A stretch of DNA of 63,148 nt, filler included, from Stramenopiles sp. TOSAG23-3 (lineage: Eukaryota): the NCBI GenBank assembly GCA_900128585.1. It is 46 parts of 46 records of this genome, joined end to end, with 100 filler letters (N's around TTAATTAATTAA, not from the genome) between each part and the next. Parts side by side here need not be neighbours in the genome. Positions count along the whole stretch, not along the records: positions 2,778 to 4,065 come from LT646100.1; 45 more parts are not named here. The stretch is one strand, 5' to 3'. Numbering within the stretch: the stretch's first letter is position 1; the number at the start of each line of letters is the position of its first letter. Positions 1 to 63,148 of the stretch are shown in pieces. The position numbers and the translations under genes are program-made. The notes under the pieces are model-generated. The model worked only from the letters and a program-made list of their open reading frames with translations, searched no databases and had not been told where the DNA came from.

Positions 1-261
1 AAGTGTTTCTCTTTTATTATTAAAATTTATTTTGCATGTAGCACTGTATTTACCTGTTATTACTTTCCTTCATCATTATTGATTTTTGTTTCTCGCCGTC
101 TTCATTTCAAATTTTAACACAATCATACCCTTGCTATATCTATGCTAACTAATAATAATAAATAGTATATTTTATAAAACACGACAAGGGCAACACCCCA
201 GTTCGATTCGAACAGTAAAATAATATTATTATTATTATTATTTATTATTTATTATTATTAT

Positions 262-1289
262 TTATTCCACCGACAGGAGAGGACTAGCTTCTGTTTCCGT
301 CACCAGTGACAGTGATGGCAGAGGGAACGACCACTTTTGTTCTCGTTTTGACGTGGTAGAAAGGTTACAAGATGTTCGTAACCGTTTGATAAATGATGTG
401 TTATCAACTGCACGCCGACGATGAATATGCATGTAAACCGTAGTAGCAGAAATTTCATTTAGTTTGCGTTTACGTTTGGATGAAACTAACGCAGAACTGA
501 AATCAACCCAGGCGGATCTATACAATTTATTAAACAATGTACCACGTTTATATGGATCAACCGTTTCGCCAATGAACTGGTTATACTTTTCTCTCTGATT
601 AGTATAAGCAAATTGCAAGAAGCAGTTTACTGCTACAATCGCTCGCTGATAATTTTTTCGAAAGGCTTTTTTCTTCTTTTCATTATCTATTGGATTATCG
701 ATATCATCATAATAAATATTACGTGCTCTGCAATCACGCAATGCTGTTTGACGTGTACTGCGATTGGAAAAAACATATTGGCGGACAACTTCTCTAAAAT
801 CAGTGGGGAGACGGTAAGTTTTTGCTACTTTCCATACTCTGCCTTTGACGCTCTTATGCACAAACATATCTGTTGGTGCTGATACCCCACTTATATCCTG
901 AATGGTCTTTTTAACAGCGGCGACTGTTGCTTTTTGACTATCCGATACTAGTTTTTTTAAGCATGCGACCAACTCATTTTGATTTACGTTACCAGCCCAA
1001 GAAGTTGGTACTTGCTGTTGTCCTGACTGTGTAAAACTTTGATTTCCGTTGAGCAATTGGACAACTGTACCAAGTGTTTTGATTATTACATCATTTTGCT
1101 CTTCGATTTTTTGCAATTTTTGATACACAATTGAACCACCTTGGCCTGTAGCTTGTAATTGTGTCGTTTCATCTGCAAAATCTGGACCAAGTGCACTTTT
1201 CAAATCTTGATGATTTAAATAATTTCTGTTCAATGCTCCTACCACAGAAGAATTCGCTCCCAATGTATCAACTAAGAAATCATAATGAT
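262..1289 (-). mobile_element. Crypton-like (tyrosine-recombinase DNA transposon) protein, C-terminal part, 5' partial
   Basis: Frame is open to the contig edge (HYDFLVDTLGANS). Motif order HYDFL..TL, LQATG, coiled coil, MFVH..GRVWKV..TYRLP, KRKRKLNEISATTV resembles the post-recombinase/GCR1_C-like region of stramenopile Cryptons as I recall it. The catalytic domain is off-contig. Confidence 0.6.
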
Positions 1290-1389
1290 NNNNNNNNNNN
1301 NNNNNNNNNNNNNNNNNNNNNNNNNNNNNNNNNTTAATTAATTAANNNNNNNNNNNNNNNNNNNNNNNNNNNNNNNNNNNNNNNNNNNN
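1290..1389. other. Artificial contig spacer N44-TTAATTAATTAA-N44 (first of 45 identical spacers)
   Basis: Identical 100-nt spacer recurs every ~1.37 kb; contig lengths fall from 1289 to 1262 nt along the window. Confidence 0.99.
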
Positions 1390-2093
1390 TTCTGTATACG
1401 ATGGGGACTCATGGGGGCAAACTATCGAAACTGCTATACAGCAAATCAAACGACCGTGACGAAATGCTCAAAATATTTTTGTGTCGTTTCGCTGCTTGGG
1501 CCGGGGTGCCACTTGCACTTGTATTTCAAAGCGATTTTCTTGGCTTCGTTGCTGTCGCTGGTGTTTTTGGAATGCTGGGGTTTAGTGGAGTAGCTGGAAG
1601 ATTCTCTTTTTGCCTAGGATTCAACGATGGCAACTCCCTCACTCGCTGTCTGTTTGGCGCTGTAATCTTGTTGGCCGTAACCATTGGTCTGCACGCGAGG
1701 GAGTCCTCTTTGGTGCCATATTTGGAACCCTTGCAAACTGCAATTTCTGTGTTTGGAGGCATGGTGTTGTACATTTCTCTTCTTATCGTTTCGACAAAAT
1801 ATTACAGTAACAGAAGGGGAGAGTACCCAGGTTATTTGGTTCGAAATGCATACATGTGGTGCACACTGTTGCTGTGCCACTACTTCGGAGATGTTTTTCG
1901 CATGACAGGTCTAAAAAATACTTCATCAGTGTTTACGATTCTCTATATTTGGACAAAGGCAGCCGAAACAACTGACGAGTACAAATTGTCGAAATGGCTG
2001 TTTGCTTTGTTCACTTCATGTTTGTTGTGGCGTGTTAGTCTGTACCTGCATGTACACCCTGGCCTGATCATGAGCATGTTCAGCACGCTTTAG
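1390..2093 (+). CDS. Uncharacterised multi-pass membrane protein, 5' partial
   Basis: 230-aa ORF with about 7 hydrophobic segments; stop at 2093. Confidence 0.7.
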
Positions 2094-2777
2094 TTATTGT
2101 CAGAAGAAGCGACAGATAACCAATTGTACTTGGGAGAGACATACGAATATGTCCTGGAAATCGCTGACCGGCGTAGCCGTTTATGATTCCCAGAAGGTAC
2201 ACTTATACACATGTATGTGTATACGAACAGGAAACGATCAAACTCAGTACCGACCATTATTTCATAGAGCAGTACCACAGACAACGACCCCCGTTAAAAC
2301 ATTTATGCCGCTGTTTACTGGTCAAATGGAATCTTGAGCAGAACTTGGGGAGGATCTGCAATAGGAGGAGATATTGTGTTCCTATAGTGACACCTTCTTT
2401 TTTTTGTAATTTTCGTCTCTTTGTCAATGCTACTTTCCAAATGAGCTTTTTAAAAGCAAAACACATTTTTTAAAAATATATGAGTGTACATTTTAAATAA
2501 CGAACCGCCAGTATTTTGTTTTTGCTTTAAAAAAGAAATTCATATGATACGAATCTTATATGATATGAAAACAAATATATGATATCATATATGCATAACA
2601 TTAATCTTTTTTACACACTACTCATTGGTTCTTCTTCTTTTCAATATTGCTCAACTGGGCATCATCTTCCCAGTCCCNNNNNNNNNNNNNNNNNNNNNNN
2701 NNNNNNNNNNNNNNNNNNNNNTTAATTAATTAANNNNNNNNNNNNNNNNNNNNNNNNNNNNNNNNNNNNNNNNNNNN

Positions 2778-3642
2778 ACTTCAAGCGTGTTCCGTACTTC
2801 GGCCCGGAGGGCAGCTTGCTGGGCAGCAAATCGCATCCTTTTGTTCTCTTGCTTTTCACGATGGATTCGTAAATTTGGAACACGTTAAATTGGTTTTGCT
2901 CTAACTTTCCCACGTCATTTGCATTTTTAATTTTGATCTTGAAGTGATTGTTCGCATTTTTCAGTAATATTCCGTAGTTATCCATTTTTGCTAGCAATTC
3001 CTTGCATTTCTTGATAGCTTTTGAATCTGCCTCAAGGAAATTTTTTCCGGCTTTCAAAACACCATATACCGTTTTTGCGTATGGTACGTATTTAATAACC
3101 CCTTCGAACGAATGGATGAAAACTTCCGCCCAATCACTATTAATAATTTTATCCACTTTACCCGCGCCGTTTAAAATATCGTCGTACAATTTTTCACCCT
3201 TCGATTGCCAATTTTTTTCCTCCTCGTCGTCTTTCTTTTGTTTTGCTTCTTCTTTTCGCTGCGTATCCGTTTTTGGCTCGTTTTGAACGGTGTTTATAAA
3301 ATCATCGATCGCATCTCTAATCCCTTTCGTATTTTCTAAAACTTCCGATCCATCATCATACACTTTAGATATTGGATCAATAATATTTTCTGTCGCAAAT
3401 TTTAATGATTCCCCTAAATATGTTCGGACTTTAGAACAGTTACTGCAAACGACTTTGCCGCAGTAACGACAATGGTGGCGACGAAATGTTAACGTGAAAA
3501 AGTCCTTGCACAACTCGCAGCCGATGTGGTCGTTATTTGGATGCCAATTTGTCTTAGCAATTAGTTTCAATTTTATTTCACTATTTTTATTCTTAGATAT
3601 CTCAAAACATTTATAACATGCCCGATGTTCTTGTGTTGTCAT
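2778..3642 (-). CDS. FYVE zinc-finger protein with coiled-coil C-terminus, 3' partial
   Basis: WHPNND-x-CELC-x-FTLTFRRHHCRYCGKVVCSNCS signature; ATG preceded by an in-frame TGA 10 codons upstream. Confidence 0.85.
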
Positions 3643-4165
3643 GTTGTTCCCGTTGTGAGTACGTTTACTTCAATATATATATATATTATCTTTGCTTAAT
3701 ATATATATATATATATATTGTATCAGCGCATTGTTGGATCAGTCAACTCCCTTTTTTTATGTAGTCGTCTCTAACAAGGCTTTGGGACGTACGTCCATCC
3801 AAGTGGAGTATCGGTACGGCGACTTGAACGTCTTGTATGAGTTCGTTTGATGCAGAAAAATAGGAGGAAGAGGAGGACTCTTCGCTAAAATAATAATAAT
3901 AATTAATTAATCTTTTTATTCAGAAAGAAAATAGTACATTTTTATTAACAATTAGCTAAGGTCGAGGTCATCTCTCTTCGCTACTTAAAACTACGCCCAA
4001 CACTATAATACTACATCTCGCGTGCAGCGCAGCTAAGTATTCCACATCAAATATCAAATATGTCCNNNNNNNNNNNNNNNNNNNNNNNNNNNNNNNNNNN
4101 NNNNNNNNNTTAATTAATTAANNNNNNNNNNNNNNNNNNNNNNNNNNNNNNNNNNNNNNNNNNNN

Positions 4166-4244
4166 TTTCCATTATTAATTATATATTAAAACCTTAAAAT
4201 AAGTAAAGAGACATAATTCGATTCTCCTCCTCTGTCCTCCATCC
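4166..4244. repeat. 79-nt exact inverted repeat of the other contig end (5374-5452); probable assembly or amplification artefact
   Basis: tttccattatta...cctccatcc is the exact reverse complement of 5374-5452. Confidence 0.9.
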
Positions 4245-4467
4245 ACGCACCACCCCCACGCCACCACTGATTGATTGATGATTGTGCGCAACAACTAAAT
4301 AACTAATGACATTAATAAATAATTAAAAGATGGAATGAACGATCGAACGAACGAAATAGAGAAAGATTAAGATTTTATTTTACTGTTTTGGCGATACACG
4401 TAAATATATATTTGTAAGAATACGTTGTTTTTGTTGTGTTTGATTATCAACAAAGGTTTTGAGAACC

Positions 4468-4863
4468 ATGTCCCTTGTTCACGAGTCTATTACTACTTGT
4501 CTGCAGGACGTTCTGGCAGCGGTGCCAGCACTCCAAGGTATTTTTGTGACAACGAACGACGGTGTTGAGGTAGCGTCGGTGGCACAGCCGGGGTTTGACA
4601 AACAGATTTTGAGTAATATTTATGTGTTTGCTGCAGAGCGGGGGGGGAAAATTGGCCGCGGGGCTGTAAAGAGCATGGCCTGCACTTACGAAGACGTCAT
4701 GTATATCCATACTTCCTTGTCACCCCTGACACTAACGTTTGTCGGAGGAACTGAGATGGAGTCAAAGGCTGTAAGAAAAGTTTTACCATCCATCGAAAAT
4801 CTATTAGAGCCAATTAAAAGCGCGATAGCCCAGATTGAAGAGGACGACGACGATGATGAGTGA
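4468..4863 (+). CDS. LAMTOR3: Ragulator subunit LAMTOR3/MP1-like roadblock protein, complete
   Basis: 131 aa; LQGIFVTTNDGVEV, FAAERGGKIGRGAVKSMACTY, SPLTLTFV pattern. Confidence 0.8.
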   Translation: MSLVHESITTCLQDVLAAVPALQGIFVTTNDGVEVASVAQPGFDKQILSNIYVFAAERGGKIGRGAVKSMACTYEDVMYIHTSLSPLTLTFVGGTEMESKAVRKVLPSIENLLEPIKSAIAQIEEDDDDDE

Positions 4864-6381
4864 ATGGGAGAGAGAAATGTAAGCTAGAAACCATACGAAG
4901 TATGTAATTATATATGCGCCGCACAACATGCATTTTTATGGTGTAATCAAAAAAAAAAAAATTATATAGTATGCTTATTTACCATAACGTAAGATACGGT
5001 ATCTTGTCACGTCTCCAAACGTACTTGACTACTAAAATTACGAATACGTTATTCTGGAACAAGGAGGAGTTTGGGTTCTTGAACGGTTTTACCTTCTTTT
5101 TTCTTTTTTTTTTTGAGAGGGTCTTAAAACATACTCTATATCATTAGTTTTTTTTACGAATACGTTACTTCGTAATCCGTGGTCGTTAAAGGCAAATAAG
5201 GAATAAGAGAGAGTAAGGGGTATACTCTTAAGGAATATGCGTACGTTGTCACATACATAAAGCTTTGTCAACCCTCTCCTCATCGCTTTGCTTGGTCTCT
5301 TCGCATCAACCGCTGGGCGCGCTTCATCTCTTCCTCCGCCCTCTTCTTTTCTGCTATGGCGATTCGAGTGCGGGGATGGAGGACAGAGGAGGAGAATCGA
5401 ATTATGTCTCTTTACTTATTTTAAGGTTTTAATATATAATTAATAATGGAAANNNNNNNNNNNNNNNNNNNNNNNNNNNNNNNNNNNNNNNNNNNNTTAA
5501 TTAATTAANNNNNNNNNNNNNNNNNNNNNNNNNNNNNNNNNNNNNNNNNNNNAGATAAATCAATCCTTGTACCATTTTCCAAGCAGCGGCTTATTTGTTG
5601 TTTAGGTGCTCGTTGTCTGTCTTGTAAATTGACGATTAATTATTACACAGCAGAAGAAGGAAGCATCCAAAGATGGTTTTGGGAATATGGGTGTATGCGT
5701 TGCAAGTACAGCAAACTTTTGATGTATATAGACTTGCAGTTTATGCGGTTGAGAAGTCATCTTCTTTTATGTATAAGATCTGTAGATAATCAATCGTCTG
5801 ATAAATGCAGTTGGCAAAATCTTATTCCTAATTTTTGAAAGTAGCAGATAACAATAATATTTTTTTATTTTATTTTTTTCTCTTCCATATTAGAAATATT
5901 GCAACAACTATAAGTACAACATAATGCTATTCAATGTTCCCTTTTTTTTCCCTCCCACTTTTTTTATAACAGAGCGTTGAAAATGAAAAGGAACGTTTTG
6001 TAATTTCCAGATATCATCTAGCCCTACCACTAACCAAGTAAGTAAGGCAAAAAAGCCAAGTATACTTTACAAGTGAGGAGGGTTCCTTTGAAATATAAAT
6101 TTTTTGAAATATTCTCAATATGCAGCAACAGATTAGAATACTCAGAAGATGTTCTATACTGTGGTAATATATGCTAAGTTGTGTAAAATCCGTTGTTGCA
6201 ATCCTGTTCTAATGTTATATTATTCACTCCATAACTACAACATCATTGTATGCTTTTTGTATCTTCATTCCTATACAAATACAATATAGGTCAATGCAAT
6301 GCTGTGTATTTGCATAAATACTTCACCTCCACAAAGTGAAAAAAAGAAGCCCGCCTCATTCATGAATTTCTTTTGATTTAT

Positions 6382-6447
6382 CAGAAATTTATTAGACAGT
6401 AGGAGTATTCATACATGTGCAAGAAATGGAAGAAATACACATTTTCA
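6382..6447 (+). repeat. Degenerate dispersed repeat, homologous to 22154-22219
   Basis: Ungapped alignment, 54 of 66 identical by my count. Confidence 0.75.
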
Positions 6448-6939
6448 TCAATGTATCCTGCACCCGCACTTGGTGCATTATTATCTGAAATTGACAAGGT
6501 GAGGAAAACAATGAAAGGGAAATGGAAGATGCACTTGAAATGGTTACTAAAGCAAAAGGCATGACAAAAACAAAACAATCAAATGAGTAATTACTTTGTT
6601 AATAAGGAACCCCTAAAACCCATTACGTGTGGCATTCCGTGGGTTGGATGTCGACTTTATAAAGGCATGGGACGAGGCATGGCGGACGCAAGTATGGCGG
6701 ATTATCCTACTGGATACTGGGGTGCAACTGTTATCGCTCGTCTTCGTGACGAATGGGTTCAGCTTAGAAGCATCGTAACCGATAATGTCGCTGGCGATTG
6801 CGAACTGTTGGTCAAACATAACTTTCTTTTTGCCTTTTGNNNNNNNNNNNNNNNNNNNNNNNNNNNNNNNNNNNNNNNNNNNNTTAATTAATTAANNNNN
6901 NNNNNNNNNNNNNNNNNNNNNNNNNNNNNNNNNNNNNNN

Positions 6940-8225
6940 GGAGTTATGGAAAACAGATGGAACGGAAGCTGGAACGGTTATGGTGAAAGACATCAATCCA
7001 GGAAGTTCTAATAGTTATCCGACTTATCTTGCGCCCTTCAATGGGGAACTGTATTTCCGCGCCGATGATGGAAGCAATGGAAAGGAGTTATGGAAAACAA
7101 ATGGAACGGAAGCTGGAACGGTTATGGTGAAAGACATCAATTCAGGAAGTTCTAGTGGTGATCCGACTTCTCTTACGCCCTGCAATGGGACACTGTATTT
7201 CCGCGCCGATGATGGAACGAACGGAAAAGAGTTATGGAAAACAGATGGAACGGAAGCTGGAACGGTTATGGTGAAAAACATCAGGTCAGGAACTGCTGAT
7301 AGTTCTCCGGTTTATCTTACGCCCTTCAATGGGGAACTGTATTTCCGCGCCACTGATGGAAGCAAAGGAAATGAGTTATGGAAAACAGATGGAACGGAAG
7401 CTGGAACCGTTATGGTGAAAGACATCAATCCAGGAAGTTCTAATAGTTATCCGAGTGATCTTACGCCCTTCAATGGGGAACTGTATTTCTCCGCCAATGA
7501 TGGAAGCAAAGAAACGGAGTTATGGAAAACAAATGGAACGGAAGCTGGAACCGTTATGGTGAAAGACATCAATCCAGGAAGTGCTCATAGTTATCCGAGT
7601 GATCTTACGCCCTTCAATGGGGAACTGTATTTCCGCGCCACTGATGGAAGCAATGGAAAGGAGTTATGGAAAACAGATGGAACGGAAGCTGGAACGGTTA
7701 TGGTGAAAGACATCAATCCAGGAAGTTCTAATAGTTCTCCGACTTATCTTACGCCCTTCAATGGGGAACTGTATTTCCGCGCCGATGATGGAAGCAAAGG
7801 AAATGAGTTATGGAAAACAGATGGAACGGAAGCTGGAACGGTTATGGTGAAAGACATCAATCCAGGAAGTTCTAGTGGTAATCCGACTTATCTTGCGCCC
7901 TTCAATGGGGAACTGTATTTCCGTGCCAATGATGCAAGCAATGGAAGGGAGTTATGGAAAACAGATGGAACGGAAAAACGTTTTCCTTGGACAACTTGCG
8001 TAGCAGGGGAGAAAGTGACTGTAAATGGTTCTGCCACAGCGAACCGTCAGTGTGATGCTTGTGGTGCTCAGACCTTTACTCCGACAACAAACCAGCAGAG
8101 CTGTACCCCTTGGACAACTTGCCAAGCAGGCGAGAAAGTGACTGTAAATGAATCTGCCACCGCGGACCGTCAGTGCGGTGCTTGTGTATCTAGTTACAAC
8201 AACGCCACAAACCAGCAGAGCTGTA
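6940..8225 (+). CDS. ELWxxDGT-repeat protein fused to TNFR-like Cys repeats, partial at both ends
   Basis: Seven full 144-bp/48-aa repeats (ELWKTDGTEAGTVMVKDINPG...LYFRADDG), then PWTTC..GEKVTVNGSATANRQC repeats. Confidence 0.92.
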
Positions 8226-8325
8226 NNNNNNNNNNNNNNNNNNNNNNNNNNNNNNNNNNNNNNNNNNNNTTAATTAATTAANNNNNNNNNNNNNNNNNNN
8301 NNNNNNNNNNNNNNNNNNNNNNNNN

Positions 8326-8404
8326 TTTGTTTTTAAAGACCTGCGTATAGATAAAAATTTATGCTTTTTTAAACACATGTCAGGAAATATGTACACGTCT
8401 AATT
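8326..8404. repeat. 79-nt exact inverted repeat of the other contig end (9533-9611)
   Basis: Exact reverse complement; the sequence is related to the dispersed element at 9436-9525. Confidence 0.9.
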
Positions 8405-8541
8405 TTATCAAAAAGCAATCCCTGGGTTCTCTATCCGTCAATCTTTTGGTGAAAATCATTCACGAATAATAGAGTGTATCGACGACCTGAAGGAGGCAGG
8501 CGTAGGTGTTTTAAAAATTATATACCATTGTTAGAAATAGC

Positions 8542-9408
8542 ATGTTATTGGCGGCGGACTTGCAAAACACGGTGGCTTTTTCGCGTGGAAAAGGTCGCCT
8601 CGGTGGGTCATCTGTGGCACCGGGTGCAAGCGATGGTGGGGATTTGGCGTTCGACGACCTGCAGAAACGCAAAGACACTGGCGGTTTGCCAGAAAACGTA
8701 ACAAGAACCTCCGAACTGCTAGACGCACAACTTCAGGCTTTAAAAATAGAGGTCGAAGACATGCTAAGGTCGGATAGAGAGTTAATGTCGGTGCAGCGGG
8801 AGAGGGAGCTGCTCGCCGAAAGCAGTGCCGTTGTGGCTGCCTCTGCTGCTCACGTTTCGTCTTATGCTCAACAAGCTGATTTATATAGAGAGACGAAACA
8901 CAACAGTGCCAGAAAGCACAAACCTGCCCGCGCGCCACCAAAGAGCCCCTATTTCACCATGGAAACTCAAGAAAAGCCGCTTGCCTCCTCTTTCATCGGA
9001 AAAGGGGATCATCAACGAAGGAGCCCATGGAGATCACCAAGCCGAACGAGTGCCAGGAGCCATTTGCACGATAGTAGGTTTGGAAAACATGCTAGTCTGA
9101 CCGGAAGAAGCACGCTCCATACCTCTGCAGCTCATTCCACCGGCACAAAAAAAGGAATAGTTCGAAGGCTCAAGGCAGCGCTTCATACGGAGCAAGCCCT
9201 GCGTTTTAGCGCCGATGCCTCGATTAGGGAACTTCAGCGTGAAAATGAGGTTTTGAAGAGACAGATAGACGTTTTACACAAATATGAGGACAAATACAAC
9301 TTGGTGAAAAAGGAATATGCACATTTGAAACAATCATTTGAAAGATCGGAGAGGTTGCGACTGGAGCAAAAGCGTGTCATAGAAAACGCCAGCTTGATGC
9401 ATGCATGA
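8542..9408 (+). CDS. Hypothetical coiled-coil protein
   Basis: 288-aa ORF with heptad-rich segments; the C-terminus may be chimeric. Confidence 0.65.
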   Translation: MLLAADLQNTVAFSRGKGRLGGSSVAPGASDGGDLAFDDLQKRKDTGGLPENVTRTSELLDAQLQALKIEVEDMLRSDRELMSVQRERELLAESSAVVAASAAHVSSYAQQADLYRETKHNSARKHKPARAPPKSPYFTMETQEKPLASSFIGKGDHQRRSPWRSPSRTSARSHLHDSRFGKHASLTGRSTLHTSAAHSTGTKKGIVRRLKAALHTEQALRFSADASIRELQRENEVLKRQIDVLHKYEDKYNLVKKEYAHLKQSFERSERLRLEQKRVIENASLMHA

Positions 9409-9435
9409 TTTAGGGGGGAAAGTGTAGTGTGAGGT

Positions 9436-9525
9436 CATGTTTAAAAGCATAAAGTTTTATCAATACGCGGGTCTTTAAAAATAAAATAATGGCTGTTGTT
9501 AAGTAAGCGTACGCGTCCTCCTTAA
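9436..9525 (+). repeat. Dispersed 3'-flank element, copy A
   Basis: tttaaaaataaaataatggctgttgttaagtaa core shared with 28558, 46467 and 55954. Confidence 0.75.
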
Positions 9526-9711
9526 GTGAAAGAATTAGACGTGTACATATTTCCTGACATGTGTTTAAAAAAGCATAAATTTTTATCTATACGCAGGTCT
9601 TTAAAAACAAANNNNNNNNNNNNNNNNNNNNNNNNNNNNNNNNNNNNNNNNNNNNTTAATTAATTAANNNNNNNNNNNNNNNNNNNNNNNNNNNNNNNNN
9701 NNNNNNNNNNN

Positions 9712-10152
9712 CTCTTTGGTGACAAAAAGCGTCAAGAGTCGGTTGATTTTTCCGTTCTTGTCAGCAGGACTCAGTACCTGCGAGGGAAACAAACGGAATC
9801 GAACGTAACAATATTCTGCAATTGATACAAAATCCAGCGTAATACCCACAAAGATTAAAATCAGCACGTGAGAAAAGTCGCTGTTCCAAACGTCCAAACG
9901 GAAGGCTTGGTACAGGTTTAACGACGATAACAACATTTCAACCAACTCTAACACCATCATTTTGTCCCAGTAGTACGGGTGATTCCGATCGCTTGTATTT
10001 GCCCGAAATAATTTGATTTTTCCCTTACACGTAGTGTCTTCTCTTTTGGTTCCAACTTCGGCGTTCTCCGGCACTTTTGCACCGTCTTTCTGGTCGACCA
10101 TTTCGACAGTCTTGGGGGCGGATTCTGCCTCATAGTTCTTTTCGGTACTCAT
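9712..10152 (-). CDS. Membrane protein N-terminus, 3' partial
   Basis: ATG at 10152, charged N-tail, then two hydrophobic segments. Confidence 0.6.
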
Positions 10153-11097
10153 TATGTCTCTGGGCGTAAATTGTCTGGATATTATTCGTTAAAGTGAAAG
10201 CTTTTAGAATATTTGAGTGGTGTGCAGATTTGAGTATGGCGTAAAGGGAGATAAATTGTTGTAGTAACGTAGAAAAGATAGTATTTGGAATCAAATCGGC
10301 TTTCACGAAAAAAGAGCATATCAACTTCCTAGAAAAAAGTTCGTCATATCAACAAGGGAAATAGCATTAAAATAAAACCGCACCAAAGTCAATATGGGGG
10401 GGCTCGCTTCTTTCATCTCAAAGTTGGACTTTCAAGAAAACGTAATGCTACGTCTATGATATTAATGTTTGATGACAGTTACTACTGCTCGTATTTCTGG
10501 ATAGAACTAACTACTTGGATCCAAATGTTTTGCTTTTTTCCCTAGCTCTGGCGAACACTTTTAAAAAAATAGTGTTATGCTTTCTACTACTAGGATAGAA
10601 AGTTGCATTGTAATGCACAGAGACAATATAAGAACTACAAAACTGGGAACAAAACGACGGCGGAATCTGAAAACATCTCAGCGGCGTCATTGAGCATATG
10701 TTGCTTTTTCTGAGTTACGGAGGTAAGCGATATTGACGAATCTAACACTCCCTCAAATTACTCACTGGGAAATTCTAGCATTAGAGAAGGCAATTGTACC
10801 CCTGCATGTTCACATGCAAAAACCTTGTACGAATGTTTTGGTTCCGATTTCAAATATTACCAAAAAAAGATTGCCGAGTCATATGACTTAAGCAACCGTC
10901 GTACAAAAAAAGATAATATTAGTATCTTAAAGAAATGGAAAGAATGTCCTGCGCCCATAAAGCCATTGGATTGTTCTAAAGGCAATGGCGTTAAAGGNNN
11001 NNNNNNNNNNNNNNNNNNNNNNNNNNNNNNNNNNNNNNNNNTTAATTAATTAANNNNNNNNNNNNNNNNNNNNNNNNNNNNNNNNNNNNNNNNNNNN

Positions 11098-11510
11098 AAC
11101 GACGCACCGTCCTCGATAAGGTACTTTCTTCCACTCGCGGTGATGTACGCTTTTGTGTCTTCTTCGGTCGGGATCGTGAACGGGGTCTTTAGCTTCTTTC
11201 TCCGCTCGGTCTCCTTCTTCGAGTGCAACCCTAGTCTATGGCACCGTTCCACTAACTCGACGGCCTCCTCCGGCGTCAACGTGACGTCCTGCTCGTCGAC
11301 GTCCTTCGTCGCCGCAAAAAGCGCACTCCCTATCTCCCCAATCCTCGTGCAAATGAATAAAATCGGACCATATATATGGAATTGGTATTTTGATGGGAGC
11401 AACGGGCGAAGGTTCTCCACAATCCCTTGTTCGGTATACTTCGTAGCACGCAACTCCTCGAGCATTACATCATATTTTGAAAACCCTTTCGTCGACACTG
11501 GAAAATTCAT
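11098..11510 (-). CDS. Hypothetical protein N-terminus, 3' partial
   Basis: GC-richer open frame from ATG (MNFPVSTKG) after an AT-rich upstream region. Confidence 0.55.
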
Positions 11511-11743
11511 CCCCAAGAAAGGCAACAAAACAACAAGGTGAAAGAAAGGAAGAAATCAAACGCACACACACACACACGCAACTGCACGGTGCACGAAACA
11601 AAGTTAAGAAAAGTAAAAGGAACGAAACTAAAATGTAACCTACTCTAAATCCTTTTCCCCTTTCAATTGTTTTCTTTTTGTTTATAGATATCATATATTC
11701 CTTCCTTCATTCAATTCAAATCTTCTCTCCTCTGTTGATTGTT

Positions 11744-11830
11744 GGAGAAGAAGAAGAGAAAGAAGACAGAAGAAGAAAGACAGAAGAAGAAAGAAGAAAG
11801 ACAGAAAGAAGAAGAAAGAAAAGAAAGAAG
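11744..11830. repeat. (GAA)n-rich low-complexity tract (similar tracts at 12125-12340, 16415-16528, 32252-32365, 59240-59290 and elsewhere)
   Basis: Directly visible purine-rich microsatellites upstream of genes. Confidence 0.9.
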
Positions 11831-13099
11831 ATCCAACGACGAGGGCGCGAAATGACAAGGACCATTTTCAATAGGGATATTTATAAATTAGAATACTTTA
11901 TATTTGTAATAAAAGAAGAAGAAAAGGAATTCTGATGATGTGGTAAATATAGTAGGTGGTGTGTGTATGTAAAGTTAAAATATATATTAATACAGCATTA
12001 TAATATATTTACGAATTTAAATATGAGAATAGTATACAATATATTGTATTTATAATACGTATGTTTCTCCTATAGTAATTGTGTTAAAACACATTAATGC
12101 TGTGTTCGTTCTGTTTAATAATCCTTCTTTTCTTCTTCTTCTTTCTTCTTCTTTCTTCTTCTTTTTTTTTCGCAAAAAAAAAAATAATTATTATTACAAC
12201 GACGCAACAGCGCAGAAGAAGAGATAATAAAATATAATAATAATAATATAAAAAAAATATGAAGAAGAAAGAAGAAGAAGAAAGAAAGAAGAAGAAAGAA
12301 AGAAGAAGAAGAAGGAGATAGAAGAAGAAAAAGATGATGACTAAAAAAAAATAATTAATAATAATAAAAAAAAATAATATTNNNNNNNNNNNNNNNNNNN
12401 NNNNNNNNNNNNNNNNNNNNNNNNNTTAATTAATTAANNNNNNNNNNNNNNNNNNNNNNNNNNNNNNNNNNNNNNNNNNNNAAAATATCTAAAAAAAACT
12501 TTTTTTTTAAAACGAAGAAGAAGAAGAAAAGAAGAAGCAACGACGACGAAGAAAGAAAACAAAAAAAAGAAGAAAAAAAAGATAGAAGAAGAAAAAGAAG
12601 AAAAAAAAGAAGAAGATAATTTACTATTTGTTCTTCAAAATAAGAAATAATAATGCTGTGTTTATATTAACTATCCAATGCTCTGGCCCGTAATTCACAA
12701 CTATAAAATATCTTGACTAGTCTAAACATAATAATAATAAAATTGGATCTTTTATTTTTTTTTAGTGTTTGTGGTAGTGATTTTGACATAAGCTGTGTTC
12801 CCATGGAGAGATTTCAATTCAATTTTCTTTAATTTATTTATTTTTGATTGAGTTAACCCCTTGCTGTGTCTATAACGTGAGTGTACCCAATTCTAACGTA
12901 AAACAACCCGTCAGTTTATTCTGCGGATCAAACGGTATCCACAAGATAGCCCTTGAAAACTGCGGTACCGCAGTTTAATTATTTGTCCTCCTGCATTTCA
13001 AGCTTTCCTTCCCGGCAAAAAAATGTTAAACAGCAAATTTTCCGACGACAAAATCACTTGCACGCAACAGAAATAATACAAAGTGAAGAAACAAAAACT

Positions 13100-13764
13100 A
13101 TGCCAATCATGCGAAACCAGCAACACCCTTTGCAAGGGTACGCTTGTAGAATTACCCACGCGCCTAAAAATGTCGAGTTTGGAATGGTGACCGGGGAATA
13201 CTTCGTGATCGGCCGCGTGGAGAGCAAAGGATCCGGGTCGCACTACAAAGTACTGTTTCTGGACGACAACGATCCTCGAACAGGCCAGCTCTACGAATTG
13301 GACGGTGGTAAATTCACATGGGTGCGAGCCGATGAAATTGGAAAAAGCTTTGTTTCGGAACAGTACCCTGACGTTCCAAACGGGCAAGATGGGCCGATGT
13401 GCAGGTCTTTAAAACCACTCCTCCACTCTGCTGGTAGCAGTATCGACGGGGCAGCAAAGAAGAAGATGTCCAGGGCATCTACCGGTACGAAAGTTGGTTC
13501 AGCTGAATATCACAAGATGCCCCTTTCGGTCGCCCGGTTGCAGGATTCGCTCGCGTCGGGCCCTGGTGACCCAGCGCCTTCCGCGAAGCACGACAGTACG
13601 GCATTGTCTCTGCCACGAAAACGAGGCCTACGCGCTCCTGCAAAAATATCCCCGCATTGTTCGAAAAGAAAACGTAGTACGGCTACATCAAAAAAACACG
13701 TTATTTTTACCATGGAAATTCTTTACGAAAGAGGCATAGAATGTTCCAATTGCAGCAGAGCAAT
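13100..13764 (+). CDS. Hypothetical protein (possible SH3/Tudor-like N-domain; CxxC at the truncation), 3' partial
   Basis: Open frame from MPIMRNQ; beta-rich GEYFVIGRV..YKVLFLDD segment. Confidence 0.55.
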
Positions 13765-13864
13765 NNNNNNNNNNNNNNNNNNNNNNNNNNNNNNNNNNNN
13801 NNNNNNNNTTAATTAATTAANNNNNNNNNNNNNNNNNNNNNNNNNNNNNNNNNNNNNNNNNNNN

Positions 13865-15146
13865 GCCCGACGAAGTTGCTGTCTCAGGAGACTTGACGGT
13901 GACGGGGAAAGAGACGGTGTACTCTACGCTGACGGCAGCGAGCAATAAGAGGCATTTTAAGATTATCATTGGCACGCCCAGGGTGTCGTTGTCGTGGTTG
14001 AAAATGACCGGTGGGAACGTTGGGACCTGCTACAATTGTAGGGGTGGTTCCATTTACGTTTCCAACGTAGCTGCCCATTTGAACATATCCCATTGTGTCT
14101 TTTTCAATAATCGTGCTGGTACCGGTGGTGCTATTTATGCTCGTGATGGACCGGCGACTGTATTTATTTCAGATTTTTCGTCGTTCAATCAGAATCTTGC
14201 AGATGGCGGTGGTGCTGTATTTTTATACAATGCGAAGCTTGTTGATCATTCCTCAATGTATAATATGAATACAGCAAGGTGGGGTGGTGCTCTCTACCTG
14301 TCCTATGGTTCATTTTCTTCTTTCTTTAATAGCTCGTTGGTAAGTAACACCGCAAGGTATAGAGGAGGTGGAATTTATATCAATGGTGGTGATTCCTCTT
14401 CTTTTTTTAATATGTCATCTGTCACCCTACAATCTAATAAACAAATAAATGGGGGGACAACTGGTGATTATGGTGGGGGTGGACTTGCTTTATACAGGAA
14501 AGTAACTGCGAATATTAGAGAATGTACGTTTATACGAAACGAAGCAACAGAAGGATCAAATGAAAAAAAGCATGGGCACCAGGTTTTTACGGTGAAAAGT
14601 AGTTCTTATGGTACTCCCTCCATCGCAATTGTCAACACCAATTTTACGGATGTTAGTGGATCCCACCCCTTCTACGGGTTCGATTACGAGAGCTTCAGTG
14701 GGGGCACCGACAAATACGTAAGCCCAACGACCTGCACTTCCAACCCCAACCCATGCACTGTAACACCATTTACGGGGTCGTGCTCGGCGAGAAGCAACAC
14801 TTTGTATGGGGTGCTTTGCAATTGCTCGGCCGGAGCATACAGTGACCGGCCGGATATTCCGAAGTGCACTCCCTGTACCGCCGGAACCTACGGCCCCACA
14901 CCCGATGCAACAAAATCAACGCAGTGCCTCCCGTGCCCCGCCGGGGAAATCACGGCAACGGAAGGCCTCCCTCAGTGCCTCCCGTGCCCTGCAGGAACAT
15001 TTACAAACCCGACGCAGACAGCGTGCACGCCCTGCGCCGCCGGAACCTACGGCCCCAATCCAGGCGCAACCAACGAAGCACAGTGCCTCCCGTGCCCCGC
15101 CGGAGAAATCACGGCAACCGAAGGCCTCCCTCAGTGCACTCCCTGC
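13865..15146 (+). CDS. Polymorphic-membrane-protein-like beta-helix repeats plus Cys-rich GCC2/GCC3 (ephrin-receptor-like) repeats; surface protein, partial
   Basis: FxxNxA-GGA[IVL]Y repeats followed by CxPCxAGTY repeats. Confidence 0.85.
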
Positions 15147-15246
15147 NNNNNNNNNNNNNNNNNNNNNNNNNNNNNNNNNNNNNNNNNNNNTTAATTAATT
15201 AANNNNNNNNNNNNNNNNNNNNNNNNNNNNNNNNNNNNNNNNNNNN

Positions 15247-16000
15247 GGGACAAGGAGTTGAAGACGTAGTTGGAGACGGACATGATGGGGCTCTTCAGGG
15301 TGGACGGGTCAATGGACGCCCCCGACGCGAGCCGCACGGCCCCCCCAACGTTCTCCGCGTCGAGGATCGCCGTGTCGACGATCCCGCGCTCGAAGAAGGG
15401 CCGGAGCGCGCGGTGCTGCCTCCAGAACGCGACGTTCTTCTCCGCGACGTCCGAAAGGATCACCCGGAACGGGAAGCCCTCGAGGCGCGGGCCGACGTCT
15501 GGGAAGAACTCGCCCAGGCGAAGCAGCTGGTTGATCAGTAAAAACGCGAACTTTCCCGAGCCAGAGCCCAGCTCTAACAAAAATATCGGCTCGTTCCGGT
15601 CCGGGTCCCCCCCCAACGCCCCGGAGTACCACTCGTTCGCGAACTCCACGACCACCCTCGCGTAGCACTTTGCGATGAAGGCGTTGCTGGACACGTAGTT
15701 CGGGACAATCCCGCGCGACCACGCCTGTTCGCCCACCTCTTTGTAAAAATCACGCTGCAGGCTCCACAATACACACCCGCTGTCCCCCAACCGGCAGTGG
15801 GCTTGGATCGCTTCCGCGCTCACTGGTTCAAGAATGTCCCGGGCACCGCCGCCGTCGTCGCCCCCCCCACCACCGGACAAGGGTATGCTGGAATTCCATT
15901 TCCCACCGCTGCTGTTGCTACCCCCCCCGCCCTCCACCAACTCCCCGTCCTTTCCCTCCCCAGCCTCACTTTCCACGGCACAGTCCAGGACGTTTCCCAT
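15247..16000 (-). CDS. SAM-dependent methyltransferase (MidA/NDUFAF7-like), 3' partial
   Basis: LLELGSGSGKFA motif I, ILSDVAEKN motif II, SNYVFNSL; N-terminus MGNVLDC. Confidence 0.8.
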
Positions 16001-17030
16001 TGTTGTCGTGCCGTTGGTGTTCTTCCCGTTGCTGCTGCTGCTGTTACGTGGGGGTACAATAGGGTGTATTCAGTGCACCAAAAAGAGAAAAGGGGACAGA
16101 ATCCGTTGAATCCACAGACAAGAAAAGAATACTGGAAAAAAATGGGTTAAGTTGGTGGATCACCAAACCGTTTTATTGCATAGAAAAGAAAACAACGATT
16201 CATCATACAGTCCTGTTTTGATTTATATATAGATAATGCCATGTGCATAGTACATACCTCGACACAAAATGGAAGGACGGAAGGGACCGACCCAATCGTT
16301 GGGAAGAAGGACCGGCGGAACCAGCTCAACAAATAATAATAATAATAAAAAAAATAATAAAAAATAATAATAATAATAATAATAATAAACAACAACAACT
16401 CAACAACAACAATCAAGAAGAAGAAGAAAGAAGAAGAAGAAAGAAGAAGAAAAGAAGTAAAAAGAAGAAAGAAGAAGAGGAAGAAAAAAAAAGAAGAAGA
16501 TAAATATAATATTATAAAGAAAGAAGAANNNNNNNNNNNNNNNNNNNNNNNNNNNNNNNNNNNNNNNNNNNNTTAATTAATTAANNNNNNNNNNNNNNNN
16601 NNNNNNNNNNNNNNNNNNNNNNNNNNNNGCCTGTGGCAGTAATAATTTGGTTTTTATAAATTAAAAAAAACATTTTTTTTTTTTCCTCTCTTCTTCTTCT
16701 CCTTCTTCTCACTCGACGACGAAGAACAACAAAACCTCCTCCTCCTATCTCCTATTACCTCCTCCCTCCTTTAATTAATTATTTATATTTACCAATGTAA
16801 ATAAATACAACAACAATATAATAATTGCCAATAATAATAATATATTAATAATTAATAATAATATTCTTCTTCTTCTGTTTTTTTTTATACTCTACTAATT
16901 AATAATAATAAACAAAAATGTAAAAAATGGTGTGGTTAATTCGTAAGAGAAATAGAGAATCAGACAAATGCAAAAGAGAGATTACTCTTGTTTTTTAAGA
17001 CACTTCTTCCAATCAAGTAAAAAATTGAAT

Positions 17031-17910
17031 ATGCCGCGCTGCTTCGCCGCCTTTGTTTTTGTTGCCACCTTGGCCAACCTCGCCTGTGCCAAACGCACGT
17101 ATAACCATGGGCACCAGTACGTCCCTTACGAAGAGCGTGCACAAGTCGTAAAATCCCCATTGCCTCATACCTACTTAAAACCAGGTTCTTTGCCAACGTC
17201 GTATGATATTCGCGACTTGAATGGGAAATCATTGGCGACGGACAACCGCAACCAGCACATTCCCCAGTATTGCGGGAGTTGTTGGGCCCACGCAGCAACA
17301 AGCGCTCTGTCGGACCGAATCAACATCCTGCGCGGTGGGGCATCTCCCTTCACCCATTTGGCTCCCCAGGTCCTTGTTAACTGTGTTACTGGAAACCACA
17401 GCCATGGCTGTTATGGTGGGGACACGTCTGCGGCGTATCAGTACATGTTTGATCACGGAATCCCGGATGAATCGTGCCAAAATTACGAAGCAAAAGGGGA
17501 TGGAAAAGAATGTACGCCGATGAACATCTGTCGAAACTGCAATCCGAGCAAAGGGTGCTGGGCAGTAGAGAACCCCCCGCTGACTTTTGTGGAAGAACAT
17601 GGGCAAGTGTATGGGGCCGAGCACATGATGGCGGAGCTTGTTGCAAGGGGCCCTTTCACGTGCACCATTGCAGTGACGGAAGAGTTGGAAAATTATACTG
17701 GTGGCATATTCAAAGACGACTCTGGAAAAATCTCACCCGACCATGACATTGAAGTCGCTGGTTACGGCACCGAGAACGGCGTAGACTACTGGCTTATAAG
17801 AAATAGCTGGGGTGTGTATTGGGGTGAAGAAGGCTTTAGGACGAAAATCCACCCCAGAGGCCATGTACTGGTAGTACTCGATAAGTTTCCGAAATTGCCA
17901 CAGACTGTCT
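17031..17910 (+). CDS. CTSZ: Cathepsin Z/X (papain family C1A), 3' truncated; last ~75 nt chimeric
   Basis: Signal peptide, short propeptide, RNQHIPQYCGSCWAH (HIP insertion), DHDIEVAGYG, IRNSWGVYWGEEG. Confidence 0.95.
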
Positions 17911-18211
17911 NNNNNNNNNNNNNNNNNNNNNNNNNNNNNNNNNNNNNNNNNNNNTTAATTAATTAANNNNNNNNNNNNNNNNNNNNNNNNNNNNNNNNNN
18001 NNNNNNNNNNAAAAAAAAAGTTCGTTTGTTAAATAGATGATAGTCTATAATTGAACAATGTAAATTATAAACCCACCGTCAACTATTCATAGAGTTGTTT
18101 CATTTTCAATTAATTGGTTATCGTTTACTACCAATGATTCCAACTGGTTACCTACACTCTGGTATTGAATTATTGTATCGTACCTTCTGCTGAGAGTTGT
18201 CTGAACACAAG

Positions 18212-19291
18212 ATGGTTGCTGCCACGAAGACCGCCCAAACAGGCTGGCTTGTTCTTTTGCTGCTGGTAGTGTTTTTTGTCACTCGGCCAAAAATTCCTAC
18301 CGGGCCAGCACCGCATTCTCCAGAATACTTGCATTTTTTGGATAAGCTGCGCGCCGAAACAAACGGCCAGATCGGAGACTCAATAAAGACCAGGACGTTT
18401 TTGATCATTGGTGGGACTGGATACACTGGTGGGGTCCTCGTCGACGACCTTCTTGGGCGTGGAGCCAAAGGTGTCAAAGTTTTATCTCGCCGGAAACCAA
18501 AAGCAGAAGATGCAAAGTCGGGCGTGCAGTACATGTCTGGTTCGATTCTTGACCTGGGCTCACTGAATAGTGCGATGGTAGGCGTGGACGTTGTTTTCCA
18601 TACCGCGGCGGCGTATGGCTCCCCGCCGAACGGGAAATTTGGCGATTACCAGTCCAGTGCGCCGAAGCGGGTCAACGTCAACGGGATGAAAAACGTGCTG
18701 AAGGCCTGCAATGAGAACAACGTGGAACTACTTGTGTTTACTAGCAGCATGCACACTACGTTTCGCCCCGACAAAGACCTAATAAATGTTCGTGAGGACA
18801 CGCTTTCGTATTTCGAGGAACACGAAAGCCATTACTCGCGGTCGAAGACGGAAGCTGAACAGTTGTGTTTGGCGGGAAACACGAACACGAAGCTTCGGAC
18901 CGTTGCTCTACGGCCCAGCGGCATCTATGGGCCACAAGAGAATTTCTTCATCCCGAAAATTTTTGATTTATTTTACCAGTACGGCAAATTTGCCCCTGTT
19001 TATTTTGATAAAGACGAACAGTTCGAGTTTACGTTTGTGTACAATATTGCTTGGGCCCATTCGCTAGCGGTCTCCGCTTTGGACGGGGACGAGGCGAAGC
19101 AGGACAAAGTGTTTGGGAAAGCCTTCTTTATCACGGATCAGACGGTTGTCAATTCTGCTGCCATGGAATTTGCTCGGCCAATTATGGAAGCGATAGGCAT
19201 ATCGCTCACACCAATCGTTTGGGTTCCACCCACTGTCCTAGTGCATATGGCGTACTACATGGAGTGGTTCTGCTACGTCGTAAACAAAATT
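18212..19291 (+). CDS. 3-beta-hydroxysteroid dehydrogenase/NSDHL-like extended SDR, 3' partial
   Basis: N-terminal TM, GGTGYTG, VFHTAA, YSRSK, LRPSGIYGP. Confidence 0.9.
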
Positions 19292-19391
19292 NNNNNNNNN
19301 NNNNNNNNNNNNNNNNNNNNNNNNNNNNNNNNNNNTTAATTAATTAANNNNNNNNNNNNNNNNNNNNNNNNNNNNNNNNNNNNNNNNNNNN

Positions 19392-20645
19392 GACGCCGTT
19401 ATCAAGTGGCGCGCCCTGACTGGGAATGTCTCCCGACTGTACTCGGAGATGGAGTTCTCCATGAAAGGGTTTGTCTTGCCAGAAGACGATTACTCCCTCA
19501 ACGGGGACTTTATGCAACAGGTGCAAGCCAGGTACATGGCAAACCGCTTTTTTAAGCACCCCCAGGGGGTGTGGAACAACGACGACAGGGCAGAGGAAGA
19601 GGCGCGCGTCCAGTCATGCTTGCTCGAGTACGGCGAGAAGTTCAAAAGAAAGAAGCGGTCCCAAGACGACGAAGAGAAGCTTGATTTGCTCATTGGCGCA
19701 GCGCAGAAAAGCGCAAAAAATGGCGGGGGAAGGCTGGCCGGCTTCGAGAAAGAGTATGCACGCATGCAGCGCATCGCAGAGAAAGAGGAAGAAGAGAGGG
19801 CAAAGACCATGGAGACTCGGGAAAAAGAGCTGATGCAGCAGATGTCCTCCATCAAAGCCTCCAACGTGAAGGGGGCGCGCGTGGGAGCGAGCGAGATTGG
19901 CGCAATCATTCGCCAACAATCCGATATGATACGCTCTGCAGCAGCGGATCTGGCGAGGGTGGAAGCCGAAATTCAAGAGGGGGCGGGCATGGATGCAAGT
20001 GGTGCAATGACTGCGAAAGGTATGGAGCAGCAGTTCAACAGAAAGGTAGAGTCTCTCACTGCAAAGATCGAAAAGGCGAAGAAGAAGTTGCAGGCCGTGC
20101 TTTCCACGGTGAAGGGCGCGGAAGAAGCCTACCAAGGCACCGCAAACACTTTGAACGAGCGGCAGGCGTACAAGGCCAAGCTTGAACAGAAACTGAAAGA
20201 AGCAGAAGTAATCGAGAACAAGGCCGAGTACCAGGTCCACCTAGCAAAACTCAGGGAATTGATTCGCCAAAACGAAGCGCTGAAACTGAAAGAGTCGGCG
20301 TTTAAAGCCAATTGTAAAAAACAGCGAGAGAAGATGATGGCAGAAGTGGAACGGTTTAAGGACGACAGCAACACGGGCGAGGACAACGCCAAACTTGTCG
20401 AAATTGGAAATATGTACGACGGAGTTCTACGAAAGTACGAAAAAATCCGGCAGCTGCTGGCCAAAAAGAATCAGCGCATTCAGCTGGTAGGTAGACAAAT
20501 CGACGACGTGCCGACCAGGACGGAGCTGATTCAGTACGAGAAGCGGTTCGTCGAGTTGTACCAACAAGTGGCCTCCAAGTTAGAGGACAATCGCAAATAC
20601 TACTTCAAATCCAACCCTACTATGATATGTAACTTTGGGTACTAG
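19392..20645 (+). CDS. CCDC93: CCDC93 (CCC/Commander complex), partial; C-terminal ~14 aa probably chimeric
   Basis: VQSCLLEYG; E..FKANCKK; IDDVPTRTELIQYEKRFVELYQQV. Confidence 0.9.
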   Translation, partial: DAVIKWRALTGNVSRLYSEMEFSMKGFVLPEDDYSLNGDFMQQVQARYMANRFFKHPQGVWNNDDRAEEEARVQSCLLEYGEKFKRKKRSQDDEEKLDLLIGAAQKSAKNGGGRLAGFEKEYARMQRIAEKEEEERAKTMETREKELMQQMSSIKASNVKGARVGASEIGAIIRQQSDMIRSAAADLARVEAEIQEGAGMDASGAMTAKGMEQQFNRKVESLTAKIEKAKKKLQAVLSTVKGAEEAYQGTANTLNERQAYKAKLEQKLKEAEVIENKAEYQVHLAKLRELIRQNEALKLKESAFKANCKKQREKMMAEVERFKDDSNTGEDNAKLVEIGNMYDGVLRKYEKIRQLLAKKNQRIQLVGRQIDDVPTRTELIQYEKRFVELYQQVASKLEDNRKYYFKSNPTMICNFGY

Positions 20646-20772
20646 TGGTCTAATGCTTACTTTGTAAATAACNNNNNNNNNNNNNNNNNNNNNNNNNNNN
20701 NNNNNNNNNNNNNNNNTTAATTAATTAANNNNNNNNNNNNNNNNNNNNNNNNNNNNNNNNNNNNNNNNNNNN

Positions 20773-21642
20773 GAACGAGTTGTCGGTCACGGGGATGCCT
20801 TTGACGACTGGGCGCCCCGTCAGTTTGTTCTTCTTAACGGGCACCAGCCGGTTGCAAATAACTTCGTTGTACCCTTGCGCGTGCGCCGACTTCTCCAACG
20901 CGACGACAAACTCGTTCAAATTTTTCTCCGGGCGAACGTTGAACGATATATGCATGTTTCCGGCGACGGACGGTGCCACGTTTGAATCTGAAAACTTTGG
21001 AAACAAGGACCGCTGCAAGACGGCCTCGTCAGAGTGGTAATCCAGCAATTCGACTATCATCGACCCGAAGGACACGTACCGAGCGTCGAGTGTGCTCGAC
21101 CCTGCTGCGGACAAGTTCGCGGCGAAGGAGGCTGCATCGCCGCCACGAATAAGCGCCGCCTGCATCAAGAGCTGGTAGACGTTGTCCCCTCGCCAACCGT
21201 CCCCCCCCGCGCTGAGGACCTCAACGCCACCCATGACGTTCGTGTAGAATGCCACGGATTTGCTAAGGTTTGAAGTCGTCACGCCAACGTGCTGTATCGC
21301 CTGCGGCAGTATCCAATCCCCCAAGGCTCCTGGGCGGACGAGACTCTTGGCCCCTTCGGTGCACCCGTTGTAGCAATTTTTGAAACAAACGTTTTCTTCG
21401 TCCATGGTGATGCATACTGGTCCGCACAGGGCAATGCACGTTTTGTCTGTGTATCTCTGGCCACCCCCAAAAATGCAGTCTTTATAAAATACAACGACCC
21501 ATACAAGCGCTACAGCAAGAAGCGCTACAAGCACCATGAGGGAGCACTGCCGCCTGCCCGTCTTTTTTCGTTTTACAGAAATTTCATCAAAGGATCCCGA
21601 GCTAATTCGTTTCTCAGACTCTGATAAAAACTGTTCTTCCAT
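20773..21642 (-). CDS. Type II membrane VOC/glyoxalase-family protein, 3' partial
   Basis: TM anchor, Cys-rich stalk, IQHVGVTTSNLSKSVAFY, IVELLDY, GNMHISF. Confidence 0.82.
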
Positions 21643-22211
21643 AGTGAAAACGGTCGGTTATTTTTGTTGGCCCGTGCGCGCGCAACGTGGCCTCAATCTT
21701 GTTCCTCAATCTTGTTCGTCCTACCTTGACTATATACTTGTTGTCGTTGCTGTTTCTTTGAGTTGCTTTATATACAATTGATTGATTCGCAAATTTAACA
21801 TGGGATATATGTCTATCTCACACCGCTTTCTTTCCTTTTGCTCTGGCCAGTGGCGGCGGGGGGCTCGCTGACTTTTTTATGCACGCAGCAACATAGTACT
21901 ATTTTTTCTTTTTTTTTTTCTTCCTATTTTTATAATACATACATCATTTTTTTCTTCTTTTTTTTTTATTATTAAATATAAAATCAACAAGAAAGAATAT
22001 GCAGTTGGATATATGTTTCTATAATTAGTACATATGCTGTGTATATGTAAACNNNNNNNNNNNNNNNNNNNNNNNNNNNNNNNNNNNNNNNNNNNNTTAA
22101 TTAATTAANNNNNNNNNNNNNNNNNNNNNNNNNNNNNNNNNNNNNNNNNNNNTTAGAAATTTAATTGAAAGGAACAGTATTCATACATACACAAGAAAAG
22201 GGAGAAATACA

Positions 22212-22340
22212 CATTTTCAGCACAATTCCTTCCAGGCAGTGTACGACCAAGTGTATGAGACTGGAAAGCAAGCATCAGAATGAAAATTTAGAGTAAGAAA
22301 AGTTGAGCATTGGGAGCAAAGCAGGAGTAGAAAAGACATA
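22212..22340. repeat. Diverged inverted repeat pairing with 23303-23431
   Basis: attttc.gc.caattccttc...gagactgg...cagaatg...gagca.tgggagcaaagcaggag shared in opposite orientation; the arms are not identical. Confidence 0.8.
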
Positions 22341-22421
22341 GCCTTACGGAGAATAGAATCATTTCTCTTCTACATTTCCACCACTACTTTCGAGCCAATC
22401 TTTGCTTGGGCATGATGCCAA

Positions 22422-22623
22422 CAACCTCGGGTGAGGCAAGCGCAGGAAGTACGACCAGCAGCCGGGCCTTCGGGTCTGGCGCGGACGGAACGGCCCGCAG
22501 CTCAACCTCGGGCAAGGCAAGCGCGGGACGTATGGCCAGCAGCCGGACCTTCGGGTCTGGCACGGACAGAACGGCCCGCAGCTCAACCTCGGGCAAGGCA
22601 AGCACAGGAAGTATGACCAGCAG
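22422..22623 (+). repeat. 81-bp GC-rich tandem repeat, about 2.5 copies
   Basis: caacctcggg at 22422, 22503 and 22584. Confidence 0.92.
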
Positions 22624-22639
22624 AACACATAGTACGTAG

Positions 22640-22716
22640 AGACGGCATCCCTGATGATTCCTTCGCGGACGTATAAAAATGCAGGTTGGAATGGATGGGC
22701 GGATTGGTTAGGAAAG
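22640..22716 (+). pseudogene. Frameshifted integrase-repeat-unit-like motif (IPxxPxxxYKxxGWxxWxDWLG)
   Basis: ATC CCT GAT GAT (t) CCT TCG CGG ACG TAT AAA AAT GCA GGT TGG AAT GGA TGG GCG GAT TGG TTA GGA; one extra base breaks the motif. Confidence 0.6.
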
Positions 22717-23005
22717 GAAAAAAATGCAAATATGCCATTGAGTCAAAGGCAACTGGCAACCAGTGTAATCTCCGACGATCCGAACGCCCGGAAAGAGGTG
22801 GAAGGGTACCTCGCTGGCAGCCCTACCGTGTGGCCGGCCCGGTGCAGGGCACCCTTGACTGTCACCCGGTGGGCAAAAAGGTCGGGGAAAGGGTGCTTGG
22901 GTTGAACAAACAAATCCAGGAAAGGGCCGCAGGGCAGACCAGGAGGGCAGTTCACGGGGACACGGGGACACGGTCAGGGCTTGTGTGGGAAACACGGAAG
23001 CTTCG

Positions 23006-23230
23006 TCAGCTGACAAAAAATGCTTGGTGTCGTTTTAAGTCTGAAGAGGTCATACACCTGTAATCGCACTCAGGTACGTCACAATCATTCTTAGTTACAT
23101 TTACGTCGTGTTTACGTGCTTGGTGTTGTTTTAAGTCTGAAGAAGTCTTACTTTTGTACTTACACCCAGGTACGTCACAATTATGCCACGTTACATTCAC
23201 GCCGTGTTTACTTGCTTGGTGTCGTTTTTC
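23006..23230 (-). pseudogene. Tandem C2H2 zinc-finger fragment
   Basis: CDVPGCKYKSKTSSDLKQHQARKH and CDVPECDYRCMTSSDLKRHQ; truncated on both sides. Confidence 0.7.
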
Positions 23231-23531
23231 AGTTTAACCCTTTGCTTTCCGTTGGGGGTATAAGACAGCAAGGTTCTCCCCAAGGTTACATTCATGCTTG
23301 CTTATCTTTTCTACTCCTCCTGCTTTGCTCCCATTGCTCACCTTTTCCACCTCTAAAATTCCATTCTGGTACTGTTTTCCCAGTCTCCTATACTTGCTTT
23401 TGTTCCCCCTCGAAGGAATTGGGCAGAAAATNNNNNNNNNNNNNNNNNNNNNNNNNNNNNNNNNNNNNNNNNNNNTTAATTAATTAANNNNNNNNNNNNN
23501 NNNNNNNNNNNNNNNNNNNNNNNNNNNNNNN

Positions 23532-34536: not shown

Positions 34537-35808
34537 GCTGTTCGACGATACTCATTTTTGCCAGACAGGAATCATTGTCCACAGCGTGTTGCACAACCTT
34601 AAGTTTCTGCCAACGGTTTCAAAACGATTGAGATCCCGCAAGCAGAAGCGGCTTACGTCGTACAACGCGGCGGCGTCAACATCGGACGCGCAAAGCAGCG
34701 ATGGGGCAACGGCTAAGGGAAGTTCTCCTGCACCAGACGGTGCCGCGAAAGGGCGGGAAAATAGTGAACCGGTAGATGCTGCGGACGAGGCGGCGTCTTC
34801 CGTGAGAAACGAGCTGTCCGTGCAGCTCAACACGTTTGCCGCGTATCTGTTCCCTCTTCCACCGTCCGCAGACCCAGTGTTTGACGGCCGGGAGTACTAC
34901 AACACCGCAACCCCAGAAAATTCTATGCGCGCCGATGCGTTCTACGTACGGTACGTAGAGCCTCTCGAGACGTCCTACAACGACTTGGCTGCGTTCTTGA
35001 GGCATTGCACCAATCATTGTTTCCCGCAGGAGCTGCACGATAGCTTGCCGTTCTTGTCTCATATCCCAAACTTAGAGCCCATGTTTGGCGAAGGCTCGAA
35101 GGGTCTCGAGGCGAAGCTCCGCACAGGAGACCCAGAAGATGGGGAAAAAAAGGGGGATACCAGCTTATCTACCGAATCGGACGGGCAGCCCGAGAGTCGC
35201 GCGTTTTCGAGCCGGATCGACACGTTGACCCCGAACGCTATAGCGACTGCGATAATGCAGAGAATAAACGGCGTGGCGGGCCAAATAGCCGTGTTATGGC
35301 ACCAGTTGATGGAGGTAATGCCTAGGGCGTACACGGAGGTCGAGCTGATGCTACGGGTGGACTGGGAAAAGCAGGCAAAGGCGTACTGTGAAATGTCTGT
35401 CATTAGTCAACGGTTATCACGGAAGCACTTGATTGACCCCCCCGACTTAGACGCGGCAGAGACCCATGGGGTTGCCGCAGAGCAGCTTCGAAAAGATCCA
35501 AAATTTGCACCGCCGCCCGGATCGCTAGCAGAAATGAAAATGCACGAAAGGTTGCCGGTCTTCGACGTGGGAATGTTTTCGCGGCGCGAAGTTGGGTGCA
35601 TATTTTTCAAGTCACAGTTTGGCAAGAAGACGGTTGCCGAGTACGATAAATTTTTGAAAGAAGAAAGCGGCGCGGTCGATGCGGGCGACATTCAACTGGC
35701 CGAAGAATCGGGAAAAGTTGTCCCCAGCGGCTACCACGTGATTGTCCTTCAGCACGGCTTCCAGGGCAGCCAGTTTGACATGCGCCTTTTCCGGGATTTC
35801 CTGACCTT
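34537..35808 (+). CDS. FAM135-like protein reaching the DUF676 lipase-like domain, partial
   Basis: QIAVLWHQL helical region, then HVIVLQHGFQGSQFDMRLF. Confidence 0.8.
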
Positions 35809-36032
35809 NNNNNNNNNNNNNNNNNNNNNNNNNNNNNNNNNNNNNNNNNNNNTTAATTAATTAANNNNNNNNNNNNNNNNNNNNNNNNNNNNNNNNNNNN
35901 NNNNNNNNAATATTGACGTGCAAAAACGCTGGCCCAGAAGAAGGCGCTGAAGAAGGAGCGAAAGAAGAGGGAGAAAAACCAAGGGTGAGAAGAGGGGGTA
36001 AGTAAGGAGATTTTTCGTGTTTTTTTAACTTA

Positions 36033-36076
36033 TGAGTAAAGGGTAAGCTTACAAAATTAAGCTACCCTTAAGCTCA
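36033..36076. other. Imperfect hairpin between convergent gene ends
   Basis: tgagtaaagggtaagctta-caaaat-taagctacccttaagctca. Confidence 0.6.
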
Positions 36077-36192
36077 GTTTTTTTGCGGCCTGTAATTCAA
36101 CGATAAGTATCATATGATAACATAGATATCATATCAAAATGTTTACAAAGTAAGAATCTTTGTTATTAATCTCCATATTTTTATTGAAGCTT

Positions 36193-36807
36193 TTATATGA
36201 TGGCGCAGCAGTCTCCCGACGATTTGACAGCAGGCTGTTCCTCAGACTTCGTTTCTTCCAACGGCTCCTTCACTCCAGCTTCTTCTCTAATGCTGTCACC
36301 AGCAGCGCTGGCGTCCCCCTGGGAATCGCTTTTGGCAATTCCTTCGTCAATCAAACGGTTCGTATCCTGCTGTGCCTCGTTCCCTCTGGCTGGAGTTTCT
36401 ACGGTGGGCGCGGGCGCGGCTGCTGGGGCAGCGGGCTCTGAAGGCTCTGGTGCAACTTCCAAGCGCTTTTTTATTGCACTGACCCAATCTTCGACAGAAA
36501 TGTCGCCCTCGCTTACAAGCAGCACGTACGCAGCGTACGTGGTATCGTTTCTGACCACGTGGATTTCTCGTTCTTTCTGAACAACTTCGTGGCAGTCTTT
36601 CAGCGCTATGGACGCCTTGACGCGCTTGTCGCTCTCGGAAGCATAATACGACAAAAACTCATCCGTCAACCTAAAGTAACGCCGCTGCCATTTCCCTTTC
36701 CTATTTTTCTTCTTAAGGTACCCATGTAAAATATCATGGGACTCTGCCTTTCCTACGAACGACGCACGCCTCCCGCCCTTGCTTTTGTCCGCCAAGTGTT
36801 TTTTCAT
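36193..36807 (-). CDS. PH-domain protein with C-terminal CaaX (DCCAII), complete
   Basis: HGYLKKKNRKGKWQRRYFRL...LSYY...DWVSAI. Confidence 0.9.
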   Translation of the reverse strand: MKKHLADKSKGGRRASFVGKAESHDILHGYLKKKNRKGKWQRRYFRLTDEFLSYYASESDKRVKASIALKDCHEVVQKEREIHVVRNDTTYAAYVLLVSEGDISVEDWVSAIKKRLEVAPEPSEPAAPAAAPAPTVETPARGNEAQQDTNRLIDEGIAKSDSQGDASAAGDSIREEAGVKEPLEETKSEEQPAVKSSGDCCAII

Positions 36808-37354
36808 GTCGTGAGGAGAAAGAAGCCTATAGCTGGAACGAACAACTATACACTATATAAATACAATATATTTGTTATCGATAGAAGGAACACGTCCTGT
36901 TGTTGGAACGATGCAATCAATGCGCAATGTTTTCTTTTTAGTTGTAATACTGCTGTAATAAATACATCTCTTTTTAAAATTTGTTCATCATGTTTTATTA
37001 TTTTTAGAAGAAAGAAGAAGAAAAAAAAAACGGGGGAATCCTCTCTCTCGCTCTAAAAAAAAAAACTACTTTTCTTTCTTTTTTTTTATGAAAAAAATGG
37101 TCGGCTACTATTATTATACCGACCAGAGGAGGAAAGGAGAAGAAGGGGAGGAGCCATCGATATTATAGATGATGTGATGNNNNNNNNNNNNNNNNNNNNN
37201 NNNNNNNNNNNNNNNNNNNNNNNTTAATTAATTAANNNNNNNNNNNNNNNNNNNNNNNNNNNNNNNNNNNNNNNNNNNNTGTCCACGTCTGTTCCCCCTG
37301 GGGCCCCGAATGACTTGCGAATTTTGCCGCTGACCGATACCCAATTAGACGTAG

Positions 37355-38248
37355 ACATGCGGGTCTGCTGATGGGAAATCTGATAATGGGTGCAATCCAG
37401 TAGCAAAGAAACGCACCAGTCACTCGTGCCACATTGGTGGTGGACCGTACTCGTTCGATCACTGCATCCAAGCTATAGTTTTTGACAAGTATACGTGCAT
37501 GTTCAGGCACGACTTCCAGGACAGTCCATGCCACTACCCTCCTTGCATACATAATTTAGACGGAAACGTTTGCCGTAAGTACACCAGATCGTACTGTAAA
37601 GGACACCGGAGAGACGATGATCCTTATTGCGCACGAGCCGTACCTGCCGTAACCACGTGTGCGTTTGATATTAACGCAAAGGGGTCTCCTTGCCGACACC
37701 ACCACTGCACAGAAGGTGGAGGTGCTCTCTCTGTCCATTGCCGTTTGTACATAAAGCTCTACTGCAAAAATTCCACGTTTGAGCATTATAATCCGCACGA
37801 TCGTGGCTGCGACTATGGAATAGTTGCTGGCTCCCTTCCAGTTTGTAGCTTTCGCAACGACGATGCCAGTTCCCCTTGTAGAGTGAGCCATTGCCTAGAG
37901 GAGGGACCATATAGCTCCCAATGTTGGACCCATATACTTGAATACTGCAAAAAAGGCAATGCTGGGTACGATGACCCGGAATGTCGACGCGGAGTGGTTG
38001 ATTCTGAAATAGACTCTTGTCCGTTCGACATTAATACAGACAAAGACTCACCGTGTTACAAACCTCTCTGCCGGGACTTTGGGATGCACGGAGAAGAATG
38101 TCGAAAAGAATTCCAACACTTCTGTGAAAGACGGGTATTAGAGGCGGACACGCCACCTGGGTGCAAATATGGCACAGTGGATATGGTGAACACCCAGTGC
38201 CCATTTCTTGAGGCAGACTACGAAAATCCATGCAGAAGTAAAGAGTAG
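37355..38248 (+). CDS. Cys-rich repeat extracellular protein, 5' truncated
   Basis: Five to six repeats of C-x-F-x(4-7)-SPC-x4-C...C-x6-[YF]C...DPxC; frame is open upstream of the listed ATG to 37355. Confidence 0.8.
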   Translation, partial: TCGSADGKSDNGCNPVAKKRTSHSCHIGGGPYSFDHCIQAIVFDKYTCMFRHDFQDSPCHYPPCIHNLDGNVCRKYTRSYCKGHRRDDDPYCARAVPAVTTCAFDINAKGSPCRHHHCTEGGGALSVHCRLYIKLYCKNSTFEHYNPHDRGCDYGIVAGSLPVCSFRNDDASSPCRVSHCLEEGPYSSQCWTHILEYCKKGNAGYDDPECRRGVVDSEIDSCPFDINTDKDSPCYKPLCRDFGMHGEECRKEFQHFCERRVLEADTPPGCKYGTVDMVNTQCPFLEADYENPCRSKE

Positions 38249-38550
38249 TTCAATGCAGGAAATGGACATTTCGTTCATGTCCATGATGATAATATACACA
38301 ACATGCCTTCTTCTTGCGGCGTTCGTGTTCGCCATGTATTGGGATTACCATACCGCCCAACAGAAGCGTCGAGAATTAGAATTGTCCAGAATGCATGAGA
38401 AAAATGCTACAAGCAGGTTCAAAGCTTTGAAGAAAAAGGTTGCAATGGCAGCAGTGAAAGGAAAGCCAGGGGTGAGTGGGAAAAGAAAGGCTGGCGTCTT
38501 AGCCACGGTGCGGGCAGAATACGGCGCTAAGAGTTCTGAGTATGAAGAAA
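38208..38550 (+). CDS. TM segment plus basic cytoplasmic tail, in a different frame from the Cys-repeat ORF
   Basis: FMSMMIIYTTCLLLAAFVFAMYW followed by a K/R-rich tail. Confidence 0.6.
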
Positions 38551-38650
38551 NNNNNNNNNNNNNNNNNNNNNNNNNNNNNNNNNNNNNNNNNNNNTTAATT
38601 AATTAANNNNNNNNNNNNNNNNNNNNNNNNNNNNNNNNNNNNNNNNNNNN

Positions 38651-39282
38651 TCGTGGACGTGGGACCACTGGCAGAGCTCGTTAATCTCAGGAAGCTCTGG
38701 CTCAGTGACAATAAAATCCAGGACGTGGCGCCATTGGCAGGGCTGGTTCATCTCACGGAGCTCCACCTCGACAGAAATCCAATCGTGGACATGGAATCAC
38801 TGGGAGGGCTCGTTAATCTCACGCATCTTGGGCTCAGTCAAAATCAAATCGTGGACGTGGCACCACTGGCAACGCTCGTTAATCTCACGACGCTCGGACT
38901 CTGTAATCGCCTCAGTGGAATTCAAATCGTGGACGTGACGCCACTGGCAACGCTCGTTAATCTCACGTTTCTGATCCTCGAAGGAAATCAAATCGTCGAC
39001 GTGACACCACTGGGAACGCTCGTTAATCTCAAGACGCTCTGGATCAGTTGGAATCAAATCGTGGACGTGACGCCACTGGCAATGCTCGTTAATCTCACGT
39101 CGCTCGACCTCAGTCAAAATCGAATCGTGGACGTGTCACCACTGGCAGGGCTGGTTCATCTCACGTTTCTCGGACTCAGTGGTGGAAATCCAATCGTGGA
39201 CACGTGCCCCCTTCGTTCACTACCAAAAAGCACAAAGATTACAGGTGTCAGTGTGTGCTGTCGTTCTTGTACCATTGTTTAA
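38651..39282 (+). CDS. Internalin-like LRR paralogue with CaaX (CCRSCTIV), 5' partial
   Basis: Same 66-bp scaffold and C-cap (PLRSLP.STKI.GV) as 30416-31184. Confidence 0.92.
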
Positions 39283-39350
39283 AGTATTTTGAAACGTTGT
39301 GTGTTTGTTTTGGGTTGAAGGACAGATGGTCCAAAATTGAGGTTTAATAT

Positions 39351-39482
39351 ATGTTGTCCCACGATTACATGAAACGTTGCATGAAGAAACGCAGAATGCT
39401 TCGCAAACAGCTGGCACTTCGACCCGACCGAGATGAAGACAGGCGTGTCTGCCGTACGGTATTTAAAGCTCTAGTCTACTGA
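39351..39482 (+). CDS. Small basic ORF (43 aa, MLSHDYMKRCMKKRR...)
   Basis: Translated by hand; AAAATTGA at 39333-39340 lies just upstream. Confidence 0.3.
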   Translation: MLSHDYMKRCMKKRRMLRKQLALRPDRDEDRRVCRTVFKALVY

Positions 39483-39684
39483 GACGAGAAAAGTATTCAA
39501 AAAGAAGAAACGTGAGAACCAGTCCAGAGAGAACCCCGCACAGCCCTGTCAACCCCAGAGCGTTCGCTTCGGAATAATCGTAGACTTCGGTGACAAGCTC
39601 GCCTTCTACTACCATAATTTCATTTAGAGATACAACTTCGTCTACAACTTCGTCGAGAACGTCTTCAACCTTTTGGGATGACAT
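39463..39684 (-). CDS. Small acidic tail-anchored membrane protein (73 aa)
   Basis: Acidic N-half, single C-terminal TM. Confidence 0.55.
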   Translation of the reverse strand: MSSQKVEDVLDEVVDEVVSLNEIMVVEGELVTEVYDYSEANALGLTGLCGVLSGLVLTFLLFEYFSRLSRLEL

Positions 39685-39697
39685 ATAGAATATTACA

Positions 39698-39921
39698 TTA
39701 CAATATTAATACTGCTCCATCTTCACTCTCCAATTGAACAGACACCTTTACGGATTGAAGCTGTTGGACAAAACCCTCCCAACTGTCTGCGACCGCTTCA
39801 TTGTTTATTTTCGACAGCACGGCTCCTGGAAGAATGTTCTTCGCGTGAAACGCTGAGCTGCCAACGTCCAAATCGGCAACCACAATTTTGAATTCGTTCT
39901 GGCGGTGAGGGTCCATGTATT
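39698..39921 (-). CDS. PDZ-like C-terminus of a DegP/HtrA-type protease, 5' partial
   Basis: IVVADLDVGSSA...ILPGAVLSKINNEAV. Confidence 0.6.
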
Positions 39922-40021
39922 NNNNNNNNNNNNNNNNNNNNNNNNNNNNNNNNNNNNNNNNNNNNTTAATTAATTAANNNNNNNNNNNNNNNNNNNNNNN
40001 NNNNNNNNNNNNNNNNNNNNN

Positions 40022-41291
40022 CTGGTTCGGCTGGTGGATGAGGTTTGGGACCCCGGCAAAATTCAGCAAATAATTGACTGCTTTGTGGTCTGCAAGGACG
40101 CACGCGAACGCCAAAGACGAGTCGCCATTTACATTCTTTATCGTTGCCAAACTATTGTCTTCTTTTAGCAATAGCTTCACAACGGACAAGGCCGAACTGT
40201 TTTCGGCCTCTACATTAGCATCCGTACTTTCGTCTACCGGCTTTGGTGCTTCAGCGTTGCCCCCGTCCTCGCTCGCGAATAAAACGTTGGGGTTCAGCCC
40301 TTCCTGCAACAGCTTGGCACGTACTGCCCCTTCAGGCACTCCCATACGCAACATTTTTTGAAACTTCTTGTACTGCGGGGCAACGTCCGTTTTTGCTATC
40401 GGCTTTCGCGCTTCACCCTTGCCCCCGTCCTCGCTCGGGAGCAACACGTTGGGGTCCAGCCCTTCCTGCAACAGCTTGGCACGTACTGCTACTTCGGGCA
40501 CTCCCATACGAAGCATTTTTTGAAACTTCTCGTACTTCGGGCCTGTGTCCATTTTCGGTGCTGGCTCTGTCGGTTCTACTTTACGTGCTGGCTTGGACTT
40601 TTTAATTTCTCGCAATACCGTCGGCTTTTTGGCTTTTGCTACCGGCGTTGGTGCTTCAGGGCTCGCGAACAAAACGTTGGGGTCCAGCCCTTCCCGCAAC
40701 AGCTTGACACGTACTGCTCCTTCAGGCACTCCCATACGTAGCATTTTTTGAAACTTCTCGTACTTCGGACCTGCGTCCGCTTTCAGTGCTGGAGTTGTCG
40801 CTTCTACTTGACGTGCTAGCTTTGTCGTTTCTACTTTAGGTGTTGGTTTCGACCTTTCAGTTTCTTGTAATACCGTCGGCATTTTGGCTTTTGCTACCGG
40901 TTTTGGTGCTTCAGGGCTCGCGAACAAACCGTTGGGGTCCAGCCCTTCCCGCAAAAGCTTGGCACGTACTGCTTCTTCGGGCACTCCCATACGTAGCATT
41001 TTTCGAAACTTCTCGTACTTCGGGGGAGCGGGTGGTGTTGGAGCTGGCCTTGCTGTCTCAACACTAAGTGCTGGCTTCGGTTTTTCAGTTTTTGGTAGAG
41101 GATTGCCGTTGTCCTTCAGGCCAACCGCTGAATCTTCCGGCTCTTCTTGTATGGTACCAATATCAATCACTCCCCCTCCTGCTGTTTCCTCGAATAAATC
41201 ATCGGTAGAACTTATTCTACGAAACATTACCGATTCCCGGACGCTTTTGACTTCTGATACTTGCTGCTGCAACACAGTAGGGATGGTGATA
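40022..41291 (-). CDS. Protein with four CCDC53/WASHC3-like repeats followed by ankyrin repeats, partial
   Basis: PKYEKFxKMLRMGVPExAVRAKLLxEGLDPNxL x4; VVKLLL...NVNGDSSLAFAC...AVNYLL. Confidence 0.85.
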
Positions 41292-41391
41292 NNNNNNNNN
41301 NNNNNNNNNNNNNNNNNNNNNNNNNNNNNNNNNNNTTAATTAATTAANNNNNNNNNNNNNNNNNNNNNNNNNNNNNNNNNNNNNNNNNNNN

Positions 41392-42661
41392 CTGGGGCGT
41401 ATGATGCGAAGTAGTTTTCTCCAGCCTCTTGGTTGTTTCCGTTGGCGACTAAACGAGCTTTGAGTTTCAACAGTTTTCCGTTCTCGTCTGGCTTGGCCTT
41501 GAACACAAAATGGGTTCTAATCGGCTTACTGTTAATTTTCATGTTGTCGTTTGCGTGTGAAGTATTGATCGGTTCGAATTTGAAAGTTTCGTTTGCTTTG
41601 ATCGATGCGATTTCTTTATCGATAGCTCCTCGCCATTGTGGATGTGCGAGTGCCTCTTGTAGGTTTCGCGGTAAGGGGATACGGCACGCTTCATCGACAC
41701 CAACCTCGTATTTTAGTTTTGGGGCCATCCAGCTGACTTTGGATTCGTGTACTAAGTTTGCGTATAGTTTTCCAAAGGCTCTGTCGGTCGGCGTGAGTTT
41801 CTTTCTTCTCATTTTGGCCGCTCGCAATTTTGCTTTTAGTTTTCCCCGAGTGAAGTGTGGGTTTTCGTCGTTCGGGTTTCCTCTTGTGTTGTATCTGTGG
41901 GATTCTTCCGTGCGCGGCGTGTTTTCCTTCTTAGTGTGTTTGGTGACTGCCGTGTCTCTCCCCTGGATATGGGATAGGTTTTCGCTCCCCTGGTTTGGGG
42001 ATATTAATTCGCTCCCCTGGATATGGGGTGTCGACTCGCTCCCCTGGTTTGGGGATGTCGGCTCTCTCCCCTGGTTTGGGGATGTCGGCTCTCTCCCCTG
42101 CTTCGGGAATAGCTGTGTGCGGACTTCTCGCACGCATTTAAGTTTTGTCTCGTGGTTCGCTTGTTTTTCGAGGATTGTTTGTTTGTCCGTGTCCGTTTCA
42201 GGCTCGATTATTGTAACTCTTCTCCCCTCGAGAATCGGGGGTGTGAACGGGTGAGGACGTTGATTTTCGATGCGGAAATCGGTTGGGGTATCCTTGTCGA
42301 GTGATTCAAAACAGTAGCGGTCCAGTTGTAAACTTTTGGTCGTGAGTGGTACGTGTGTGCGCGTGATTGGTAGGTTCTGTGCAATTTCTTTGTAATAATT
42401 TGGAGTCCACGTGCAGCTTTGGTCGAAGTTTACGTGTTGTGCGTGTATGGTGGCGAATTTTGCGCTGGCGTCGGTGCCTCTGGTTAGTCGTGGATCCCAT
42501 AGGATATATCCTTTGCGGTCGAGTCCGATAAAGATATACGGTTTGGCGATTGGGCACATTTTTCCAGAGCGCTCCTTGGGATCGGTGCGGACCCAGGCGA
42601 TGGATCCGAAGACGACTAGTTGGGATACGTGTGCTTTGGCTCCGCACGCCATTTCGTATGG
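41392..42661 (-). mobile_element. Ty1/copia LTR retrotransposon pol fragment (post-integrase region to start of RT)
   Basis: LVVFGSIAWV, FIGL..KGYILWDP, PRNLQEAL..PQWRGAIDKEI, FVFKAK..ENG...LKARLVANG..Q..G.NY...YAP. Confidence 0.95.
41958..42110. repeat. 27-bp coding tandem repeat (QGREPTSPN), about 6 copies, in the copia linker
   Basis: ctcccctg at 41958, 41985, 42012, 42039, 42066 and 42093. Confidence 0.9.
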
Positions 42662-43567
42662 NNNNNNNNNNNNNNNNNNNNNNNNNNNNNNNNNNNNNNN
42701 NNNNNTTAATTAATTAANNNNNNNNNNNNNNNNNNNNNNNNNNNNNNNNNNNNNNNNNNNNGCTCGTTCAAGAAATGAAAATTAGAAGCAAGGTGGACTC
42801 CTATCTACATAAGTTTAGACCAGACAATTGTTCCCGTCACGTTGCCCGGTCCTCGACGAACGCTTATAAATTGTTTGCCTTATAATGACTTGGAAATGCG
42901 GTTCCAAGGGACAATTTTTTGTGAAATGGACGATTTGGACCAAACGCCACCGGAGCAAACCCATATTCCGTTTTAAATATTAGGAAAATGAACCGTACAG
43001 GAATAATTTTGTTTATCTAAATGCACTTTTGAGACTTTAAATTCTCAAAAATGATCCTTTTTTCATAAATATCTCCTCGTCTCAAATAGTTAACACAAAG
43101 TCATTTGCCATTTTTCAATTCCGCGCCAAAGATACCTTGCATCCCATTTTTTCGTTATCAATGCTGTGTGTATATTGACGTCTTGGTATTAATATTACGA
43201 GGAGATAGATTGCTCAAAATTTGTTTTATTCTACTACTTCTTTTCCTTTTCCCGGTATCAACAACACATATAAGTGTGACACGCAACAATGTGACAACAA
43301 AGAAAAAAAAAGAAGACGACTTTGGCTTTTTCGTTATTGTACCACCACAATTAAATTTAAAAACAAAATAATGTCTGTTATTTAAATTACAATGGGTTTT
43401 AGGAACGCATTTGTTAAAAGTACTTTTAAAACCTTTTGATGAGTTGCTGCCATTTGCAGTTGTGCACGATACATTTTTAGTCCAACAACATTCAGTATGA
43501 GCGTGCCAATTTACCCCTTGAACTAGTGCGGCAGGAAAGACAGAGAATTTTGTTGTGCGACTGAGTT

Positions 43568-44031
43568 ATGTTGACCATATCGCACCGGACTGATGACTCA
43601 ACGCTTCCTGTAAAGTCTATAGACAAGGATGTTTTTTCATTGATCATGGATTTTGCTAGATTCCGATCCAATACAAAATTTGTTCGCTCTCATAATTTAC
43701 TGTCTGTCTCATGCACTGGTTGCAAATATTTGAACGACAGGGGTGTGCTGACGTTGTGCTCTGGATGCCCAAATCTTTTCCGTTTGTATTTAAATGGCTG
43801 TTCCTCGATATCGGACGCGGCCATCGATTTTGTAGCCAAATCCTTGAAAAAATTACGATGTTTGAATGTCAGCAACTGCAATGGCCTCACAGACAAGTGC
43901 AAAGGATTGAAAACGGCAATCGTCAGGCTTGACGAACTGAAAATGTGCAATATACCAAAGATAAGCGACGAATTTTTCATGAGTGCTCTCGTGCATGAGC
44001 GTGTCGTGTATGGGTGGAAAAAAAAAGATTT
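43568..44031 (+). CDS. Cys-containing LRR (FBXL/AMN1-like) protein, 3' partial
   Basis: CPNLFRLYLNGCSSISDAAI; LRCLNVSNCNGLTD. Confidence 0.8.
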
Positions 44032-44131
44032 NNNNNNNNNNNNNNNNNNNNNNNNNNNNNNNNNNNNNNNNNNNNTTAATTAATTAANNNNNNNNNNNNN
44101 NNNNNNNNNNNNNNNNNNNNNNNNNNNNNNN

Positions 44132-45339
44132 TAGTATATTCCATTTTTGCACATCAAAAGACCGTTATTGGGATACGTGGACTCACCGACTTTCATATTA
44201 CCATTGGCGAGGCGGAATCAGAAGCATTTAGAAAGAAACAACACATTTCAGATTTGGCCAACAAACCATTTTTTCAAAGGCTCGGGCTAGATTTAACGTC
44301 TCAGCATCGCAACGAGAGCGGGGCACTTCAACCACAGAGCTGTTTAATTTGGGGGCAGTTCGAACTGTCCCCAATATACAAACAGTATACTGACTTACAG
44401 ATAGTCCCTCTCCCACCGTCCAATATTTCAAAAGTAGACGTCTCGCGGCACAAGCTGGCGCTGGTGGCCGACGGCGTTCGTATTGTCCAGCACAAACTGC
44501 TGCCTTTCGAGTTCCATTTACGAAAAAACCTCAAATCCAGCACGTCGCATGCTAAACCGATAATTGACATGAAAGTGATTGGGGAAACTCTCGTAGACCA
44601 AGAACAAGCTAATCAGGACGGGTTTGAAGAACTTGACATCGACCTGGGTGCCTTAATTGACGACATCGATGAGCAGCGACTGAAAACGAATAATTATGTG
44701 GACATAAATAAAGCATCTAAGTTGTGGATAAAGAGGCTAAGTGCTAAGGAGTTTCACAGCAAGCGCCTCGATGAAGCAAAAAAAGTGGCAGGTCGGTTGT
44801 ACCAAGGGCCCGAGGAGAAACGAAACATGATGTTGAACACGGTCGAATTCAGCGGACTCTCGAGCCTTCAGATAGCCAAAATTCATCGAAAATTTCAAGA
44901 AGTGGCCTGTTATGCCGCCGCGGTTGCTGAAGTATCGGACGTGGCGTCCGAAAACGTGTACATCGACGACATTTTGCTCTTCATGGAAGAAAAACGCACC
45001 ATGCTGACCGAATTAATCTTTCAATTGTTTGGGTTTGAAGTAGGGAATGCTATCGAAGCGGAAACGATGGACTTCGCGGAATTTTTTACATTCGTTTCTA
45101 AATTGTGTTTGATGGGCCGGCACGATTTGTTGCGGTTTCTTTTCTTTTCTATGGCCGCCCATTCCGGAGTGGAAGATCGCGTGCACCGCTGGCACATGAT
45201 ACCATTAATTCGTATGATAAAAGAACAATACCCTCGGAGTGTAAGCGAGCAGCAAATAAGGAAAGTTAAAAATGCGTTCAACCTGCCAGATTGCACAGAC
45301 AAGTTTGGAAAGTTTCACAAACGCATCCCACAGTACTGA
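44132..45339 (+). CDS. Hypothetical protein with a degenerate EF-hand (calcineurin-B-like) region, partial
   Basis: MDFAEFFTFVSKLCLM...LLRFLF; long open frame from about 44230. Confidence 0.65.
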
Positions 45340-45501
45340 GCATGGGGCATCGTTTCCATTTCAGTTTCTAGCTCGGATATTGCTTTTAAGTGATCCCTTA
45401 CNNNNNNNNNNNNNNNNNNNNNNNNNNNNNNNNNNNNNNNNNNNNTTAATTAATTAANNNNNNNNNNNNNNNNNNNNNNNNNNNNNNNNNNNNNNNNNNN
45501 N

Positions 45502-46281
45502 CATATTGACGACGAAAACCGCTATTCATATGGAAACCAGAGTGGAATAGGGGCGTGGAACATTCAAACGATGTTGAACGTTTTGACAGGTAAACATTCG
45601 TTGTCACATGGGATACTAAGGGCGGAGGGCCAGCAATGGCTGTCAGATAGTGACGTACGAGGAAAAGTTAAACATTTTCTGCAAACACATCAAGATTGCT
45701 ATACGGCCCGAGTGAGCAAACGCTTAGGGCTTCAAACCCCGGACAAAATTGCTGTGGTAAAATGGCGTCGATTTTTAACGGTTTCGAAAGCTGACTATGC
45801 TCGAGCCTCTCGCCTTTTAGCAGAGTGCGAAAAGACCGCTGAGCATAATTGGCGACTGTGTGCTAACGATCTCGTTTTAGCGACATCGGGTGACAAACAT
45901 GCCATTCCTGCAGCCATTGAGCTTTTGGAGCACCTTGAGGAACGCGCACTCTTGAATGAGAATTGGCGAAACAGAATCAGACACAACGTCCCCCGATACA
46001 CATTTCGGTCCAAGCTGATACGTGGCATTACAAGAAAACTTGAGAATCGACCGGAAGAATCTGAAAACGCTGCGAGCACTTCGTTGGAGCTGTTAGAAGA
46101 AGTTGCTTCATTGCTGAAATCCCCATTCGACCATAGCCCATGGAACCTAAGAGAAGAAGCGATTCGCACACAACAGGAATCCTCCTCTGACGAACATCTC
46201 CAACCTGCAAAGGAGACATTAGCAAGGCGACTAACGGACACAGAGAAGTATATGACAAAAACCAGTTGTGGGGGGCAGTAG
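45502..46281 (+). CDS. Hypothetical helical protein, 5' partial
   Basis: Open frame of 236+ aa. Confidence 0.6.
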   Translation, partial: HIDDENRYSYGNQSGIGAWNIQTMLNVLTGKHSLSHGILRAEGQQWLSDSDVRGKVKHFLQTHQDCYTARVSKRLGLQTPDKIAVVKWRRFLTVSKADYARASRLLAECEKTAEHNWRLCANDLVLATSGDKHAIPAAIELLEHLEERALLNENWRNRIRHNVPRYTFRSKLIRGITRKLENRPEESENAASTSLELLEEVASLLKSPFDHSPWNLREEAIRTQQESSSDEHLQPAKETLARRLTDTEKYMTKTSCGGQ

Positions 46282-46466
46282 GTTGAGGCATGTGAAGATT
46301 TTAAAAAATAAGAAGAAGTCTTATAGGCACATGAAAATTTTGTGCGTAGAAAGAGGACATGTTAGAAAAGTGTACGAGCACAGTGTAATTTAATAAAAAG
46401 AAGAACGGCACTAGAGAAGAGGGAAATTTGGATATATTTTACACTAAAACTGTTTTTAATAAACAT

Positions 46467-46500
46467 TTAAAAACAAAAAATTGGCTGTTGTTATTTTATT
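46467..46500 (+). repeat. Dispersed 3'-flank element, copy C
   Basis: ttaaaaacaaaaaattggctgttgttattt. Confidence 0.7.
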
Positions 46501-46870
46501 AATAAATTAAAAAAAAAATTTATATTACATATTAAGAGACGACTCTCTCTCATTTTATATCAATTACAATTTCTTTCAGTTCCAATCCTTAATAATAAAT
46601 TATAATGATATATGTATTTAAAATTTAATATTTTATTATCATCCTAAAATGTTTTTTTAATTATTTTTTTTGTTTCGTTGTTGGGGTTGCCACATTCGAT
46701 CGTACAGTATTTAATAGTTTTATAGTGATTCGATCAGTTGTATTACTACGTATAATATGGAAGAAGTGTTNNNNNNNNNNNNNNNNNNNNNNNNNNNNNN
46801 NNNNNNNNNNNNNNTTAATTAATTAANNNNNNNNNNNNNNNNNNNNNNNNNNNNNNNNNNNNNNNNNNNN

Positions 46871-47347
46871 GTGTTTGCTCTCGCGCTTGTAGTGGTGGCA
46901 GTGTCCACTGTTGACGCAGGGTTCGTTGACCGTTTGAAGTGCAAAGGGTGTTTGTCTCTAGCCCCATTTGCCGGGTCTAGTGTTTGCAGTTCGAAATGCG
47001 GGAAAAAAAATATTTTCCCTGAAACATGCACAAAAATATGCGATTGGATGATAAGCAGGCACCCAGAAACTGTGTGCCGAGTTGCGAAACTTTGCACCCT
47101 GGACGTGATCAAGGAGCTGAAGAGTGGTGGGCTACTGTCCCTTTTTGGACTCGACGAGGACGAGGGGTATGACACCGGGAATGAAGAGAACGATATGGAT
47201 GACGCAAGACGGCTGGTAAAGTCCCGACGGCTAGGCGTCTGCTCTAGGTGCCGACCGGGCTGGCCGTGCTCGGCGTTCTGCGACGAACTTGACGAGGAGA
47301 ACGATATGGATGACGAGAGCAGGCTCTTAAACTCGTACTTGGAATGA
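46871..47347 (+). CDS. Secreted saposin-like precursor with acidic spacers and a second Cys peptide, start codon missing
   Basis: Signal peptide; CKGC...CTKIC...HPETVCRVAKLC; EENDMDD(A/E)(R/S)RL x2. Confidence 0.75.
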   Translation: MFALALVVVAVSTVDAGFVDRLKCKGCLSLAPFAGSSVCSSKCGKKNIFPETCTKICDWMISRHPETVCRVAKLCTLDVIKELKSGGLLSLFGLDEDEGYDTGNEENDMDDARRLVKSRRLGVCSRCRPGWPCSAFCDELDEENDMDDESRLLNSYLE

Positions 47348-47401
47348 GTACGTAAGATTAAAAACTGTAGCTGAAATTTAAGAATACAAAAAAAATATTT
47401 C

Positions 47402-48138
47402 TTACTGGTTGTACCAACTTTCAGTGTCCACCTCGATCTCTTCTTTCATCTCCTTCATGCTATCAATGGCATTACTGAGAGGTGTTGGGGTGTACGTAAA
47501 CGCCCGTTTCGCTTCTTCCATTGAGAACCACCACGTGCGACCTGCCATAAAATTAAACGAGTCAGGGCGCAAGAAATGATCCACGGGAGCCTGCCCTGCC
47601 CATCGGAACACCATAAAATTGAGCCGAGCGAGGGCTCGCATAAAACAAAGGGGAATCTTTTGGGGCGCCTTGTTTCCCCACGCACTGCAACTATAAAACT
47701 CTTCGGCAGTCCGGCCGACACCTGCGCCCAAGTGAAACGCCTTCCCAGAGACGTACGATTCGCAGCTTTCTCCACCACGGGCGTTCTTTTCTGAAAGCAT
47801 TACACCCGCCGCCGCGACATGCCCCTTCGCTACGTCTTCGCACCATACAAAATCAATCGAGTACTTTCCGTCCCCAAAAATATAATTGATTTCCCCTTTG
47901 AGCAAACGCTCTGCAAATTTCTTATCGTCGAAGGCGTAGATAATGGACGGTCGAATACACGCCGTCGCAAGTTTCGATGGCAGCTCATCCCCATCCCACC
48001 CGTGCAGCGACCCGTTGGCGCCCAAAACATGCTGCTCCCCAGCCGCCTTTGATGCAGCGTAGTCGTCTACAAAATTACCACGAGAAAGAAGCTTTTTGAA
48101 GTAAATGGCGCCGGCGCGAAGACGATCGTAAAATTTTC
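47402..48138 (-). CDS. 3-beta-HSD-like SDR, C-terminal part
   Basis: YAASK just upstream of the listed start; IRPSIIY, IFGDGKYSIDFV..EDVA.GH, GKAFHL. Confidence 0.85.
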
Positions 48139-48238
48139 NNNNNNNNNNNNNNNNNNNNNNNNNNNNNNNNNNNNNNNNNNNNTTAATTAATTAANNNNNN
48201 NNNNNNNNNNNNNNNNNNNNNNNNNNNNNNNNNNNNNN

Positions 48239-49505
48239 AGCAAAAGTCGGCAGGGGGGGGGGCGGGGGGGGCCGCCGTACTACTTGAAGGACAAAGACGA
48301 CCAGGACGTCACTTCTCCTGAGACGTCGATGCACCTGCCTGCCGTGCAGGGCGTACGAAATCGGTACGGGGGGATAAACATGGATCGGTTGACGCGCCTA
48401 CACCCTGGGCTCAACAAGGGCCCGAATGGACTGGACGACCCGTCGTCGCCCCCCTTGCAGAACGACTCGATCACGTCGTCCTTGTCGCGCTTCGAGAGCA
48501 AGTCGTTGACGAAAAGCAAGGAGCTGCTCTCCATGTCGCCCACGCTCCTACGGCACACCCATTCGGCCCAGATATTCGAGTACGCCACGTTCGGCCGGTG
48601 CTCCTCCGCGCGAACGATCGCCCACGCACTGATCAAGGAGTACGCAAAGAAGAGCCTGTCCGAGTCCGCGCCCGCAAGGCGAAGGCGGAGAAAGCCCAAA
48701 GGCAGCGCCGGGGGCGGGGGGGAGCGAGGGCCCCGCGGACGCGGACGGGAAAGCCTTGGTAACGGAAGGCCTAGGGCTTGGGAACGACCCCCTCGATCGC
48801 GGGTACCCGGCCCAGCTGCCGCGGCGGGCAAAGAGCCGGCGGAGCAAGCGCGCGAAAGGCGCGAAGACCATCGCCAAAGGGATGCCTGGGGACCCCTACC
48901 GGGTCGTGTTTCCAAACGACGGCGGCGCGGTCAGCCCCGAGCGCCTGCTGCTCTCGCGCCTTCAAACCACTCAGATGCAGATACGAAAACGGTCGCCGAA
49001 CAAAAGGTTGAAGCCGCTCCTTCGCCACGAAGGCTCGACGGACCAGGGAAAGGCCGTGGGCGGGCCACAGGCCGCCCCGGAAACCAACGCGCTTGAGAAC
49101 GACGAGCGGCCAAGGCTGTTGGGGCCATCGAAGCCTTTGGCGAAGGCCCGCCCGGCGCCCACGAAAGTCGAGGTAAGCATCGACATCCCCGCCCCGGTGA
49201 TCGAGACGGAAGAAGAGGACGCGCCGGTCGACCTTGCCGAAGCGCCGGGCATGGGGAAGGAAGGGTTGGCAGCCCAGGCGGTGCCGGTCAATCTTCCCCC
49301 GACGCCGACGGCGATCACTCTCTCGGACATGGACGCCAAAGACAAAATGAAGGGGGAGTTCGGCTCTTTCATCCCGCCCCCGCCCCGGCCGCCGCCAGCA
49401 GCGGACGCGGGCGGCGGTGCGCCCGCCAGCCCGGTCTTCGAAGACCCGTTGCCAACGAAGCAGACCGTCCAAGAGATCTTCGAGGAGCAAATCCTGGGCA
49501 AGTCG
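48239..49505 (+). CDS. GC-rich low-complexity protein with an apparent +1 frameshift in a G-run near 48710-48722
   Basis: Protein-like reading passes from the 48284 frame to the 48756 frame (GSEGPADADGKALVTEG). Confidence 0.55.
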
Positions 49506-49740
49506 NNNNNNNNNNNNNNNNNNNNNNNNNNNNNNNNNNNNNNNNNNNNTTAATTAATTAANNNNNNNNNNNNNNNNNNNNNNNNNNNNNNNNNNNNNNN
49601 NNNNNCTCAAAAAGAAAAAAGAGCAAAAATGTTTACCACTGACACACATAAGTTTATCTTTATATTTTACACTCGCATGCACTAAGAACACCTCACCGTT
49701 CAAAATTATCTGCTTGAATCAAAACAGCACGCCATTGTTT

Positions 49741-50872
49741 TTAAAATGTACTGGCGCTGCTGGACAAAAGAGAAACCCATTTACGTTCAACGACCTGACT
49801 GTTGGCGTGCAACACTTGGTGTTCTCGTCGGCGCAGTTCAATGATTTTTTTCTTGCGCCGTATGCTTTCTCTGGAAACACCTAGTTTTTTCAATGCCGCG
49901 TCGTCCTGCGACAGCATTTCGCCAGTTTGGTCCTCAAGCACTTGATCTTCTGCGACGGTAGTGCTGTACTGTTTATCTAAGACGTGAACTTTCTGAAGCA
50001 GGAGCTTTGTAGCATGAAACTCGTTTGTGATAGTCCATGGGTTTTCATACTTCTCATCCCCTTCTTGTAAGGCAAGGGACTGGCCTCTTTCGTAGTCGGC
50101 AAGAGAGCCCACGGACAAAATCCTAAACGCGACCATTAAATGTTTTGGAAACTGGGTCTCGGCTCCTTGAAGAGTGCTGCCTCTGAGCAGAAAATCCGTG
50201 CCTTCTGCTCCAGTGGCTATGCCAAACAATTTCAGCAGATCTTTCTTTTCAGCCGCAAAACTGGTCATATGAGCAAGACGAATCACAATGTGAAGAGTAA
50301 AGCAATCGTAATACGGGGAGGGGTCGACGAACCCGTGTAGTATAAAGAGTTTGATATTGCTGAGGTGACCGTCTTCTGGACTATAGCTCAAAAAAATTTC
50401 GTCCCCGGCGGTATGGTGCTTCTCTGCCTGAACCCCGTATCCGACTGAGTAAGGTCCCCCGTCTACTGTTCTGTTCATGACGGAAGACAGGCCAGGTGAA
50501 TAGCTTCTGTGGTTCAACATTTCGGCTATAGGGACCAGCATTACGGAGCCAACGGGATTCAGCCACTCAAAACGTGCATTCGTGTCCGGGAACGAACTCC
50601 AAGACCGAGTGTTCACAATGGTACTTGCCCAAACATATTGTGCGACTACTCGTTCGGAATCAGATGCGCCATAATGGCCTGCCACCACCGGGTAAATTGA
50701 GCTTTTTGCAAAGTGTTCTTGACCCTTATAGGCCCGAGTAAAATCGATCCAATCACGATAGCCTGATTTTAACGTTTCAAATAAATCAATGTTGCTTGCC
50801 TCCCAAAATCTAGGAAGATGATGCAAGAAATCGTCGTACTCCGGCAAATTGGCAAGGTATGGAGAAATAATT
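49741..50872 (-). CDS. SET-domain methyltransferase (SETD3/Rubisco LSMT-like), 5' partial
   Basis: WASTIVNTRS, LVPIAEMLNH, GDEIFLSY, SNIKLFILHGF. Confidence 0.9.
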
Positions 50873-51417
50873 NNNNNNNNNNNNNNNNNNNNNNNNNNNN
50901 NNNNNNNNNNNNNNNNTTAATTAATTAANNNNNNNNNNNNNNNNNNNNNNNNNNNNNNNNNNNNNNNNNNNNAGATTCGCCATCCCCGGCAGCCAATACC
51001 TCCACCACTGCTATACCCAATAAATTGAGCGCTGCCAGTCGTTCAGGGCCAGCAACATACCTCTACGGAGTGTTGATGGCATCGACATGGTTTGGAATGG
51101 AGCGTCGGTTGCGGTTTACCATGCTTCGTCTCTTCTTGTTCGCCAGCTTCGTCTATATAATTTCGTGTATACTGTATTTCTATAAGCTTATTGTCCAGTG
51201 CCTATAAAATTTCGTGTTTAGTTTAATTACGGAAGCGTGGGCGAGCGATGCTTCAATGTCATTTGATGGACTTGGTACTCGATGACCGTGATTTCGGAGA
51301 GAAAGTGGAGCACGTTGTTCTTGGCCACTCGAATCTTTTCCATGGTACACTAGATTCGTCGCCATTTATATACGTGCAAAAAATCGCTGTATTTAAAGGG
51401 GCTCGCCACTGGTTACC

Positions 51418-51660
51418 ATGAAAACCGCAATTCTTGTGTCGAAAGGCATTCAAAAACAATTTTCGCAAAAGTTTACCAAACGCATTTCTCAACCGTTGAA
51501 GATAACCGCCAGTGCACTGCAATCGAAACGACACGTCATTTCTCTTCTTAGACGACTGGTGAAAGCGTACGGGGCGGTACTGGTGACAAAACGACAGTCG
51601 GTCAAGATGGATGGACGGCCTGCGAGCAAATATTCGTACTGTTTGGTTCGCTATATGTGA
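51418..51660 (+). CDS. Small basic protein (80 aa)
   Basis: ATG ORF; ISLLRRLVKAYGAVLVTKRQS...KYSYCL. Confidence 0.55.
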   Translation: MKTAILVSKGIQKQFSQKFTKRISQPLKITASALQSKRHVISLLRRLVKAYGAVLVTKRQSVKMDGRPASKYSYCLVRYM

Positions 51661-51728
51661 CGCGTATTTCTCGCATAGGCAACGAATATTCCAGCTGTCG
51701 TTTGACTGGAGTCATACATTGGGCCGAT

Positions 51729-51890
51729 ATGAAACCATGCTCCTGCTGCACCAAACGCGCTACCCATGCTTACCTCAACTGGCCAATGCGTTACAAGTGC
51801 TGGCGACAACAGCTGTTGGCCTATTTCACCGAGTGGGAGGGGTTGACACCGCTGGAAGCTGTCAAGCGAGTGGATGCGTGCCGTACATAA
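51729..51890 (+). CDS. Small Cys/Trp-rich protein (53 aa)
   Basis: MKPCSCC...WPMRYKCWRQQLLAYF.EWEG. Confidence 0.4.
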   Translation: MKPCSCCTKRATHAYLNWPMRYKCWRQQLLAYFTEWEGLTPLEAVKRVDACRT

Positions 51891-51911
51891 TGTGTTACAA
51901 AGTATAATTAA

Positions 51912-52238
51912 CTATTTTCGCATTGGGTTGCTAATCATTGGCGGCTCCCATGATGTTTCACCAGAAGTACGATTGTAATAATATGCCCTTCCTTCTTCGT
52001 CTTGCAATTCTTCCCATGTTTCTGTTTTTCCAGCCTTCAATCGCTTGTTTTCCTCCCGCAGTGTTTTGTTTTCTCTTTCTAGTTTCGTATCCTTCTCCCG
52101 CAGTGTCTTGACCTCTCCCTTCAGTATACCAATCATCTCCTCCGGGTTACCAACCATGCTCGACCGAACGATTGCTTTCAGTTCCACCTCTCTGTCCAAC
52201 GGGTTCGTAGACCATTCGGCTTGCGACGCTCTCAACCA
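51912..52238 (-). CDS. Coiled coil plus WW domain, C-terminal part
   Basis: WEELQDEEGRAYYYNRTSGETSWEPP. Confidence 0.88.
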   Translation of the reverse strand, partial: WLRASQAEWSTNPLDREVELKAIVRSSMVGNPEEMIGILKGEVKTLREKDTKLERENKTLREENKRLKAGKTETWEELQDEEGRAYYYNRTSGETSWEPPMISNPMRK

Positions 52239-52522
52239 NNNNNNNNNNNNNNNNNNNNNNNNNNNNNNNNNNNNNNNNNNNNTTAATTAATTAANNNNNN
52301 NNNNNNNNNNNNNNNNNNNNNNNNNNNNNNNNNNNNNNAATAATTGCTTATCATAAAGGATACTAAGGATACTGAGGATTTTCGTTAAACTTATGATAGA
52401 AAAAGATCACACAGAACAATCACACAAGATCTCCTCATCTTCTTTTTGTCCTCGCCTTTATGTGGTGGAAGAAGGTCTCTGTTTTCGCTCTCTCTCGGGA
52501 TTCATCAAAAGGTCTCCTACCG

Positions 52523-53194
52523 TCAATAGCCCATGCAGAGCGGGTCACCGTCGTTGGTAATTTTGGGAATGTTGCACTTGAGGCCAAAAACTTTGCTCAG
52601 CAATATTTTGAAAATTTTGTTAACATTTATGGAGTGCGAAGCGGAGCTGAAGATCAACGGCGCCTTCATTGCCTTCGCATACCGTTTTGCCTGTTTTATA
52701 ATTTCTCGTTGGTCCTTTTCGCCCAACTGCACGTACAGGTCGTACTTCGTCCCGACGAGTATTGGGAACGCGCCTTTGTTCAGCCCCCTGACTTGTCGGT
52801 ACCACTCCTTGACGCTTGCTAACGATGACTTATTAGACAGGTCAAACATGAATAAGATTGCGAGCGCGTCGTTGCATACTAGCGGGAGCATCGTTGCAAA
52901 CTCCCTCTGCCCGCCCAGGTCCCATATACTAAACTTAACTTCTGTATTCTTTAACGTGATCGATTTCTCCATAAAGTTCACCCCCAACGTCTCGATATAA
53001 TCCTCTTCAAACTTCCCTTCTACATACTTGACCATCATTGTCGTTTTTCCAATCTCTGCATCGCCCACCATCCCAACTTTGACGACAACGCTCTTCGCAC
53101 TCTTCGGTTTTGCCCGAGCCGGCGCAGACGCAGGCTGAGGCTGAGGCGTTTCCTTTTTCGCAGTGCCCCCAGCAGCTGTAGCTAAACTTGCCAT
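52523..53194 (-). CDS. SPG1: Spg1/Tem1 septum-promoting GTPase, complete
   Basis: GDAEIGKTTMMVKYV, YIETLGVNFMEK, WDLGGQREF..MLPLVCNDA, VGTKYD, SINVNKIFKI. Confidence 0.95.
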   Translation of the reverse strand: MASLATAAGGTAKKETPQPQPASAPARAKPKSAKSVVVKVGMVGDAEIGKTTMMVKYVEGKFEEDYIETLGVNFMEKSITLKNTEVKFSIWDLGGQREFATMLPLVCNDALAILFMFDLSNKSSLASVKEWYRQVRGLNKGAFPILVGTKYDLYVQLGEKDQREIIKQAKRYAKAMKAPLIFSSASHSINVNKIFKILLSKVFGLKCNIPKITNDGDPLCMGY

Positions 53195-53389
53195 GGCGAT
53201 GACGGTTCGTCTCTCTTATATTTGTTTATATGAAGTAAGATATAAACAGATAAATAGGCGTAGGAATCTCTTCCATCTAAATTACCAAACTTTTCAATCT
53301 CAACGGTTGAATTCAACGAATACCTTACACATGTAATTCTGTGGTGTATTTTGTTATCTGCTTTCTCTTTTTTCTTTTTTCTTCTTCTT

Positions 53390-53422
<33 letters not shown>

Positions 53423-53704
53423 TATTATATATTATTTATTTGACTTCTACTACTTGCTGTATTATTATTATATTTTATTATTTTATTATAAATATACACC
53501 ACACAGTGTTGGTGAGGAGTCGTTTATAATGCGACTATATTTTGAACAAAATATATAAGTTTATTACGGATGAGGAGACGTGAAGAAGAAGAGGAAGCGA
53601 AATANNNNNNNNNNNNNNNNNNNNNNNNNNNNNNNNNNNNNNNNNNNNTTAATTAATTAANNNNNNNNNNNNNNNNNNNNNNNNNNNNNNNNNNNNNNNN
53701 NNNN

Positions 53705-54970
53705 TGAGCACAGGAGCAATGTCGAGCTCCTCCGCAACACTACAGAGGGGAATGGATATGGCCGGGGGCACAGAGACGACCATTTCCCCTTCGTCGCACC
53801 ACATGTACGCACTGCTCAGGACCGACAGCACCAAATAGGCACGGCGCAGTTCAGCTTTGCTCTTGCACAAGGGTTTGAAATCGATGACGGGGAGAAGCCT
53901 CGCTTTCGCACGGAAACCAGAAGATTTCAACAACGTTGGAACATTGCTGGCTAAGGATTCCCAAGGCTCGTACAATGGATTTGGCAGCCTGTCTAGCGGG
54001 TCGCCATTGCCGGGAAGCCCAAGAAAGCCCTTGACCTCATCGATGCTGTGCTGTTGAAAAATATCCGAGCACGCTTCCCTGTGCTTACCTATTTCATGCA
54101 GGAGCGGGTGAAGGCGTTCTGAAATTTGTTCCGGTTCCCAGTTTAGTCGAACTGCTCGTACTGGGACAAACTCGCTCGGTTGACCAAGCACAGACACTTT
54201 CCCATGTCCATCAAATAAAAATCGGACGCAAAATTTTCCGTCCCCTAGCCGTTCTGCTTCATCCTTTCCCATCTTTACAATGGGACAACCAGACCGCAAC
54301 GCGGCGGACGCCTCGCTTTCCTCAACCCTTTCCAAAATATCAATCCTTAGGCTGTCGGCATAGGTAGGCCACATTCTCGTGGTCCACTCCATTGCCCCGT
54401 CTTCTTCGGGCGACAGGCCAAGGGGCCGGAGCAAGAACGCGCTGATAGTCGAATAAATACAGGAATCATGCGCCGAGTAAACATTGAGCTTCAGTCCCGA
54501 TTCTTTGATTATGCCTGCCCGCTTTCTTTCCCAAACAAGCTTCCTCATTGAATTTACAATCGCATACAAAAACGGGGCCATAGAAGCTTCCAAAAATTCT
54601 CCGATGCCCGAAAAAGCAAAGGCCCACTTGTTCTTGATACTCGTGACAGCATCGATTTCTTCCTGCGTCAGCGTTGCTGGCATAATGTTGTACGCCTTCA
54701 AACAGCACAAAATCTCGCACAGCCTGTCCACTGAAAGCCCCCCAGGCTCGTCCTTTCCGTCGGGACCCGCATCGCCGAACGGAAAAAGCCCCGCTTCGTT
54801 GAGTTTCCTCGCAACTCGTGCGCGGAGTTCTTTCCCACCGGACGCTTTGCTGTACGGTTCCAGCCGAGCCTTGTACTTCTTCACTAGTCCGTGAAACTGG
54901 TCCATATCGGAGTCGGGAATGAAACTTTTCCACCTGCGGGCGTCGATCCGTACGTTTTTCTGGGAAACAC
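53705..54970 (-). CDS. Fusion of a histidine acid phosphatase C-half with an indoleamine 2,3-dioxygenase N-half, partial at both ends
   Basis: VYSAHDS and WPTYA..LRIDIL phosphatase motifs; GFL..DPLDRLP..YEPWE, ELRRAYLVLSVLSSAYMW, PPAISIPLCSVAEELDIAPVL IDO motifs; single open frame. Confidence 0.85.
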
Positions 54971-55070
54971 NNNNNNNNNNNNNNNNNNNNNNNNNNNNNN
55001 NNNNNNNNNNNNNNTTAATTAATTAANNNNNNNNNNNNNNNNNNNNNNNNNNNNNNNNNNNNNNNNNNNN

Positions 55071-55820
55071 TCCCCTAAGAATGCATCGTTGATCGACATC
55101 GTGGCAAACAGCCAGTCGGTGAATGCCCTTTTGTGGAGCGCAGCTGCGGCGTCTTTGGTTTGCATCGTTATGTTTTCGATCCAACGGCTGATGAGCCTGG
55201 AGACAATGGTTGCTGCTTGGACGACTGGGTTTAAAGATATGATGGAGCCGATTCTAATTTTGCTTCTTGCGTGGGCTCTGGGCGGTGTGATAGTGGACCT
55301 GCAGACGTCCGTTTACCTCTCGAGTGCGCTGAAAGGAAACCTTCCCGCATGTTGGCTGCCAGCGTTGGGGACAATCCTTGCCTGCATCGTGTCGTTCGCA
55401 AGCGGTTCGGCGATGGGAACCATGGGAATTCTGTTCCCCCTCGTTCTGCCCTTGGCCGAAGCCCTGTCAAAGGGCGATGAATCGATTGTTATGGAGTCCG
55501 CTGCCGCGGTCCTGGCAGGCTCCACGTTTGGGAACACATGCAGCCCGATAGCTGACAACACGGTCTTAGCGTCGCTCGCGACAGGGTGCGATCTAGTTCT
55601 CCATGCAAAGACGATGGTGCCGTATACGCTTCTCACGTTGTTTGTGAGCTTCTGTTTTGGAACGCTCCCAGTATCGCTGGGACTTTATGGCCCTGGAGTG
55701 GGACTGTTGGTTTGTATCGGCGTTGTAATTCTTGTGCTCCGATTTTTTGGCACCGACCCAAGCGCAAGGCATCGGGTGCCAGAGAGTGACGATGGTCGTG
55801 GGCATTACAGCAGTATCTGA
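55071..55820 (+). CDS. NhaC-family Na+/H+ antiporter, C-terminal part
   Basis: SFASGSAMGTMGILFP, AVLAGSTFGNTCSPIADNTVLASLATGC...HAKT. Confidence 0.9.
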   Translation, partial: SPKNASLIDIVANSQSVNALLWSAAAASLVCIVMFSIQRLMSLETMVAAWTTGFKDMMEPILILLLAWALGGVIVDLQTSVYLSSALKGNLPACWLPALGTILACIVSFASGSAMGTMGILFPLVLPLAEALSKGDESIVMESAAAVLAGSTFGNTCSPIADNTVLASLATGCDLVLHAKTMVPYTLLTLFVSFCFGTLPVSLGLYGPGVGLLVCIGVVILVLRFFGTDPSARHRVPESDDGRGHYSSI

Positions 55821-55953
55821 GAGAGTGCAGGCGCACTTTAAGATCTTAAGAACTGTACATGCTACACAGTGTGTTAGAAGTGTAGATAGAACCATCTAAC
55901 TTTTTTTGTGTTAAGACATCTAATTCGGTGTATTCTTCTTTCGTATGATGTTG

Positions 55954-56037
55954 TTTTAAAAACAAAAAATTGGCTGTGTTATTTAAAGTATCATATCATA
56001 TGTTAAGATGATTAAAATTTAGCTTAGCTTCCTCACA
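55954..56037 (+). repeat. Dispersed 3'-flank element, copy D
   Basis: ttttaaaaacaaaaaattggctgtgttattt...tatcatatcatatg...aaatttagcttagcttcctca. Confidence 0.8.
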
Positions 56038-56919
56038 TACCGCGAAAATGAATCTACTCAGCACTTGCTTGTCCATCGTATTGTTTTTTTATAAAAACAA
56101 AATAATTCCGTATTACATTAAGTGTTTGTGATATGATACTGCGAATCATAAAGTTAAGTTTCATTTTCTCTAAACATCCGAATGTAAAATTTTCTCCTTG
56201 TAGAAATATTTGCCGTGCAACCGTGCGCTTCCGATGGCCTTTGGGAATTTGGTCAAAAGCAAGTTCGTCAAAAGTATGGTGCCACCCGTCAAGAACGAGA
56301 AGGACGCGCCATAGGCTTGGTAGTATGCACTCCANNNNNNNNNNNNNNNNNNNNNNNNNNNNNNNNNNNNNNNNNNNNTTAATTAATTAANNNNNNNNNN
56401 NNNNNNNNNNNNNNNNNNNNNNNNNNNNNNNNNNTTTAACGGTTGTGTTTTTACATTACATAATATGTATACTTATATATTTCCTATTTTAATTCAATTC
56501 TCAATTAATAATGTATAAATAGAAGAAGAATATTTCATTCATGGAAGAAGAATAGAACCATTAAATAATGAAGAAGACAAAAAGAGATTTAAATAAAATC
56601 TTTTTTTTCTTCTTCTTCTTCTTTCTCTTTTTTTCTGTTAGTTAGTTTTTTTTCGGTAGTAGTAGTAATTTTATTTGCAAGCGCACTCGAACACTGGGTT
56701 TGTTGTAAATCCTGGAATTCAATTCATCGAAAATATCGTGTGAAGAGCTTAACCATTGTAGACCATTTTTTTAAGCTTAAAGGATTGGTTATATAAACTA
56801 AACACACGTTGGAAAAGAAGAGAGAGAGAGAAAGAGGTTTTTTCCGTTCCTTCGTTTGCGCTCGTTCGAGGTAACACGCACTGCATACAATAGAGCTGTG
56901 TTGATACGCAGGGAGAGAT

Positions 56920-57698
56920 ATGGGTGCGAAAGGATCAACGTACGATGACAAAGCGCAGGTCAAAACCGCGCTGCACAAGTTCGGGAACATGAAGCTTAGG
57001 GATTTTGAAGACTTGTGGCGGCGTTTCAAGGATTCTGGCCTTGGGTTTGCGTTGCACCCAACGGAAGTCGGGGAGTTGTTGATGGAGACGAACGAGCGCA
57101 CGCTACGGGACGTTTTCACCATATTCGACAACGATGAGCGGGGCCTGGTCGACTCCTTCGAGCTGATCACGACCCTGGCCTTGTGCTCGAGCATGCGTTT
57201 GGAAGAGAAGCTACGCTTCGTCCAGTCCGTCTACGATTTCAACGAGAACTCGATGTTTTCCAAAGACGAAATAACAATCATCGCCCGCACTGCCCTCTAC
57301 GGCATTGCCAAGGCCGACGTCCACTCCCAGAGCGTCCCGTTGGAGACGTCCCACCTGGAGCGGTTTTCCGACCGGGCGTACGAGACCTTCAAGATCGATG
57401 AGGACGAGGAAATCAGCGGCGAACTTTTGGTGGAATTTTGCAGCAAAGACCCGGAAGCGATGCAGTTTATCAATTACTGCAACGGCCTCTTGGCGCCCGT
57501 TGTCATCGCGTCGTCCACCGAGGTGTGGACGGACAAAGACTGGGACCCCGCACCGGAGCGGGTTTACATAGAACCTATCGCCCCGCCCGTCGGGACGTTG
57601 CTGCCGGAAGGCATATGGTGGAGGCACCTCTCGGAGATCTGCCCGGCGGCCCCCGTTCTCTTCGCCGACGGCGTCCAGCCCTCCGTCGCAATCCCAGG
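56920..57698 (+). CDS. Myristoylated EF-hand protein continuing into a calpain-like (CysPc) N-terminal region, 3' partial
   Basis: MGAKGS; DNDERGLVDSFE, DFNENSMFSKDE; WTDKDW.P...IWWRHLSEI...PVLFADGVQP. Confidence 0.78.
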
Positions 57699-58122
57699 NN
57701 NNNNNNNNNNNNNNNNNNNNNNNNNNNNNNNNNNNNNNNNNNTTAATTAATTAANNNNNNNNNNNNNNNNNNNNNNNNNNNNNNNNNNNNNNNNNNNNTG
57801 GAACAACGCACGCGCGTGGCAGCTACTGTTTAAGGGTGTGCTCGCACCTGTCTTGAGGGGTCGTGAAATTCTAGCACAACCTCATGGGCTCGATAACTTT
57901 TATCACTGCCCGTGCCTTGTGTGGGGTCTTCTGTGGCTTTGCGGTTGTACCTTTTAGGTGCTGTGGGGTGAGAATAGGGGGCGTTACCTTTTCTTCGGCC
58001 CCGCCCTTGTGTTAGGCCCACCTTCACGGGCAAACCCCGCACTGCTCTCGTGGCCTAGTTGGTGGTGAGGGGGCTCACGTCTCACCCGTTCTTTAAACTA
58101 CCGGCCGGACGTAGAGGCTTTT

Positions 58123-58662
58123 TTGTGGGCTCTCTTGGTGCGTGTAATGTTGTACTTGTATCTGAGAGCCGTAAAGCGTTACGTTATGCTGTGCCTACGT
58201 TATATGCTGACAGCGCTCCTTTACCTCGCAGGCGTATTAGTTGCTCTATATGCGACCCAATCAAGGGACATGGCTCACTGTGTGATTGCTTTACTCTTAC
58301 TTTTTGTTGGTGGATGTGTTTATTTGGCCATATCAGATAAAAAGCTTGAAGGCCTTTCGTTTAGGCAGAAGGTACAGGTGTGCGTGACCTACATGAAGGC
58401 CTACCCGGGCCTTCTTCTAACCCGTGCGAAGTACCGACTCCTGGGGCTGGTCCTGGGGCTGGGGTTGGTCGTAGTGTCTCGTGTGGCCTATGCCATCTTG
58501 TGGTGGGGGTCGCTAGACCACAGGCGGCGGGTGCTTTTTCTCGCCCTCCTCGCCTTCTTCCTACTGGAAGAAACCGTCCTGCGGCCCTACGGTTTCTCCC
58601 ATTTAGAGGTGCTCTCCCTTCTGGGGTGTCTCATCTGCTTCATCCTTATCATGTATTTCTAG
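58123..58662 (+). CDS. Very hydrophobic membrane ORF flanked by decayed copies of its own modules
   Basis: RDMAHCVIALLLLFVGGCV recurs as RDAAHCAIASPVLVVGGGV* at about 58874-58933. Confidence 0.45.
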   Translation: MWALLVRVMLYLYLRAVKRYVMLCLRYMLTALLYLAGVLVALYATQSRDMAHCVIALLLLFVGGCVYLAISDKKLEGLSFRQKVQVCVTYMKAYPGLLLTRAKYRLLGLVLGLGLVVVSRVAYAILWWGSLDHRRRVLFLALLAFFLLEETVLRPYGFSHLEVLSLLGCLICFILIMYF

Positions 58663-59161
58663 ATAAGGGGTAGCACAGGTAGGGTACGGCACACCGCCGC
58701 CTCTGCCCGTGGGTGTTATCTTTTTTGCCAAGTTACTGGGGGGTGGGCTTAAAACCATCTACATAGCCGGTCCTGGAAGAGGGATCGTTGTTGTGTTCGG
58801 GTCTTTCATCATAGGACTAGCGCGCAACTCCAACTGTGCTTGTGGTATTTACGTTATTTATTGGTTCGAATTAAGGGACGCGGCCCACTGTGCGATTGCT
58901 TCACCCGTACTTGTTGTTGGTGGGGGTGTTTAGAAGCAGCAGATGTTTATTTACGCCATCCTGGGCTTCGCCCTCCCGGGGGCGGCTGCCTTCCTCACCC
59001 TGTTCGCCTTCTAGGGGCTGGGTAGGGGGCACATAGGCCATCCTTTGGGCAGCTCTCGTGTNNNNNNNNNNNNNNNNNNNNNNNNNNNNNNNNNNNNNNN
59101 NNNNNTTAATTAATTAANNNNNNNNNNNNNNNNNNNNNNNNNNNNNNNNNNNNNNNNNNNN

Positions 59162-59240
59162 ACTAACGAACATCCCCTAGACTATATGTCGCGTGGTGGC
59201 GGGCAATTTATTTTTTAAACGGCTTTTTTTTCCTCTCCTC
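59162..59240. repeat. 79-nt exact inverted repeat of the other contig end (60346-60424)
   Basis: Exact reverse complement. Confidence 0.9.
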
Positions 59241-60560
59241 TTCTTCTTCTTCTTCTTCTTCTTCTACTACTTCTTCTTCTTCTTCATCATCACCACGCGC
59301 AGCAGCGACTTCTTCAACCCCCTAACACCCTAACACCCTAACACTAAACAGAAAAACCATTAAATAATTTAAAAGTATACAATTGTTATACTTATGTTTA
59401 TCCCTATTTGTTGAGCTTTTCTCCTCACCAGCTCTTCTCGCTTCTTCTTTTTTCTTTTTTTTTTTTTTTTCTCAAAAAAAAAAAGGGGTTATAATTAGGG
59501 TTATAAATATTATGGGATAAAATGGCCTATGAAATATGATATTAAGACTACAAATGCAGTACAAATCAATCGGAAGAGTCTGGATAAATGAATATTTTAG
59601 AGACGACTACGAGCAACAGCAACGAGCAACACGGGAGCTTCCTTCGAAACGAGCTACGAAAAAGCAACGAGTAGTACAGAAGGTATCAAAAGAAGAAATT
59701 TTGTTTTTGTAAACAAAACCAAAACAATTTCAACATAGTCTAACATTGCACAACACAGTTTTGAAATGGAATATAGAATACCATTGGATTCTTTTTATGA
59801 TCGATCTCGTCGATCTTCTTGTTGTTTTTTGTATTGTTGCTTTTCTTCCGAATGTATTTTAATACATCATTTAAATTGTAGTAGTCAGGTCTAATAATAA
59901 ATAGACAAAATAGCACCGCCATCTTGCGCCGAGCCAGTCTAGTCTGCCAACAAGTGTCGATTAATAATAAATATTTATCTATCTCTACTATCCTTCATCA
60001 TCCTCCTCCTCTGGTCGAAAAAGTACGGTATTATAACGTAGGTACCATTGGCATTACTACTACAAACAAAAAACAAATAAATTCATCCTTCTTTCTTCTA
60101 TTATTATTACTATTAGATGATTATATAATAATACTATTTACTGGTATAATAATAAAAATATCTTCTTCTACCGTCTTACTACTACGGTACTACACAAAAA
60201 ACAACACAACAAACAAGAAGAAGAATAAAATAAAAAATATTAAATATAATAAATATTAGTAATGAATGAAATCAATTACATATGCCAAAGAACGAAAGAA
60301 AGTAAAGAAAGACATTAATCCACCAGCCATTAAGTTATTTTCTAGGAGGAGAGGAAAAAAAAGCCGTTTAAAAAATAAATTGCCCGCCACCACGCGACAT
60401 ATAGTCTAGGGGATGTTCGTTAGTNNNNNNNNNNNNNNNNNNNNNNNNNNNNNNNNNNNNNNNNNNNNTTAATTAATTAANNNNNNNNNNNNNNNNNNNN
60501 NNNNNNNNNNNNNNNNNNNNNNNNAAGGGAGCTTTTGCAGTGTTGCACTCACAAGCAACC

Positions 60561-61769
60561 CTAATCCTCTAGTTTGGTGTTGTAGGCCAAAAAGTTGGGA
60601 TCACGATTGGTCCAAACCGGCCATTGCTTCTTTTCCATTGGTAACGCTTCCGCCACGTACAACAGACCATTGGGTTTAACGTGTGCGTTCATCATGCTTG
60701 AGATTTCTATTTGGCCTGCTTCAGGGTTGTGCTCCATGTTTTTAACCACCCTCCTCACGTCTTCGTCATGCAACTCCCCATCTTGGTAGGAATCGTGCCC
60801 GAACACAGACCCCAACGCGCATTCATTATCGTACATTTTGTGCAGACCGTAAACAACGATTGAATTTCTATGGTTCCAAAGTGCTCCTCCACTCTGTGCT
60901 TTGCTCCTTTCAAAAAGGGCAATGTCTACTTCAAAACTGGCACCTGCATCATTGTAACAAACGCCGCCATTTTCTCCGGCGAAGTTGTCCTTGAAGAGGA
61001 CGTCCTTTATCCACAAGTAGCCTTGGTTGAAAAATACCCCACCGTTGTTTTGCGAACCATTTTGTATGCAAGTGCTTGCAGATATCAGGCACTGGCCGTG
61101 CACCTCATTATAAATTACCCCATTTTTTGCCCTGCACTCTGAAAAAAATACCCTTTTCAGCTTTAAAATGCCGTTTTTGTTGTAAATGCCCCCGCCGTCC
61201 GTTCTTTTTATGCTCCCACACTCATTAATACTTAAGCGTTCGATTACAACGTTGCCAGAATTTATGTACAGTCCTCTAAATTGGTTGTTCCCGTGCAACG
61301 CACGATCGTTGCCACGAATGACCAGCTTCAGGCCTTTTCCCAGCGTTATCCTGTATTTTTTTGCCATTGTGTACGTGTCTAACAGCATTATATCTTTATC
61401 GAAGTTTATGACGACTCGCTTCAATTTCTTGAGAAAAATTTGCCCGTCCGCTGATCCGCCATCCCCGCGGTACTTGACTCGCTTCGCAATCGTCCCTCCG
61501 TTCTTTTTCTGCTGGTACAGCTGGTTTGCAATGAAAATGCAGGATATAAACTCTAGGTAGTTTGAAACATTGTATATTACTTCCGATCTGTCTATTTCTT
61601 TCAGTGTTTCATCTTCCAGAATCTTCATTATCTCCTCCTCTGCCGTCAAAGCGTCAGACTTTATATCAGAAAGCGCACCACTCCCTTCGGCATTCCGGCT
61701 TGCATTTTTCTCGCGCTCGCTGTTTCCTCTTTTAACGGATTGGACAAAGTTCTTCAATCGTTTCCACAT
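60561..61769 (-). CDS. Beta-helix (POMP-like GG[AVG][IL]xN repeat) protein, apparently complete, no signal peptide
   Basis: GGGIYN, GGVFFN, FKDNFAGENGGVCYN, GGALWN. Confidence 0.8.
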   Translation of the reverse strand: MWKRLKNFVQSVKRGNSEREKNASRNAEGSGALSDIKSDALTAEEEIMKILEDETLKEIDRSEVIYNVSNYLEFISCIFIANQLYQQKKNGGTIAKRVKYRGDGGSADGQIFLKKLKRVVINFDKDIMLLDTYTMAKKYRITLGKGLKLVIRGNDRALHGNNQFRGLYINSGNVVIERLSINECGSIKRTDGGGIYNKNGILKLKRVFFSECRAKNGVIYNEVHGQCLISASTCIQNGSQNNGGVFFNQGYLWIKDVLFKDNFAGENGGVCYNDAGASFEVDIALFERSKAQSGGALWNHRNSIVVYGLHKMYDNECALGSVFGHDSYQDGELHDEDVRRVVKNMEHNPEAGQIEISSMMNAHVKPNGLLYVAEALPMEKKQWPVWTNRDPNFLAYNTKLED

Positions 61770-61886
61770 CCTTTCTTAACCTTGACNNNNNNNNNNNNNN
61801 NNNNNNNNNNNNNNNNNNNNNNNNNNNNNNTTAATTAATTAANNNNNNNNNNNNNNNNNNNNNNNNNNNNNNNNNNNNNNNNNNNN

Positions 61887-62226
61887 AAGAGAGGGGCAAG
61901 TAACTGCCGTTGTCGCCGCAGGCAGCCCCACCAACTTCTTTCATTTTCCATTTTTTGTAGTTGTAAACGCCTATTGCCAAGTACACCAGTGCTGCCAAAA
62001 ACACTTGAATGGCTTTCCAGGTCCGTGTCTCTCGGGTGTCCCCTTTTGCCAGAATGATGTACCGTCCCTCTGCGTCTGCTAATATGTATATGGCGACGAA
62101 CGTCAAGGTGAAGGTTCCGAACGCGGCCAGCAGCGTGCACGCTTTGTTTCGCAGCACGCCCGGCGTTTTCCCGTCGTTCGACTTTTCCGCCGCCCCATTG
62201 GTTCCCCTGACCCCGGATATCTCCAT
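61887..62226 (-). CDS. Small two-TM protein, RNASEK/V-ATPase subunit f-like, 3' partial
   Basis: CTLLAAFG..TL..VAIY...QVFLAALVYLAIG spacing. Confidence 0.5.
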
Positions 62227-63148
62227 TCGTGCCGTGGCGCCGGTGTTGCGGAGAGAGAGAGAGAGAAGCAATGCAGCTGGCTTGTGTTCTTCTCTCTATA
62301 AACAATACAATATAGGTATGTATATATTATTTGCAGATAGGTTTCTTCGTTCGTTTCGTTTCTTTGATAACAGAATTGAAGCAAACGTTTCTTCTTCTTC
62401 TTTCTGGGATGAATTCCTCTCTTTCTGTTCCCTTTCTTCTTTTTGTGCCGCCACCATCGATCGCCACTGCCGCTCGGGTTAAAGTTTGAACTTTTTTCAA
62501 CAAACACCGAAGAAGAAGAAGACATTTTTTTTCTTCTTCTTCTTTTCTTCAATCTTCTCTCTCCTTGCTGTGTCCTCCTTATTTATTCAGATCTTTGTTA
62601 TGAAATTGAGAAGAAGAAGAAGAAGAAGAATTAATTAATAAATCTATATTTTGCGGTGCGTGGTTGATTTCAGGTCATTTATTATACTATATAAACTATA
62701 CAATACTTTACAATTAAGTAAGAAATATATTATTTAAAGTACACAATAATATGTATTATAAAGTACATAAATACCTATAAGAACGATTTTAATTTCTTTA
62801 CCCATCCTTTTCATCGTCGCGAAGAAAGAAAGAAAGAAAAAAAAAGGAAAGGGCCGCGTGGCAATTATGTAATTTCTATGCTGTGTACCTGTTAATAATG
62901 TAAACGAAAAAGAAAATTCTGGTCATTCTTCTTCAAAAAAAGAATTTTCGAGGAAGTTGTTCTTAAAATAGATATTTTCTTCTTCTTCTTGTTAAAAGTT
63001 TGTTTATGCAGCAAATGATAATCAATCGTGACTTGTTGACGTGTAGCCCTCTCTTCTATTTTCGCTTTTCCTACGTTCGGGTAAACCAAGGCTTCTTTCA
63101 TGCGCCATGGATGCTCTCGGCCACGCCCCTTCCCGTCCACCCGTCCTC

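What the first reader, a model, noticed from the sequence alone, without database searches (positions are those of the whole stretch)
3415..3642. Apparently circularly permuted FYVE finger
Canonical FYVE order is WxxD, CxxC, R(R/K)HHCRxC, CxxC, RVCxxC. Here the last motif is missing after CSNCSKVRTYL, with no Cys pair downstream. Instead HRACYKCF sits at residues 6-13, before the Trp motif, which restores 8 Zn ligands. An in-frame TGA lies 10 codons before the ATG and upstream DNA is AT-rich, so RACxxC does not look like the tail of an earlier FYVE in the same exon. Inference: a natural circular permutant, perhaps made by tandem duplication and truncation.
Basis: partly seen in the sequence, partly recalled or inferred. 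Interest (0 to 1): 0.7.

Follow-up and report, generated by a model that had tools for sequence, protein, structure and literature searches.

The report
Circularly permuted FYVE zinc finger
A marine protist gene starts with a lipid-binding FYVE zinc finger whose last piece has moved to the front, and the same rearrangement recurs in two other protein families, so it is probably a real, undescribed natural rearrangement of a well-known domain.

Summary
On the minus strand, an ORF starting at ATG 3642 encodes R7-A-C9-x-x-C12-F, a 20-residue linker, then W33, C42xxC45, R54RHHC58RYC61G and C66xxC69. No Cys pair follows. Pfam FYVE matches only profile positions 1-44 of 67.

The window is 46 unrelated ~1.3 kb contigs joined by N linkers, so neighbouring sequence gives no context.

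The same order occurs in four other proteins from three lineages:
- P0156, an 817-aa orthologue with the same Met start and an NB-ARC domain.
- P0154 and P0155, N-terminal to a NACHT domain.
- P0153, at the C-terminus of a polycystin channel. Its single 736-codon ORF has no FYVE body upstream.

The tail-to-Trp linker is 19-21 residues in all five. AlphaFold2 with an alignment (pLDDT 80) places residues 3-9 as a strand and 10-17 as a helix beside strand 70-76. This is the canonical FYVE beta4-plus-helix, supplied from the N-terminus.

Tandem FYVE arrays are common among relatives and could be the ancestral form. I found no paper describing a permuted FYVE. I could not measure zinc-site geometry, the transcript 5' end is unmapped, and PI3P binding is untested.

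Verdict: probably a real permutant and a new variant of a known kind. Confidence is about 0.7.

The parts
3670..3672 (-). In-frame TGA, 10 codons upstream of the start codon
   Evidence: Read directly from the minus-strand sequence. X2, a second sample of the same organism, holds this region with 0 differences.
3640..3642 (-). Start codon (Met1)
   Evidence: It is the first ATG after the stop. The orthologue P0156 gene model starts at the equivalent Met, MTTKEL.
3604..3624 (-). R7-A-C9-Y-K-C12-F13, the displaced FYVE tail motif (equivalent to RVCxxC[F/Y]). It is the proposed fourth ligand pair of the second Zn site.
   Evidence: R-x-C-x-x-C-[FY] is conserved in all 5 permuted proteins. AlphaFold2 places C9 at the end of strand 3-9 and C12 in helix 10-17, with pLDDT 78-84. 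A tail-only HMM scores 2.9 bits here, 10.3 bits on P0156 and 8.0 on P0154; the best of 1355 shuffled decoys scores 7.6.
3547..3603 (-). Linker, residues 14-32. It continues the helix and then returns to the Trp motif.
   Evidence: The distance from the last Cys to the Trp is 19-21 residues in all 5 permuted proteins. It is 4-54 residues in 43 tandem-FYVE junctions. pLDDT is 81-84.
3436..3546 (-). FYVE body: W33xxN36, C42xxC45, R54RHHC58RYC61G, C66xxC69
   Evidence: Pfam PF01363 scores 53.3 bits on residues 32-75, profile 1-44 of 67. pLDDT is 92-95. Foldseek finds endofin FYVE 3t7l at rmsd 0.6 over 38 columns and EEA1 1hyi at 1.3 over 38.
3415..3435 (-). Residues 70-76 (SKVRTYL), the beta3 strand after the sixth Cys. 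The canonical FYVE tail is missing after it.
   Evidence: DSSP assigns strand 70-76 in the model. The only other strand of 3 or more residues is 3-9. No CxxC follows.
2849..3414 (-). Rest of the ORF (residues 77-264), a helical region of unknown family. In the orthologue it continues into NB-ARC, DUF7779 and C-terminal hydrophobic helices.
   Evidence: It aligns without gaps to P0156. P0156 Pfam results: NB-ARC 410-630 (30.4 bits against 23.5) and DUF7779. An RNA-library contig (X15) covers 3008-3462; 8 of its 16 listed differences are synonymous.
2778..2848 (-). Probably a chimeric end of the contig, not part of this gene
   Evidence: X2's contig runs on from 2849 with letters that translate like P0156 (NEKLV.LHFK). 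X3 (DNA) and X16 (RNA) hold 2778-2856 joined to other sequence. P0001 and P0156 diverge from residue 265.

Best explanation
This is a real, circularly permuted FYVE domain. The last structural unit of a FYVE finger is the beta4 strand carrying the Arg of the RVC motif, followed by the CxxC that starts the C-terminal helix. Here that unit is encoded before the rest of the domain. Residues 3-17 pack against strand 70-76. C9 and C12 join C58 and C61 to bind the second zinc, and C42/C45 with C66/C69 bind the first. All eight ligands are therefore kept, and the cross-brace pattern (pairs 1+3 and 2+4 in sequence order) is preserved.

R54-R55-H56-H57-R59 and the tail Arg (R7) are intact, and the WxxD Asp is Asn. 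The module therefore most likely still binds PI3P on endosomal or phagosomal membranes; this is an inference.

The module forms the extreme N-terminus of an NB-ARC STAND (NLR-like) protein, shown in orthologue P0156. The same permuted module sits in front of a NACHT NTPase and behind a polycystin channel in other marine eukaryotes, so it behaves as a portable domain.

The most likely origin is a tandem FYVE-FYVE array that lost the body of the first unit and the tail of the second. This is also an inference.
For: 1. Motif order and the truncated Pfam match (profile 1-44 of 67) are seen in the window. They recur in P0156 (1-46 of 67), P0155 (1-45 of 67) and L004/P0153 (6-43 of 67).
2. Of 364 FYVE cores in 269 fetched proteins, 5 combine an upstream CxxC, no downstream CxxC and no preceding body. 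They fall into 3 lineages with different partners: NB-ARC, NACHT/NPHP3_N and PKD channel.
3. P0153/L004 is a single 736-codon ORF running from channel to permuted finger, with no FYVE body upstream. This rules out the 'tail of an earlier FYVE' reading for that member.
4. R-x-C-x-x-C-[F/Y] is invariant and the linker is 19-21 residues in all five proteins. Tandem junctions range from 4 to 54 residues.
5. Between P0001 and P0156, 69 of the first 80 residues are identical. R7, C9, C12 and F13 are kept, while H6 changes to L.
6. AlphaFold2 with alignment A2 gives mean pLDDT 80.3 and pTM 0.69. The N-terminal blocks score 78/84/81. The model has strand 3-9, helix 10-17 and strand 70-76.
7. The body superposes on solved FYVE domains: 3t7l at rmsd 0.6 over 38 columns, and VIA Z 4.9-3.6 for 8yad_C, 3t7l, 1joc, 1dvp and 2yw8.
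8. The start region is identical in a second sample, X2 covering 3298-3762.
9. A possible ancestral form exists. 85 of 271 relatives have 2 or more cores, and the P0003 junction aligns to query residues 7-75.
Against: - I could not obtain model coordinates. That C9/C12 lie within zinc-binding distance of C58/C61 is inferred from secondary structure and confidence values, not measured.
- The alignment behind the N-terminal part of the model has only 4 rows from 3 lineages.
- Sequence evidence that residues 1-20 are a FYVE tail is weak for the window protein itself. The tail-only HMM gives 2.9 bits for P0001 and no hit for P0153, against 7.6 for the best shuffled decoy. Only P0156 (10.3) and P0154 (8.0) exceed the decoys.
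- The contig holds only about 420 nt upstream, and no RNA contig covers the 5' end. An upstream exon in this gene is therefore not excluded directly.
- The P0156 start comes from a gene model, not from a mapped transcript.
- In P0154/P0155 the RR of RRHHCR is WY, and in P0153 the sixth Cys is Asp. Some members may not bind PI3P or may not bind a full zinc complement.
- The family is small: 5 proteins found across three large searches.
Confidence: 0.72

Rival explanations
1. This is a fragment of a tandem-FYVE gene. RACYKCF would be the genuine tail of a first FYVE whose body lies on an unassembled upstream exon, and the ATG at 3642 would not be the true start. The second FYVE would simply be degenerate and lack its tail.
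For: - The contig ends about 420 nt upstream, and the assembly is fragmented and partly chimeric.
- Tandem FYVE proteins are common (85 of 271).
- The tail-plus-body junction of P0003 aligns to query residues 7-75.
- An AG lies between the upstream TGA and the ATG.
- No RNA contig covers the 5' end.
Against: - The 396 nt upstream within the contig hold no FYVE-like frame. The only RRHHCR-type FYVE hit in six frames of the whole window is this gene.
- The P0156 model starts at the same Met.
- P0153 has the same order inside one continuous ORF without an upstream body.
- The linker is fixed at 19-21 residues in all five proteins.
- Under this reading the second FYVE would lack two zinc ligands in every member.
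Confidence: 0.12
2. This is a tail-less, six-Cys FYVE remnant. The N-terminal CxxC would not complete the finger within the same chain. It could be a separate knuckle, it could bridge a zinc between two chains to drive dimerisation, or the second site could be empty.
For: - Seven other tail-less cores without an upstream CxxC occur among the predicted proteins.
- Zinc geometry was not measured.
- The tail-HMM score for P0001 is low.
Against: - Most of those 7 look like truncated or mis-spliced gene models or long inserts. P0035, for example, breaks right after 'GKPVR'.
- The Arg before the first Cys and the aromatic residue after the second are conserved as in true FYVE tails.
- AlphaFold2 places the piece within the same chain, in the canonical tail position, at pLDDT about 80.
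Confidence: 0.1
3. This is an assembly artefact or a pseudogene of a single-cell-type assembly, with no functional protein.
For: - The same contig is chimeric at 2848/2849.
- The contigs are only about 1.3 kb.
Against: - The frame is open for 288 codons in DNA of about 35% GC.
- The sequence is identical in a second sample across 3298-3762.
- An orthologue of 817 aa is 86-90% identical, and three other intact proteins share the order.
- An RNA-library contig 96% identical covers 3008-3462, with 8 of 16 listed changes synonymous.
Confidence: 0.04

Closest known systems
Canonical FYVE domain (Pfam PF01363; solved examples endofin 3t7l, EEA1 1joc/1hyi, Hrs 1dvp, Vps27 1vfy, RUFY1 2yw8)
   Same: - The Trp motif, C1xxC2, R(R/K)HHCRxCG and C5xxC6 are present with canonical spacing.
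- There are eight Cys in all.
- The body superposes at 0.6-1.3 A over 36-38 columns.
- An Arg precedes, and an aromatic residue follows, the displaced CxxC, as in RVCxxC[F/Y].
   Different: - The fourth ligand pair, with its strand and helix, comes before the domain rather than after it.
- The Pfam profile matches only positions 1-44 of 67.
- The WxxD Asp is Asn. This variant also occurs in 3 of the 22 canonical rows of alignment A2.
Tandem FYVE arrays in FGD-like RhoGEF-PH-FYVE proteins (for example P0003, 908 aa)
   Same: The junction '...VRACRKCFQAISQEKN...W...C..C...RRHHCRVCG..C..C' is colinear with query residues 7-75, with 42% identity over the matched stretches.
   Different: In P0003 the tail belongs to a complete preceding FYVE, and the following FYVE has its own tail. 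The linker is 26 residues rather than 19-21.
Known circular permutants of RING-like binuclear treble clefs: PKC C1 domain, TFIIH p44 zinc finger, At1g60420 CRD, UBR-box (passages of PMC4506424 and PMC4999995 read)
   Same: [quoted passage not shown] TFIIH p44 (5nus_B) was the only chain family whose alignment spans model residues 3-74, but it is weak: Z 2.3, rmsd 4.2, 46 residues aligned.
   Different: Those are old, sequence-diverged families related to RING only through structure. Here the permutant keeps clear FYVE sequence motifs, and non-permuted close relatives exist. Neither paper, in the passages I read, names a permuted FYVE.
FYVE-NB-ARC domain combinations (Table 1 of PMC2837644; passage read)
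   Same: FYVE and NB-ARC were already listed as co-occurring in eukaryotic proteins.
   Different: That survey's text contains no occurrence of 'permut', 'tandem', 'truncated' or 'atypical'. The order of the motifs was not addressed.

Membership tests
FYVE zinc finger (PF01363) | Score above the Pfam gathering cut-off | tested here: met
   53.3 bits against 27.8, but only profile positions 1-44 of 67 are matched.
FYVE zinc finger (PF01363) | N-terminal WxxD motif | tested here: inconclusive
   W33 is invariant, and Asn36 stands in place of Asp. WxxN also occurs in 3 of the 22 canonical rows of A2. The motif definition is recalled from memory.
FYVE zinc finger (PF01363) | R(R/K)HHCRxCG basic motif | tested here: met
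   R54-R55-H56-H57-C58-R59-Y-C61-G62.
FYVE zinc finger (PF01363) | RVCxxC tail after the sixth Cys (colinear order C1-C8) | tested here: not met
   No CxxC occurs in the 219 residues after C69. The motif is present as R7-A-C9-x-x-C12-F13 ahead of the Trp.
FYVE zinc finger (PF01363) | Eight zinc ligands forming two cross-braced sites | tested here: inconclusive
   Eight Cys are present (9, 12, 42, 45, 58, 61, 66, 69). The model places the N-terminal pair in the canonical tail elements. No coordinates or metal analysis were available.
FYVE zinc finger (PF01363) | FYVE fold | tested here: met
   Solved FYVE domains are the top Foldseek and VIA matches for the body. The N-terminal piece cannot be judged by sequential aligners.
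FYVE zinc finger (PF01363) | Specific PI3P binding | not testable with these tools
   Needs a lipid-binding assay.
STAND / NLR-like NTPase (NB-ARC, PF00931) | NB-ARC domain with P-loop | tested here: met
   Shown in orthologue P0156, residues 410-630: 30.4 bits against 23.5, with GMGGIGKT. It is not within the window, because the contig ends or turns chimeric at residue 264.
Circularly permuted RING-like treble clefs (TFIIH p44 type) | Colinear structural match over the whole permuted domain | tested here: inconclusive
   5nus_B and 5obz_B give Z 2.3 over model residues 3-74, which is too weak to count.
SesA / HeLo-like N-terminal domains of fungal NLRs (PF17107) | Family match of residues 78-400 of the orthologue | tested here: inconclusive
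   Pfam gave no hit at E<=0.1. ESM Atlas feature score is 0.78, below the tool's 0.9 line. This is a lead only.

The most novel reading that the evidence does not exclude
A portable, circularly permuted PI3P-binding FYVE module arose once from a tandem FYVE array by loss of the first body and the last tail. It was then shuffled onto immune-type STAND NTPases (NB-ARC and NACHT) and a polycystin channel in marine protists. This would be a recent natural circular permutation of a cross-brace zinc finger with sequence-recognisable unpermuted relatives still extant. In the NLR-like proteins it would aim a SesA/HeLo-like membrane-attacking region at phagosomal or endosomal PI3P membranes.
Probability: 0.3. 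Interest if true: 0.7.

Novelty: new variant of a known kind. Interest (0 to 1): 0.58.

Why it matters
FYVE is one of the best-studied lipid-recognition domains, and its C1-to-C8 order is treated as fixed. A natural permutant would have several consequences.

- It is a clean case of the duplication-and-truncation route to circular permutation, because it keeps the sequence motifs and still has tandem, unpermuted relatives.
- It shows that a cross-brace zinc finger tolerates a change in the order of its ligand pairs.
- Domain annotation misses or truncates it: Pfam sees only two thirds of the domain. Such fingers are probably under-counted or dismissed as fragments.
- Its position at the tip of NLR-like STAND proteins hints at lipid-targeted innate-immunity or cell-death machinery in uncultured marine protists.

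Tried and rejected
- The genome search 'own': no whole genome is held, so paralogues in the same genome could not be searched.
- First word-indexed search with the 288-aa protein: 1 hit among 538 candidates, an ordinary FGD6-like FYVE. It was uninformative.
- Third search, with P0156 residues 1-300: 8 hits. None was a new permuted member.
- The phmmer search of 1.84 billion representatives gave 3607 hits at E<=0.001. None of the best 150 covers the C-terminal region, and none of the 150 is permuted.
- Single-sequence AlphaFold2: pLDDT 60.3 with a different N-terminal topology. I discarded it as low confidence.
- Complex prediction with residues 1-30 as partner of residues 31-80 plus two Zn: the verdict was 'no answer'. 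The score was 0.32 against a mark of 0.34, and controls scored 0.01-0.03. The tool did not use my alignment. It counts neither for nor against.
- Tail-only HMM: it supports P0156 and P0154 only marginally, and does not support P0001 or P0153.
- RNA evidence for the 5' end: the two RNA runs I laid do not cover 3463-3781, so the transcript start stays unmapped. X16's short pieces at 3782-3826 and 3950-4051 have 3-8 differences and loose ends, and may belong to other organisms.
- Rfam on the whole window: 0 matches.
- ESM Atlas: plain FYVE clusters for residues 1-80. SesA at 0.78 for residues 78-400 is a lead only.
- VIA wide search: no chain reached Z>=5. The p44 match at Z 2.3 is too weak to use.
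- Literature: searches for 'FYVE' with 'circular permutation', 'circularly permuted', and 'permut'/'treble clef' found no paper describing a permuted FYVE. Subscription journals are not covered.

Full report
WHAT THE WINDOW IS. The 63,148-nt window is not one locus. It holds 46 pieces of 1262-1289 nt, in descending length, joined by 45 N...TTAATTAATTAA...N linkers. The finding lies in the piece 2778-4065. Neighbouring genes therefore give no context, and only about 420 nt of true upstream sequence exist.

Coded run records show that two DNA samples of one organism hold 100% and 67% of the sampled words of this piece (X1, X2). Marine metagenomes and metatranscriptomes hold small shares. No whole genome is held for the window.

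THE OBSERVATION. The gene is on the minus strand. A frame open from 3669 to the contig end contains ATG at 3642 and gives a 288-residue product, P0001. Its order is:
- H6-R7-A-C9-Y-K-C12-F13
- a 20-residue linker
- W33-H-P-N36
- C42-E-L-C45
- R54-R55-H56-H57-C58-R59-Y-C61-G62
- C66-S-N-C69, followed by SKVRTYL

No further Cys pair follows. Pfam's FYVE model scores 53.3 bits (cut-off 27.8) but aligns only residues 32-75 to profile positions 1-44 of 67. It is the only FYVE-type R(R/K)HHCR match in six frames of the whole window.

IS THE SEQUENCE SOUND? A contig from the second sample (X2) covers 3298-3762 with no difference. This spans the whole finger, the ATG, the upstream stop and 90 nt beyond.

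An RNA-library contig (X15, 457 nt) covers 3008-3462 colinearly with 18 differences. Of the 16 listed, 8 are synonymous and 8 fall on third codon positions. This fits a coding sequence under constraint in a related strain. The tool warns that presence in an RNA library does not prove transcription.

The 3' end of the contig is not sound. X2 runs on from 2849 with letters that translate NEKLV.LHFK. X3 and X16 hold 2778-2856 joined to something else. P0001 and its orthologue diverge exactly at residue 265. The last ~24 codons are therefore a chimeric join.

HOMOLOGUES WITH THE SAME ORDER. A phmmer search of 1.84 billion representatives gave 3607 FYVE hits at E<=0.001 but no full-length relative among the best 150. 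Of 235 FYVE bodies in those proteins, 8 lacked a CxxC within 60 residues downstream. Apart from the query, these were truncated models or tandem cases.

A metagenome scan returned 41 loci. Two showed the permuted order:
- L004: KRGCVICF, 19 residues, W, CEIC, RRRHHCRYCGKTIC, and no tail.
- L039: VRACLDCY, 21 residues, W, CELC. It is broken by a one-base homopolymer frameshift before WYHHCRYCGKCICRKCS.

A profile of these segments (A1) then retrieved the following:
- P0156: 817 aa, 86% identical to the query over the first 80 residues, starting at the same Met.
- P0154 and P0155: intact versions of L039.
- P0153: the same protein as L004, from a cluster of 11 member sequences.

Pfam results:
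- P0156: FYVE 1-46 of 67, NB-ARC at 410-630, and DUF7779.
- P0155: FYVE 1-45 of 67, NPHP3_N and NACHT.
- L004 ORF: Polycystin_dom, PKD_channel, and FYVE 6-43 of 67.

Across all 269 proteins then in hand there were 364 FYVE cores. 19 lacked a downstream CxxC. Exactly 5 (P0001, P0153-P0156) combined an upstream CxxC, no downstream CxxC and no preceding body. A further search with P0156 residues 1-300 added no members.

WHY THIS IS NOT JUST THE TAIL OF AN EARLIER FYVE. The strongest case is P0153/L004. The permuted finger follows the channel in a single 736-codon ORF, and nothing FYVE-like precedes it. P0154 and P0155 begin 48 residues before their RAC motif with acidic low-complexity sequence. 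P0156 is modelled from the same Met as the window gene.

All five share R-x-C-x-x-C-[F/Y] and a Cys-to-Trp distance of 19-21 residues. The 43 tail-to-next-Trp junctions of genuine tandem FYVEs range from 4 to 54 residues.

Among 264 non-tandem cores with enough downstream sequence, an upstream CxxC accompanies 5 of 12 tail-less cores and 4 of 252 tail-bearing ones (p = 9e-6). This figure is inflated, because the five are three lineages and four of them were found with a profile that contained the motif.

Between P0001 and P0156, 11 of the first 80 residues differ. R7, C9, C12 and F13 do not differ, while H6 becomes Leu, so H6 is not a ligand.

STRUCTURE. The single-sequence AlphaFold2 model was poor (pLDDT 60.3). 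I then used an alignment of the 4 permuted segments plus 22 canonical FYVE bodies trimmed before their tails, so that no row could suggest a tail position (A2).

The resulting model has mean pLDDT 80.3 and pTM 0.69. The body scores 92-95, and the first three ten-residue blocks score 78, 84 and 81. DSSP gives strand 3-9, helix 10-17 and strand 70-76. These are the only strands of three or more residues, so I infer that they pair with each other.

This reproduces the canonical FYVE ending: beta3 after the sixth Cys, beta4 carrying the Arg, then a helix opened by the last CxxC. Here beta4 and the helix come from the N-terminus.

Foldseek places solved FYVE domains on top: 3t7l at rmsd 0.6 over 38 columns with 50% identity, 1hyi at 1.3 over 38, and 1vfy at 1.1 over 36. 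Alignments forced beyond the body degrade to 7-12 A, as expected for a non-colinear tail. VIA-align against 48,161 chains agrees, with FYVE domains at Z 4.9-3.6.

HOW IT PROBABLY WORKS. Shown here:
- Eight Cys are present in a permuted order.
- The motifs and linker length are conserved.
- A confident model has the canonical arrangement.

Inferred:
- C9/C12 with C58/C61 bind the second zinc, and C42/C45 with C66/C69 bind the first. Read along the chain, this is still a 1+3 / 2+4 cross-brace.
- From recalled knowledge of EEA1, Hrs and Vps27 complexes, PI3P is held by the R(R/K)HHCR residues, the Asp of WxxD and the Arg of RVC.
- Here the basic motif and R7 are intact, and Asp is Asn. That variant also occurs in 3 of the 22 canonical rows.
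- PI3P binding is therefore likely for P0001, P0156 and P0153. It is doubtful for P0154/P0155, where RR is WY.

In the window gene the module caps a helical region that leads into an NB-ARC NTPase, shown in P0156. The helical region has no Pfam family; the ESM Atlas lead to SesA at 0.78 is below the tool's trust line. The plausible role of the module is to bring an NLR-like switch to endosomal or phagosomal membranes. This is speculation.

ORIGIN. 85 of 271 fetched relatives carry two or more FYVE cores. The best phmmer hit, P0003, is an FGD-like RhoGEF-PH-FYVE protein. It aligns its '...VRACRKCFQAISQEKN...W...RRHHCRVCG...' junction to query residues 7-75. Losing the first body and the last tail of such a pair gives exactly the observed order, which is the classical duplication-and-truncation route. 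Whether the three lineages share one event is open. P0153 and P0154 share 'C[FY].KW' after the CxxC, which hints at common descent.

WHAT IS KNOWN. Full-text searches for FYVE with 'circular permutation', with 'circularly permuted', and with 'permut' plus 'treble clef' returned two relevant papers. I read only the matching passages of each.

They state that circular permutations of RING-like binuclear treble clefs are known in C1, TFIIH p44, At1g60420 and the UBR-box, and that permutations within the treble-clef core are rare. Neither names a permuted FYVE. A reviewer comment cites an older proposal that FYVE itself arose through permutation steps.

A 2010 survey lists NB-ARC among FYVE-associated domains and contains no occurrence of 'permut' (passage read). 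The library does not cover most subscription journals.

VERDICT. The finding is best described as a new variant of a known domain: a small family (5 proteins in 3 lineages) of circularly permuted FYVE fingers in marine eukaryotes. I put about 0.72 on this reading. The main open points are the zinc-site geometry, the mRNA 5' end and lipid binding.

Noticed in passing
window 1-63148: The window is a concatenation of 46 unrelated contigs (1262-1289 nt, sorted by length) joined by 100-nt N...TTAATTAATTAA...N linkers. Any 'neighbourhood' argument across a linker is void.
   Followed up: yes
window 2778-2856: This is a chimeric contig end. Other runs hold this ~75-nt stretch joined to different sequence, and the true gene continues as in P0156.
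   Followed up: partly
L021 33-600 (MDTC01099057.1): This ORF has three FYVE-like units. In it, one CxxC (ERIFCDFC / ERIFCDLC) is followed after 11 residues by KHHC(G/R)YCG. The same Cys pair therefore seems to serve as the tail of one unit and the first pair of the next, which would make an interlocked FYVE chain.
   Followed up: no
P0154/P0155 residues ~96-100; P0153 residues ~662-666: Permuted members vary at key sites. WYHHCR replaces RRHHCR in the NACHT proteins, and C-D-H-D replaces C5xxC6 in the polycystin protein. PI3P or zinc binding may differ between members.
   Followed up: no
P0156 residues 770-817: The NB-ARC orthologue ends in hydrophobic stretches that look like one or two transmembrane helices, which would be unusual for an NLR-like protein. 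I judged this by eye and did not test it.
   Followed up: no
window 6896-8281 (+): A long open frame holds about ten repeats of ~45 residues, 'ELWKTDGTEAGTVMVKDINPGSS...', followed by Cys-rich repeats. It runs off both ends of its contig.
   Followed up: no
window 4468-4863 (+): A 131-codon ORF (MSLVHES...EEDDDDDE) looks, from memory, like a Roadblock/LC7-LAMTOR-type small protein. I did not test this.
   Followed up: no
window 3950-4051: An RNA-library contig (X16, 541 nt) matches about 100 nt upstream of the gene with 8 differences, 1 gap and loose ends on both sides. It could be a conserved element or another organism's sequence. Rfam found nothing.
   Followed up: partly

What the first reader, a model, noticed from the sequence alone, without database searches (positions are those of the whole stretch)
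53705..54970. Histidine acid phosphatase-IDO fusion
One uninterrupted frame contains the second catalytic motif of a clade-2 histidine phosphatase (SAHDS, about 54470) and its C-terminal strands, a short linker, and then a clear IDO-family N-terminus from about 54050. The junction is mid-contig, in frame and at natural domain boundaries, unlike the end chimeras. I know of no such fusion. It may couple dephosphorylation to tryptophan or indole oxidation. The RHG motif and the heme-ligand His are off-contig, so activity is unproven.
Basis: partly seen in the sequence, partly recalled or inferred. Interest (0 to 1): 0.75.

Follow-up and report, generated by a model that had tools for sequence, protein, structure and literature searches.

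The report
Phosphatase–IDO fusion of marine predatory protists
A group of uncultured marine protists, likely MAST-4, carries one conserved gene that joins an acid phosphatase to a tryptophan-cleaving heme enzyme with both sets of catalytic residues intact; the protein is predicted to enter the nucleus, and its two activities likely work side by side rather than as one pathway.

Summary
The fusion is real. The window holds the middle (residues 120-540) of an 851-residue gene. The IDO tail is on another contig of the same genome that abuts this one, and a separate assembly carries the whole open frame at 99.8% DNA identity. Seven fusion sequences, down to about 40% identity, keep RHGxRxP/Arg/HD in the phosphatase (one is cut before RHG) and the heme His, Arg231 equivalent and GTGG in the IDO. 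A member of the 54%-identical cluster is labelled MAST-4 in EukProt. Both domains form one clade each, and dN/dS is about 0.1 in the one usable pair. The fusions lack the N-terminal extension of stand-alone relatives and share an NLS-like KK[RQ]KL motif (7 of 7, against 0 of 27 nearest stand-alone IDOs). The IDO has the low-affinity IDO2-type His/Thr pair, and the genome also has a TDO-like fragment. Best reading: a lineage-fixed bifunctional enzyme; a heme-regulated nuclear phosphatase stays open. Not found in four paper searches or in earlier scan notes. RNA support across the junction is thin, and no structure could be predicted.

The parts
53706..54968 (-). Open frame, residues 120-540 of the 851-aa phosphatase-IDO fusion; both ends run off the contig
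   Evidence: 2 residue differences from P0002; 99.84% ungapped DNA match to L007 over 1266 bases
54135..54968 (-). C-terminal two thirds of a branch-2 histidine acid phosphatase domain (residues 120-397); RHGDRTP (12-18) and Arg106 lie upstream, off the contig
54462..54476 (-). SAHDS, second catalytic motif (His286, Asp287)
   Evidence: S[AG]HDS in 7 of 7 fusions
54063..54134 (-). Interdomain linker, residues 398-421; 24 aa here, 21 aa in the 6 other fusions
   Evidence: crossed by one 151-nt contig of an RNA library (X18 record 19)
53706..54056 (-). N-terminal part of the IDO domain (Pfam positions 3-115); positions 116-411, with heme His786, KKRKL (815-819) and GTGG, are on G000:C6238
   Evidence: (the two contigs overlap by 4 bases when laid on L007)

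Best explanation
This is one gene encoding a roughly 850-residue chain with an acid phosphatase domain and an IDO domain, which likely arose once in the ancestor of MAST-4 and likely works as two active but largely independent enzymes, predicted to be carried to the nucleus together. Shown: single open frame, intact catalytic residues, one clade per domain, conserved linker length, short N-terminus, conserved KK[RQ]KL motif. Inferred: the phosphatase hydrolyses a small phosphomonoester through phospho-His13 (substrate not predictable; nearest solved relative is the lysophosphatidic acid phosphatase ACP6); the IDO binds heme through His786 and cleaves tryptophan or a related indole slowly, as IDO2 does; bulk tryptophan breakdown is left to TDO; the fusion replaced the phosphatase's organelle or secretory leader, and the basic motif acts as a nuclear import signal.
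For: Full-length 851-aa versions in 5 of 9 cluster members from JGI, ENA and NCBI assemblies. 6 of 6 confirmed metagenome loci carry both domains, at 42-100% identity; L011 does so across an 88-nt GT-AG intron. EukProt label Stramenopile-MAST_4 in the cluster of P0011. Catalytic residues. Fusion IDOs are one clade (99, FastTree) inside a group that holds a brown-algal IDO; fusion phosphatases are one clade (100, quick IQ-TREE). dN/dS 0.12 and 0.10 for the two domains in L009 vs L011. No Met between residues 353 and 507 of P0002, so a separate full IDO start is unlikely (sequence). His542/Thr583 match the IDO2 pair tied to poor Trp affinity (passages of PMC8518741 and PMC11593294). TDO-like C-terminal fragment and 3-HAO in G000. 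RHG at residue 12-18 in fusions against 47-151 in 14 of 14 stand-alone relatives. The scan lists 27 notes under 'fusion' in this genome (AI notes, unchecked), a hint that fusions are common here.
Against: A near-constant linker (21-24 aa), a long stem branch for the fused phosphatase (3.58 changes per column) and a fusion-specific motif suggest selection on the joined form, not mere tolerance. His/Thr is also the commonest pair in stand-alone homologues (56 of 147), so low efficiency is only borrowed from vertebrate IDO2. The TDO piece is 30 profile positions long and below the family cut-off (26.6 against 34.9 bits). Starts come from gene callers; L012 has an in-frame Met 30 codons upstream. 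The basic motif could bind anions or membranes instead of importin. No RNA contig spans the whole gene.
Confidence: 0.5

Rival explanations
1. Sensor and output: the slow IDO domain binds heme, O2 or tryptophan and regulates the attached phosphatase, which acts on a nuclear substrate.
For: IDO2-type distal pair, with a TDO-like fragment in the same genome. NLS-like motif in 7 of 7 fusions and 0 of 27 nearest stand-alone IDOs. Fixed linker length. Mammalian IDO1 signals through SHP phosphatases (PMC11593294 passages). A molluscan IDO homologue may serve as myoglobin (PMC9481534 passage). Scan notes report bacterial IDO-like domains fused to signalling domains (unchecked).
Against: The whole tryptophan-turnover set (Phe163, Phe226, Arg231, GSA, GTGG equivalents) is invariant in 7 of 7 fusions, as in a working enzyme. 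Branch-2 histidine phosphatases mostly act on small molecules (own knowledge). SHP phosphatases are an unrelated family, so the mammalian case is analogy only.
Confidence: 0.2
2. Metabolic coupling: both domains serve one route, either NAD+ economy (IDO feeds the kynurenine pathway, the phosphatase trims NMN or NaMN) or, removal of phosphate from an indole that the IDO then oxidises.
For: 3-HAO is present in G000, and basal stramenopiles use the kynurenine route (PMC4217691 passages). Yeast acid phosphatase acting on NMN is recalled, not checked. Equal conservation of both domains.
Against: Several enzymes separate IDO from any phosphorylated intermediate, so direct channelling is implausible. 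Kynureninase and QPRT were not found in G000 (incomplete genome, so weak). Downstream neighbours differ between loci: LarE in 2, an unknown ORF in 2, a kinase in 1.
Confidence: 0.2
3. The gene is fused but yields separate products, through cleavage in the linker or through alternative transcripts.
For: RNA-library contigs cover the two halves in separate pieces; in X15 nothing is laid at L007 1416-2276, and X16 covers only the IDO part.
Against: Depths are 2-12, so gaps are expected. One X18 contig crosses the linker. There is no stop before the linker in any locus and no Met near the IDO start in P0002.
Confidence: 0.08
4. Assembly chimera of two unrelated genes.
For: The window is a string of short contigs, and the fragment alone misses the phosphatase profile.
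Against: The same junction is present in separate assemblies and in sequences only about 40% identical.
Confidence: 0.01

Closest known systems
Human ACP6, lysophosphatidic acid phosphatase type 6 (PDB 4job); Francisella and Legionella-type acid phosphatases (3it0, 7doq, 5cdh)
   Same: Best PDB match of the family profile (E 6.9e-30; 3it0 6.8e-28); RHGxRxP, middle Arg and HD motifs.
   Different: Fused to IDO; no N-terminal leader; the margin over other acid phosphatases is small, so lipid specificity cannot be transferred.
Human IDO1 and IDO2 (PF01231; PDB 6azu, 21om)
   Same: E 5e-53 to the IDO2 construct and 3.7e-48 to IDO1; proximal His, Arg231, GSA and GTGG equivalents present.
   Different: His542/Thr583/Tyr656 are IDO2-like, not IDO1-like; N-terminal phosphatase; a KKRKL motif in the loop before GTGG.
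Stand-alone algal and protist relatives: phosphatases P0182-P0195 and AGGKGTGG-type IDOs such as the Ascophyllum nodosum protein P0028
   Same: HRHGDRTPITP-type phosphatase family (21-35% identity); IDO clade in which the fusions nest.
   Different: Single-domain; the phosphatases have 46-150 residues before RHG; the IDOs lack the basic motif.

Membership tests
Histidine phosphatase branch 2 (PF00328) | RHGxRxP with the phospho-accepting His | tested here: met
   RHGDR[TS]P in 6 of 7 fusions; the seventh (L011) is cut by its contig end
Histidine phosphatase branch 2 (PF00328) | Middle phosphate-binding Arg and HD motif | tested here: met
   F[DN]RT and S[AG]HDS in 7 of 7; R106, H286, D287 nearly invariant in 22 sequences; role of the Arg recalled
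Histidine phosphatase branch 2 (PF00328) | Pfam score above the gathering cut-off | tested here: met
   54.4 and 66 bits against 23.6 for P0002 and P0011; the window fragment alone has no hit
Histidine phosphatase branch 2 (PF00328) | Fold and phosphatase activity | not testable with these tools
   No structure prediction was available; Atlas features give PF00328 clusters at 0.93-0.95, a lead only
ACP6 subfamily | N-terminal mitochondrial targeting leader (recalled) | tested here: not met
   RHG at residue 12-18 in the fusions; works like ACP6 at most, not filed as ACP6
ACP6 subfamily | Lysophosphatidic acid specificity | not testable with these tools
   needs an assay
Indoleamine 2,3-dioxygenase (PF01231) | Full-length profile match | tested here: met
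   positions 3-411 of 412, E 1.4e-103
Indoleamine 2,3-dioxygenase (PF01231) | Proximal heme His, Arg231, GSA loop, GTGG Thr | tested here: met
   H786, R660, S694/A695, T828 in 7 of 7; roles of Arg231 and Thr379 from PMC8518741 passages, heme His recalled
High-affinity IDO1 type | Tyr126 and Ser167 in the distal pocket | tested here: not met
   His542 and Thr583 in 7 of 7, the IDO2 pair
Indoleamine 2,3-dioxygenase (PF01231) | Heme binding and N-formylkynurenine formation | not testable with these tools
   needs an assay
Classical monopartite NLS | K-(K/R)-x-(K/R) core (consensus recalled) | tested here: met
   KK[RQ]KL in 7 of 7 fusions; KK[RQK]K in 1 of 117 stand-alone IDO loops that could be parsed, out of 147; 0 of 27 nearest
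Classical monopartite NLS | Importin-dependent nuclear location | not testable with these tools
   needs imaging or binding

The most novel reading that the evidence does not exclude
A nuclear heme-sensing phosphatase: an IDO domain, relieved of bulk tryptophan breakdown by TDO, reports oxygen or tryptophan supply and switches an attached histidine phosphatase inside the nucleus of an abundant ocean bacterivore. It would be a hard-wired counterpart of the non-enzymatic IDO-phosphatase signalling known from mammalian immunity.
Probability: 0.2. Interest if true: 0.8.

Novelty: new variant of a known kind. Interest (0 to 1): 0.5.

Why it matters
Why low-efficiency IDOs are kept across eukaryotes is an open question; PMC4217691 (section 9, read) doubts that several stramenopile IDOs start the kynurenine pathway. 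A single chain with a second, easily assayed activity and a candidate nuclear signal lets one test directly whether such an IDO regulates something rather than only turning over tryptophan. Databases name the protein simply 'indoleamine 2,3-dioxygenase', hiding the phosphatase. It is also a clade marker for MAST-4-like protists. If the domains prove independent, it is one more lineage-specific fusion and of modest interest.

Tried and rejected
Pfam and PDB searches with the window's phosphatase half alone gave nothing useful. The upstream part of the gene was not found in G000. No 18S rRNA was found in G000 (stricter first look), so the lineage rests on the EukProt label of a 54%-identical orthologue. 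The Atlas gave no usable hit for the whole protein. NCBIfam gave no family for P0002. No relative in viral contigs (0 of 60 pattern matches) or prokaryote genomes (0 of 51). The apparent stand-alone 262-aa phosphatases P0180 and P0181 end where L011 has its intron, so I rejected them as split forms. Seven proteins of 700 aa or more outside the fusion among the best 150 representatives have no His_Phos_2 (31 of the 150 were scanned). The word-based search found only P0002 and missed P0011 and P0171, so it says little about range. Kynureninase, QPRT and NadA were not found in the incomplete G000: no conclusion drawn. dN/dS was saturated in most pairs and uninformative for L009 vs L010 (1.5 and 0.59 on dN 0.006). 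The careful phosphatase tree did not finish; the quick tree is used. Uncovered stretches in RNA contigs prove nothing. Paper searches on IDO nuclear signals and ACP6 returned nothing relevant (listings only).

Full report
Observation. The window is a string of short contigs joined by N44-TAATTAATTAA-N44 spacers. The finding is one whole contig, G000:C2156. A minus-strand frame, 54968-53706, is open for 421 codons. Pfam finds IDO at residues 305-421 (E 2.5e-26). SAHDS is at 54476-54462. The phosphatase half alone has no Pfam or PDB hit, because the best-conserved part lies upstream.

Completing the gene. G000 has two IDO matches: profile positions 3-115 on this contig and 116-411 on C6238. A search with the phosphatase half returned P0002, 851 aa, 99% identical, with His_Phos_2 (E 1.8e-14) and IDO (E 1.4e-103). 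Five of the 9 members of its cluster are full length, from JGI, ENA and NCBI assemblies. Metagenome locus L007 matches the window contig at 99.84% over 1266 bases without gaps, and C2156 and C6238 overlap by 4 bases on it. L007 differs from G000 in its 3' flank, so it is a separate haplotype or assembly. The 5' part of the gene was not found in G000. A chimera is excluded.

Range and origin. All 6 confirmed metagenome loci carry both domains, at 100, 53, 42, 42, 43 and 43% identity. With P0171 this gives 7 fusion sequences; L009 and L010 are 99% alike. L011 has an 88-nt GT-AG intron in the phosphatase, whose removal leaves an 823-codon frame without stops. The cluster of the L008-type protein holds a EukProt entry named Stramenopile-MAST_4_protein_2510; the lineage of G000 is inferred from this. 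Fusion IDOs form one clade (support 99) within a group containing an Ascophyllum IDO, and fusion phosphatases form one clade (100) on a long stem. Where resolved, both trees group (P0171, L012) with (L009, L011) apart from L007 and L008. A nested pattern of this shape is also described for MAST-4 species (bioRxiv 10.1101/2020.10.09.333062, passages), but my loci carry no species labels. In the HMMER scan of 1.84 billion representatives, P0011 was the only one of the best 150 to match across both domains, and the 7 other proteins of 700 aa or more had no phosphatase domain. Intron-rich genomes are poorly covered by such gene calls. No relative was found in viral or prokaryote collections.

Catalytic anatomy. 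Phosphatase: RHGDR[TS]P in 6 of 7 (the seventh is cut by its contig), F[DN]RT and S[AG]HDS in 7 of 7. The best solved relative of a 22-sequence profile is human ACP6 (E 6.9e-30), closely followed by bacterial acid phosphatases, so the substrate cannot be called. IDO: His786, Arg660, Phe579, Phe655, Ser694-Ala695 and Thr828 are invariant in 7 of 7. The distal pair is His542/Thr583, the IDO2 state linked to poor tryptophan affinity (PMC8518741 and PMC11593294, passages). That pair is also the commonest in stand-alone homologues (56 of 147), so it is ancestral and not special to the fusion. Both domains are equally conserved; dN/dS is 0.12 and 0.10 in L009 vs L011, with dS near saturation.

Features specific to the fusion. 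The linker is 21-24 aa in 7 of 7. All 14 stand-alone phosphatase relatives have RHG at residue 47-151, the fusions at 12-18; by eye many of those extensions look like signal or organelle leaders. An X15 RNA-library contig runs unspliced from 127 bases upstream of the ATG, past an in-frame stop 30 codons upstream, which supports the short start for L007. L012 has a possible upstream Met. In the loop between the heme His and GTGG, all 7 fusions have KK[RQ]KL behind an otherwise variable stretch. This occurs in 1 of 117 stand-alone loops that could be parsed (30 of 147 could not) and in 0 of 27 nearest relatives. It fits the classical NLS core (recalled). That loop is often charged in stramenopile IDOs, so another role for the basic patch is possible.

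Expression. Twenty of 24 listed runs hold part of the gene, 6 of them RNA, all marine or aquatic where labelled. I laid 4 of the 6 RNA runs: three show pieces of both domains and one only the IDO half, at depth 2-12. One 151-nt contig (X18 record 19, residues 383-433) crosses the linker. These are contigs of RNA libraries that may contain DNA, so transcription of the joined form is only weakly supported.

Metabolic setting. G000 has 3-HAO and a short TDO-like C-terminal fragment below the family cut-off. Kynureninase, QPRT and NadA were not found in this incomplete genome. A TDO orthogroup is listed as an indicator gene in a MAST genomics paper (PMC8163842, passages). Downstream neighbours vary between loci, giving no pathway clue.

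Mechanism. I commit to a lineage-fixed bifunctional enzyme with largely independent activities and predicted nuclear import (0.5). The gene structure and residues are shown; activities, location and independence are inferred.

Novelty. Both domains belong to known families. The pairing did not appear in four full-text searches (listings only, open-licence library), and the scan's own notes had no look-alike. The Yuasa papers on IDO efficiency were seen only as cited in the passages above. The scan lists 27 notes under 'fusion' for this genome (unchecked), which lowers the surprise of one more. I rate it a new variant of a known kind, interest 0.5, rising to 0.8 if the heme domain controls the phosphatase.

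Noticed in passing
L007 3158-3260; window 28573-28609: A roughly 100-bp AT-rich dispersed repeat starts about 30 bases after the fusion's stop in L007 but not at that site in G000:C6238. G000 gave 49 listed matches from 965 candidates, 40 scored, and it reaches depths of 50-1800 in four RNA runs. Possibly a small mobile element with presence/absence variation.
   Followed up: partly
L009 4985-5971 (-); L012 2758-3717 (-): A LarE-type sulfur transferase (TIGR00268, E 1e-51, above cut-off), a mostly prokaryotic family by my recall, lies tail to tail with the fusion in two loci.
   Followed up: partly
L007 3466-4011 (-); L008 3104-3496 (-): A shared convergent ORF without any Pfam match follows the fusion in these two loci and in G000:C6238.
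   Followed up: partly
P0083; P0027: Other IDO fusions among the homologues: IDO plus GDSL lipase (P0083), and a 1102-aa EukProt protein with about 600 unannotated residues before the IDO (P0027).
   Followed up: no
window 52523-53215 (-); window 55071-55820 (+): Neighbouring but unlinked contigs encode what look like an Spg1/Tem1-type GTPase and a Na+/H+ antiporter-like membrane protein fragment (read, names recalled).
   Followed up: no
L005 1330-2622 (+) (G000:C97): Another histidine phosphatase of G000 appears to carry an EF-hand-like insertion (DADGDGRVS) within the domain.
   Followed up: no
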